This document shows, in pieces, positions 1 to 64,000 of a stretch of 64,000 nucleotides of DNA. Position 1 is the first letter of the stretch. Each line of letters starts with the position of its first letter. Source of the stretch: Octopus vulgaris (lineage: Eukaryota); NCBI GenBank assembly GCA_951406725.2, contig OX597825.1:72912001-72976000 (forward strand), given 5' to 3'. The notes beneath the pieces were generated by a model, which was given only the letters and a program-made list of their open reading frames with translations, did no database searches and was not told where the DNA came from. Made by a program: the position numbers and the translations under genes.

Positions 1-360
1 AGCTCAAATCCTGGACCGGGCTGCGTGTTGTGTTCTTGAGCAAGGCACATTATTTCACGTTGCTCCAGTTCACTCAGCTGTAGAAATGAGTTGCGACGTC
101 ACTGGTGCCAAGCTGTATCGACCTTTGTCTTTCCCTTGGATAACACTGGTGGCGTGGAGAGGGGAGGCTGGTATGCATGGGTGACTGCTGGTCTTCCATA
201 AACAACCTCGCCCAGACTTGTGTCTAGGAGGGTAGCTTTCTAGGTGCAATCCCATGGTCTGTGTCGTGACCGAAGGGGGTCTCCGTCTCCGAATAATAAT
301 AATAACAACAACATCAAAAATTACCTTAGGAATGAGAACCCAGGTTCGAAATTTCCCCAA

Positions 361-406
361 GACACCTGAAGAAGGCTGAAGGGTATATCAGCCGAAACGT
401 TGTGTT
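361..406 (+). ncRNA. Minimal hammerhead ribozyme in short repeat element (~296-460)
   Basis: gacac CTGAAGA a ggctga-agggtata-tcagcc GAAA cg TT gtgtt. Same family at 9370-9520 (-) and 9770-9912 (+). Confidence 0.8.
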
Positions 407-1570
407 AACAACAAACAAGATGAGGACAAATATCCATCGAATGTAAATAATGTAAATAATCTCATAAAACAGGTAGAATATTCGGGCTCAATATGACCAG
501 TGATTCTTTATCATTCAGATTATTCTGTCAAATATAATGCTTATTTATTCACATTGCTTTGAATTAATCATGCAGTGTCTTCAAAGCTTCAAGATTTCAA
601 TAGTCTGTTTCTATATTCTTTGAATGACATTGTAGGGTAGGTGTGAGAGGCTGGATATGGTCAGTTTTAACATAAAACAGATTGAATATTTGAGCCGGAT
701 ATGACCGAATTAAATGTTACAGGGTTAAATGCCAGAGGATTAAGCCAGGTACAATATTTTTCAAGCATATTTTCAAAACAAATCTTTGTCAGGATTAGAA
801 TTTGATAGGGACATTGTGTTATCTCTAGGCATTATAAATAATGTATCAATGCTCAATATAATTTCAACACATAAATCCTCACATTTTTAGCAATTTATCT
901 TGTATCTATTACTTGTGTCAGCCTTTGCACTACAGCCATGCTGGGGCACCACTTTGAAAGGTTTAGTTGAACAAATAAACTCCAGTGCTTACTTTTTTTT
1001 TTACTTTGGCTTTTATTTTGTAGGTCTCATAGGTTAAAGTTAGAGGGACGCAAACAAACCAACACTGATTGCTAAATAATGGTAGGGTGCAACAACCATG
1101 ACCAACAGTTAGTGAGATGCTGTTGCTGCTGCTGTTGTTGTTGTTGTTGTGTTTAAGCAACAAGAAGGGTAAGGGTGATTAGGTGATGGTCTAGGGCTTA
1201 GGGGCGGGAGACCCCAGACCTTGGGAAAAAAAAACTTTGGTCGTCTTGGTGTAGTCAAGGGCTCTTCGTTGACGCCCGACACCACTGGGAGGTGGCCTTC
1301 GAAGTCGCTGGAAATGGAGATCTCCAGGTCCAAATTCTTGAACGGCTGCTGCTAACCTAAATGCCAAGCAGTTTAAAATACTGAAGTCTACATAGACACA
1401 CATTTCTTTGGCTGTTCCCTTTTAAAGATAGACCTTTGCACCCGAAATGTAAAGTTTTTTGCAAAACCTTCTGCATTGCTAGAAGCTTTCTTTATTTCCC
1501 TTTTCTTTCATGTTCTACTTCTGTACTACAATGCTTCAAGCAAACTACAACACTCTTAGATATACATACA

Positions 1571-2180
1571 TAAATTATAATTTTAATAATAATTATTACC
1601 TTTGAAGGTTTTTTATTTCCATGCTGGCCACTTGATAAGATCGTTATTTAATTTAAATTAGCGATCTTGTCCTCATTTATATAAATTTAAATTTATTTCA
1701 TCACTGTATTTACTGTGGTGATGTTTTAACCATATTGCATGATGAAGTTCCGAAGCAGGCAATTTAAACTGGTCGTGTTGCATACATGCATATATAAGTA
1801 TGTATACGTTCATATATGTAAGTATTTGTATGTTGTATGTATATATATATGTGCATTTATGTTACTCTCTGCGTATATTCCACTGATGAGGCAAAGCATT
1901 TCTAAATGCAAAGTCAGAAATCCGGGAGCTGGAATTATCCAGTAATTTTTTACTAGTTTTATTTTGTCTTTTTGTCTTCTCTCCTTGTGCTGTATGGGCA
2001 TTTAATGTGGTTTTAGAGTCAGATCTTGGCTGCTATTTTCAGCATGGCAGTATCTCTTAGATACCTTAAATTATAATTTTAATAATAATTATTACCTTTG
2101 AAGGTTTTTTATTTCCATGCTGGCCACTTGATAAGATAATTATTTAATTTAAATTAACGATCTTGTCCTTATTTATATAT
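1571..2180 (+). mobile_element. ~497-bp monomer plus partial direct repeat with degenerate HHR (1877-1935)
   Basis: 1571-1685 is repeated at ~2067-2180. Motif attcca CTGATGA ggc...gtca GAAA tccggga gc tggaat. TA-rich flanks. Confidence 0.7.
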
Positions 2181-2183
2181 AAA

Positions 2184-2380
2184 TCTGTCGCCATGATAGA
2201 TCGTTTGCCACTACACACATTTTTTTCTCTCCTTGTTTTTTTCTGTGTCCCTTTCTGTAGAAGAGTGTAGGCTCGAAACGTAAAACACTTTTTTTATTCC
2301 TGAGCGCTATACTAATACATCTGTTTGTTTTGTACACCACCTGTCTTCATCTTTTGTTTATTTTCGTAAACTTTCCCTTT
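2184..2380 (+). mobile_element. Short HHR-like element, A6U family (motif 2251-2286)
   Basis: ttt CTGTAGA a gagt-gtag-gctc GAAA cg TA aaa; ends in (TA)n; homologous to 44653-44890 and 48337-48530. Confidence 0.75.
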
Positions 2381-3234
2381 ATATATATATATATATATAT
2401 ATACATACATACTTACATACATATATATATAAATACATACATACACACACACACACACATATATACATACTCTACTTAATTCACTTATAAGGCTTCATTG
2501 GGTTGGGACTATAGCAGAAGACACTTGTCCAAGGTGCTGTGCAGTGAGACTGAACCTAAAACCACTTGCTTTCAGAGCAAGTTATTTAACCACTCAACCA
2601 TTGGTGGAGGTGGAGGGGGGCTCTAGTTTAAGTAAATATCTTAATATTGTCTATTCCATTTGTAATGCAATTAAAAACAAGTTATAATCTAAAATTCCAT
2701 TAATGCCAAGTTATAAGGATTCTTTTTGGTTTCTGTCACAGATTTTCTTTTTTTTTTTATTATTATTCCAATTGTTTTCAACTTTGGTTACACTGATTTT
2801 GTTTTTCATGCTAATTATGAAAATGAAATTCATTTTTGCCATAAATTAATAAATAAAATGTTACTAGCATTTAAAGTTTGCAAATTTTAGGTAATTTTAG
2901 CCAATTGAAAGCCACCATTATACACATGACTGTAAATCTTACATTGGTATGACTCAGTGGTTAGAACATCAAACTTACTATCGTGAGGTTGTGAGTTCAA
3001 TTCCTGGACTGGACTGTGTGTTGTGTTCTTGAGCAAGACACTTTATCTCACATTGTTCCAGCTGTAGAAATGAGTTGTTACTGGTGCCAAGCTGTATTGG
3101 CCTTTTCCTTTCCCTTGGATAACATCAGTGGCCTGGAGAGGGGAAGCCGGTATGCATGAGCAACTGCTGGTCTTCCACAAACAACCTTGCCCAGACTTGT
3201 ACCTCAGAGGGGAACTTTCTAGGGACAAGACCAA

Positions 3235-3654
3235 AGGGAGTCCTCTACTGTCCATTTCCATAGTAACATGCAAAGCTGTAGTCTGCACTGTTTTCATTGT
3301 AACAAAGGTGCTGTATATGAGCAAACGTGATGCTTTCACCACTGCATCCACAACAAGTTTTGATGAGAGTCGTTCTGTGACAGACTGCTATCACACAGAA
3401 AATGCCAGCTTCCAGTTCCTGTTTTCAGATTGGTTAAAAATGATCAAACTTTGAATCTCTGTAATATAATAACAATGTCCTTGTTATTAATAGACTACTG
3501 TAATGGGTGGGTTGTTTACAGTACAGGGAGGGTTTTAAAAATCCAAATACACGTTAAATAAATACTGTAAATATGGTGTCCCTACTTCGCAGAAATTCAG
3601 TTACCACGGTCTGTCTCGGAACCAATCTACCGCGATAAACGAGGGATCACTGTA
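3235..3654 (+). mobile_element. Tigger/pogo-like DNA transposon right end
   Basis: Terminus ccgcgataaacgagggatcactg-TA; left boundary uncertain. Confidence 0.55.
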
Positions 3655-5881
3655 TATTCAGAACACCAGCTCAATAATGACAAAATTATTTTACTAAACC
3701 CTTCATTATTTTCAAAATTAAGCAAAACAAAGCCAGTGTCTTTCAATAGAAATACAGTAACAAAACGGTTAAATAATTCTTTATCCTAGCACATTGTAAA
3801 TATTTTCTGACTACTTTGCTGCAGCTAATTCTAGCAAATCAAGAAACATTATTGATGAACAAAAATCTAATTCACATTTTAGAAGAAAAAAAAACCCCAA
3901 AATTTTGCAAGCACAGATTTTCTTGAAATTATTAAAGTTTCATCAATATTAATGCACCATTTTCCATTTGTTTTCAATAATTTTTCTAAAAATTCTGTTT
4001 CTGGTTGATCCAGTAAAATACTCCATCACAAGAGTTACAGAAAATCACAATGGTAAACAGTTTCCATAATTGATTTTATTCTTAATTTGTGGTTCAACTT
4101 CCTCTGTGTATGACAATTACTTATTTTTATTAAACTGGAAATTATTTTAAAATCTTATTGTTTAGTTCAATATCCTTTTCATTAATTTTCTGAAAACCTC
4201 TGTTAAAGAGAGTTTTCTTTTTGTGATCCAATTAGCATAATATTTATAACATTCGTTTCAGAATTTTATTAAAAATATTCCTTTATTTTGCTTCATTTTC
4301 CTGACTTCTTTTTTTTCAAAATTTCACATATGGTAACCTTATATTTTTTCTGGGTGCAATCTAAGAAGTTTGCTTCTCAACCACATGGTTCTGGGTTCAG
4401 ACCTATTATGTGGCTCCTTAGTCAAGTGTCTTCTACTATAGCCCCAGAAACTGAAAGAAGTCCCTCAGATATATATATATAATTCATAAATGAGGGCAAA
4501 AGAAAAAATTTCTAATGCCAAATATGCCGAAAAATTGGACACATTGTCCATTTAATATGCTGGCCATTGATAAAATTTTTTTCAAGAAAATATTTTTTTC
4601 GAAAGAAATTTTATCCTCATTAGATATATATATATATATATATAAATTAGAGAAAAAAAACACCTTTTATCAATTCAAAATGAAAAATTAAATTACACAA
4701 TCTAGAAAATTACATATAATAGAAAGATTAAATATAAGATAAAAAATATATATAAGATATAAGATATACTTCATACTGGTAAAAATGGATAAACATCCCT
4801 CCATTGAACATCCATTAATGTCATATCACCTGAAGAAATGAATCCATGAAGATGATCGACCATGGATACTGCAGACTGCACTGTAAGCATTTTGGGAATA
4901 TGGACATGTGATTATGAAGATGATGAGCTGGCAGTATCATTAGCACACTAGACAAAATGCTTAGCAGTATCTCACCAGTCACTATGTTCTGAGTTCAAAT
5001 TCCACCAAGGTCGACTTTGCCTTTCATCCTTTCGGGGTCAATAAATTAAGTACTAGTGGAGTACTGGGGCTGATGCATTCAACTTAACCCCTCCCCCAAA
5101 ACTTCAGGCCTTGTGCCTATAATAGAAAGGATTATTATTATTGTTGTTATTGTTATTATTATTGTTATTATTATTATTATTATTTTTATTATTATTATCA
5201 TTATTATTATTACTAATGGGACCTGTGAATATTTCAAAGAATTAATGATAAAGTTATTGGGTTATGTCTGAAAACTTTATCCAAAAAAACCTGAAAGTGT
5301 AGCCTGTGTTGTGTCTGTATCAAAAGATAGTTGCTAATCTTCTACTCATTGAAAAGTGAAAGAAATTGGAATACGATGATTACTTAATGCACTTTATATA
5401 TGCTCTTTATGCATAATTTTATAGGCTTAGTATACAGCAGTTCTATATCCATCGAATGTAAATAACGTAAATAATGTAAATAATGTTAATATGCAGCACT
5501 CATAAAATAAATATTCACTCTTATTTTTCCATTTTTCGCATAAAAAAAAAAATTTCTTTACATATGATACAACCTTTAGTTAAATTGCATATATCTATCA
5601 TGTAAATAAGTGTGTATATTTCATGGAATTGCACTTATGCACATGCATTAAGTGATAGGTGATATAAAAAAACTTAATATTAAAAAAATACACTTTTCAT
5701 TATCCAATCACCACCACTTCCATCTCCACCAGCACCACCACCATCCTCATCATCTCTCTCTCCATCCTCTCTCCCCATCTCTGTCTCCCTCATCATCATC
5801 TCTCTCTCCCTCATCATCATCTCTCTCTCTCCCTTCTCTCCCTCCTCTCCCTCCCCTCTTTCTCCTCTCTCCCTCACTCTC

Positions 5882-5943
<62 letters not shown>

Positions 5944-6412
5944 CTTTCACCTCACCATCAGAACATCACCCCTCTGCTAAAATTATATTTTTAACTCTCC
6001 TCCTCTACTTTCAACTAACTTTTTTAACCACTTAATAAATATTATGTTCCCCCTACCTCACATCATGGACTCTTCTTCCTCCCTCTTTCTGTCTTACTCT
6101 TCACCTTATCCTCTTTTTCTATCTCCTTTTCTTTCTCCTCTCTTTCCATTCAACTAATCACGTTAAAGCATTACAATTACATTCCCTTTACCTCACATCA
6201 TGGATGCTTCTCCTACCCTCTTTTTGTCTCTCCTTCTTTTTCCCCCTCCCTCTTTTCTCTCTCCCTCTTTTTGTCTCTCCCTCTTTTTCTCCCTCCCTCT
6301 TTTTCTCTCTCCCTCTTTTCTCCCACCCTCTTTTTCTTTCTCCTTTTTCTTTAATCATGTGAAAGTGTTACTGACAGGCTAAGTAATGCAATGACAAGCA
6401 GAATTATTATAA

Positions 6413-6466
<54 letters not shown>

Positions 6467-7257
6467 GTGTGTGTATGTATGTGTGTGTGTGTGTGTGTGT
6501 CTGCAGGATCATGTAGCTTTGAAATTTTGATAAAGTGATACATATATAAATTGGTTATGTGTATACATGTATAAGTGTGTGTTTGTATCTCCTTGTCTTG
6601 ACATCATGCAATACTTGTAAAGGAGTGCCACTGTCATATAAGCAGTACCATTCATTTACAGTATTATATGAGAACATGTCTGGCCATAGGGAAATAGCAC
6701 CTTACTTAGAAACAGTTGGTTTGACAAGGAAGGGCATCAAACCCTAGAAAATCTGCCTCAATAAAACTCCATTGAGCCTATACAAGTATGGAAAAATAAA
6801 TATTAAACTGATAATGATAAAATAATGAAATGTTAAATTTAATGATTAGAGCATGGAAGTTTTACATTAGCTATTCAAAACCACACACACATTTGAACAT
6901 TTAATATTTGGTGTCCGAAGTTTTGTCTCTCAAAATGCAATCTGCTCACTGATATAACTCCATTGCATCTCATATCAGTGACTAAGTTTGTGATTGGGGC
7001 AGCGAAAATTATGACTCAAAAATAATAAATGTTTAAGTGAATCTAATAGTCTTTGTGTGTTTGTGAATGATTCATATGTGTCTCACATGCTGTGATCATT
7101 TTAGTTTCAACACATGGCCCAAGACCAAATTACTTGCTTAACAAGTATACCTCCCAAATCATCACAATGATCATCATCAGTCAACATTTGTTTTCTGTGT
7201 TGGCATGGGTTGAATGGTTTGACAGGAGCTGTTTGCTGGTTTGACAGGAGCTGTTAA

Positions 7258-7920
7258 CCCTTTCGTTACTGTATTTATTTTGAGATGCTCTGTGTTTCTT
7301 TCAATTACTTTAAATATAAGATCACGCTTGAATGGTGTTTTTAACGTACCCGCAGCCAGCTTGCCAGAGCAACAAGCTGGCCCCCGTGCAGAGGGCACGT
7401 TAAAAACACCATTCGAGCATGATCGTTACCTGCGTTGCCTTACTAGCACTTGTGCTGGTGGCATGTGAAAAAACATTCGAGTGAGGTTGTTGCCAGTGCC
7501 ACTGGACTGGCTCCTGTGCAGGTGGCACATAAAAAGCACCATTTGACCTGGCTGTTGCCAGTACCGCCTGACTGGTGGCACGTAAAAGCACCCACTACAC
7601 TTTTGGAGTGGTTGGCATTAGGAAGGGCATCCAGCTGTAGAAACTCTGCCAGATCAGATTGGAGTCTAGTGCAGCCATCTGGTTCGCCAGACCTCAGTCA
7701 AATCGTCCAACCCATGCTAGCATGGAAAGCGGATGTTAAACGATGATGAAGATGATGATGATGATGAAAGAATTTAGTAAAATAACTTAGTTATCATTCA
7801 GCTAGTGTTAGGAACATAAATTGTGACTAAGGTTTGGTGGAAGATTTTAATTAAAACTTTAAGACAAGACATTTGTACAACAGAGCCAGAGCAGTTTCAG
7901 CCGGGTTGGTAACGAAAGGG
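7258..7920 (+). mobile_element. piggyBac-type MITE interrupted by an RTE-like retroposon tail (7320-7767)
   Basis: TTAA-ccctttcgttac...gtaacgaaaggg-TTAA; uninterrupted copy at 44191-44407. Confidence 0.82.
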
Positions 7921-8527
7921 TTAAGTCAGAAAACTGTATAAAGCTCCATTGTCTGTTTTGGCATGGTTTCTACAGCTTGATGCCTTTCCTAATGCCAACC
8001 ACTTGGGTGCTTTTTATGTAGCACCAGCAGCAGGATGGCCTCACCAAATAATTTACAAGACCCCTCAGCTGAGAAGGGTGGAGAAGTAGCGTCAAGGTAA
8101 GTGGTTTTGTGCCAGATGAAAGATCAGAATATGAATAGAGGGACAGGGATACATGGCTGCCTCAGTAGAAGAGAGAGAGAAAGAAAACAAAGAGGGGAAG
8201 AGAGAATAGGAAAAAGGAGGGAGAGAAAGGCGGGAGAAGATGGTGAAGATGTGACAGAGGTTACAGTCAAGTTAGAGGAAGGAGTATACAAGTGAAGTGG
8301 GGCCAAGGATTGGATAGTGTGAATGAGTAGATAAATTAAAATTTTCAGAGTCTTGCAAAGGCATGTGAGTTCAATTCCCAGTGATGCATTGTATTCTTGA
8401 GCTAGACACTTTATTTCACATTGCTCCAGTCCATTCAGCTGGCAAAAATGAGTAGTACCTGTATTTTAAAGGGTCAGCCTTATCATATTCTGTGTCACGC
8501 TGAATCTCCTTAAGAACTATGTTAACA

Positions 8528-8950
8528 GGCGCAGGAGTGGCTGTGTGGTAAGTAGCTTGCTAACCGGCCACATGGTTCTGGGTTCAGTCCCACTGCGTGG
8601 CATCTTGAGCAAGTATCTTCTGCTATAGCCCCGGGCCGACCAAAGACTTGTGAGTGGATTTGGTAGACGGAAACTGAAAGAAGCCTGTCGTATATATGTG
8701 TATATATATATATATGTATGTGTGTGTATATGTTTATGTGTCTGTGTTTGTCCCTCTAGCATTGCTTGACAACTGATGCTGGTGTGTTTACGTCCCCGTA
8801 ACTTAGCGGTTCAGCAAAAGAGACCGATAGAATAAGTACTGGGCTTACAAAGAATGAGTCCCGGGGTCGATTTGCTCGACTAAAGGCGGTGCTCCAGCAT
8901 GGTCGCAGTCAAATGACTTAAACAAGTAAAAGAGTAAAAGAGTAAAGAGT
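8528..8950 (+). mobile_element. SINE family A (tRNA-like head, CORE-like box, internal (TA)n(TG)n, (AGTAAAAG)n tail), nested in another SINE
   Basis: Head ggcgcaggagtggctgtgtggtaag; >15 copies in the window. Confidence 0.9.
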
Positions 8951-9420
8951 ATTTCTGTGGAATACTCAGCCACTTGCACATTAATTTCACAAGCAGACTG
9001 TTCTGTTGATGGGATCAACTGGGACCCTCATCGTCGTAAACTGACGGAGTGCTGGTGAGTCATGGAAAATTTTCATTCTACTGGAGACATATTTTCCAGT
9101 GTCTCACTTTTTTATAGTGGCATAAATAAAAAGAGGCACATGGCTCAGTAGTTAGAGGGTCAGGTAGACAATCATGAGGTAGTGAGTTCGATTCCAAGAT
9201 CAGGCTGTGTGTTGTGTTCTTGAGAAAGACACTTTATTTCATGTTACTCCAGTTCACTCAGCTGTAGAAATAAGTTGCCACATCACTGGTTCCAAGATAT
9301 GTTGCCTTTTGCCTTTCCCTTGGATAACAACATCAGTGGTACGGCTCTATTTTCAAGAGATGAGGAATTATGTACACTATTTACATTCGATGGATATTTG
9401 TCCTCATCTTGTTTGTTGTT

Positions 9421-9466
9421 AACACAACGTTTCGGCTAATATACTCTCCAGCCTTCATCAGGTGTC
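9421..9466 (-). ncRNA. Minimal hammerhead ribozyme, left arm of fold-back element
   Basis: gacac CTGATGA a ggctg-gagagtatat-tagcc GAAA cg TT gtgtt. Confidence 0.8.
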
Positions 9467-9513
9467 TTGGGGAAATTTCGAACCTGGGTTCTCATTCCTA
9501 AGGTATTTTTCGA

Positions 9514-9568
<55 letters not shown>

Positions 9569-9572
9569 GTTA

Positions 9573-9612
<40 letters not shown>

Positions 9613-9653
9613 TATTATTATTATTGCTATAGTTCACTATGCCATATGCCCGT

Positions 9654-9726
9654 GGGCATTTGGCGTAGTGGTTAAGAGCGCGGGCTACTAACCCCAAGAT
9701 TCCAAGTTCAATTCCAAGCAGTGACC
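9654..9726 (+). promoter_or_regulatory. tRNA-derived Pol III internal promoter (A and B boxes)
   Basis: TGGCGTAGTGG at 9661-9671, GTTCAATTCC at 9706-9715, anticodon-like arm gggctactaaccc; acceptor stem poor. Confidence 0.7.
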
Positions 9727-9740
9727 TGAACAATAACAGC

Positions 9741-9771
<31 letters not shown>

Positions 9772-10429
9772 TTGAAAAATACCTTAGGAATGAGAACCCA
9801 GGTTCGAAATTTTTCCAAGACACATGAAGAAGGCTGGAGGGTATATCAGCCGAAACGTGTTAACAACAAGATGAGGACAAATATCTGTCAAATGTAAATA
9901 ATGTAAATAATGAACACCAGTGGTGTTGAGGGGGGAGGCTGGTATGTATGGGCCACTACTGGTCTTCCATAAACAAATTTACCCAGACTTGTGCCTCAGA
10001 GGGGAACTTTCTAGGTGCAATCCCATGGTCATTCATTACTGAAGAGGATCTTTGCCCTTTGTTTTTAGTGAAAAGAAAGATGTGATTATAGAAGTACAGG
10101 CAAGAGAGAGTGAGAGTGAGAGTGATGGTGATGGTGATGATTATGATGATGTTGCTGCTGCTGTTGTTTAGCCCAAGGTCGGTATCAATCCAGAACACAT
10201 ACATTCAAATGCATAACAATCATCATCATCCAGATATTTTTTCGCTTTTTTTTAAATTTTGAAATTAGACATCGTGCATCTCAGAACTACTTTGTTTAAT
10301 GTGTCCTTAAGAAAGTAAGGAGTGTTTTAAGGGAGATTTTTTGGTTACTATTTCTAGCTGGCCATTTGACCACATGAAAACTCATTAACTCAGAGTGAAG
10401 TTACAAGCGGTACTGGTGCCAACAGTAAC

Positions 10430-10617
10430 AGTGGTGTGGTGTTGGTGTTGGTGTTGGTGGCGGTGGTGGAGGTGGTGGTCGTGGTGGTCGTGGTGGCGGC
10501 GGTGGTGGTGTTAGTGGCACTTGTAGTAGTAGTGGTCGTGATATTAGTGGTGCTGGTGCTGGTTAGTGATGTTGGGTGGGGTGGTACTAACAGTAGTGGT
10601 GAGGTTGGCAGCAGGAT

Positions 10618-10686
<69 letters not shown>

Positions 10687-11312
10687 CAGCAGCAGCAGCA
10701 GCAGAAACAGCAATAGAGTTGTTGTTGTTGTTGTTGTTGTTAGTGGTGGTAGTGGTGGTGGTGGTAGTGGTGGTGGAGGTGGTGGTCGTGGTGGTGGCGA
10801 TGGCGATGGCGGTGACAGTGATGACGGTGTCTTTTGTTGCTGTTGTTGTTTTTGGTGGTGATGGTAGTGGTGGTGGTGGTGGTGGTGGTGGTGGTGGTGG
10901 TGGTGGTGGCTGTAGCGGCAGTGGTTAAAATAAAACAAAAAAAAACAAAAAAAAAATCTGTTGACTATGGTTGCCAAGCAAACAAAGATGTTTGGACCAG
11001 TTCGGTCGTGTCCCGGCTTGCACCGTAGGAAAAATATATCACTTGGTGTGTTTCCATGGAAACAGAAATAAACTAGAAAACACACAGTGTAAACACTTAA
11101 TCAATGTAAGTTGAACAAAATAACCCATTGTAGAGTTGGCTGATTGTCTGCAAATACCAATACCTCGAACACACATAACACAATGTAGGTGTGTATGTAT
11201 GTATGTATGTGTGTGTGTGTGTGTGTGTGTGTAAGTGTGTATGAGTATGTGTGTGTTAATATGTATGACTATATGTATGTATGCAACTATGTATATGCAC
11301 ACACATGCACAT

Positions 11313-11343
<31 letters not shown>

Positions 11344-11503
11344 CATAAATGTATACACACACACACATATATAAGCAACTATGAATATGTGTATATATAG
11401 CGATATATACACATATGTGTGTGTGTATACAGACACATATAACTATATATATATATAGCTGTACATATAGATGTATATGTATATATCTATATATATATGT
11501 ATT

Positions 11504-11545
<42 letters not shown>

Positions 11546-11830
11546 TATGTAAACACAAACCCATACACTCATATGTATATATATACAACCGTATACATAT
11601 ATGTGTATACAAATATATATATGTATGTATGTGTGTGTGTGTGTGTGTGTGTGAGGGACAGAGAGAGGAGTGTTCTGAGTAAATGCAAAAACATAAAATC
11701 TTTTCGATTTTTCTGAATATAAAACGAGCAGATTTATAACATAAATATGTTTATAACAAATAAATATTCTGCCCTGCATATGTGTTTTTGTGTGTGTATA
11801 CATACATACATACATACACACATATGTATG

Positions 11831-11923
<93 letters not shown>

Positions 11924-12462
11924 TTGTGTGTGTAGAAGTGGTCTTGTGCAGTGCTTTGTGTGGTACCTTGTGCAAGTACCTCATGCAGTACCCCATGCAG
12001 TACCTCATACAGGTGCTTTCTACTATAGCCATGGCCCTTCCAAAATATTGTAAATGAATTTAGTAGATGGAAACTGAAAGAAACCTCTTGTGTGTGTGTG
12101 TGTGTGTGTATGTGTGTCTGTGTGTGTGTCTGTGTGCGTGTGTGTATGTTTGTGTGTGTGTGTGTCTGTGTGTGTGTGTGTGTGTGTGTGTATGTTTGTG
12201 TCCTGTTTCTCCCACACCACTGCTTGACAACTAGTGTTTGTATGTTTACATCCTTGTAACCTAGGCGTTCCGCAAAAGTTACCGACAGAATAAGTACCAG
12301 ACTTAGGATATAAGTGCAGGGGTCCGTTTGTTTAAATAAACCCTTTGAGGGGGTGCTCCAGCATGGCCACAGTCCAATGGCTGAAACAAGTAAAAGATAA
12401 AACAAGATAAATATATATATATGTATACAAATACATACATACATATATATATATATGAATGT

Positions 12463-12527
<65 letters not shown>

Positions 12528-12654
12528 AATACACACCCACATACATACATATGTATATGTATATATATGAATATATATATTTACACATATACATATATAC
12601 TTATGTATACATATATATACACACATATACATACACACACACACATATACATAC

Positions 12655-12698
<44 letters not shown>

Positions 12699-12700
12699 GA
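10430..12700. repeat. Compound microsatellite field ((GGT)n, (AGT)n, (TA)n, (CA)n); similar fields at 5700-6500, 24820-25540, 33300-33840, 36170-36800, 41230-42440, 49800-50410, 55600-55980, 59260-59720, 60250-60560
   Basis: Directly visible simple repeats that account for most ORF-track entries. Confidence 0.95.
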
Positions 12701-12921
12701 TGAAATTAATAAAGATCAGGAAACCATGCAGTCCATCGGAAATGATGCATTCCATACACGGATATTCGGATTTAGCAAAGGAGAATAATAACCGAGTCTA
12801 GTAAATTTTTACTAACTTGATTTTCACCAACATTCGGTGTGGCTCGCCAGAACTGGGAACTGATCTCAGAGTTAACATGGTAACCACCAGGATTATATAT
12901 CTCTTGAAACCATTTTTGGTT

Positions 12922-14625
<1,704 letters not shown>

Positions 14626-15092
14626 AAAAAATACATATACACACATACTTATATATACATGTGGAGACATGTAGCTTAGTTGTTTGGGTGTTGAAAAAGC
14701 ATTGTGTTCTTGAGCAAAACACTTCATTTCACATTGCTCCAGTCCACTCGGCCGGAAAAAAGAGTATTTCCTGCAACAGACTGATATCCTATCCAGGGTT
14801 GGTAAAAATATTCATATGGAAACCAGGAAACCAGTCCTATGTGTCTATATGACTCACAAAGAATCTTTATCCTTTATTCTATGCACACATACTGTGATTT
14901 ATGGTGGACAAATGAGACTAGAATGCTCAATACATGTTGTAGAGGAAATGCTTTTGTTTTTTTATTAAAACTGAAATTAAAGTTTGTCTTATAGATCAAG
15001 TTTCACATTATTGCGATCTCACCTGCAGATTGCAGTTGCCTGAAACTTGAATTGCAAGACAATTCAATTTCAGTTTAAAAATATATATATAT

Positions 15093-15124
<32 letters not shown>

Positions 15125-15191
15125 CATCATCATCATCATTGTTTAACGTCCGCTTTCCATGTTAGCATGGGTTGGATGATTTGACTGAGGT

Positions 15192-15472
15192 CTGGCTTAG
15201 TGGTTAGGGCAGCGGACTCGCGGTCGCAGGATCGCGGTTTCGATTCCCAGACCGGACGTTGTGAGTGTTTATTGAGCGAAAACACCTAAAAGCTCCACAA
15301 GGCTCTGGCAGGGGGTGGTGATCCCTGCTGTACTCTTTCACCACTCTTTCTTCTGTTGGCCTGCTCACTTAGCCAGCGGGGTGGCGTCATTCGAAGGCTA
15401 AAACAATGCGAACGCATTGTGACCAGCGATGTGTAACAACATCTGATGGTCTGGTCGGTCACGTGACGTGAT
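15192..15472 (+). mobile_element. SINE family D (tRNA-derived); other copies 27381-27720, 43720-43960 (-), 55983-56103
   Basis: tggcttagtggttagggcagcggactcgcggtcg...tttcgattccc head; shared tail. Confidence 0.82.
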
Positions 15473-16926
15473 ATATACATACGTGTGTGTGTTGCGTGCA
15501 TGTGTGTGCATGTATGTGTGTGTGTGTGTGTGCGTAAACAAAATGAAACATATGAAAAAGGTCTGTTGCATACCAACAAGGCCTGTTGCAAGCCATATTG
15601 CCATCTACGACTATATGCTAAATGCTTTAGTCACTATCTGCTGGCATGTCCCAACATTTCATGCCATGGAAAAAATTAAAATGTGAATTAAAAGCAGCTC
15701 AAAAGACATTAACAAAATCCAACACACTCACACACAAGGTATGTGTGTTGTTAGTTCGTGGGTCAGCTGTAGTTTTTAGGTGTAAGAGAATATATTCCCT
15801 ATGCACCTGGTGTGGAAAAAAAACACCCGAAAATAAGTCAAAGTCAAGTGAAACAACTCACATCAGGTCCTTTCTCAGAGCAATTGACATTGAAGTTTCA
15901 TCATTGCTTTGACTTTTCAATGCCACATACCAAACAAGGCCTGGTCACACTGAAAAAGGACATGACAAAGTCCATGACAAAATTGCACACTTCAGGTTAC
16001 ACGTGATCGCAAAATCACAAATTTCACAACTTACAAAGTAAACACAATAGTATCTCTCAACACACTGTGTACTGCCATCTGTTGGTATGCTGCAGGAACG
16101 TTTTGATACCACCTTGTATTACATGTTCAAGGCAAAATGCTGATTGTTATTAGTTCAAATTTAAGGGACAAAAATTAAGAGCACAATCCTCAGATTGCAT
16201 ATCCATCCCCTTATAACAGCAATATAAACAACAGTCATGGCTTCCCAGAATTCTCTGTACATCTAAATAAGCAGTAATTGCCACAGATTTTCAAAAAGAA
16301 TAGATAATTTCAAAACAATTAAATATTAATTTCTCAAATTGATTAATCTATATGTTTAAGGTAAAACAAAAAAGATCAGTCATTTCATTGTTTGTGGGCA
16401 AGGAATAATTATAGGCAGATTGTTTCAGTTTGTTTTAGCTCATCAGTGTAGTTCTGTCTAACCTGATCTTCAGGTTTGTAAATAGATTCTTAGGCTTATT
16501 TTTCATCAGAATAATTTACATAATAAATACAAAGAGATTATTCAAAGGGGGTCAATGACTGAATTTGGATTATTAAGTTAAAGGGCATGTAGTGAAAGCT
16601 ATGAGCAATGAATTCTTCATTTACAGAAATTTCACTTTTGGGTGGAGAAAGATAACAAAAGCGCAGTAGTAGCCATTAAGACTTCCATAAAACATGATAT
16701 GCCGTGTTTTATTCAAAACATATTTATGTCTTTATTCTGGACATGAAGGTAAAATTATTCAGGCCATGTTCGTTTCTTTTGTAAAATTTGAATTCAACGG
16801 AAAAAAAACAAAAAAACAAAACTGTTTTTTATTTCCTTTCATTCTCTCTCTCTCCTTCTCTCTCTCTCTCACTCTCACTCTTCTTCCACTTTTTAAGAGT
16901 TGCAAGAAGTGAAAACAGACATAGAG

Positions 16927-16962
<36 letters not shown>

Positions 16963-17228
16963 AAAGACCAATAGAGAATATAATCATTTAAATGTTAATT
17001 AAAGATGGTCATATATTATGTTGCTTTGGGATTTTTTATTGCTGTTGTAGTGGCAGTAGTGGTTGTTGTTTTAGTATTATCAGATGGCGGTGGTGGTAGC
17101 AGTGGTAGCGTTGATGGTGGGGGTGGAGGTAATGGTGGGTGACTGTATTGTTATTGCTTCTATTTAAAATACTTTTAGAAAAGTTTAGCTTTTAATTACA
17201 TTACACACACAAGCAGAATATAAATTAT

Positions 17229-17628
17229 GGAGTGGCTGTGTGGTAAGTAGCTTGCTAACCAACCACATGGTTCCGGGTTCAGTCCCACTGCGTGGCATCT
17301 TGGGCAAGTGTCTTCTGCTATAGTCACGGGCCGACCAATGCCTTGTGAGTGGATTTGGTAGACGGAAACTGAAAGAAGCTTGTCGTATATATGTATATAT
17401 ATATATATGTATGTGTGTATGTGTTTGTGTTTGTCCCGCTAGCATTGCTTGATAACCAATGCTGGTGTGTTTACGTCCCCGTCACTTAGCGGTTCGGCAA
17501 AAGAGACCGATAGGATAAGTACTGGGCTTACAAAGAATAAGTCCCGGGGTCGATTTGCTCGACTAAAGGCGGTGCTCCAGCATGGCCGCAGTCAAATGAC
17601 CGAAACAAGTAAAAGAGTAAAGAGAGTA
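17229..17628 (+). mobile_element. SINE family A
   Basis: Homology to 8528-8950. Confidence 0.9.
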
Positions 17629-17657
17629 ATATATATTGTCAATATATATATATATAT

Positions 17658-17860
17658 TGTTGATCCAAACATGAACAAAGAGAAAACACAACAACGCGAG
17701 GATGTGGAACAAGTATAGTGTTATTGGACGCTCGGGAAAGGAAAGAAAGAAGGATTTAACGTTTCGAACTCAGCTCTTTGTCAGAAACATAGGAAAAGGA
17801 AAGGTCCAAGGAAGGGAAGACGGAGACAGAAAATCACCAATGATACACACACGGTCACAT
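17658..17860 (-). mobile_element. Same ~200-bp family, decayed HHR 17754-17788
   Basis: Homologous to 43045-43250; (TA)n on both sides. Confidence 0.75.
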
Positions 17861-17861
17861 A

Positions 17862-17897
<36 letters not shown>

Positions 17898-18131
17898 CGT
17901 TGTGTGGTAAGTAGCTTGTTTACCAACCACATGGTTCTGGGTTCAGTCCCACTGTGTGGCACCTTGGGCGAGTATCTTCTACTGTACCCTCGGGCCGACC
18001 AAAGCCTTGTGAGTGGATTTGGTAGATGGAAACTGAAAGAAGCCCGTCATATATATGTGTATGTATATATATATATATGTATGAAAAAACAAGTCAAAAA
18101 TAGAAAATGCTAAAATAATTTTATAGTGAAC

Positions 18132-18177
18132 ATTTCAGTACCGGTTTCGGTCATTTTGAGACCTTTTCAACTGTAAC
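18132..18177 (-). ncRNA. Minimal type I hammerhead ribozyme, U3-A8 variant (3' terminal repeat of PLE)
   Basis: gttacag TTGAAAA ggtc-tcaaaat-gacc GAAA ccgg TA ctgaaat: stem I, core, stem II, palindromic stem III, GUA site. Confidence 0.75.
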
Positions 18178-18859
18178 GATTAAATAATTAAATTTAGAAA
18201 AATTAGAAGAAAAGTTTTTTTAAAAGAATATTTCTATAGTAGTGTTCAGATTTAAGTGGCATTCTGCCTTTCTCTGACTCCCTTGTTTGCACTTGTGTGT
18301 TCGAGGTAGTTGTGAGTTCTTGGTAGGGTAGTAGAGGAAGAAGGCTGGTGAGGAAAGGGGGTGGGAGAATCTGGGAGTGCCCTGATGGTCGTATTTTGAA
18401 TGGTCAGTGGCGGCTGGCAGTCTCAGTTCAATTCAGGAGAATATTTATATTGACAGGCTTGTTTATAGAATTAGCGTAGGTGTTATACTAAAAAACATTA
18501 GTGACAAAGTTAGGGGTAGGGGGTGAAGAAGAAGAAGAAGAAGAAGAAGAAGAAGAAGAAGAAGAAGAAGAAGAAGAAGAAGAAGGAGAAGATGACGATG
18601 ATGGTGATGGTGGTGATGATTATGACGACGATGATGATGATAATGATGATGATGAAGAAGAAGAAGAAGAAGAAGAAGAAGGAGGAGGAGAAGGAGAAGA
18701 TGGTGGTGATGATGGTGGTGATGATGATGACGACGATGATGATGATAATAATGATGATGATAAAGAAGAAGAGGAAGAAGAAGAAGAAGAAAAAAACAGA
18801 GAAGGGAGAAAATGAATGGGTGTAAGTATAGCTATGAAGGGGCTGATTAGTAATGGATT

Positions 18860-21250
18860 CTATGGAGTGTAGTATTTGTGTGTGTATATATATTTTTCTT
18901 TTATTCTAAAGTTGAGGTATATTAGTGGCTTGTATTTTGTAATAAAGAGATTTTCTTTACTTATTCGTTGTCTCGAGGTTGTATCGTCCCTAAATTGGTA
19001 GAGGGGGAAAATTCTGAAGTTTGGTGTTTTTTTGTTGGCGCAAGTATCTATGTGTTGGCTAAAAGCTATTTTTCTGTTTTGGGGAATTTTTATCTGGGAT
19101 CTGCGCAGGGCCATTCGTTTACGCAAACCATTTTTTGTTTGGCCTATGTACTGCTCTTGACACCCGGAGCAGGTTAGTGAGTATATTAGGTTCTCCGAAG
19201 CACATGTGAAGTTACTTTTCACTGTAAACCGTTGTCCCTGTTTGAAGGAGAACTCAGAACCCTCGATTAGATAGTCGCATATCCCGCAATTGGGTCTTCC
19301 ACATTTTTTTACTGTCGGTTTCTGTGTTGAAGAGTGAATTCGGGCTTGTGTAAGGAGACTTTTCATGGATCTAGGCTGTCTTTTGCTTTTTATGATCGTG
19401 TGTGTTTGGAGGATTGTGTTAATTCTGTGGTCTTTTTTTAGGAGGGGTATGTTGTGGAGGATGGTGTCGAAGGCTTCGTTATTGAGAGGGTTGTGTGTGG
19501 AGATGTATGGTAAGGCTTTTGGTTGTAAGTTTTTCTTTGATTTGGGATGTCTCAGTTCCTTGATGTTAAGTTGAAGGGCACGTTGAATGCACTTGTCAAT
19601 AAGTGAAGGTGGATAGTTCCTGGTGATTAGGGTATCTTTTAGTTCTTGTAGTCGTGTGTCTCTGGTGTTTGCGTTAGAGACTATAGTGCATATCCTTTTT
19701 GCTAGATTGAAGGGGATATTCATCCTGGTGTGTCTGGGGTGGCATGAATTGAATGGAAGATATTGCTTAGAGTCTGTAGGCTTATAGTATATGTCTGTTT
19801 CTATTATATTATTAGCTTTCTTAATGAGGATATCGAGGAAGGGGAGTTGTTGTTGGCTATATTCCATCGTGAATTGGATGTTTACATCCAGTCCGTTTAA
19901 AATTTTCTGGAATTCTATGAGTTTTTCTATATTTTTATGCCAAAGGATGAAACAGTCATCTAGATATCTCTTCCAGTTGTTTTCTATGTAGATGGAGAAA
20001 GGGCTGCCATATCTTTCTAGAACCTTACGATACAGACTGATCTCTAGGTATCCTATGACTAGGTTGGCAAAGGAGGGGGCCATTCGTGTACCCATCGCAG
20101 TCCCCAATTTTTGTCGGTAGAAGTTGTCATTGAAGGCGAAGAAGTTATTTTCCAGGATGAATTTAACCCCTTCTATCACAAATTCTTTTTTGATGCGGTG
20201 TGGTAGTTCGTTGGCGTGATTCTCTAGCCAGAATTGGATTGCCTCTAGTCCTAGGTTGTGGGGGATATTGGAGTAGAGGTTGACTACATCGAAGGATACC
20301 AGTATGGTGTTTTTGTTTATAGTATTTGGTAGGTGATTGAGCATATCTAAGTCGTCCCTTATATAGCTTTTGACATGTTTGAGGAGTGGTTTTAACAGGG
20401 TGTCTAAAAAGTTACTGAGGCGGTGGGTTTCGCATGCGGGACCTGCTATTATGGGTCTCAATTTGAGGTCATTAGGATTAGGGACTTTAATTATTTTGTC
20501 TGTAGCTATCTTGCATGCGTTGCTTATTTTTTCACTTTTGTGGATCTTAGGTATACCGTAGAATTGGCTAGTTTTACTTGTGAAATTGGTCATATAATCA
20601 TATTCTTTGTCGGTGAGCCCTGCTTTGTATGGGTTTAATATGGATTTTAGTTCCCTCATTATTTTTTGTTGACTGTAGTTTTGTGCCTTTTCATAGTATG
20701 TTGTGTCTTCCAGCATAGAAAGTACCAAAGTTATGTAAAATGTCGTATCCATTAAGACAACAGCACTCCCTTTATCGGCCTCTTTGATTGTTATTGTTTT
20801 ATCTAGTTTTAATTTGTTCAACTCAGCCCATTCTTTTTTGCTGAAGTTTGGTTTGTGTTTTTGTTTGTGCATATGTTGATATGGGTAATTTGATATGTGG
20901 TCACAGAAATCATCAAGTGTTTTATTCTTACCTTTCGAGGAGGTGTAGTTACTCCTATTTCTGGCTAACGATTCGTCCTCGTTGTATTTATCGTATAGCT
21001 CCTCAGTAAGTCTTAATTTTCTGCAGAATTCTGCGATGTCTTCTTTCATTTCATTGTAGTTGGGGTGTTGTGGGCTGGGTGTAAACTTGAGTCCTTTGGA
21101 AAGTATGTTTATTTGGTTTGCTGTTAGTTCCTTGTGAGTTAGATTGATAATTTTTATTACTTTTGGTTCCTCCTGCTTGTTTGGTGCTATCTTGTGTCTC
21201 TGTGTTTGCGTATTGGGTCTAAAAAATGAATGCGGTGGTTGGGACGGTAG
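18860..21250 (-). CDS. PLE reverse transcriptase + GIY-YIG endonuclease (frame open from 21250; first ATG at 21049)
   Basis: Motifs INLTHKELTANQINILSKGLKFTP (upstream of first Met), ADKG, FYGIPKIHK, LRPII, FDVVNLYSNIP, GTAMGTRMAPSFANL, RYLDD, FLDI, YYKPT, SCHP, Cys linker CGRPNCGIC, LIYSLTCSGCQEQYIGQT. No internal stops. Confidence 0.95.
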   Translation of the reverse strand, partial: LPSQPPHSFFRPNTQTQRHKIAPNKQEEPKVIKIINLTHKELTANQINILSKGLKFTPSPQHPNYNEMKEDIAEFCRKLRLTEELYDKYNEDESLARNRSNYTSSKGKNKTLDDFCDHISNYPYQHMHKQKHKPNFSKKEWAELNKLKLDKTITIKEADKGSAVVLMDTTFYITLVLSMLEDTTYYEKAQNYSQQKIMRELKSILNPYKAGLTDKEYDYMTNFTSKTSQFYGIPKIHKSEKISNACKIATDKIIKVPNPNDLKLRPIIAGPACETHRLSNFLDTLLKPLLKHVKSYIRDDLDMLNHLPNTINKNTILVSFDVVNLYSNIPHNLGLEAIQFWLENHANELPHRIKKEFVIEGVKFILENNFFAFNDNFYRQKLGTAMGTRMAPSFANLVIGYLEISLYRKVLERYGSPFSIYIENNWKRYLDDCFILWHKNIEKLIEFQKILNGLDVNIQFTMEYSQQQLPFLDILIKKANNIIETDIYYKPTDSKQYLPFNSCHPRHTRMNIPFNLAKRICTIVSNANTRDTRLQELKDTLITRNYPPSLIDKCIQRALQLNIKELRHPKSKKNLQPKALPYISTHNPLNNEAFDTILHNIPLLKKDHRINTILQTHTIIKSKRQPRSMKSLLTQARIHSSTQKPTVKKCGRPNCGICDYLIEGSEFSFKQGQRFTVKSNFTCASENLIYSLTCSGCQEQYIGQTKNGLRKRMALRRSQIKIPQNRKIAFSQHIDTCANKKTPNFRIFPLYQFRDDTTSRQRISKENLFITKYKPLIYLNFRIKEKYIYTHKYYTP

Positions 21251-22422
21251 CTAGTATATAGTTGTTCTTTGTTGATTAGGGGTCTCCTGTTGTGATTTAT
21301 GGTGTGTGTTCTTGGAGCAGTATTGAGGAGAGCATCCCGATATCCCATATTTGGGTGTGGTGTTCTAGGAGGCCTTCGTTGGTAATCATTGCAAGTGGTG
21401 TGGGTTTGTTGTGCATGGTTGTTTAACTGGTTAATGGGACGAAGATTTTGTTGGTAACTCCTTTGGGTGGGGATGAGGTTGCAGTGTCTATGCTGTGGGT
21501 GTTGATTTATCCTTTCTCTGCTTGAAGTGGGGGTATTCCTGATATTGTATCGCTGGCTGCTTACAGAGTTAGGGTTAGGTCCTGTATTCTTTTTTTGATA
21601 GTAGTGAAGGTTCCGATTTTTAGACAGGTGTGTATCGGTGTTTGGGTGTTGTTTTGGTTTTCTTATTTTCTGGAAAGGGTTGTTGGAGGCGTGCTCTGTT
21701 TGAAAGACGGCTTCATAGTCTGAGAACCAAGTGGCGCTTTTCTCCCAGCGTTGGAGAGATTTTAGTTCTTCTTTTTCACAGTCCTCTTTCCATAGTTTGG
21801 AGAACTTCTCTTGATCTGGGCCTTGGGTCATTTTGCGAATTTCTTCGTTGATATCTTCATCGGTGGATTTTATTTTATCCTCATTCGTTTGGGCCCTCAA
21901 TTTCAGAAGTTCTATTTCCATTTTCATTTTTTCCAGTGCCATTCTCTCCCTGAGGTGTCTTTGTGTTTCAGGTTCTTCTGTAATAGCTTTGAACTGGAAT
22001 TTATGTGGGAGGATTAACGGGGTCCGGTTGAGCCATTTTTCGTATATATCCGCTTTGTTGTTGTTTTGGATCATCTTCCAAAAGGCGAACTTTCTATCTC
22101 TGAGTGATTTGTTCCATTGTGGTATTATGTGGTGTTTCATTTGGTATGTTGTTAGAGTATTGATCCCATATATTGACGCGTTTGGAGGTCCTTGGTTAGC
22201 GTTGTTAGAGAAAAATGTTCTAATTGTCTCGCATAAGTTTCCAAGGTTTTCAACAATTTCGGAGGTTGTATTTTTCGTATCTGTTTCTTCATTGTTCTCT
22301 CGATTGGGTTGAAGTGTCGAGTCGAATTTGTTCAAAAAAGTTGACAAATTTGTGTTGATTTTCTTGAGTTCTTTCAGTATTTCTTCGTTTATGGAGGTGA
22401 TTGTGTCTGTTTTTGTCGGCAT
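21187..22422 (-). CDS. PLE ORF1, 411 aa from first ATG; helical/coiled-coil N-terminal two thirds, basic Q/N/R/P/H-rich C-terminus; function unknown
   Basis: Long non-microsatellite ORF inside the element's terminal repeats, same strand as RT. ATG at 22422 (the track start at 22500 is TTG). Overlaps the RT frame by 64 nt. Confidence 0.8.
   Translation of the reverse strand: MPTKTDTITSINEEILKELKKINTNLSTFLNKFDSTLQPNRENNEETDTKNTTSEIVENLGNLCETIRTFFSNNANQGPPNASIYGINTLTTYQMKHHIIPQWNKSLRDRKFAFWKMIQNNNKADIYEKWLNRTPLILPHKFQFKAITEEPETQRHLRERMALEKMKMEIELLKLRAQTNEDKIKSTDEDINEEIRKMTQGPDQEKFSKLWKEDCEKEELKSLQRWEKSATWFSDYEAVFQTEHASNNPFQKIRKPKQHPNTDTHLSKNRNLHYYQKKNTGPNPNSVSSQRYNIRNTPTSSRERINQHPQHRHCNLIPTQRSYQQNLRPINQLNNHAQQTHTTCNDYQRRPPRTPHPNMGYRDALLNTAPRTHTINHNRRPLINKEQLYTSYRPNHRIHFLDPIRKHRDTR
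21220..21226 (-). promoter_or_regulatory. Candidate -1 ribosomal frameshift slippery site U UUU UUA
   Basis: ORF1 codons CAT TTT TTA GAC; the RT frame is -1 relative to ORF1 and is open here with no ATG for a further 171 nt. Confidence 0.65.
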
Positions 22423-22539
22423 TTTCTGTATCTCGTGTGGGTTAATGATATTGTATAAGGGTGAAAAGGAACACACGAGTTGATATATATGAAAAAACAA
22501 GTCAAAAATAGAAAATGCTAAAATAATTTTATAGTGAAC

Positions 22540-22585
22540 ATTTCAGTACCGGTTTCGGTCATTTTGAGACCTTTTCAACTGTAAC
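22540..22585 (-). ncRNA. Minimal type I hammerhead ribozyme, U3-A8 variant (5' terminal repeat of PLE)
   Basis: Identical to 18132-18177, offset 4408 nt. Confidence 0.75.
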
Positions 22586-22666
22586 GATTAAATAATTAAA
22601 TTTAGAAAAATTAGAAGAAAAGTTTTTTTTAAATATGTATATATATATATATGTATATATATATAT

Positions 22667-22908
22667 TGATTAAAGAGGTAAGATAACAAAAGAAAGAAAG
22701 AGACCTCGATATTATGTAAATAGAGGAAATTATCTGTAAATGTAATATGTGACTATTATTCGGTAGCCAAGGTGGAAATTCACGCCGCCATTTCTTCAGT
22801 TATCAAAAGCTCGGATAACTGAAGAGATGGCGGTGTGAATTTCCACCTCGGCATCAGAAACTCAGAGTTTTATCTTGGCTACCGAATAATTGTCACATAT
22901 TACATTTA

Positions 22909-22912
<4 letters not shown>
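22667..22912. mobile_element. Nested-hairpin element with HHR-like motif (22814-22874, +) between (TA)n tracts
   Basis: Arms 22737-22771/22874-22908 and 22771-22804/22814-22848. Motif gataa CTGAAGA gatg...catc a GAAA ctcagag TT ttatc. Confidence 0.7.
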
Positions 22913-22939
<27 letters not shown>

Positions 22940-23404
22940 GTATTTATGTGTTTGTATGTCTGTGTTTTTACCCCCACCATCGCTTGACAACCGATGCTGG
23001 TGTGTTTACGTCCCCGTCACTTAGCGGTTCGGCAAAAGAGACCGATAGATTAAGTACTAGGATTACAAAGAATGAGTCCTGGGGGTCGATTTGTTCGACT
23101 AAAGGCAGTGCTCCAGCATGGCCACAGTCAAATGACTGAAACAAGTAAAAGAATAAAAAAGTAAAAGAATATATCATCATCATCATCATCATCATCATCA
23201 TTTAACGGCTGTTTCCCATGCTAGCTTGGGTTGGATAGCTCGACATACACATACATACACACACACACACATACATACACACACACACATACATACACAC
23301 ACACACACATACATACATATATATATATATGACAGTTCAACATACACATACATACACGCACACGCACACATATATATACATATACATAATATATATACAT
23401 AATA

Positions 23405-23635
23405 GGCGGCGAGCTGGCAGAAACGTTGGCACGCCGGGCGAATTGCGTAGCCGTATTTCGTCTGCCGTTACGTTCTGAGTTCAAATTCTGCCGATGTCGA
23501 CTTTGCCTTTCATCCTTTCGGGGTCGATAAATTAAGTACCAGTTACGCACTGGGGTCGATATAATCGACTTAATCCGTTTGTCTGTCCTTGTTTGTCCCC
23601 TCTGTGTTTAGCCCCTTGTGGGTAGTAAAGAAATA
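23405..23635 (+). mobile_element. SINE family C (central gcctttcatcctttcggggtcgataaa domain, MetaSINE-like); other copies 4925-5130, 24611-24815, 36970-37130
   Basis: tRNA-like head ggcggcgagctggcagaa...gagttcaaattc; repeated in the window. Confidence 0.82.
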
Positions 23636-23979
23636 CATATATATACATATACATGCACACACATATACACACACACACATTTGAATAAAGGCGGTGCTCC
23701 AGCATAGCTGCAATCAAACAATTGAAACAAACAAAAGAGTATGATTAGTTTAGGCCGACGCTCGTTAATTTTTACTGTGCTACTTTCGTGGGGTAATTAA
23801 GTTATTGTCATGTATGATCTTACCGAAACCAATTAGAATCAATACAAGTGGATGAATGGAGCTTTATTTATCGATCTCAAAATGATGGAAGGCAAAAGTT
23901 GAACTTGGAAGCGTACGAACTCAGCGGAAAATAAGAGCCAGAATGAGAAGAGCAAAGCAATCTGTCTGATGCTCTAACG

Positions 23980-24534
23980 CAGTGGTTTTCAACCAGGGTT
24001 CCTCGGAACCTTAGGGTTCCGCCAGTACAGTCCAGGGTTCCACTAGAAGTTACAAAAATGCTAAAATCGACAGTAATTTCTAATTCTCCTGTGCAGTTAT
24101 GTGTGCATAAGACAATTAAATTATTGCACAGGTGTTCCTCGAGCCAGTGGAATGTTTCCTTGGGGTTCCGCAGAACCTTAGGGTTCCACCAGTACAGTCC
24201 AGGGGTTCCACAAGAAGTTACAAAAATGCTAAAATCGACAGTAATTTCTATTTCTCCTGTGCAGTTATGTGTGCATAAGACAATTAAATTATTGCACAGG
24301 GGTTCCTCGAGCCAGTGGAATGTTTCCTTGGGGTTCTGCGAAACCTTAGGGTTCCGCCAGTACAGTCCAGGGGTTCCGCAAGAGGTTACAAAAATGCTAA
24401 AATCGACAGTAATTTCTAATTCTCCTGTGCAGTTATGTGTGCATAAGACAATTAAATTATTGCACAGGGGGTTCCTCGAGCCAGTGGAATGTTTCCTTGG
24501 GGTTCAGCTTCAGCAAAAATTTTGAAAAGCACTG
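23980..24534. mobile_element. hAT (Charlie-like) MITE with three internal ~168-bp tandem repeats
   Basis: TIR cagtggttttcaa/ttgaaaagcactg; perfect 8-bp TSD ctctaacg; units at 24007, 24174 and 24342. Confidence 0.88.
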
Positions 24535-25231
24535 CTCTAACGTTTCAGCCAAGACACCACTTTGTACAGTTAAGCGTGCATGTGTGTACTCATATATATT
24601 AGAATATGTAAGGCGGCGAGCTGGGCAGAATCGTTAGCACATCTGCCGTTACGTTCTGAGTTCAAATTCCGCCGAGGTCGACTTTGCCTTTCATCCTTTC
24701 GGGATTGATAAATTAAGCACCAGTTACACACTGGGGTCGATATAATCGACCTAATCCGTGTCTGTCCTTGTTTGTCCCCTCTGTGTTTAGCCCCTTGTGG
24801 GTAATAAAGAAACATATATTAGAGTGAGTGAGTGAGTATGCATGTATGTATGTATGTATGTGTGTATGTATGCATGTATGCATGTATGTATGCATGTATG
24901 TATGTATGCATGCATGTATGTATGTATGTATGTATGTATGCATGTATGCATGTATGTATGCATGTATGCATGTATGTATGCATGTATGTATGTATGTATG
25001 CATGTATGTATGTATGTACGTATGCATGCATTTATGTACGTATGCATGTATGTATGTATGTATGCATGCATTTATGTATGTATGTATCTTTGTATGTATG
25101 TATTAGTGTATGTAATACGTATTTTCTGGATAGGTGAACCTGTATAAGGCTTGTGAGTGCGCGCATATATGCAATTCTTCTTTGAAATATGCAATGTTCA
25201 TGTTTTCAAGCTATGTTGTGTGTGTGTGTGC

Positions 25232-25290
<59 letters not shown>

Positions 25291-25792
25291 TGTGTGTATG
25301 TGTGTGTGTGTATGTGAGTATGTGTGTGTGTGTAGATCGCACCACTTTGAAGTATGCATATGCGTGAATGTGCATATGTGTGCATGCATGTGGCTGTGTG
25401 TTTATGCCTGAATCTGTGTCTGTGTGTAAGTGTACGAAAGCATATGAGTGGGTGAATATATGTGTGTGTGCGTGAATGCGTATGAATATGCGTGCGTGTG
25501 CAGGAATATATGTGTGTGTGTGTGTGTGTGAATGTAGGCATGTATTGATAAATGTGAATTCAAATCGATAATATTGATCTCTATTCACATATGCTACATA
25601 TTTTATTGATGTCGGCGAGATGAATGATAAAGAAATTACAAAGTACTTTTCAGACGTCGATAAGATAACTTGAACCGAGAACGCTGAGGTAATGAACTAG
25701 AATACTACATTTATTCCTTCGTCCCACAGTTTTAGCTACTTTATCAATACAACCACCACCACCACAATTACAACAACGAGGTTGCGCCAACC

Positions 25793-26234
25793 GGATCTTT
25801 TCGGTTTGAACGGCAGTTTTTAACGTAATTTCTAGGTAACTAAAAAATTTTAAACATCATATACTGGTAGAATGTGTTTATAAAACATCTTTTTCTCTGG
25901 GCTTTATTGAGAAAATTTTATAGTTTGTAAGATATTTGTTGTTGTTTTTTTCTTCAATTTCTGCAATTTCAACCAATCACTGACGTCTATTGAGGTAAAA
26001 AAAAACATTCTGTGCTGTATGAATATGTCCCTCGTTTAAGAAACAGATTGGGTTTATTTACATTTCTGAAGAAAAAAAGATGCCCTTCCCCCACCCCTAA
26101 CCCTAACCCTAACCCTAACTAACACTAACGCTAAAACAGATTAAAATGCAATAGATCGATACTAGGGTCATAATTATGGGTGACAATTTCATATGACACC
26201 GCTAGAAAAACTGCTGTTCAAACCGAAAAGATCC
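25793..26234 (+). mobile_element. MITE with ~28-bp TIR, 8-bp TSD and internal (CCCTAA)n; Merlin-like
   Basis: ggatcttttcggtttgaacggcagtttt TIR; TSD cgccaacc/cgccgacc. Confidence 0.8.
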
Positions 26235-26411
26235 CGCCGACCTCCTACAAATAACTGTTAAATTTTTATGAAATCACCCCCAACTATTCGAGGACCTGAC
26301 ACCCAAGAGTGACTTGTAACTATCTGCTTGGGTAAGAAAAAAAATGGATGGGTAAAATTGAAACTCAGCACTTTAAATTCCTATTCTCTGGTCTTGTCTC
26401 GAAAATACTTT

Positions 26412-26787
26412 GGAGTGGCTGTGTGGTAAGTAGCTTGCTTACCAACCACATGGTTCCGGATTCATTCCCACTGCGTGGCACCTTGGGCAAGTGTCTTCTA
26501 CTATAGCCTCGGGTCGGCCAAAGCCTTGAGTGGATTTGGTAGACGGAAACTAAAAGAAACCCGTCGTATATATATGTGTGTGTGTGTGTGTCTGTGTTTG
26601 TTCCCCCAACATCGCTTGACAACTGATGCTGGTGTGTTTACGTCTCCATAACATAGCGGTTCGGCAAAAAAGACCGATAGAATAAGTACTAGGCTTCCAA
26701 AGAATAAGTCCTGTGTCGATTTGCTCGACTAAAAGGCGGTGCTCCAGCATAGCCGCAGTCAAATGACTGAAACAAGTAAAAGAGTAA
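26412..26787 (+). mobile_element. SINE family A
   Basis: Homology to 8528-8950. Confidence 0.9.
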
Positions 26788-27029
26788 CCTTCCCAAATTA
26801 TTTCCAGCAGCTCTGCCTACTGTCTTAAAAGAGGAAGGCCATATTGAGGAATGTATCAGCTACATGTGTTTAAAATAAAGACAGGGATGGTCATGAATAG
26901 AACGTTTCTGTTCATAAATTCTGCTGGATTGCAATTGGACTAGGCCTTAACAACAGCAATAACAACAACAGTACCAGCCACAACAACAGCAATAGCAGCA
27001 GCAACAACACTTCATTGGTTACAATAATA

Positions 27030-27325
27030 TGGGTTCCAACTCATTCGATCAACGAAACAATCTGCTCGTGAAATTAACATACAAGTGGCTGAGCACTCCA
27101 CAGACACATGTACCCTTAACGTACCCCTCAGGGAAGTTCAGCGCAACACAAAATGTGACAAGGCTAATTCCTTTGAATTACAGGCACTATTTATTTTTGC
27201 CAGCTGAGTGGACTGGAGTAACGTGAAATAAAGTGTCTTGCTCAAGGACACAGCGCGCTCCCGAGTATCGATCTCACGACCTTACGATCGTGAGCCGAAT
27301 ACCCTAACCACTAAGCCACGTACCT
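27030..27325 (-). mobile_element. SINE family E; related pieces 8372-9055 and 13465-14240
   Basis: Minus-strand head gtggcttagtggttagggtattcggctcacgatcg; shared body. Confidence 0.75.
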
Positions 27326-27877
27326 TCATTTTCAACAATGACAGCAACTACAACAATAGCCACAACAGCAGCAGAAGTGGAGGCGCAATGGGCCAGTGGT
27401 TAGGGCAGCAGACTTGCGGTCGGAGGATTCCCAGACCGGGCGTTGTGTATGTTTATTGAGCGAAAACACCTAAAGCTCCATGAGGCTCCGGCAGCGGGGG
27501 TGGCGACCCCTGTTGTACTCTTTCGCTCCAACGTTCTCTCACTCTTTCTTCCTGTTTCTTGTCCCCGACTTCCTATGCAACCACTGAGCCTGGATGCGCA
27601 CTCACCCATCCGTCGATGCTCTCGGTGATGGGGGTTGACCTGCTTTCTCTTCTGCGGGTTTTATGAATAGCAAAGGACCATGTTTCGGACTTCTCCCACT
27701 ATAGGGACGAAGACCGTTCGCTCAATAGCAACAGCAACCGCTTGCTCAACAGCAGCAGAAGCAATAATTACAGCAAGTTACAAATTTCAGCTGGTTCAAC
27801 ATGAATTTTCTGGAACCTTTTGTTCCAAAGCCTTTTCTGATTATCGAATTTTCAAGATAAGTGAACATACTCTAAAT

Positions 27878-28406
27878 CAAGGGCGGTGGAAACCCTCGCC
27901 CGCGGACGCAATTGCGCCTGTGAGCCCATTTTATTGCGCCCTCAGGCTGGTATACTCGTATGTACAAAATATAATAAATTTTTCAATCATAAAATTTCTA
28001 CAATATTCATATGTCTATTTGCGACATAAGTCGCGTTTCCCCTATGACTTAAAACAGTTAGACTCAAACAGAAATCATCCGGTAATTGCTATTTGAATGG
28101 AAATTTTGTTTTCACTATAAAGCACAAACCGCTAGGTTTATACCACCCCGTTGAGACCCAACTACGTTCTAACTGAAAAATATAGTATACCTCATAAGTA
28201 ATATAAACGTCCTAAATTCAGTGGCGTTAATGAAGATGTTACGCGTTAATTTAATGTGTTAATCTTATCTTTATTAATGTATATCGAATTACACATAAAT
28301 ATATACACAATTTACACAAATATAAGAGTTAGAACTTGTGATCCGTCCGTGGATCTTTTTCTTTGGAAATTTTTGCCCGCCGCACTAAAAAGTTTCCCTA
28401 CCCTTG
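27878..28406 (+). mobile_element. hAT MITE
   Basis: caaggg...cccttg termini; TSD ctctaaat/ctctaagt; second copy at 61474-62076. Confidence 0.8.
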
Positions 28407-28749
28407 CTCTAAGTTTAACAAATATTAAATTTACTTACATAATTAAATGAAATTCGGCATACATACACAAGTGTGCCTCCCACCCACTTAATTTTTCATA
28501 ACTCTCGGAAAAATAAATATTTGTAACGGTGAAAATTAATTTTATAATGGTTGAGATTGATTTGTAAATTAGTACAGATTAGAAGAAGCTCCAGTCCATA
28601 AGTCTCCGGAAAGTCAGTGTTATATCATTACCATACGTCTAATAAGCTGAACTGCCAACTTTTGTTATTCCAAATTGAAAGAGACGGCTGTAACAACGCT
28701 TTGAACAGGACCCTGCTAAACACTTTGTTACAGATAAGTAACTTGCAGA

Positions 28750-29891
28750 ATGCAGCCGGGACCTGCAGACAGTTTGTGCTAAACTGAGCAAAAACGCTAC
28801 AGAATGTTATGAAATGCTTCAGACTGTATACGAATTATTTTGTATTGCTGGTATAAAAGGTTCAAGAACGGTAGAAAGTAGATGAGAGATGATGAGAAGT
28901 GTGATAGAGAGAGGGACGTCAAAACATCAGACCTGGTTGAGACTACCGTCTGTCTGTAAAGACGTTAAGCATACAGCTCGGAGTTGGTGTGATAACTGTG
29001 CACAGAATTATTCATGAAGACCTGAATATTTGTTCCCAGGGTGCTCAGTGATGAGCAAAAGGAAAGACACGTTGGTATCAGCAAGGTGATGGTTGAGCTC
29101 ATGATCTTCGATCCTAGAGTACTTGAGTCTCTGGTGACCCGTGACGAAAGCTGGGTCTACTGTTATGATCCAGAGACCAAGAGACAGAAAGATCGAGGGA
29201 AGCATCCTTACTCCCTCAGACCCAAGAAAACCAGGCAAAGCAAGTCTACTGCGAAGCTCATGGCGATGCCCTTTTTCGCCAGCAAGCACATCATCTTGAC
29301 TAGCGTTTTTCAAACTGTGGGTCCTGACCCTTCAGTGGGTCGCGAGATAAATAAAATGGGTCGCAACAAAAGAAGTTTGAAAAAAACGCTCATCTAGACC
29401 CACTGTTGTCCCTATGGCCAGACGGTCAACAAAGAGTACTTTGTGGAGGTGCTGAGGCAGTTCAGGAAAAGATTTCATTGCAAAAGGCCAGAACTCCTCT
29501 ACTCGGGTAGATGGCACCGACCAGGACAATGCACCAGTCCACAATTCCATTCTTCTACTTGACAGAGATGGCAATCAAAATTGACTCTTACCCTCTTTAC
29601 TGTCTATACTCTTCCCCCTGTAACTTTTGGTTGTTCGCCAAACTGAAGAAGAACCTCAGGAGTGGCCGTTTTGAAAACATTAAAAAAAAAATGAAGGAGG
29701 CTGTGACATGGATCTTGGACATCTTCACTTTGGAGAACATCCGCGGGGTCTCCATGAAGTGACCGGAGCGCTACAAGAGCATTGAAGTTAAAGGATCCTA
29801 CTTCGAATGGGATTAGAGAACTCCGTACCTCTTTGAAATAAACCAGTGTCTCTCCTGAAAAAGTTTCAAAACCTCTGGAAAGTACCTCGTA
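28750..29891 (+). pseudogene. Decayed mariner (DD34D-type) transposase and right end
   Basis: TRDESWVYCYDPETKRQ, QDNAPVH and SPCNFWLFAKLKKNLRSGRFE in different frames; end cctcg-TA. Confidence 0.85.
29301..29391. mobile_element. 91-bp hAT-type MITE inserted in the mariner pseudogene
   Basis: TIR agcgtttttcaaact / agtttgaaaaaaacgct; 8-bp TSD atcttgac/atctagac. Confidence 0.75.
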
Positions 29892-30044
29892 TATTCATAA
29901 CAGTTTCACTCAACTCCACTCTTCTGATTTCTGATGAGATGCCCGCACCCATACGGAGCCGTGTCAAATTGCTATTCAAAAATATATGTAACTAGTAGGG
30001 ATACCCGGCGTTGCTCGGGGTTAAAACGACATAGTTTGTATAAA

Positions 30045-30248
30045 ATGTGACCTCGTGTGTACCGTTGGCGATTTTTTTCCTCTGTCTTCCCTTCTCTGGA
30101 TCTTTCCTTCTCCTATGTTTCTGACAAAGTGCTCCGCTCAAAACGTTAAACCTTCCTTCTTTCCTTCTTTCCTGAGCGTCCAATAATACTATATTTGTTC
30201 CACGTCCTCGCGTTGTTGTGTTTTTTTTGTGCTTTCTTGTTTGGATTA

Positions 30249-30252
<4 letters not shown>
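30045..30252 (+). mobile_element. Same ~200-bp family, decayed HHR 30117-30151, nested in the Helitron
   Basis: Homologous to 43045-43250; followed by (TA)n. Confidence 0.75.
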
Positions 30253-30309
<57 letters not shown>

Positions 30310-30574
30310 CAGTTATGTTGAAACAGGTGATATAGGAAAGTGCAGCAATGATGACAAAGCATTTGTGGAATAAATTTTAAAATTTTGCATAAACGACAAT
30401 TTGAGAGAATTATCATTTTTATAAGAATGGGAGGGATCATATCTGAAAGCAGCTCTATGTTTTGTGAAGAACAAATTTGTACGTGGTCTGCTTCTGAGAG
30501 GTATTCTGTTGGATATCTTTGTAATCTGGTGTGCTAAACGTTGTTTTAATGATTCAGCATGAAGTGTTACAGAA

Positions 30575-31060
30575 TGCCTTTGCTGATCTTGAGAAAGTCC
30601 CATCTCCCTTCTGTCTTGGGACTCTATCAGACGTGCTGCAGCCTGCCTTTGATGATCTTGAGAAAGCCTCATCTCCCTTCTCTCTTAAGACTCCATCTGG
30701 TGTGCTGCAGCCTGCCTTTGCTGATCTTGAGGAAGTATCATCCCCCTTCTGTCTTGGGACTCCATCAGATGTGCTGCAGCATGCTTTTGCTGATCTTGAG
30801 AAAGCCACATCTCCCTTCTCTCTTAAGACTCCATCTGGTGTGCTGCAGCCTGCCTTTGCTGATTTTGAGGAAGTCTCATCCCCCTTCTGTCTTGGGACTC
30901 TATCATACGTGCTGCAGCATGCTTTTGCTGATGTCGAGAAAGTCTCCTCTCCCTTCTCTCTTGAGACTGTATTTGATGTGCTGCAGTATGTGTTTGGTGA
31001 TCTTTGGGAAGTGTCATCTCCCTTCTGTATTGAAACTCCATCTGACGTGCTGAGAAAGTT
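30575..31060 (-). repeat. 69-bp (23-codon) tandem repeat, ~7 units, alternating subtypes; Helitron N-terminal protein repeat remnant
   Basis: catctcccttct-like motif at 30601, 30670, 30739, 30808, 30877, 30946 and 31015. Confidence 0.85.
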
Positions 31061-32857
31061 TCATGTCCATTATCCCTTGAGACTCTCGCCTTCGGTTTTC
31101 TGCACTCCTCCTTGCTTTATAGGTGTTTCTGGAGAGATTACGCTTCTTCTTTGTTGTCATTTTTTTTTTCAATATTTTAAACAAAAAATTATGAACATAG
31201 AAAAAATATACATTAATCTCTATTTTTGTAAGCAGTTGTAATTATGCATGTAGTGTGTCTCTATTTTTGTATGTAGTGTAAATTAACCAAATATAAGCAA
31301 ATTGTAAATACCTTGCAACTGTTGCGATAATTATGAATTGTCAATTGAACGGTAGATGTACATTTTTATATAACTTGGACCTTCCACGCAATTTTCTCTT
31401 TTTTTTTTGTCGAGAGTTCACCTTCAACTATTCTCCTCACATATGTATATGTATGTGTAGATGTATGCGTGTGTTTAATAACGTACGTAACATACGTAAC
31501 ATTCACATGTAACTCATCACATGTGTATATCTATGTGCAGATGAGTGTGTATGTTTAATAACATACCTAACGCGAAAACACAGTCAGAGAGACATACACA
31601 CTCATACACACACATGCACCCAGAGACAACAACACACTCATATATGTGACCGTCGTCACCGTCGTCGTGGTATAAAATATCCTTTACTATCTCGTACATA
31701 TCGAACGCACAAACACACACACAAAACCGAAAGAATAAAAGTGAAACAATATCACATCACACAAAAAGTCAATTTGTAGACAGAAATTACCAACCCCATT
31801 TCAGCGCATAAAGCTGTAGAAAAAATAGCTTGAGTGAAAAAACTTGAGTCACTTTAGAATATCTTTTTCTAACGCATGAACGCTCAGTGGCGTGGTTGAA
31901 TTCTCATTGGTTAGTAATGAAGGCTTATCGGCTGTATCACAGCGGTTTTCGATAGGAGAAATATAAATAGTGCATTTAGATAGACGGAGTGCAAAAGTTT
32001 TAAAATAAGTAAAGTAATATTGTAGGGAGAACGTACAAATAGCGTGAAGACAAAGATATTTACGCACGACAAAATTGAAATCATTGAAGTCAAATTTCAG
32101 AGAGAAAGAGAGAGAAAAACAGAAATAGACTTAAAGAGAGGAAGTATTACAGAGGGTAAAAGTGAGAAAAAGAAAGAGAAGAGATAAATAAACAGAGAAA
32201 GAAAAAGGAGAGACTCGCTTGGGAACTGCAGAGGTCAAAGGGAGAGAATCGGTTGAAAACTTCAGTTTTTAGAGAAAAACCTATATGAAACACCATTTTC
32301 CTCGGTCGGTTTCTCGCATTACGCGGGAGTTCTGGGCAAAATGTTATGGCGCATGGCCATCCTTGGCACATAAGTAATATGTGTATAAAGTTTGGTGAAA
32401 ATCGGTTGAAAACTGTAGAAATGCATATGCACAACAGACAGAGACATACACACATATCTTTTTGTTTTATATATAGAGATTCCTGTCAAATATGCTGAGT
32501 AGCACTTCCTTTTGATTACTCCTGTACATATGCGCGCACGCATGTACACATATCTTTATAGTTTATAGTATTTTTTATAGAATTCTGAGCCATCACTGCA
32601 AGTTACGACGTTTCGTATACGAGCACGTCTATGTAAACAATGCGATTCGAAGATAGAAATACACACACACACATATTTCCTAACCACGTGGTGTCAACCT
32701 CAATCCCATTGCATGAAGAAGCCCGTCGAAAATAAATGCGTGTGTGTATGTTTGTGTCTTTTCTCCCGCCGCTTAATAACCAGTATTGGTTTATTTACGA
32801 CCCCATAACTTAGCATTTTGGCAAGAAAGACTAATAATATAAATACCAATTCAGAGG

Positions 32858-33195
32858 GCTATGTGAGGCTGTTAGAGATTGTGGTCAACTCCTGGCTGGA
32901 GAGGATTGCTGATGAATGGCCATACATGAGGCAGTAGCATTCGACTCCTTTTTCAACCCCCGGAAAGAGTAAGGAGTGGATTTCATCAGAGCCAATTTCA
33001 GACCTCCTAATTTCCCCGATTTTAATCCCATTGATTACCATGAGTGGAGCACAGTCAAGAAAGACACCAACTCTTCTGCCTGCAACAGCAAGGTTGAGCT
33101 GGCGGCCAAGATCAAGCAAGTGTTCGAAGATCTCAGGGACACAGCCAGGAACAAACGCATACACCAGGTTCTGGATCCGTTTTCAGGCCGTGGTG
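32858..33195 (+). pseudogene. Decayed maT-like (DD37D) transposase C-terminus
   Basis: RPPNFPDFNPIDYHEWSTVKKDTN resembles WPPNSPDLNPLDY. Confidence 0.7.
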
Positions 33196-33399
33196 ACAGA
33201 CAGACAATCAGACAGAGAAGTTTGGTAGCGGAGCGCCTGTCATTACTAAGACGTTAAGTGTTATTCGTCATCAACTGACATTAACAATTTGGCAGGAAGA
33301 TTTTATACACACACATATATACATGTATACATACATATATGTGTGTATACATGTATATATATATACATACATACATACATACATACATACATACATACA

Positions 33400-33433
<34 letters not shown>

Positions 33434-33470
33434 CATACATACATATACATACATACATATACATATACAT

Positions 33471-33538
<68 letters not shown>

Positions 33539-34430
33539 CATATATACACACATTCTAAACGAAACTGTCCGACGAAGTGGAACATGAAAATGAGCAAGTT
33601 TTTGTGATATTTTTGCTGTTTCTTAATAAAGTATATATATATACACATATATATAAATATACATATACATCTATCATATTCATGTATATATGAATATATG
33701 AATATATATATATATATACATACATACATCCATACATATTCATTTTATATACATATATAAATATATATACATATATATATAAATATATATACATATATAT
33801 ATAAATATATATACATATATATATATATATATACATAACACCATTGTTGTCAATTAACTGGTCGGCCATACTGTATGTCTGAAAATATCGTTATAGATAC
33901 TTAGTAAAGATATACAGGAACATAGATACATTGTATTCTTTATTTACTTCTCCTAGCACGAACTGTGACCATATAATATGGATGGACTTTAGTTACTGCA
34001 GCATAACCAATTATCTTAACTCTTCTTCTTTCCCATCATCTTTACACATTTACACCACCCCCCTACACACACACACTTTATTATTTGTTTCTTAGAAAAT
34101 GATAATCAAGTCTGCATCATTCATGCTTGGGTAACGTTTTTTTTTTTTTTCGAGAAGCGGGCTGCATGAGGCATTGCTCATCATCTGTCGGGCCGCACTA
34201 CTAAAAAAAAATTACAGGTAACTTTTCGTTAGATAAGATATTCGGAAAATTCCTCGGACCGCAGATTTGTCCGTAACTCACATACACATGTATTGAATTC
34301 TGTTTCTCCTGTTACACACACACTTACGCACGCACGCATGCATACGAACTTGATTTTATTTGAAATATTAAGGCAATATGCAAACTAAACAAAGCAGTTA
34401 AAATTACTTTTTATTTGTAAACAATGTTTC

Positions 34431-34843
34431 CAATCTTTTCGGTTTGAACGGCAGTTTTTAACATAATTTCTAGGTAACTAAAAAATTTTAAACTTCGTAT
34501 ACTGGTTGAATGTGTTTATAAAACATCTTTTTCTCTTGGCTTTATTGAGAAAATTCTATAATTTGTAAGATATTTGTTGTTGTTTTTTTTCTTCAATTTC
34601 TGCAATTTCAACCAATCACTGACGTCTATTGAGGTAAAAAAACATTCTGTGCCGTATGAATATGTCCCTCGTTTAATAAACAGATTATTTACATTTGTGA
34701 AGAAAAAAGATACCCTTCCCCCACCCCTAACCCTAACCCTAAAAGAGATTGAAATGCAATAGATTGATTCTAGGGTCATAATTATGGGTGACAATTTCAT
34801 ATGACACCGCTAGAAAAAACTGCCGTTCAAACCGAAAAGATCC
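34431..34843 (+). mobile_element. Second copy of the same MITE
   Basis: High identity to 25793-26234; left terminus slightly decayed. Confidence 0.8.
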
Positions 34844-35339
34844 CAATGCTTTCGCCTATAAAAACTCAATATTTCAGATTGTGTATACACGCAGTCTTTT
34901 ACAGAGGTAGTGTTGACTGTGACATCGCAGTTTCGGCCTGCTAGCCTTCAACGAACTGATACATTCAAGTTCATCTTCGCTTTGTATAGTCGTTGGTAAG
35001 TTTATTTATTCTAGTATAGGTAGCGCTCTGTAGAATGATAATTAAATTGAACTGTAGGGTAAGTTCTGATGGAAAGATATCACAAAGGTTTTTATTGATG
35101 GAAGGTAGAGTTGTGTTATTGTTCAGAGTTCAGTCGTGCGTATAAAACTTTGTAATCGCACATGTCTGTTTAGGTGTGTCAGCTTCAGGTCTAGGAGTTG
35201 TTGTTTTTTTTAAGTTCACAAAGGAATGTAAGTAGGTAAATGTCTGTATATATATATATATATATATAGATATAGAGAGAGAGAGAGAGAGAGGGTTGCA
35301 TATAAGTATCATGGATAGTCTGTTCCGGTTGAGAACTAG

Positions 35340-36095
35340 CATGGATAATTTCCAGATATCCTTGGCCTGACAGTGCTACTGGAGGGCGTTACCGGTTCGA
35401 GATAAATTCTATAGGCACGGATGTTCTGTCAGACGGGCTTGTCCGAGGTGCGTGCAGAGGGATGAAACCGTTCTGCACGCCCCTGTTCAATGTCCAGGCA
35501 TTGGTGATTTGTGAGGTTATGTCGAACAGCTGCTGTCACGTGAAGGACGGATCCATCTATCGGCTGAATTTGTAGTGATGATCGCACCATCGCCCTCCTT
35601 CAATCGGACAGGCAAGGCAGTTTACCTTTGCCTGGTGGCTGTGGCAAAAGAGGTTGTTTGGTGAACAAGGTTGAAAAGCATGAGGACAGATACATTTCTC
35701 TTTGGTACAGCTCTCATTGATTCTTCAAGTGTCACTTGAAAAGGAAATTGAGAATGGAGAGTGAAGTGCTGTCCTCGAGTAAGTTTATTGAAAGGTGAGT
35801 AAAAGTTGCTAAAATGGCAAGAGAATGGTACCTCTGTAAGCATAGACCTGTGAGTCAGAAAGAAGGAATTGGAGAGGGCACTTGCTCCTAGGGTTTCAGG
35901 GAAATCTCGGACAGTGGGGTTCCCCGATTTTCCAAAGAGGCCCTACAGTATCAGGAGGGCCACACCTTTATTATCCTCCCTGCCACTTTTTATAAAAAAA
36001 CTTTTGTATGTTATGCATATATCCCTTCTTTTTCGGTGTATACCGTGTATACTTTCTTTCTTTCTTTCTTTTTTTAATCATTTCATTATATGTAA
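35340..36095 (+). pseudogene. 5'-truncated L1/Tx1-clade LINE: ORF2 C-terminal zinc knuckle and 3' UTR
   Basis: Manual translation ALPVRDKFYRHG...CPRC...ETVLHAPVQCP...AVAKEVVW with in-frame stops. Confidence 0.8.
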
Positions 36096-36273
36096 ACCCC
36101 ACACACACACACACACTTTATGTCTGTCTTTATATTGTCTTCCTCGTCCTTGTGGCAAATAAATGAAGTCATTAATATCATCATCATCATCATCATCATC
36201 ATCGTCATCATCATCATCATCATCATCATCATTATCGTTATTATTATTATTGCTATTATTATTATTATCATCA

Positions 36274-36307
<34 letters not shown>

Positions 36308-36393
36308 GTTTTTTCCTTCTTTCTTCAAATTTTCTTCCGTTTCTCGCCGAGTGTTTTCCATTATTATTATTGTTGTTGTTATTATTATTGTTG

Positions 36394-36463
<70 letters not shown>

Positions 36464-36523
36464 TATTATTATTGTTATTTTTACTATTATTTATCATCAT
36501 CATCATCATTATTATCATCATCA

Positions 36524-36581
<58 letters not shown>

Positions 36582-37633
36582 TGTCGAACGTGTTTGGCCG
36601 GGTGACCTTTCCTGACCCCTATTATTAAACTCGGAATTTAGTCGTGCGAAAGGACTTAAAATTGTTTTATTCATCTTCTTTTTAAAAAAAAAAAAAAAAA
36701 ACTGTACCAAAGTTAATTTTATCAGCACGGCCGTCACCACCACCAAAACCACCACTGTAACCATCACAACCACCACCACCACCACCACCACCACCACCAC
36801 CACGATCGTCATTTCCCACCACCACCAGAAGTAAATTTTTTTAATATACTCCTTTTGTAGTGAATTCAGTTCTGACACGAATATTTTCACCTTTTTTAAA
36901 ATTTCCTTTCCCAATTGGCCGACATATTTATTGCATCACTTCAATATTTCTTCGTCCAAAGTCTGCTAGCAAGCAGAATCGGTAGCATGCTGGGCCAAAT
37001 GCTTAGTAGCAGCATTTCGTCAGTCTTCGACGTCGACTTTGCCTTTCGTCATTTCAAAGTCGATAAAATAAGTACCAGTTGAGTATTGGGGATCGATGTA
37101 ATCGACTTATGCCCTCTCCCAAAATTTCTGTCGTTACGCTTTTTTTACTCTTATACTCTTCTACTTGTTTTCAATCATTTGACTGCGGCCATGCTGGAGC
37201 GCCGCCTTTAGTCGTACAAATCGACCCCAGGACTTATTCTTTGCAAGCCTAGTACTTATTGTATCAGTTTTTTTGCCGATTGTCAAGCGATGGGGGGGGG
37301 ACAAAACACACACACACACAAATACGTGTATATGTGTATATATATATATAATTAATTAATAAGGGTGAGAGAATTAGATACTAATTTAATAGTATATTTA
37401 TTCCACACCAAGTGGCCTAGTGCTACGAGAAACCTGGATTATTATAATATTTCATAACATATTATAATATTTTTACAAAATAAATATAAGAGAGTGGTCA
37501 CTATATTGCTCACTCTAGCACCAGTTAATCCAAAAGGTTTCAACCACGAAAATACATGTTTCCCATGAAAGCCAGTACGACTGTTAGCTCACACGGACAG
37601 GGCAAATAAAAAATAACAAAAATACAGATTATT

Positions 37634-37709
37634 TTGGGACAATTGTTTCGCTATTAATGAATTAAATGTAATATTACTTACAAAAATCCATTTGTAGCTC
37701 GTCAGCCAA
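37634..37709 (-). ncRNA. Type I hammerhead ribozyme, array unit 1
   Basis: ttgg CTGACGA gcta..41 nt..tagc GAAA caattg TC ccaa: canonical core, GUC site, palindromic stem III. Confidence 0.88.
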
Positions 37710-38166
37710 GACTATCTGGATGAAATCCACTCAATCACACGCCAGATTTTACCATAACGATAAATATGCGTGTGGTTCAATTGATTACATCCGACGTTAT
37801 AATTCAAATGCCCCAACCAACAGCGCGCCAAACTCTCACGGAAAACAAATACAGCATTTAGAAATAAATGCAGCATAATTATAATTAATTAATAAGGGTG
37901 AGAGAATTAGATACTAATTTAATAGTATATTTATTCCACACCAAGTGGCCTAGTGCTACGAGAAACCTGGATTATTATAATATTTCATAACATATTATAA
38001 TATTTTTACAAAATAAATATAAGAGAGTGGTCACTATATTGCTCACTCTAGCACCAGTTAATCCAAAAGGTTTCAACCACGAAAATACATGTTTCCCATG
38101 AAAGCCAGTACGACTGTTAGCTCACACGGACAGGGCAAATAAAAAATAACAAAAAAACAGATTATT

Positions 38167-38242
38167 TTGGGACAATTGTTTCGCTATTAATGAATTAAAT
38201 GTAATATTACTTACAAAAATCCATTTGTAGCTCGTCAGCCAA
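38167..38242 (-). ncRNA. Type I hammerhead ribozyme, array unit 2
   Basis: Same motif, +533 nt. Confidence 0.88.
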
Positions 38243-38699
38243 GACTATCTGGATGAAATCCACTCAATCACACGCCAGATTTTACCATAACGATAAATAT
38301 GCGTGTGGTTCAATTGATTACATCCGACGTTATAATTCAAATGCCCCAACCAACAGCGCGCCAAACTCTCACGGAAAACAAATACAGCATTTAGAAATAA
38401 ATGCAGCATAATTATAATTAATTAATAAGGGTGAGAGAATTAGATACTAATTTAATAGTATATTTATTCCACACCAAGTGGCCTAGTGCTACGAGAAACC
38501 TGGATTATTATAATATTTCATAACATATTATAATATTTTTACAAAATAAATATAAGAGAGTGGTCACTATATTGCTCACTCTAGCACCAGTTAATCCAAA
38601 AGGTTTCAACCACGAAAATACATGTTTCCCATGAAAGCCAGTACGACTGTTAGCTCACACGGACAGGGCAAATAAAAAATAACAAAAATACAGATTATT

Positions 38700-38775
38700 T
38701 TGGGACAATTGTTTCGCTATTAATGAATTAAATGTAATATTACTTACAAAAATCCATTTGTAGCTCGTCAGCCAA
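38700..38775 (-). ncRNA. Type I hammerhead ribozyme, array unit 3
   Basis: Same motif, +1066 nt; ends at the inversion junction. Confidence 0.88.
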
Positions 38776-39068
38776 TATTATAATATGTTATGAAATATTA
38801 TAATAATCCAGGTTTCTCGTAGCACTAGGCCACTTGGTGTGGAATAAATATACTATTAAATTAGTATCTAATTCTCTCACCCTTATTAATTAATTATAAT
38901 TATGCTGCATTTATTTCTAAATGCTGTATTTGTTTTCCGTGAGAGTTTGGCGCGCTGTTGGTTGGGGCATTTGAATTATAACGTCGGATGTAATCAATTG
39001 AACCACACGCATATTTATCGTTATGGTAAAATCTGGCGTGTGATTGAGTGGATTTCATCCAGATAGTC

Positions 39069-39144
39069 TTGGCTGACGAGCTACAAATGGATTTTTGTAA
39101 GTAATATTACATTTAATTCATTAATAGCGAAACAATTGTCCCAA
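39069..39144 (+). ncRNA. Type I hammerhead ribozyme in the inverted unit
   Basis: ttggCTGACGAgcta...tagcGAAAcaattgTCccaa read directly on the + strand. Confidence 0.88.
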
Positions 39145-39295
39145 AATAATCTGTATTTTTGTTATTTTTTATTTGCCCTGTCCGTGTGAGCTAACAGTCG
39201 TACTGGCTTTCATGGGAAACATGTATTTTCGTGGTTGAAACCTTTTGGATTAACTGGTGCTAGAGTGAGCAATATAGTGACCACTCTCTTATATT

Positions 39296-39335
<40 letters not shown>

Positions 39336-39798
39336 GATGAGATTCTTTCAGTTTCCGTCTACCAAATCCACTCACAAGGATTGGTCGGCCCGAGGCTATA
39401 GTAGAAGACACTTGCCCAAGGTGCCACGCAGTGGGACTGAACCCGGAACCATGTGGTTGGGAAGCAAGCTTCTTACCACACAACCACACCTGTGCCTAGA
39501 TTTGAAATTAATATTTCTTCGTTCATGGCAAGATTTGACTGGTATGCAGTGACCGGTGCTTTTCACTGATGAAGTCTCGTAGACCAAAATCACGTGATAT
39601 GCGAATTCCAGTGCCCATGACAGACGATTTTCGTCTGCTACAATCTCTGTGTGTGCTTTTATGGATTAATCACCTATAAAAGAGTGTCCCTGAAGACTAA
39701 TAACGCAGAATTTGGTGTTCTAACAAGGCATCCATGTTAAGTTGGATACAAAGATTACTTTTGATATATATAACACCAGCATCATTTCAGACACATTC

Positions 39799-39832
<34 letters not shown>

Positions 39833-41016
39833 CTTGTATCTTGACATCGTTCTTGGTAATTACACAATTGTCGCTGGATCTACCTCGGGAATTCCTCAGT
39901 GTACGTTGAGTATAAAATAAATGATAGAATGAAATGGAATACTGGGGAAATTTTATTGCTCACAACAACCGTTTCAACACATTCTGCATTGATCCCTCGT
40001 GGGTGGGAAACTATACATCTTGTTGTGGTGCATCCCTCGGTGCGGAAGCATTTCGTCAGGTGATGTAATAAGAGGTATCTCGTTAAATGAACTCTGTTTC
40101 GCTCGGATTTAGTATAGCATGTTGTTAGTGACCGTGGGTTTAAGTCGTTGGGCAAGAATGGCCCAACAGATTTCCACGTGGATTCTGCCAACCAAACTCA
40201 CCCAGAAGGCATTGGTAAGCACTGGGCTTTAGTAGAAGGTACTTTCTCTAAGTACCGTGCTGTGTGACTGAATCTGAAATTACATGGTTATGAACCATTT
40301 GTTGTGTTGCATCATGGGGTTTAGCTTCCCACATAACCAACAGTGGTGCAGTGAATTCATACATACATACATACATACATACATACATACATACATACAT
40401 ACATACTGAAGAGACAGTTTGCAAGGCGGGACGAGACCTGATTTTAGAGCCTGAGTTTTTAATTCTTTATTATATCGGTCTTCTTTCTATTTTTTAGGGC
40501 AAACGTCGCCAGATGTTATGAAACCCTCCTTAGCGCTCTAGCTCCCTGACAAATCCAAAGATTTAACACCCTTCTTATAGGCTCTGCTCGGAGACATTGA
40601 CTGTATTGCTTTGTAAGGCTAACAGTTTTAATTCAGCATCCAACACTGCCCCTTACACGCCAGACTGTGACTTCGTTCCTCATAGAGCGGAGTCTGCCAG
40701 TTCGTGGAAAGGTCATTTTGAAACCTGTCCCTGAAAACGACCAGTCAAACGTCTAATCATTGATTCGCTTGGAGAATCTATCGTGCTGTGAAGGGCAACA
40801 ATATGTTCATTGAATTATAATTATCGATCTTTGGTAAAAGTTTTAAAACTTCACAATCGGCGTTCGCTGTTCGGCCGTGAACTTTTCCATAATTACTCTT
40901 TCTTTATAAAATCTGTAAAAAAAAAATTAAAAGAAATTAATTTTAAAAAAATTGTTATTAAATATTGAAATCGCTTCGTGATTTCTGGCCCACCCTGCGT
41001 GTATACACACACACAC

Positions 41017-41232
41017 AGTTAATTCAAGTAACGGTGAAAAAACAAGAAAAAAACAACATCGTGAGAACGTAGAACATGTAAAGTATTAATCAGACGCTCA
41101 GAGAAAGAGAGGAGTGGTTGTTTTACGTTTCGAGTATGGCTCTTCTTCGGAAACAGGAAACATAGGAAAGTTCAAAGAAAAAGGAAGAAGGGGGGGGGGG
41201 AATCGCCAACAGACCACGTGTAGTTACATTTA
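41017..41232 (-). mobile_element. Diverged member of the same family, HHR 41120-41154
   Basis: gttt CCGAAGA a gagc-cat-actc GAAA cg TA aaac. Confidence 0.7.
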
Positions 41233-41280
41233 AATACATATACATACATACATACATACATACATACATACATACATACA

Positions 41281-41314
<34 letters not shown>

Positions 41315-41461
41315 CACACAGTATATATATATGTATATATACACAGGATGGATCAGAAGTCACGGAGATTTCAATATTTAAAAACTTTGTGTGTGTGTAT
41401 CTATGTATATATGTCATTTAATAAATGGAGTACTATTTTGTTTATCTTACCATAAGGGAAA

Positions 41462-41501
<40 letters not shown>

Positions 41502-42152
41502 AACATGTATATGTACACACACCGTATGTATACACGGTGTGTATACATATATATGTTTGCGCACACACACCATGCACATAACGAGAATTTTGTCCCATTT
41601 ATAAAGTACATCATGGTTAACAAACAATAAGCCCGTTTGGATAATTCTCAACTTCGTTTCTGCTTCAGACTTGCTGTGATTTTAATAAGGAAAAATAATG
41701 AAAACAACAAAAACTGAGGCAGTTGTCAAATTAGGAACCAAGACAGGAATCGGCTGGTCTAGAGAATAGCCAACAGTTACCAGTAACTACTCTTTGTATA
41801 TGTGTGTGTGTATGTTTGTATATGTGTATGCATGTGTGTACATATACGCACAGATATATATACTTATTATATGGATGGATTCTATGTATAAACATATACG
41901 AACACACACACACACACACACACATACACTCACACACATATAGAGAGAGAGTGTGAGTAAGAGGAGACTGGACAACTATGAGAGATAGATATAGATATGT
42001 ACGTATGCATTATATCAATGTATACACACACACACACATATATATATGTGTATATGTATATATATCTATGTATATATATATCTATCTATATCTATGTATA
42101 TATATATATATATATATAATCATGTACAAACATATCTGTACCCCTCTCTCTT

Positions 42153-42184
<32 letters not shown>

Positions 42185-42254
42185 ATATGTATATTATTTA
42201 TATATACATGTATATACATGGATCTTTTATGTATAGATAGATAGATAGATAGAT

Positions 42255-42317
<63 letters not shown>

Positions 42318-42337
42318 AAGATAGATAAATCTGTCCT

Positions 42338-42445
<108 letters not shown>

Positions 42446-42769
42446 CGCACGCTTTCATTTGGTCACAATCATCAGTGTCATATAAGACAAAACAAACGGC
42501 ACGTATCAGTTTGTTCAGCCTGTCAAAATAATAAATTCTTTTATTTTTATTTCCTTGCTTTTATATTTCTGTGACTAATTAAATTTTCTTTTCTTCCTCG
42601 TATTTTCTCTTTCGCCTTTCTTTATATTATAGCTTTCCTTTTCATTTACCTAATTGTTTTTATTAAAGTCTGATCATTCCTTTTTAGATAAACGTTTCAA
42701 TAAAACGATTGTTTTTTCCTTTTACTTTCTTACAATTTACTTTTACTATTCTTTTTCTTTCTTGCTTTC

Positions 42770-42980
42770 TTTGACTTGTTTCAGTCATTTCAGACTGCGG
42801 CCATGCTGGAGCACCGCCTTTAATCGAGCAACTCGACCCCGGGACTTATTCTTTTGTAAGCCCAGTACGTATTCTATCGGTCTCTTTTTGCCGAACCGCT
42901 AAGTAACGGGGACATAAACACACCAGCATCGGTTGTCAGGCAATGCTAGGGGGACAAACAGAGACACACAAACACACTCA

Positions 42981-43046
<66 letters not shown>

Positions 43047-43245
43047 ATCTCTTGAGCACCACCAGCAAAAATATTTTTTTCCTGTCTTCCCTTCTCGGGA
43101 TCTTTCCTTCTCCTTGTTTCCGACGAAGAGCTCCGCTCGAAACGTTAAACCCTCCTTCCCTTCTTTCCTGAGCGTCAAATAATACTTTAATTGTTCCACG
43201 TCCTCGCGTTACTGTGTTTTTTTCTGTGTTTTCTTGTTTGGATTA

Positions 43246-43313
<68 letters not shown>

Positions 43314-43715
43314 TACGGCAGGCTTTTTTCAGTTTCCGTCTATTAAATCCACTCACAAGGCGTTGGTCGGCCCGAGGCTATGGTAGAAGACACTTGCCCA
43401 AGGTGCCATGTAGTGGGACTGAACCCAGAACCATGTGGTTGGTAAACAAGCTACTTACCACACAGCCACTCCTGCGCCTATATATTCTTTTATTCTTTTA
43501 CTTGCTTCAGGCATTTGACTGCGGCCATGCTGGAGCACCGCCTTAAACGGTTTTAGTCGAAGAAATCGACCCCAAGACTTGTTCTTTGTAAGCTTCGTGC
43601 TTTTATTCCATCGGTCACTTATGCCGAATCGCTAGATTACGGGGACGTAAACACACCAGCATTGGTTTTCAAGCGATGGCAGGAATACAAACACAAACAC
43701 ACACACATAAATAAA
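42770..43715 (-). mobile_element. SINE family A (42770-43480, split by an HHR element) plus partial copy (43485-43715)
   Basis: Reverse-complement homology to 8528-8950. Confidence 0.85.
43045..43250 (+). mobile_element. Short HHR element, CCGACGA family (motif 43116-43150), in the SINE (TA)n tract
   Basis: gttt CCGACGA a gagc-tcc-gctc GAAA cg TT aaac. Confidence 0.8.
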
Positions 43716-44190
43716 TATATCACCGTCAACGTCACCGTGACCGATCAGGCTATCAGATGTTGCTACACATCGCTGGTCACAATGCGCTTCGCATTGCTTT
43801 AGCCTTCAAATGACGCCACCCCGCTGGCTAAGCGAGCAGGCCAACAGAAGAAAGAGTGAGAGAAAGTTGCGGCGAAAGAGTACAGCAGAGATCGCCCCCC
43901 CCCCCCCTGCTGGAGCCTCGTGGAGCTTTTAGGTGTTTTCACTCAATAAACACTCACAACGCATTTGTCCGGCATGCTAACAATTCGGTCAGGTTACTGT
44001 CTTATGTACAAATATAATAACAATCATTATTATTATACGTGTGTTTGTTCTGATATCAAGATTGGTGAAAATCGACCTTGTTTGTAAAAAATTTTGTACC
44101 TGTGTTTGCACCCTGTAAGCACACTTCATTCCCGTACTTATGGTAAGTTGCAGTCTCATAAGCTTACTGTCTCAAAGCAGATTATCCTAA

Positions 44191-44407
44191 CCCTTTCGTT
44201 ACTGCATTTATTTTGAGATGCTCTGTGTTTTTTTCAATTGCTATAAATATAACAATTTAGTAAAATAACTTAGTTATCATTCAGCTAGTATTAGGAACAT
44301 AAATTGTAACTAAGGTTTGGTGGAAGATTTTAATTCAAAACTTATGAAAACAAGACCTTTGTACTACAAAGCCAGAGCTGGTTTCAACCAGATTGGTAAC
44401 AAAAGGG
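44191..44407 (+). mobile_element. piggyBac-type MITE
   Basis: ccctttcgttac...gtaacaaaaggg with CTAA duplicated on both sides. Confidence 0.78.
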
Positions 44408-44652
44408 CTAAGCAATTGATTCTCTTTGGAAATTGCTGCCTCGTGTCGTATCAAAATGTGATCAATTCTTCCAGATCTTAACAGTATGATACACAGAATT
44501 TAACTTTATTGGAAATTTCTGAACTGTGTGGTTATGATGGTTGCTTTGCAACCACATAGATTTGAGTTTAGTCCCATGCATGGCACCTTAGGCAAATATC
44601 TTCTACTATAGCCCAGGCCTTGTGAGTGAAAGAAAGAAACCTGTCATCTATA

Positions 44653-44890
44653 TGACGGGAAGCTTTACGAAAATAAACAAAAGACGAAGGCAGATGGAGT
44701 ACAAACAAAACAAATGTATTAGTATGGCGCTCAGGAATAGAAATAGAACAAGTCTTTTACGTTTCGAGCCTACGCTCTTCAACAGAAAGATACACAGAAA
44801 AAAAAACAGGGAGAGAATCAAGGAGATAAAAAATGCGTGTAGGAGCTGAAGATCTATCATGGCGTCTTGACTTCGGACAGCGGTCATCTA
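44653..44890 (-). mobile_element. Short HHR-like element, A6U family (motif 44753-44790), inside a degenerate SINE
   Basis: tcttt CTGTTGA a gagc-gtag-gctc GAAA cg TA aaaga. Confidence 0.75.
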
Positions 44891-45966
44891 TATGCATGTG
44901 TGTTCCCATCCACTGCTGCTTGACAATTGGAGTTGGTTTGTTTACCTCCCCACAACATAGCAGTTCAATAAAAGAGACCGATAGAATAAGTACCAGACTT
45001 ATAAAATTAAACTCTGGGTTTATTTGTTCAATTAAATCCTTCAAGGCAATACCCCAGTATGGCAAACGTCCATTGACTGTAACAAATAAAAGATAAAAGA
45101 TATGAGACTTTCCATTCTAATTATGGGAACCACGACTATTTTTTTGAGAAAAAATGTAAAATTACAAGCCATTAAAAATCGATGTATTTTGTACTTTTAG
45201 CCAATGATATCTATTTATTCTCTCCACACCCTGACAATGTTATGAAAAGTGCCATGTTTTTTTAACATATGTTTTGACTTTCTAGATTACATTGTTACGA
45301 AAATACAAAGAAATTACGAATAAAAATGTTACAAAACCTTCAAAACATTTAAGGATTTTGTTAAATTTCAACCGACCTCTTGAAACATATCAAATTTTCA
45401 TCTGATTGTTTCCAAATTTTCTACACTGTTGTACTTTTGCATGCTGATAACGAAAATCACATTCATTTTATTTTTCTAGAAATTAATAATGAAGAAGTTA
45501 CAAGCTTTTAAATATATGTCAAGCCAATCAAAAGCCTCCGTTGCTGATATATCGGAAGTCGCCAAGAGGATCAGTACACACAACGAATACAAAACCTTTA
45601 TGTGGTCTCTCAACTTGCTAGAAATGGCAATCAAAATTTCTTTGAACTACACCATAGCGTCTAGAAAGCGTAAAGATCTCCACATATAGTGTAGTTGGAG
45701 GCAGACTGTTTCTGAAAACACGAGGAAATTGGTTTGACTGCCATTGATCACAAATCTACTTGATCAAGGACTGATCTTTCATTCATAATTAGAACACCAA
45801 TGTATCGTAATGTCCTAAATTCACAACCACACTAAATATGCCTCATATGCAGTTATAAATACATTGTATTATGAAGAGAGATACCCTCAATCATAGAGCT
45901 AAGGTAACTGCAAATAACAAACACATAACTCAATGTGTGTGAGTGTAGAACTTATTATATCAAATA

Positions 45967-46442
45967 CTGTAAATCCTCAAGTATAGTCTGCCCTTGAGTA
46001 AAATACGCAGGGGATTTTTAGGAGGCTGTACCTCTGAAAAACCTAAACCTCAAGGACGTCTATATAACGTCCTTGGTTTGTAAAAATGTATACGGTAACG
46101 TCCTTTATTATTATTGTATATATAACATAATGCAAACGTGTAGCATTTTTGTGCATTTGTTGCAGAAAATAAAGAAATAACAGTAATAACGTTTAATAAA
46201 TGTTGCTTATTGCAAGTTATAGATGATTCTTTTATGACTTCATGGCTTTCAGGCTTAGCTTAAGGTATTTCAACACCCGACATCACAAAATGCAGCTGAA
46301 TAAACATAACCAGACAGCAAATAGAGACTCGGACATTGCTTAGAAAATAATTTTTATTTTTAACCTCGTATATAGTACGCACTAGGGATTTTGACCTTTA
46401 AATTTTGGGGAAAAAATTCGGATTATACTCAAGGATTTACAG
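45967..46442. mobile_element. Tc1/mariner-superfamily (pogo/Tc2-like) MITE
   Basis: TA-ctgtaaatcctcaagtata...tatactcaaggatttacag-TA. Confidence 0.75.
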
Positions 46443-48144
46443 TACTATAAAAATGTGTGTGTGTGTGTATGTGTTTATGCTTACACTGGTGTGAAAAAAA
46501 CATTTTCTTTAATTGAATTCTTTTTTAAAAACATTCACGGTTCTGTAATTTTTGTTAATGGAAGTTTCCAATTGGCTAAAATTACATAACTTTAAATGCT
46601 TGTTACTTCTTTATTAATTTCTCAAAAAACCCCTAAAACAGATGAATGTGATTTTTCATCATAAGCTTGCAAAAGTACATCAAGACTACATATTTTTTTT
46701 TGAAAATGTTCAAATGCAAATTTGAAATACTTCAAGCGTTTTGAAGAAATTTAACCAAAATATTTAATAAAGGAAAATTGAAGAAAAACAACAATTTAGC
46801 ATTTATAATGACATTTTGATGATTCATAACCCTAACTTTAATCCTAGCCCTAAATCCGAAACCTAAACCTTAACCCTAATCTTAAACCCCAGATGGCTTC
46901 CGTTTGTTGTGGAAACATACAAATAACAATTTGTAGATTTTTCATGGGTTGAAGATAGATGGATCTGGCCGATTAAAATAACCAAACAAAAAAAAAAATA
47001 ATCATTAAAGTTATGCAGCTACTTAGACATCCATCTGTAATAATACTGCATTAGCTGCAGGATAATTTTTGCCTACACTTAACAATAAAACATACACATC
47101 TTATATCGTATGAAGCAAGTAGTAAATATCGTATGAAGCAAGCGTATATTCACACATTGCCTGTCTGCCTTTAAATATTCAAATATCAGCTCGTATGCTG
47201 TTTTCTACAAGTGGTTACATGATGGTTAAGTTCTAGCTTTGTGTGGGCCATTATCCCATCATGTAACAGACCATTCGTTGGAGCCCACCATCAGCTTTAA
47301 AAAGAGAAGCCTTTCCCGCTATTCTTTAGTGAGATGGGTTGCGCGGTTGAGTTCGGATCTCTGAAGAGAGGAAGTTTATTTTGCAGATGGTCTTGATGTA
47401 TTATGTCCTTTTGCTGTCTTCCAGCAGAAGCCATGTCACATATGTGTTTTCTGTTCTGTCCATGAGAAACCATGTGTATATTTTCTTACAGTATCATTCA
47501 AAATGTATTCCAGCAATTTTGTCCTGTTTTTTCATTTTGCTGTATCTACACTCATATATATTGGAATTCAAAACAGCTTAATCCATCAGCCACCCTCGTT
47601 AAACGTATATACATTTCATGTTGCATAGCATCCCTGTGTATTTTTTCTCTTTTCAAAGAAAATATTTCTCACAGCATTCACTATTTCCCCCTCATTCCGG
47701 TCTAATGACCCTCCATGTTTGTTTTCAATCGGTTTCTTTGTATGTCTCCAATGTCCTGTTTTTGTTCCCAACTTTGACCCTCCATAAAATTCAAAATTTT
47801 ATTTGGGAAGTTATGGGAACAACTCTCATCGAAGACTCATATTGTCATTGAATGCTCGAAATGAGGAGTAGATAGACAGCCAACAACTGATGAAGGGTCG
47901 TTCTTTGTGTTACTTGTCCTATTTTCCATTTTTCTCTCATTGTTTGCATATTTAACTCGTTCGTTTTCTAACTTCATGTTGTTTACAGTTGGTGATGTAC
48001 TATACCCACATATATATATATACATGTATATATGTGTGTATATATATGTGTTTGTGTGTGTGTGTGTCTGTGTATATGTATGCATATATATGTATATTAT
48101 TTATATTATTATTCAATTGAATGCCATGCCTCCATTTCCAAGTA

Positions 48145-48195
<51 letters not shown>

Positions 48196-48197
<2 letters not shown>

Positions 48198-48332
48198 CCT
48201 TGCCCCCTGGTCCTATGTATTCTGATTGTAGTCTGCTTGTGGGCCGGTTGCAGAATGCTTGAAAATTATCAACATTGAACTGCATGTTATTTTCATCAAC
48301 CCATTCATATATTGACTGCAAGTCATTTTTCA
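48196..48332 (-). pseudogene. CR1/L2-type LINE RT fragment
   Basis: DLQSIYEWVDENNMQFNVDNF matches the post-FADD DL..I..W...N.M.FN..K motif. Confidence 0.7.
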
Positions 48333-48336
48333 TGCA

Positions 48337-48528
48337 TGCCATGATAGATCGTTAGCTCCTACACGCATTTCTCTCCTTGTTTTTTTCTGTGTATCTTTCT
48401 GTCGAAGAGCGTAGGCTCGAAACGTAAAATACTTTTTTCTATTTCTATTCATGAGCGCTATACTAATACATTTGTTTGTTTGTACTCCACCTGCCTTCGT
48501 CTTTTGCTTATTTTCGTAAACTTTCCCG

Positions 48529-48530
<2 letters not shown>
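48337..48530 (+). mobile_element. Short HHR-like element, A6U family (motif 48394-48431)
   Basis: tcttt CTGTCGA a gagc-gtag-gctc GAAA cg TA aaata; followed by (TA)n. Confidence 0.75.
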
Positions 48531-48567
<37 letters not shown>

Positions 48568-48572
<5 letters not shown>

Positions 48573-48708
48573 CATTATTGGTGAATTGAAGAAATGGAGC
48601 TGAACGCAGATTGAACAGAAATCGTTTTATTTCATTCTACATGAAATAAAACGATTTCTGTTCAATCTGCGTTCAGCTCCATTTCTTCAATTCACCAATA
48701 ATGTTCTA
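48568..48708. repeat. Perfect 68-bp inverted repeat with 5-nt loop, start of a (TA)n-flanked insert running to ~48858
   Basis: 48568-48635 is the exact reverse complement of 48641-48708. Confidence 0.9.
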
Positions 48709-48858
48709 ATTTCAATTATCCGCACCAACGCACGGTTGCAACACCATATGGTTGTACCTCCAACCGTGCTGTTTTACTGCTGTGATTTTTGCTACTAAGG
48801 TATCGGTTAAACTTTTGATTAATCTACTACAAGATTATTCATCTTTCTATTTCACATA

Positions 48859-48899
<41 letters not shown>

Positions 48900-48903
48900 T
48901 ACA

Positions 48904-49190
48904 TACATGCGTATATGGTAAGTGTACGTCACCAACGGTGCAAATAACATGAAATACGTAAACAAGAAACAAAACGGAAAATAGGACATGTTAACACAGA
49001 GAAAGGGCCCTTCGTCAGTTGTCAGCTGCCTATCTACGCCTCATTTCGAGCATTAGGAGTATATAAACAGCCGACAATTAATGGAGGGTCCTTTCTCTGT
49101 GTTAACTGGTCCTTCACCTAGTTTGTTTGTTTACGTATTTCATGTTATTTGCAGCGTTGGTGACGTCCTGTACTCATATATGCATGTATA
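48904..49190. repeat. Diverged inverted pair of a short repeat family (further copy at ~47850-48010)
   Basis: 48904-49010 vs 49085-49190 are imperfect reverse complements; microsatellite flanks. Confidence 0.65.
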
Positions 49191-49196
49191 TATGTA

Positions 49197-49246
<50 letters not shown>

Positions 49247-49349
49247 TTTATTACCTATTTAATTGAACGCGACGCATCCATTCCCAAGTGTGTATGTATA
49301 TATGTATGTGTGTGTATATATATATATATATGGTAGGGTGCAATATATA

Positions 49350-49388
<39 letters not shown>

Positions 49389-49992
49389 CACTTAATCCAA
49401 ATATAAACGTACTTCCAGACAAGCCACGTTCAAATCAGATAAAAAAAAAATTAAATTGTAATTCTGTACAAACGACAAAAATGTTTATTCAGACGATAAA
49501 CATTATTACGATTAATATTCACATACTTGTGAAGAGATTATTGAATGAATTTCAACACCAAACAAAACCATTTTTCATAGTAATTTCTTTCTAATTCAAA
49601 CCAGAGAATTAGGGATATTATATTCTTTTATTTTACATGATACAGGTGAGAAAAAGCCTCAAAATTGATTGTAGTCATTCAATAGCCATTTGCATTGGCG
49701 TCTTATCGTCTGCCTTTATGGAAACGCCAGGTCAATGGAGATCACCGTTTAAACTGGGCTACAACTGTGACAATCAATCAAACGGCTGCTTGCTTGCTTG
49801 CATGTGCTTTTTATATTATTATATGTTAATTTTGATTACATATGGGTGTGTGTATGTATAAATGTATGTGTGTGTGTGTATATATATATATATGTATATA
49901 TATATGTATATATATATATATATATACACACATGCATATAGTGTATGCATGTATACATAGATGTATGGACACACACACAGACACACACACGC

Positions 49993-50027
<35 letters not shown>

Positions 50028-50218
50028 CATACATATGAATGTGTATACAAATATATTATGTATATATATATATATGTGGATTAACATATATGTTTAAGTG
50101 TGTGTATATATATGTATATATATATCACACACACATATATATTGCATAAATATGGATACATCTATATCTTATGTAAATATATTTACATAAGTGTGTGTGT
50201 GTAGAACGATATAAGCAA

Positions 50219-50303
<85 letters not shown>

Positions 50304-50328
50304 TATATATACATACACACATATATAT

Positions 50329-50406
<78 letters not shown>

Positions 50407-50690
50407 CGCATATGTGTGTATATATCAGGACAGTCAAGTATTAATCAAAATTCATTTCTGGTAATTATGGGGAAAAGTTCCCTTTAATGATATTTTTAAA
50501 ATATCAAATTATTTCGTTTCTTTTTTTTTTTAATTCCACTCCCTCCACCCTCGGTATTTCTATGTTCCGCTTGAAAATTAAAAGGATTTATATATAATGT
50601 ACTTTATGTATTTGACATGTGCCGTGAGAGAAATTTATTTTATTTTACAACTACTACTACTACTAGTACTACTACAACCACCACCAGCAT

Positions 50691-50740
<50 letters not shown>

Positions 50741-50888
50741 ACTTGGGATATTAGGTCATTAGATTAGTCAATCAAATTGATCCAGTAGTCGACTGGTATT
50801 CTATTTTATCGTTCTCCTTGCAAAAAATTATGGATGAGCGGTAAATTTGACCTCGGCAGGATTTGAACTTGGATGTAAAGAACGGGAA

Positions 50889-51312
50889 GAGTGGCTGTGT
50901 GGTAAGTAGCTTGCTAACCAACCACATGGTTCAGGGTTCAGTCCCACTGCGTGGCATCTTGGGCAAGTGTCTTCTACTATAGCCTCGGGCCGACCAATGC
51001 CTTGTGAGTGGATTTGGTAGACGGAAACTGAAGGAAGCCTGTCGTATAATATGTATATATATATATATGTTTGTATGTATGTGTGTATGTTTGTGTGTCT
51101 GTGTTTGTCCCCCCTAGCATTGCTTGACAACCGATGCTGGTGTGTTTACGTCCCCGTCACTTAGCGGTTCGGAAAAAAGAGACCGATAGAATAAGTACTG
51201 GGCTTACAAAAGAATAAGTCCCGGGGTCGATGTGCTCGACTAAAGGCGGTGCTCCAGCATGGCCGCAGTCAAATGACTGAAACAAGTAAAAGAGTAAAAG
51301 AGTAAGAGTAAG
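50889..51312 (+). mobile_element. SINE family A
   Basis: Homology to 8528-8950. Confidence 0.9.
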
Positions 51313-51659
51313 ACGTTTTGTCCAATGCTCCAATGATTCTGCCATGCCATTGCTCTTAATAATTTTTTACATTGGCATAAGGCCAGGTATTTATTTTACT
51401 GACCCCCGACTGTAGGCTGAAAATGCACAGTTGATCTTGGTGGTATTTGAACACAGTATGTAAAGCATTGTAACTAAACTACTGCAAAGCAGTTTGATCT
51501 CCACTAACGATTACTTCTTAGAGATAACCTTAACAATTCACTTATTTAGGTGACCGGTAATAAAGCCAAAATTTTGGTTAGGAAAAAAGTCACAGCTATA
51601 TTTATGGTGGCCGGTAATAAATAAAGTCACAAGAAATTTATGGTATTCGAACAGTACTC

Positions 51660-52072
51660 GGATCTTTTCGGTTTGAACGGCAGTTTTTAACATAATTTCT
51701 AGGTAACTAAAAAATTTTAAACTTTGTATACTGGTAGAATGTGTTTATAAAACATCTTTTCTCTTGGCTTTATTGAGAAAATTCTATAGTTTATAAGATA
51801 TTTGTTTTTTTTCTTCAATTTCTGTAATTTCAACCAATCGATGACGTCCATTGAGGTAAAAAAACATTCTGTGCCGTATGAATATGTCCCTCGTTTAAGA
51901 AACAGATTGGGTTTATTTACATTTGTGAAGAAAAAAATATACCCTTCCCCCACCCCTAACCCTAACCCTAAAACAGATTGAAATGCAATAAATTGATAAT
52001 AGGGTCATAATTATGGGTAACAATTTCATATGACACCCCCAGAAAAAACTGCCGTTCAAACCGAAAAGATCC
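51660..52072 (+). mobile_element. Third copy of the same MITE
   Basis: Both TIRs present; perfect TSD cagtactc. Confidence 0.85.
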
Positions 52073-52124
52073 CAGTACTCCGCTAGCAAAAAACCCCTCT
52101 TGGACAACCCCCAGACAAAACCAC

Positions 52125-52359
52125 TACTCTTTTACTCTTTTACTTGTTTCAGTCATTTGACTGTGGCCATGCTGGAGCACCGCATTTAGTCGAGCAAATC
52201 GACCCCAGGACTTATTCTTTTGTCAGCCTAGTACTTATTCTATCAGTCTCTTTTGCTGAACTGTTAAATTACGGAGACGCAAACACGCGACCATTGGTTG
52301 TCAAGCGATGTTGGGGGACAAACACAGACACACAAACGTATACACACACATACAAACAT

Positions 52360-52400
<41 letters not shown>

Positions 52401-52525
52401 CGATGGGCTTCTTTCAGTTTCCGTCTACCAAATCCACTCCCAAGGCTTTGGTCAGCCCAAGGCTATAGTAGAAGACACTTGCCCAAGGTTCCATGCAGTG
52501 GGAATGAACCCGGAACTATGTGGCT
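52125..52525 (-). mobile_element. SINE family A
   Basis: Reverse-complement homology. Confidence 0.88.
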
Positions 52526-53434
52526 TTTTCCTGTTAATTCTTTTCCTGTGACTTTTTTTTTACCTGGATTCAAGATTTAGCACTGCTAACACAGTAGAAC
52601 ATGGTCCATATAAGATTTTGTTGTTAAAATTTATGACCAATAAAGAAGTTATACTTCTACAATGCGTAAAATACTTCAACAATTTTTGAATACAATAGCT
52701 AATTAATATTTGATTATAAAAATATAATAATATTTTTTAAAACATAGAAATGGTTATCAGGATCCAAAGAGTAAAATTAGAATTAAAGGGGTCACTAGTA
52801 AAACATTAATGAGAACCGCTAATATAGATACTTGTATGGTCAAATCAGGAGAATCATGTTCTACCAAATCCACTCACAAGGATTTGGTCAGCCTGAGGCT
52901 ATAGTAGAAGGCACTTGTTCAAGGTGCCACGCTGTAGGACTGAACCCAGAACTATGTGGTTGGTAGTAAACTTCTTACCACAGCTACACCTGTACCTAAA
53001 ACGCATGATTAATTCAAAACAATGTGAATAAATAAGCATTATTTATATCTGGCAGAGTAATGTGAATGCTAAAGAGTTATTAATGAACTGAATATTGAAG
53101 AGAATGGTAATTTAAGCCATAGTAATATAGAAGAGAATGGTAATTTAAGCCAAGTTAATGGTAACTTAACTCACTAATTTTCAGCAAAATATTTACCAAA
53201 TATATATTTCACATTAAATATTCTAACGATATCAATTTAATATGACTGAATTTTATTGTTTTTCAATCAATTTTTTTTCAACCATTTTCACGAAATTAAA
53301 ATATTTAAATTAAATATTTCTTATTAAATATTGGTAACGACACAAGAAAATGGAAAGGATTATCGTTTTTAGAATCAAAAATTTTTTTTTAAATTCAATT
53401 TTAGAAATTTACATGATGGGGATCAATAACTCCA

Positions 53435-53471
<37 letters not shown>

Positions 53472-54188
53472 AAAACAAAACATGGAACAAGAACGTAACA
53501 GGCAACAACAACGCATCTGGACAGTTAGACAATACAAAAGATGGACAGGAAGAAACAAGGATGGGTCATTTGGAGCTTTCTATCCTCAGTCGAGTTCCAG
53601 ATTATCTCAGCAGTTTTGGCCGGTTACACTTGAGACTGCTCCAATCTGGCTGGCCCCAAGAAAATCTAAACTAAGAGAACTAGATTCCTTGGAAGAATGC
53701 AAGCAAATGTATACGAAAATAAGGACGAAAAAAAACAGAAATGGTGTACAATTACAAATACAAACAACAGGTGTCTTTCGACTAAGGATGAATTAAATGA
53801 AGCTGGCGTGTGAGGAAGTGAAGCCTTACGGCAGGGATATAAGGGGTGAAAGTCATGGGAAGGAATATAAGAGATGCTATACAGATGGCAGTCGAACCAA
53901 GAAAGAAAGGTCAGACTTGGTGGAACACTAGTCACGTGGAAGGATAGGAGAGAGGTAGGGTCAGAGGGATAGAAGAATTAGGGAGGGACGAGAAAGAAAG
54001 AAAAAAGAAAAGGGATAGAGTGAAGTAAAAGAGGAGGGAAAGTGAGAATGAAGGGAAGGCCAAGAAATGAGAGAGAAGGGGAGCAAGAAAAAAGAAAAGT
54101 GGAAAGAATGATGTAAGTCTGAATGAGCTGAAAGAAAGAGTAAGGCAGTCATACTATATACATATACATATATTTGTGTGTGTGTGAA

Positions 54189-54525
54189 GGTGCATGGCTC
54201 AGTGATTAGAGTGTCGAGCTTACGATCGTGACGTTGTGAGCTCGAATCCTGGACAGGGCTGCGTGTTGTGTTCTTGAGCAAGGCACTTTATTTCACGTTG
54301 CTCCAGTTCACTCAGCTGTAGAAATGAGTTGCGACGTCACAGGTGCCAAGCTGTATCGACCTTTGTCTTTCCCTTGGATAACACTGGTGCCATGGAGAGG
54401 GGGAGGCCGGTATGCATGGGCGACTGCTGGTCTTCCATAAAATCAACCTTGCCCGAACTTGTGCCTGTGAGGGTAATTTTCTAGGTGCAATCCAATGGTC
54501 TGTGTCGTGACCGAAGGAGGTTTCA
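54189..54525 (+). mobile_element. SINE family B (tRNA-derived); other copies 1-285, 2948-3225, 9135-10055 (split)
   Basis: Head tggctcagtgattagag...ctcgaatcc; shared body gtgttcttgagcaaggcactttatttcacg. Confidence 0.85.
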
Positions 54526-54696
54526 GACTATATATATATATATATATATATATAATTTACTTAAAAGCAGCTTTTGTTATATTTCTGCTGCTTTTAAATA
54601 AAGCATATTGCTCTACCTCAGGTATTTGAGTACTCTTTTTCCACCTTGTTTCACATTTATGTACTTACTCTAGAATATATATATATATATATATAT

Positions 54697-54925
54697 AGTT
54701 AATCCAAACAAGAAAGCACAAAAAAAGACAACAACGCGAGGACGTGGAACAAATATAGTATTATTGGACGCTCAAGAAAGAAGGAAAGAAGGAGGGTTTA
54801 ACATTTTGAGCGGAGCTCTTCGTTGGAAACATAGGAAAAGGAAAGATCCAGAGAAGGGAAGACAGAGGAAAAAAAATCGCCTACGGTACACACGAGGTCA
54901 CATTTTGAAAGACCGGAAGGTCTTT
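54697..54925 (-). mobile_element. Same ~200-bp family, decayed HHR 54796-54830
   Basis: Reverse complement of 30045-30252; (TA)n flanks. Confidence 0.75.
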
Positions 54926-55601
54926 ATATATATACACACACACATAGATATACTGGACTTTTTTGCAGATGGCCTTGGACAAGTTGCATGGATTGCCAGC
55001 CCACATGCAGGGTATTTTTATGAGATACTACTTGTGTGGATCGCTAATGGCTCATTATGAGCTTTGGCACACCAACCCTTTGTGACAGGTCTTGTTTTAA
55101 GTCCTGCAGAGTGTCCACAACACTGTCCTACCTACCTGACTTACTACATGGCAGAGCCACTTTAAGTCCTGACCACAGGACTTAAAGAGGTTGTACTTGG
55201 TTGCTTGGTGCAAGCAGCAAGTATTTGTGCTATTTTTTTTCTGTAACCCCATAAAGATGTACAATGTCATCTTGTACAGCCTTGATGGAAATTTGCTCTC
55301 GAGTTGGAGTTGATGTCCATGAGTGGTGTGGCATAGACGAGAAATGTATGTATGTGTTATACACACACACTCTCACACATACAGACACATACATACATAT
55401 ACATACATACATATACATTCCTGTTGGGTGTTCATCGTACTCCACAATAAAAATTAAGTTAATGTTACCAGTAAAAAGATATAAATAGTGTTTTTATTAT
55501 CTTTTTACAACATAGTCAGCTGTTATGACTCTCTCCTCTCTGCAGAGAACTCCTTAGTCGTAAGAACTGGTCATGTTTTAAGATGATAATAAAGACAATA
55601 C

Positions 55602-55692
<91 letters not shown>

Positions 55693-55758
55693 TTGTGTAT
55701 TTAGGGAGAGAAAATATATAACATACATATACACACACAGAGCATATATATGTGTATA

Positions 55759-55817
<59 letters not shown>

Positions 55818-55878
55818 GTATATATTATATATATATATGTATATATATATATGTGTATATGTATATATATATGTATAC

Positions 55879-55917
<39 letters not shown>

Positions 55918-56399
55918 TACATACATACATACATACATACACAATACATACATACATATATACATACACATAAATATATATATTGGCCTGCTTGCTTAGC
56001 CAGTGGGGTGGTGTCATTTGAAGGCTAAAACAATGCGAAGTGCATTGTGACCAGCGATGTGTAGCAACATCTGATAGCCTGGTCAGTCACAGTGATCACA
56101 GTGATATATATAATCAAAATAAGCAAGATGATATCAAGTAATGATACAGTACGACCGTTTCAAGCAGCTCCATTTAATTGAACAATGCAATCATTACATC
56201 AGTTTAAATGCATACATACATATACTGGGATTTGCAAAAGTCCTGTTACACTTCGTTTTGATCTTTCAAGAGGTTTACATGTGTGATAGAAAAAGTGTCG
56301 TCAAATATACTGAAAATTCTACTTCTCCAGCAGATATCATTAAAACATATTTTCCATTGTGTGCAGGTGTATTGAGATGGAAGCAAAAAGGATTGAGAT

Positions 56400-57092
56400 C
56401 TCTGTTCCCTTGTGGTCCACAACAAGTCTGACATCACCAAGCAGCTCAACATCAGAGTTGCAGAGTGGCTCAAGAACAGGAAAGACCTCAAAGATTGACC
56501 TTGATCAAGCAGACCTCAAGTTGTTAATCATTTGGTTGTGAGAAAGGCCTTTGAAAGAGATCTAAAGTTCAAAATGACTGCGCTCATGAAGACCAACAAC
56601 ATCTTGGTGGCCACGATGTCCAGAGCTTGAGGTGCATGGAAAGTCCTCTGCTCACCAAAAGTGTATGAAAACAATGTTGGGAGTGTAGTTGTTGCCTTTT
56701 CAACAACATAAAGTGTCATGGCAATTGAATTCTCATTTTTTTCTAATGAAAAAAAAACCTTCACAGTTGATCTGGTTATCAACAAGCAGAACAACCATAT
56801 GGTCAGCTTCAGCCAGGATGTCTTTGAGGTCTGCTATGCGTCCACAACCAAGCACCCAGCCTCTGTGATGATGCTTGGTGTCATGGCTTTGAATGGCAAA
56901 GAGATGCCACCAGTGTGGTTTGCTGCTGGTTACAGGCTCACTATGGCTGACTACAAGGACATCTTGACCACAAAAGTCCTACTCTGGGTGAGAAAGATTA
57001 TGAAGAAGACAAGCTATGTCTTTCAGTAGAACAGTGCCCCAGCCTGCACGGCCAAGGCCATGAAAGAGTGGTTTAGGTTGAACCTGAACTAA
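56400..57092 (+). pseudogene. Decayed Tc1/mariner-superfamily (maT/rosa-like) transposase
   Basis: FSNEKKTFTVD..NKQN, KHPASVMMLG, PPVWF, YVFQ*NSAPA.TAK. Confidence 0.8.
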
Positions 57093-57337
57093 TGTCTCAT
57101 TTGTGAGGACATTGTCTTATTTTTGGTAAGAGGCTTAATGGAACATTAGTAAGGAGTTTATTACCTCAAATTGTGTTTAGTAAAAGAACAATGTTTTAGA
57201 GAAGCAGCGATTGGCAGGTGTCGTCTGCCTTCCTTCATTAATACCATTTTTTTTCATCATTCATCTCATTAATGTTATTGTCCAGCCTGCAGCTACTACT
57301 TCTCTGTGATGCCTTGATGGCTAATTGAATGAAATAA

Positions 57338-57802
57338 AGTTCCAGGTTCAGTCCCACTGCGTGGCACCTTGGGCAAGTGTCTTCTACTATAGCCTCGGGC
57401 CAACCAAAGCCTTGCAAGTGGATTTGGTAGATGAAAACTGAAAGAAGCTCATTGTATATATATGTATATATATCTATATCTATATATATATATATATTCT
57501 AGCAAAAACTGTCCGATGAACGGCAACGGGAAACTCAGAGTAACAGATTTTGTTGAATTTTCTGATGCTTTATATAAAGTATATATATATATATGTATGC
57601 ATGTGTGTTTGTCCCCTCCAACATCACTTGACAACCGATGTTGGTGTGTTTATGTCCCCATAACTTAGCAGTTTGGCAAAAGAGAACAATAGAATAAGTA
57701 CTAGGCTTAAAGAATAAGTCCTGGGGTTGATTTGCTCGACTAAAGGCGGTGCTCCAGCATGGCCGCAGTCAAATGACTGAAACAAGTAAAAGAGTAAAAG
57801 AA
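57338..57802 (+). mobile_element. SINE family A, 5'-truncated, with HHR mini element in its (TA)n
   Basis: Homology to 8528-8950. Confidence 0.85.
57497..57580 (+). mobile_element. ~80-bp mini element with HHR (57509-57546) in SINE (TA)n; decayed relative at 33553-33632
   Basis: ctgt CCGATGA acg-gcaa-cgg GAAA ctcagag TA acag. Confidence 0.7.
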
Positions 57803-58219
57803 ATATATAACAACAACAACAACAACAATGACGATGATGACAATGATGATGATATACCCATTTCTGCCAAAGTGATAACCCTTCAAGCTCTAATAATTTA
57901 ACTAATCTGTTTTAATAATTATAATGTGAAGAAATTTCTACATATCCTCAAACACATGCACATACATATCTACATATACATACATATGTGTGTTTGTGTG
58001 ACCAATTTTAAATACTGTTGGATTTTACTCATAAGGTATTGGAATCTTACATATATACCATTCTGCTTAAAAAATGGATCTACAAATTCAATATCCCTAC
58101 ATATCTCACATCTATTTTCTTTCCTCCACCTCACTCTCTATTTATTTTGTATCCTATCTAAGCTATCTATTACTTAACCATCCACTCACACCGTCTCCGA
58201 TGAAGGGATCATCATTATC

Positions 58220-58480
58220 ATCATCATCATCGTTTAGCGTCCGCTTTCCATGCTGGCATGGGTTGGACGGTGCAACTGTGGTCTGGGAAGCCAGAATGCT
58301 GCACCAGGCCCCAGTCTGATCTGGCAATGTTTCTACAGCTGGATGCCCTTCCTAACACCAACCACTCCGAGAGTGTAGTGGGTGCTTTTTACGTGCCACT
58401 GGCACAGGTGCCAGACGAGGCTGGCAAACGGCCACGATTGGATGGTACTTTTTACATGTCGCCGGCACGGAAGCCAGTCG
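58220..58480 (-). mobile_element. RTE-like retroposon 3' end with (GAT)n tail; relatives 7320-7767, 7935-8100, 59900-60120, 62770-63120
   Basis: Shared ggcattaggaagggcatccagc...cccatgctagcatggaaagcggacgttaaacgatgatg. Confidence 0.65.
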
Positions 58481-58599
58481 GGAACATAATTAATAAATAT
58501 CCTGGAAACAGCTGTCAGACCTTCTATCTATAAATGTTCTAATATCTACACAACCTTGGTTTTTTTTATCTCATTACGCAAAAAATTCTTTTATAAATT

Positions 58600-58848
58600 T
58601 ATATAAATAAGGATAAGAATGATATTTAAATATCGAACATATCAAGTGGCCAGCATGGGAATAAAAACCTTCAAAGGTAATAATTATTATTAAAATTATA
58701 ATTTAGGGTATCTAAGAGATACCACCACGCTGGAAATAGCAGTCAAAACTTGACTCTAAAACCACATTAAATGTTCATACACTGGTGCTTATGAACATTT
58801 AACGTGGTTTTAGAGTCAAGTTTTGACTGCTATTTCCAGTGTGGTGGT
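58600..58848 (-). mobile_element. Copy of the 1571-2180 family ending in a ~58-bp-arm hairpin (58722-58848)
   Basis: Reverse complement of ~1995-2175; arms ccaccacgctggaaatagc...gttcata / tatgaac...ccagtgtggtgg. Confidence 0.75.
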
Positions 58849-58917
58849 CCAACCTATGCCAGCATGGAATGAGACGTTAAATGATGATGATGATGATGAT
58901 ATGTATGTGTGTGTGTG

Positions 58918-58957
<40 letters not shown>

Positions 58958-59287
58958 CATATATTTATATATATCATCATCATCATGGTGGTGGTTGGTG
59001 ATGTGTGTGTGTGTGATAAAGAGGGTCAGTTATTTGTGAGCCATTATTTACTTGCAGTGACATCTATGCTCATTCTAAATATGAACCGATTTCGATGGAG
59101 AAAAATAAATAAATAAATAATCTTAATAATAATAGTTTTAATTGAAAAACAGATGGTTTTACAATAAAAATAAGATGAATGAAAGTTGATTTCTTTTAAT
59201 TGCTTTCTGAGAGAAAATTATTCAGTGTAATTAGAATTATTTCTAAATAGCAACAAATTGCATATATATATATATATAGTGTGTGTG

Positions 59288-59380
<93 letters not shown>

Positions 59381-59557
59381 GTATTATGTATGCATGTATA
59401 CATACATACACACACACATATACATAGATACATATACACACATATATATATAATGCATACTTACATACATATACATATATATGTATGTGTAATATACATA
59501 TATATATATATATATTTATATATATTTTTATATTTATTATATAATGTGCATGCATGT

Positions 59558-59592
<35 letters not shown>

Positions 59593-59595
59593 TAC

Positions 59596-59645
<50 letters not shown>

Positions 59646-60891
59646 GATACACACACATATATGTATGCATGTATATGTATATATATATATGTGTGTATGT
59701 GTGTGTGTGTGTGTGTGTGCTTGTGTTTGAGGACATGTAGGAATCTGTTAAAATTATAATTATTAAAACAGTTTTGGTTAAATTATTAGGGCTCGAAGGG
59801 TTATAACTTTGGCAGAAATGGGTAAATCGTCACCCTCACCATCACCATCATCGTTGTCATCATCATCGTTGTAATCATCATTGTTATTGTGGTTGTCAAC
59901 ATAATTTAACTCCCACTTTCCATTCTGGCATAGGTTGGATGGTTCGACCGGAGCTGGCAAGCCAAAGACTTGCACCCAAGTTTTTCTGTCTGTTTTGGCA
60001 TGCTTTCTATAACTGGATGCCCTTCCTAATGCCAACCAGTTCACAGAGTGTACTGGGAAGCTTTTTTACATTGTACTAGCACTAGCAAGGTCACCAAGAA
60101 ACTTGTAAGTCAAGGACCCTTCGACTGAGGGGAGAATAACATGAAGTTGTAGGTGGGTTTGTGCCAGGTGATGAGTGGTTAGAAAATGATTGAGGGACAG
60201 ATAGAGGTGTGATGTTGTAGAGGTTGGGATAGGAGAAGGGGTTGGCAATATGTGAGAGGGGGAGGGGAGAGCCTGAGAAAGAAAGAGGGGGTGAAGTGTG
60301 AGAGAGAAGAGATAGGAGAGAGGGGGAGGGGGAGAATAGGAGAGAACAAGAGAAAGGTGAGAAATGAGACAGAAACAGGACAGAGAGGGAAAAAGGAAAA
60401 AGAGAATGAGAGAGAGAGAAAGGGAGAGAGGAGAGAGAAGAAGGGAGAGAGAGGAGAGAGAAGAAGGGAGAGAGAGGAGAGAGAAGAAGGGAGAGAGAAG
60501 AAAGTGGGAGAGGAGAGAGGGACAAGAGTGAAAGACGAGAGAGAGAGGGAGAGAGAGCTACAAAGAGGTGAATGTTTGACTAAAATGTCAATATCTTAGA
60601 ATCACCCTCTAATCTTTCTGAATTCAATTCTTGCTTGGCATTTAAAAACTTTGCATCTGATCCTTTTGGTATCAATACTCAATAAATAAACAACAAAACT
60701 TCCATGTATTATGTGGCTGCTCATTCCGCTACAAACCGCAGCTAAATATTTTTCAAATCATCTCATATGATACACCGTAATTTCTGGCATAGAAGCGGAA
60801 TTTTTACGACCAAAATTTACGAGAAAAAGTAGTTAGGTCCACTTATACACCAAAACAATGCCGCTTACATTACTATGTCATCTTGTATATT

Positions 60892-61118
60892 GGAGTGGCT
60901 GTGTGGTAAGTTGCTTTGTTACCAACCATATGGTTCCAGGTTCAATCCCACTGCGTGGCACCTTGGGCAAGTGTCTCTTACTATAGCCTCAGGCCAATCA
61001 AAGCCTTGTGAGTGGATTTGGTAGCTGTTCCATGTTCAATCCCACTGTGTGGCACCTTGGGCAAGTGTCTCTTACTACAGCCTCAGGCTGACCAAAGCTT
61101 TGTGAGTGGATTTAGTAG
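60892..61118 (+). mobile_element. Tandemly duplicated SINE family A head
   Basis: gttcaatcccactg...gtggattt occurs twice. Confidence 0.75.
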
Positions 61119-61473
61119 CTGTAGCTGTGCTGTTCTGTAGGACTAGCCTGAGCTTAAGCACTCTATCACATACCCAGACAACCTCTATGACCTTATCCAC
61201 CCATTTCTTCACAAGGAGTATGCCAACTCCCCCTACACCATCCATGTTACCTTGCCAGAAGACTTTATACCTATGTGCCTTGCCTGTGAGGACCCTAGCT
61301 GAAGCTCCTCTCCATTTAACCTCTTGTATGCATCATACATCAACCTGTCTCCTTTCAAGCATCTCTACAATCTCACTAGACCTACCTTTCAGTGTGCCAA
61401 CATTGACAGTGCCAACATTAACAGTGCCAACTCTGAAAACTGGGATGGTAATGTGGGGTGAGGTTTGGGGAGG

Positions 61474-62076
61474 ATACATTAATAAAGATAAGTTTAACAT
61501 GTTAAATTAATGCATAACATCTTCATTAATGCCACTGAATTTAGGATGTTTATATTACTTATGAGGTATTCTACGTTTTTCAGCTAGAGTGTAGTTGGGT
61601 GTCAAGGGAGTGGTACAAACCTAGCAATATGAGTTTTATAGTGAAAGCACGGATTTTTGTCAGTGAACAAGTCGTGGTCTTAGAGCGACAAAAATATTTT
61701 GACAAATTAAACTTAAATGTTGAAGTGAATCGAACGGCTTTTGTGTGTTTCTTAAATGGCTTACGAACACCTTCCACGCTGCAATTGTTTTCGTTTCAGC
61801 ACACGATCTCAGATCAAATCACTTGCTATGCAAGTACATCTCCGTAAAAATTTCCATTCAGATGACAATTGCCGGACGATTTTCTGTTTAAGTCTAATCG
61901 TTTTAAGTCATAGAGGAAACGCAACCTATGTTGCAAATAGGCATATGAATATTGTATAAATTTTATGATTGAAAAATGTACTATATTTTGTGCATACAAG
62001 TATACCAGCCTGTGGGTGCCATAAAATGGGCTTGCAAACGCAATTGTGCCCTCGTGTGTGGGTTTTCCCACCCCTG
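61474..62076 (-). mobile_element. Truncated copy of the 27878 hAT MITE with ~200 bp extra internal sequence
   Basis: Reverse-complement homology to 27878-28285; 61650-61846 is absent from the first copy. Confidence 0.75.
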
Positions 62077-63620
62077 ATTTAGATAATAGAATGTACAAGA
62101 CCACCTCCCTGTCCATGGTTCTATGTTAAAGATGGAGAACGATCCAGTTATAATTAAATGTTTGTTCGTTTGTTATAACATTCAGTGAACCATTCATACA
62201 TACACACACATATATGCATACACACACACACATATATATATACACACACACACATATATATATATACACACACACATACATGTACACTTTTATATAGATG
62301 TATGCACGTGCCACAGGGAGTCAAATACATAAGATGTTTTAAACATTACCCTTTCCTATGATGGCTTTTTAATAAGTTTTCAATGAGTTATCACCATCAC
62401 CATCACCATCACCATCACCATCACCATCACCATCACCATCACCATCATCTGTTGCCATCACACACGATGATGAACGATGTGTGTGTGTGTGTGATGTGTG
62501 ATTGTACATGTGTGAGTGTGAATGTGTATGTGTGTGGTTCAAATTTGCCTGTAAACGTACCCTATCATTCATACACACATATATATACACACATATGTAT
62601 ACTCTTTACTCTTTTACTTGTTTCAGTCATTTGACTGTGGCCATGCTGGAGCACTGCCTTTACTCGAGCAAATTAACCCCAGAATTTTTTCTTTGTAAGC
62701 CTACTACCTATTCTATTGGTCTCTTTTGCTGAACCGCTAGGTTACGGGGAGATAAACACACCAGCATAGGATAAACGCTGGCAACAACCTCGCTAGAATG
62801 TTTTTTCACGTGCCACCAGCACAAGTGCCAGTAAGGCGACACTGGTAATGATCACGTTCAAATGGTGCTTTTTACGTGCCACCAGCATGGAAGCCAGTTA
62901 GCCGCTCTGGCAACGATCACGCTCGAATGGTGCTCTTAGCGCTCCACTAGCACGGATGTTCACGTGCCACCGGCACAAGTGCCAGTAAGGCAACGCTGGT
63001 AACGACCACACTCGAATGGTGCCTTTTACGTGCCACCGGAATGGAAGCCAGTTAGCCGCTCTGGCAACCATCACGCTCGGATGGTGCTTTTAGCGCTCCA
63101 TTAGCACGGATGCCAGTCATCAAATTTGATTTCGATTTCACTTGCCTCTGTCAATATAATTAACATATGCACTGGTTCAATACCACTCCTTTATAATTAG
63201 TCAATTGGTTAAATATCTAACTAATTAATCATTTAGTTTGTTTTGTTTTTGTTAATCAAAACTCTTTCATGGCTACTTGCAACCTTTTCAATGACTATTG
63301 ACTTCATTTATTATAGATGTGCATGTGTTAATTATAATGGCATACTATAATTATCAGGTTTAATATGAATGGGAGTAACTAAAGGATTTGCAGGAATAAA
63401 ATTCTCAGCATCCCACAACATATTTGGAAATAATAAACTTGCTTCAATTAAAGCAAATAATATTTCAAGACGCAGTGAAATTTGTTTCAAACACGAATTT
63501 AACATAAAGAATCTTACAAATCAAACACAAAAATGAAGTATCCAGTTTTCATTAGCATGAAATGGATAAAGATTAGATATTGTCCAAATAGAAAGAAATT
63601 TCCACAGCAAATTCCAATGT

Positions 63621-63787
63621 AGGCATAGGAGTGGCAGTGTGGTAAGTAGCTTGCTTACTAAACCACGTGGTTCAGGGTTCAGTCCCACTGCATGGCACCT
63701 TGGGCAAGTGTCTTCTACTATAGCCTCAGGCTGACCAAAGCCTTGTGGGTGGATTTGGTAGACGGAAACTGAAAGAAGCCCATCGTA

Positions 63788-63826
<39 letters not shown>

Positions 63827-64000
63827 TTGTGTGTTTGTGTTTGTCCCCTCAACATCGCTTGACAACCGATGCTGGTGTGTTTACGTCCCTGTAACTTAGT
63901 GGTACGGCAAAAGAGACCGATAGAATAAGCACTAGGCTTACAAAGAATAATTCATGGGGGCGATTTGCTCGACTAAAAGGCAGTGATCTAGCATGGCCAC
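63621..64000 (+). mobile_element. SINE family A running off the window end
   Basis: Homology to 8528-8950. Confidence 0.9.

Follow-up and report, generated by a model that had tools for sequence, protein, structure and literature searches.

Conserved stop-codon spacing at a candidate −1 frameshift site in an endonuclease-bearing Penelope-like element of Octopus vulgaris

The window analysed here is a 64,000-nucleotide stretch of the Octopus vulgaris genome (assembly GCA_951406725.2, contig OX597825.1, positions 72,912,001 to 72,976,000 of the forward strand). On its minus strand lies a full-length Neptune-type Penelope-like (PLE) retrotransposon of 4.56 kb, with (TA)n at both flanks. Between its pseudo-LTRs are two overlapping ORFs, and the overlap holds a slippery heptamer followed at a short distance by the ORF1 stop codon. 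In window coordinates, the features are:

22483..22633, minus strand: 5' pseudo-LTR, a 151-nt direct repeat adjoining a (TA)n tract, with a hammerhead-like motif at 22528-22592
21187..22422, minus strand: ORF1, 411 aa, with its ATG at 22422 and its stop codon at 21189-21187
21220..21226, minus strand: slippery heptamer T TTT TTA, ORF1 codons His-Phe-Leu, the predicted −1 shift site
21190..21219, minus strand: spacer from heptamer to ORF1 stop, 10 codons or 30 nt, unstructured; its length is conserved, its sequence is not
21186..21189, minus strand: ORF1 stop codon TAG followed by C, the proposed ribosome roadblock
18860..21250, minus strand: ORF2 (RT-EN) in the −1 frame, 796 aa between stops, the first ATG being at 21049
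18075..18225, minus strand: 3' pseudo-LTR adjoining a (TA)n tract, with a hammerhead-like motif at 18120-18184

The pseudo-LTRs form a pair of 151-nt direct repeats with 99% identity. The hammerhead-like motif found in both gave a weak match to Rfam HH9 (19.7 bits, where the gathering score is 52; E 0.3), and its core was matched by eye to the U3-A8 hammerhead variant, which is known from PLEs (PMC4209133). ORF2 contains the N-terminal PLE motifs followed by DKG (20788), YLDD (19966), a CX4CXXC linker (19303) and a GIY-YIG domain (about 19192-18950). RVT_1 scored above the Pfam cut-off in ORF2 and the local Pfam scan reported no GIY-YIG in the window copy; the GIY-YIG endonuclease with its CCHH motif is present in the alignment of the window copy, and PF01541 is precomputed on many of the RT relatives. 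The linker between RT and endonuclease is kept in the 12 alignment rows listed. The element resembles the Neptune group as described in PMC8557442 in its pseudo-LTRs, in the order of RT, CX2-5CXXC linker and GIY-YIG with CCHH, in its GLKF and DKG motifs, in its (TA)n insertion and in its candidate hammerhead-like motif, and on this domain order and these motifs it probably belongs to that group. The window copy has Arg at the first CCHH His (His in 30 and Tyr in 1 of 31 fetched family matches, which are matches rather than de-duplicated loci) and is missing a 26-nt segment near the end of ORF2 that is found in all 8 fetched family matches, so this particular copy is probably not fully functional. 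Entries for bivalve gill symbionts include some of the RT relatives, and such entries are a known route of host contamination (PMC7643828). ORF1 was not found in five contaminated prokaryote assemblies, in a search run without a positive control.

A sequence-only reading of this locus had proposed that a −1 frameshift joins the two ORFs, and the coordinates on which it relied are confirmed. The RT frame is open from 21250 and contains no ATG before 21049, and the conserved N-terminal PLE motifs INLT (21148) and LSKGLKFTP (21103) lie in this Met-less stretch, both upstream of the first Met. ORF1 and the RT frame overlap by 64 nt, the RT frame is −1 relative to ORF1, and T TTT TTA at 21226-21220 stands in the X XXY YYZ phase. 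The fusion length given by that reading is correct for the window copy (401 + 786 = 1187 aa); the commonest RT frame of the family is 784 aa, however, so the fusion typical of the family would be about 1175 aa.

To survey other copies, the junction flanks were matched genome-wide with a gap-tolerant pattern, which returned 131 junctions. Among the 100 of these that were listed, the T-run has six T in 98 and seven T, which fuses the frames, in 2, and an exact genome-wide search found 2 seven-T junctions only. The earlier reading had allowed that most copies might have a single continuous ORF. Instead, 129 of 131 junctions are without the fusing T and have two overlapping ORFs, unlike a canonical endonuclease-bearing (EN+) PLE, and the break is therefore no copy error. 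The junction is identical in the 30 best-matching loci, which were chosen by similarity; a full-length ORF1 is present in 8 of these. Copies are scattered over many large contigs, and the window family is young and amplified.

We also looked beyond this family with a divergent ORF1 query, which found 123 places in the genome. From these, 38 copies hand-picked for diversity were fetched together with the two seven-T copies. The hand-picked copies represent three families (B, C and D), which are 45-47% identical to the window family in ORF1 and 56-71% in RT, plus a single degenerate copy, E. T TTT TTA G with the RT in the −1 frame is kept in B, C, D and E alike. Many individual copies of these other families are decayed; two have no RT downstream and two (L075 and L077) have fused frames. 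Three queries of the same genome with distant RTs returned known families in one case and, in the two others, a further family, F, whose ORF1 and RT are 28% and 48% identical to those of the window family. Family F has T TTT TTT with a −1 frame, no AG, and a first Met 134 codons in. An in-phase T6 heptamer with a −1 RT frame is thus found in six genome families (the window family, B, C, D, E and F), and the RTs of the other five are 48-71% identical to that of the window family where measured.

Outside this genome, 124 loci on genome and metagenome contigs were searched with an ORF1 profile. It matched in 8, and all 8 have an in-phase heptamer, T TTT TTA or T TTT TTG, where the RT frame begins. 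In another four loci an in-phase T heptamer stands behind unrelated or unrecognised upstream ORFs, and one (L216) has an A AAA AAC heptamer. The RT frames of these loci are 27-53% identical to the window RT. In 14 of 14 loci the −1 frame becomes open just 0-15 codons ahead of the heptamer, in two of them right at it. The two-frame layout and the heptamer, whose conservation had been suggested as a check, are therefore kept in the family, in five further genome families and in distant relatives. No fused ORF1-RT protein was found among the best 120 of 530 RT homologues, all of which are 612-803 aa, or in a weak search among candidates of 829-2365 aa, and no RT relative was found in viral contigs.

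ORF1 is predicted to be helical in its N-terminal part and core (about residues 8-243, with pLDDT >90 over the core) and to end in a disordered, basic tail rich in R, N, P, Q and H. A search of 50%-identity cluster representatives gave 521 relatives (E up to 0.001). The Pfam search gave no match above the cut-off, Foldseek gave none at E up to 0.001, and the Atlas structure search gave no usable match, while a wide structural search returned generic helical bundles only (best Z 8.9, rmsd 6.7 over 124 residues). Novelty of the ORF1 fold does not follow from these null results.

The best 150 of the 521 relatives were taken as the homologue set, giving 152 proteins in the analysis, 78 of which are at least 320 aa long. 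Phe-Leu, the dipeptide encoded at the heptamer, lies within the last 45 residues of 65 of these 78, and within the last 30 residues of 55, compared to 18 of 234 control windows. Among the 13 long homologues whose last 45 residues contain no Phe-Leu are 2 with Phe-Phe at a more upstream position and one that reads through into the RT frame. K, E, Q, M and W, the residues with no codon ending in T, never stand directly before Phe-Leu (0 of 65, 21% expected), indicating that the constraint acts on the nucleotides and on the ribosomal phase.

What is conserved downstream of the heptamer is the distance to the stop codon and not an RNA fold. Fewer than 10 codons separate the heptamer from the ORF1 stop in none of the 65 homologues, compared to 36 expected at a stop rate of 0.075 per codon, and the spacing is exactly 10 codons in 21, compared to 5 expected even given a spacing of at least 10. 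Spacings of 11 codons and of 30-31 codons are each found in 5 of 65, and 13 of 35 longer-spaced homologues fall at 20-23 codons, where 6.4 are expected. The spacer peptides of the 21 ten-codon homologues are only about 10% identical. Among short homologues, 3 of 22 have Phe-Leu fewer than 10 residues from the end; on visual inspection, these were taken to be fragments truncated within the core.

At the DNA level, the ten-codon spacing is found at 9 of 19 sites, including elements with unrelated ORF1s, and spacings of 10-11 codons also occur at unrelated upstream ORFs (L200 and L186) and at the A AAA AAC site of L216. The stop codon is followed by C at 7 of 9 ten-spaced sites, in contrast to 0 of 10 other sites and 56 of 334 (17%) background stops, a post hoc comparison on 19 hand-assembled sites that include close pairs. 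TGA is the ORF1 stop at none of the 19. Left out of these 19 sites were L103, L196, L201 and L210 (distant RTs with several or doubtful heptamers, at distances of 59, 20, 9 and 18), L199 (a T-run that does not close a long ORF), and L195, L205, L223 and others, whose heptamers do not close a long upstream ORF or are not assignable.

Members of the window subclade that carry Trp at the stop position have their stop at 20 codons (C, P0001, P0003, P0005 and P0011) or at 11 (B), 26 (P0004) or 30 codons (E). On a quick tree with weak deep branches, the spacing of 10 is clustered, with 5 changes compared to 16.5 when shuffled, and belongs mostly to one large clade. The nominal P values, which treat homologues as independent, thus overstate that independence, and the spacing may have had one ancient origin and been held by selection. 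About half of the tree has variable spacing, from 11 to 40 codons; these lineages, together with family F (23 codons, no fold), indicate that a stop at 10 codons is not required in all active lineages.

RNA structure around the site is sparse. In the window family, the sequence downstream of the heptamer has no fold (−0.2 to −2.1 kcal/mol, z +1.0 to +1.1), as computed by a program that does not model pseudoknots, and almost no pairing is available there. The window family and families B, C, D and F have no local fold upstream or downstream, and a z below −2 was seen at 1 of 22 sites (L145, downstream fold, z −2.3). The best long-range duplex of the window family, −26.6 kcal/mol, was matched by shuffles (minimum −26.5 of 20). 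The site has the in-phase heptamer and open −1 frame of a classical frameshift cassette, and not its hairpin or pseudoknot 5-9 nt downstream. The sequence-only reading had seen no obvious hairpin and listed this as a caveat; computation agrees, and we take the absence as probably informative, since what is kept is how far the ORF1 stop lies from the heptamer. HIV-1 gag-pol uses the same U UUU UUA heptamer and the same logic of leading from a structural protein to a polymerase, with a stable stem-loop just downstream. In contrast, the downstream RNA of the window element is unstructured and it is the stop distance that is kept.

Canonical EN+ PLEs have been described as single-ORF (PMC8557442), and two ORFs have been tied to EN-deficient PLEs (PMC6431247). 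The element in the window has an endonuclease and so does not match the Athena and Coprina two-ORF PLEs, which have none, and its lineage differs from canonical EN+ PLEs in having a conserved ORF1 of 350-470 aa and an RT frame without a start codon. The earlier statement that EN-bearing PLEs are usually described as single-ORF thus agrees with what is in print, but two-ORF PLEs with a frameshift have already been mentioned: according to the text of the Fig. 1 legend in PMC8557442, a frameshift with a pseudoknot can separate off the PLE ORF1. Those elements are similar to ours in that a helical or coiled-coil ORF1 is joined to a PLE RT through a frameshift, and differ in that ours has an endonuclease and neither pseudoknot nor hairpin. 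The rows consulted in the supplement of PMC8557442 contain no 'slippery' and no frameshift comment for C-terminal EN elements. Extra ORFs in some Neptunes are esterases (PMC5408684) and a killifish Neptune has a 420-nt non-overlapping ORF1 (PMC12602865); the passages on these extra ORFs do not mention frameshifting. Among titles and abstract openings, we found no slippery site in EN-bearing PLEs, though Athena/Terminon papers, the 2006 PLE survey, Repbase or figures may describe one.

Taken from the sequence comparisons, programmed −1 frameshifting at T TTT TTA, giving a minor ORF1-RT-EN fusion, is very probable. We further propose, with a probability of roughly 0.6, that this frameshift is stimulated by a ribosome terminating at the ORF1 stop 10 codons downstream, a spacing equal to one 80S ribosome length. 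Reporter experiments in E. coli showed that a ribosome held up at a slow stop codon stimulates −1 slippage of the one behind it, with a peak at 9 codons upstream (PMC6815119). In yeast, the two ribosomes of a disome are set 30 nt (tight) or 33 nt (loose) apart, and disomes build up at stop codons, followed by trisomes (PMC7784341); a +4 C raises readthrough and weakens termination, whereas purines speed release (PMC13517186). The reporters of PMC6815119 resemble the window element in having a heptamer one ribosome length before a slow stop and no RNA stimulator; however, they are artificial and bacterial, and the window element would be natural, selected and eukaryotic. Its spacer is one codon longer than the E. 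coli optimum, in line with 80S disome geometry. Titles and abstract openings gave no natural stop-stimulated −1 frameshift; an adventitious herpes thymidine kinase frameshift with a non-stop queue has been described (PMC8310308).

In the proposed mechanism, most ribosomes would stop at the end of ORF1 and produce an abundant helical, probably RNA-binding protein. Termination at TAG-C would be slow. With the 10-codon spacer, the ribosome behind, its Phe and Leu tRNAs paired to UUU UUA with UUA in the A site, would lag the terminating one by 33 nt, as in a loose disome, and on its following step the two would touch at 30 nt. This impeded step would favour −1 re-pairing, giving HFL-RPNTQT or HFF-RPNTQT, and would also set a high ratio of ORF1 to fusion. 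Eukaryotic collision surveillance would be expected to act on such disomes, which counts against the model, as does the RT-frame ATG inside the overlap in families B and C. For the lineage as a whole, we lean slightly towards the view that this widespread group of invertebrate PLEs uses its own ORF1 stop as a structure-free stimulator, with the 20- and 30-codon variants working via longer queues and a frameshift rate that would rise with ribosome load.

The −1 frameshift could also be real but have another stimulator (long-range pairing, a bound protein such as ORF1, the nascent peptide) or none, the 10-codon spacing being kept for other reasons. This is possible, though we consider it rather unlikely. 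Active lineages with spacings of 12-40 codons would fit it, as would the downstream fold of L145, and in the window subclade a D-T-R-W peptide at spacer positions 8-11, with synonymous codon changes, hints at a pause at the peptide level. However, the window family has no local fold and its long-range duplex is equalled by shuffles, the spacer is conserved in length while its sequence is not, and the hard floor at 10 codons would be left unexplained.

Separate translation of ORF2, starting close to the ORF1 stop through termination-reinitiation or internal initiation (as in SART1 or calicivirus TURBS) at an AUG in some families and a near-cognate codon in others, is improbable. It keeps some probability in families B and C, where an RT-frame ATG lies 4 nt and 31 nt, respectively, upstream of the ORF1 stop. 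In several close RT homologues the called start is a Met 25-27 residues ahead of the GLKF motif, and retrotransposons are known to use reinitiation, which accepts near-cognate start codons (PMC10275272). Nonetheless, an RT-frame ATG between the heptamer and 30 nt past the stop is absent from 15 of 19 sites, among them that of the highly amplified window family, and reinitiation would need neither a phase-fixed heptamer at variable distances nor an invariable −1 frame nor an RT frame open from the heptamer.

Splicing fares still worse. The sequence-only reading had raised the alternative that ttttttAG is a splice acceptor, in which case a spliced mRNA would encode the RT. An AG does end 13 of 18 T-run sites, and PLEs can carry introns (PMC8557442), but 5 of the 18 have no AG and an acceptor needs no fixed phase in ORF1. 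Furthermore, contigs of four runs from four studies, guessed to be RNA and of a kind that loses rare forms, are unspliced and gapless across the site, and the only nearby joint listed (21148 to 21286) is in one contig at depth 5 with non-canonical ends. Slippage of RNA polymerase on the T6 run, fusing the frames in a minority of transcripts by adding one U, is even less credible. One extra T would indeed fuse the frames, as it does in 2 of 131 genomic copies; however, such slippage works in any phase, no indel at the run was among those listed at a 5% threshold in the contigs of these runs, and the stop spacing would be unexplained. A fixed codon phase is what is conserved, and splicing, reinitiation and polymerase slippage do not need one. 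Least credible of all is a mutation or assembly error specific to this copy of a single-ORF element: the site is a homopolymer and a few copies in other families have fused frames, but the survey of 131 junctions excludes it, as do the six families and eight external loci that share the break, and no homologue among the best 120 is fused.

The usual explanation for −1 frameshifting in eukaryotes is that RNA structure or a bound protein blocks a single ribosome, and ribosome collisions are regarded mainly as a quality-control alarm. A frameshift in a PLE is of a known kind; the new part is the quantised stop spacing, which on balance we think points to a collision-driven stimulator. If this is true, the 40-nt element, which is directly testable in standard reporters, would be a natural stop-codon collision cassette and a further class of stimulator, and unstructured frameshift sites would be worth seeking wherever a heptamer lies 10-11 codons before a stop. 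Many endonuclease-bearing Penelope elements would be gag-pol-like, with an unannotated ORF1 family of more than 500 clusters, and RT proteins called from the first Met would be cut short. The stop-stimulated model, if correct, would make these elements a case of natural, selected, structure-free and collision-driven −1 frameshifting in eukaryotes.

The ORF1 tail of the window copy (21187-21198) reads D-T-R-stop and aligns to the D-T-R-W of families B, C and E, which are related PLE families in the same genome. A single TGG/TAG difference is behind both features of the window copy, with TAG giving the ORF1 stop and abolishing an RT-frame ATG. At the other end of ORF2, the endonuclease end of the window copy departs from that of its family, because an Arg (19103-19105) replaces the first histidine of the CCHH motif and 26 nt found in other copies are missing at ~18925, directly ahead of the ORF2 stop. 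The interval between ORF2 and the 3' pLTR holds a long microsatellite tract of (TTC)n and (ATC)n (18490-18830).

Directly outside the 5' pLTR lies a near-perfect 60-nt inverted repeat (22779-22839), at which Rfam microRNA matches score far under their gathering scores. Further out, a tandem repeat with a 168-nt unit (24035-24538, ~3 copies) has reading frames open on both strands. Several copies of a short interspersed repeat, 64-90% identical, are also found around the element:

14000-14600, short interspersed repeat copy
17230-17630, short interspersed repeat copy
22920-23160, short interspersed repeat copy
26410-26800, short interspersed repeat copy

Within family F, a related family with a T TTT TTT heptamer, three loci among the 150 places listed (L315, L316 and L318) carry a fused 1199-aa frame. 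In each of them the same A-run, a little upstream of the heptamer, is longer by one A, which could be either a recurrent homopolymer error or the mark of a small fused sublineage.

Six distant RT loci (L195, L196, L201, L205, L210 and L223) have long ORFs upstream, with candidate heptamers C CCT TTT or C CCA AA lying 1-27 codons from the stop, and possibly represent another two-ORF PLE clade. Two other distant PLEs (L186:1-975 and L200:917-2845) encode a different ORF1 with a GDSN motif, judged by eye to be esterase-like and giving no Pfam match. Since this different ORF1 terminates at the same heptamer, 11 and 10 codons from the stop, respectively, the predicted frameshift cassette seems to survive ORF1 exchange.
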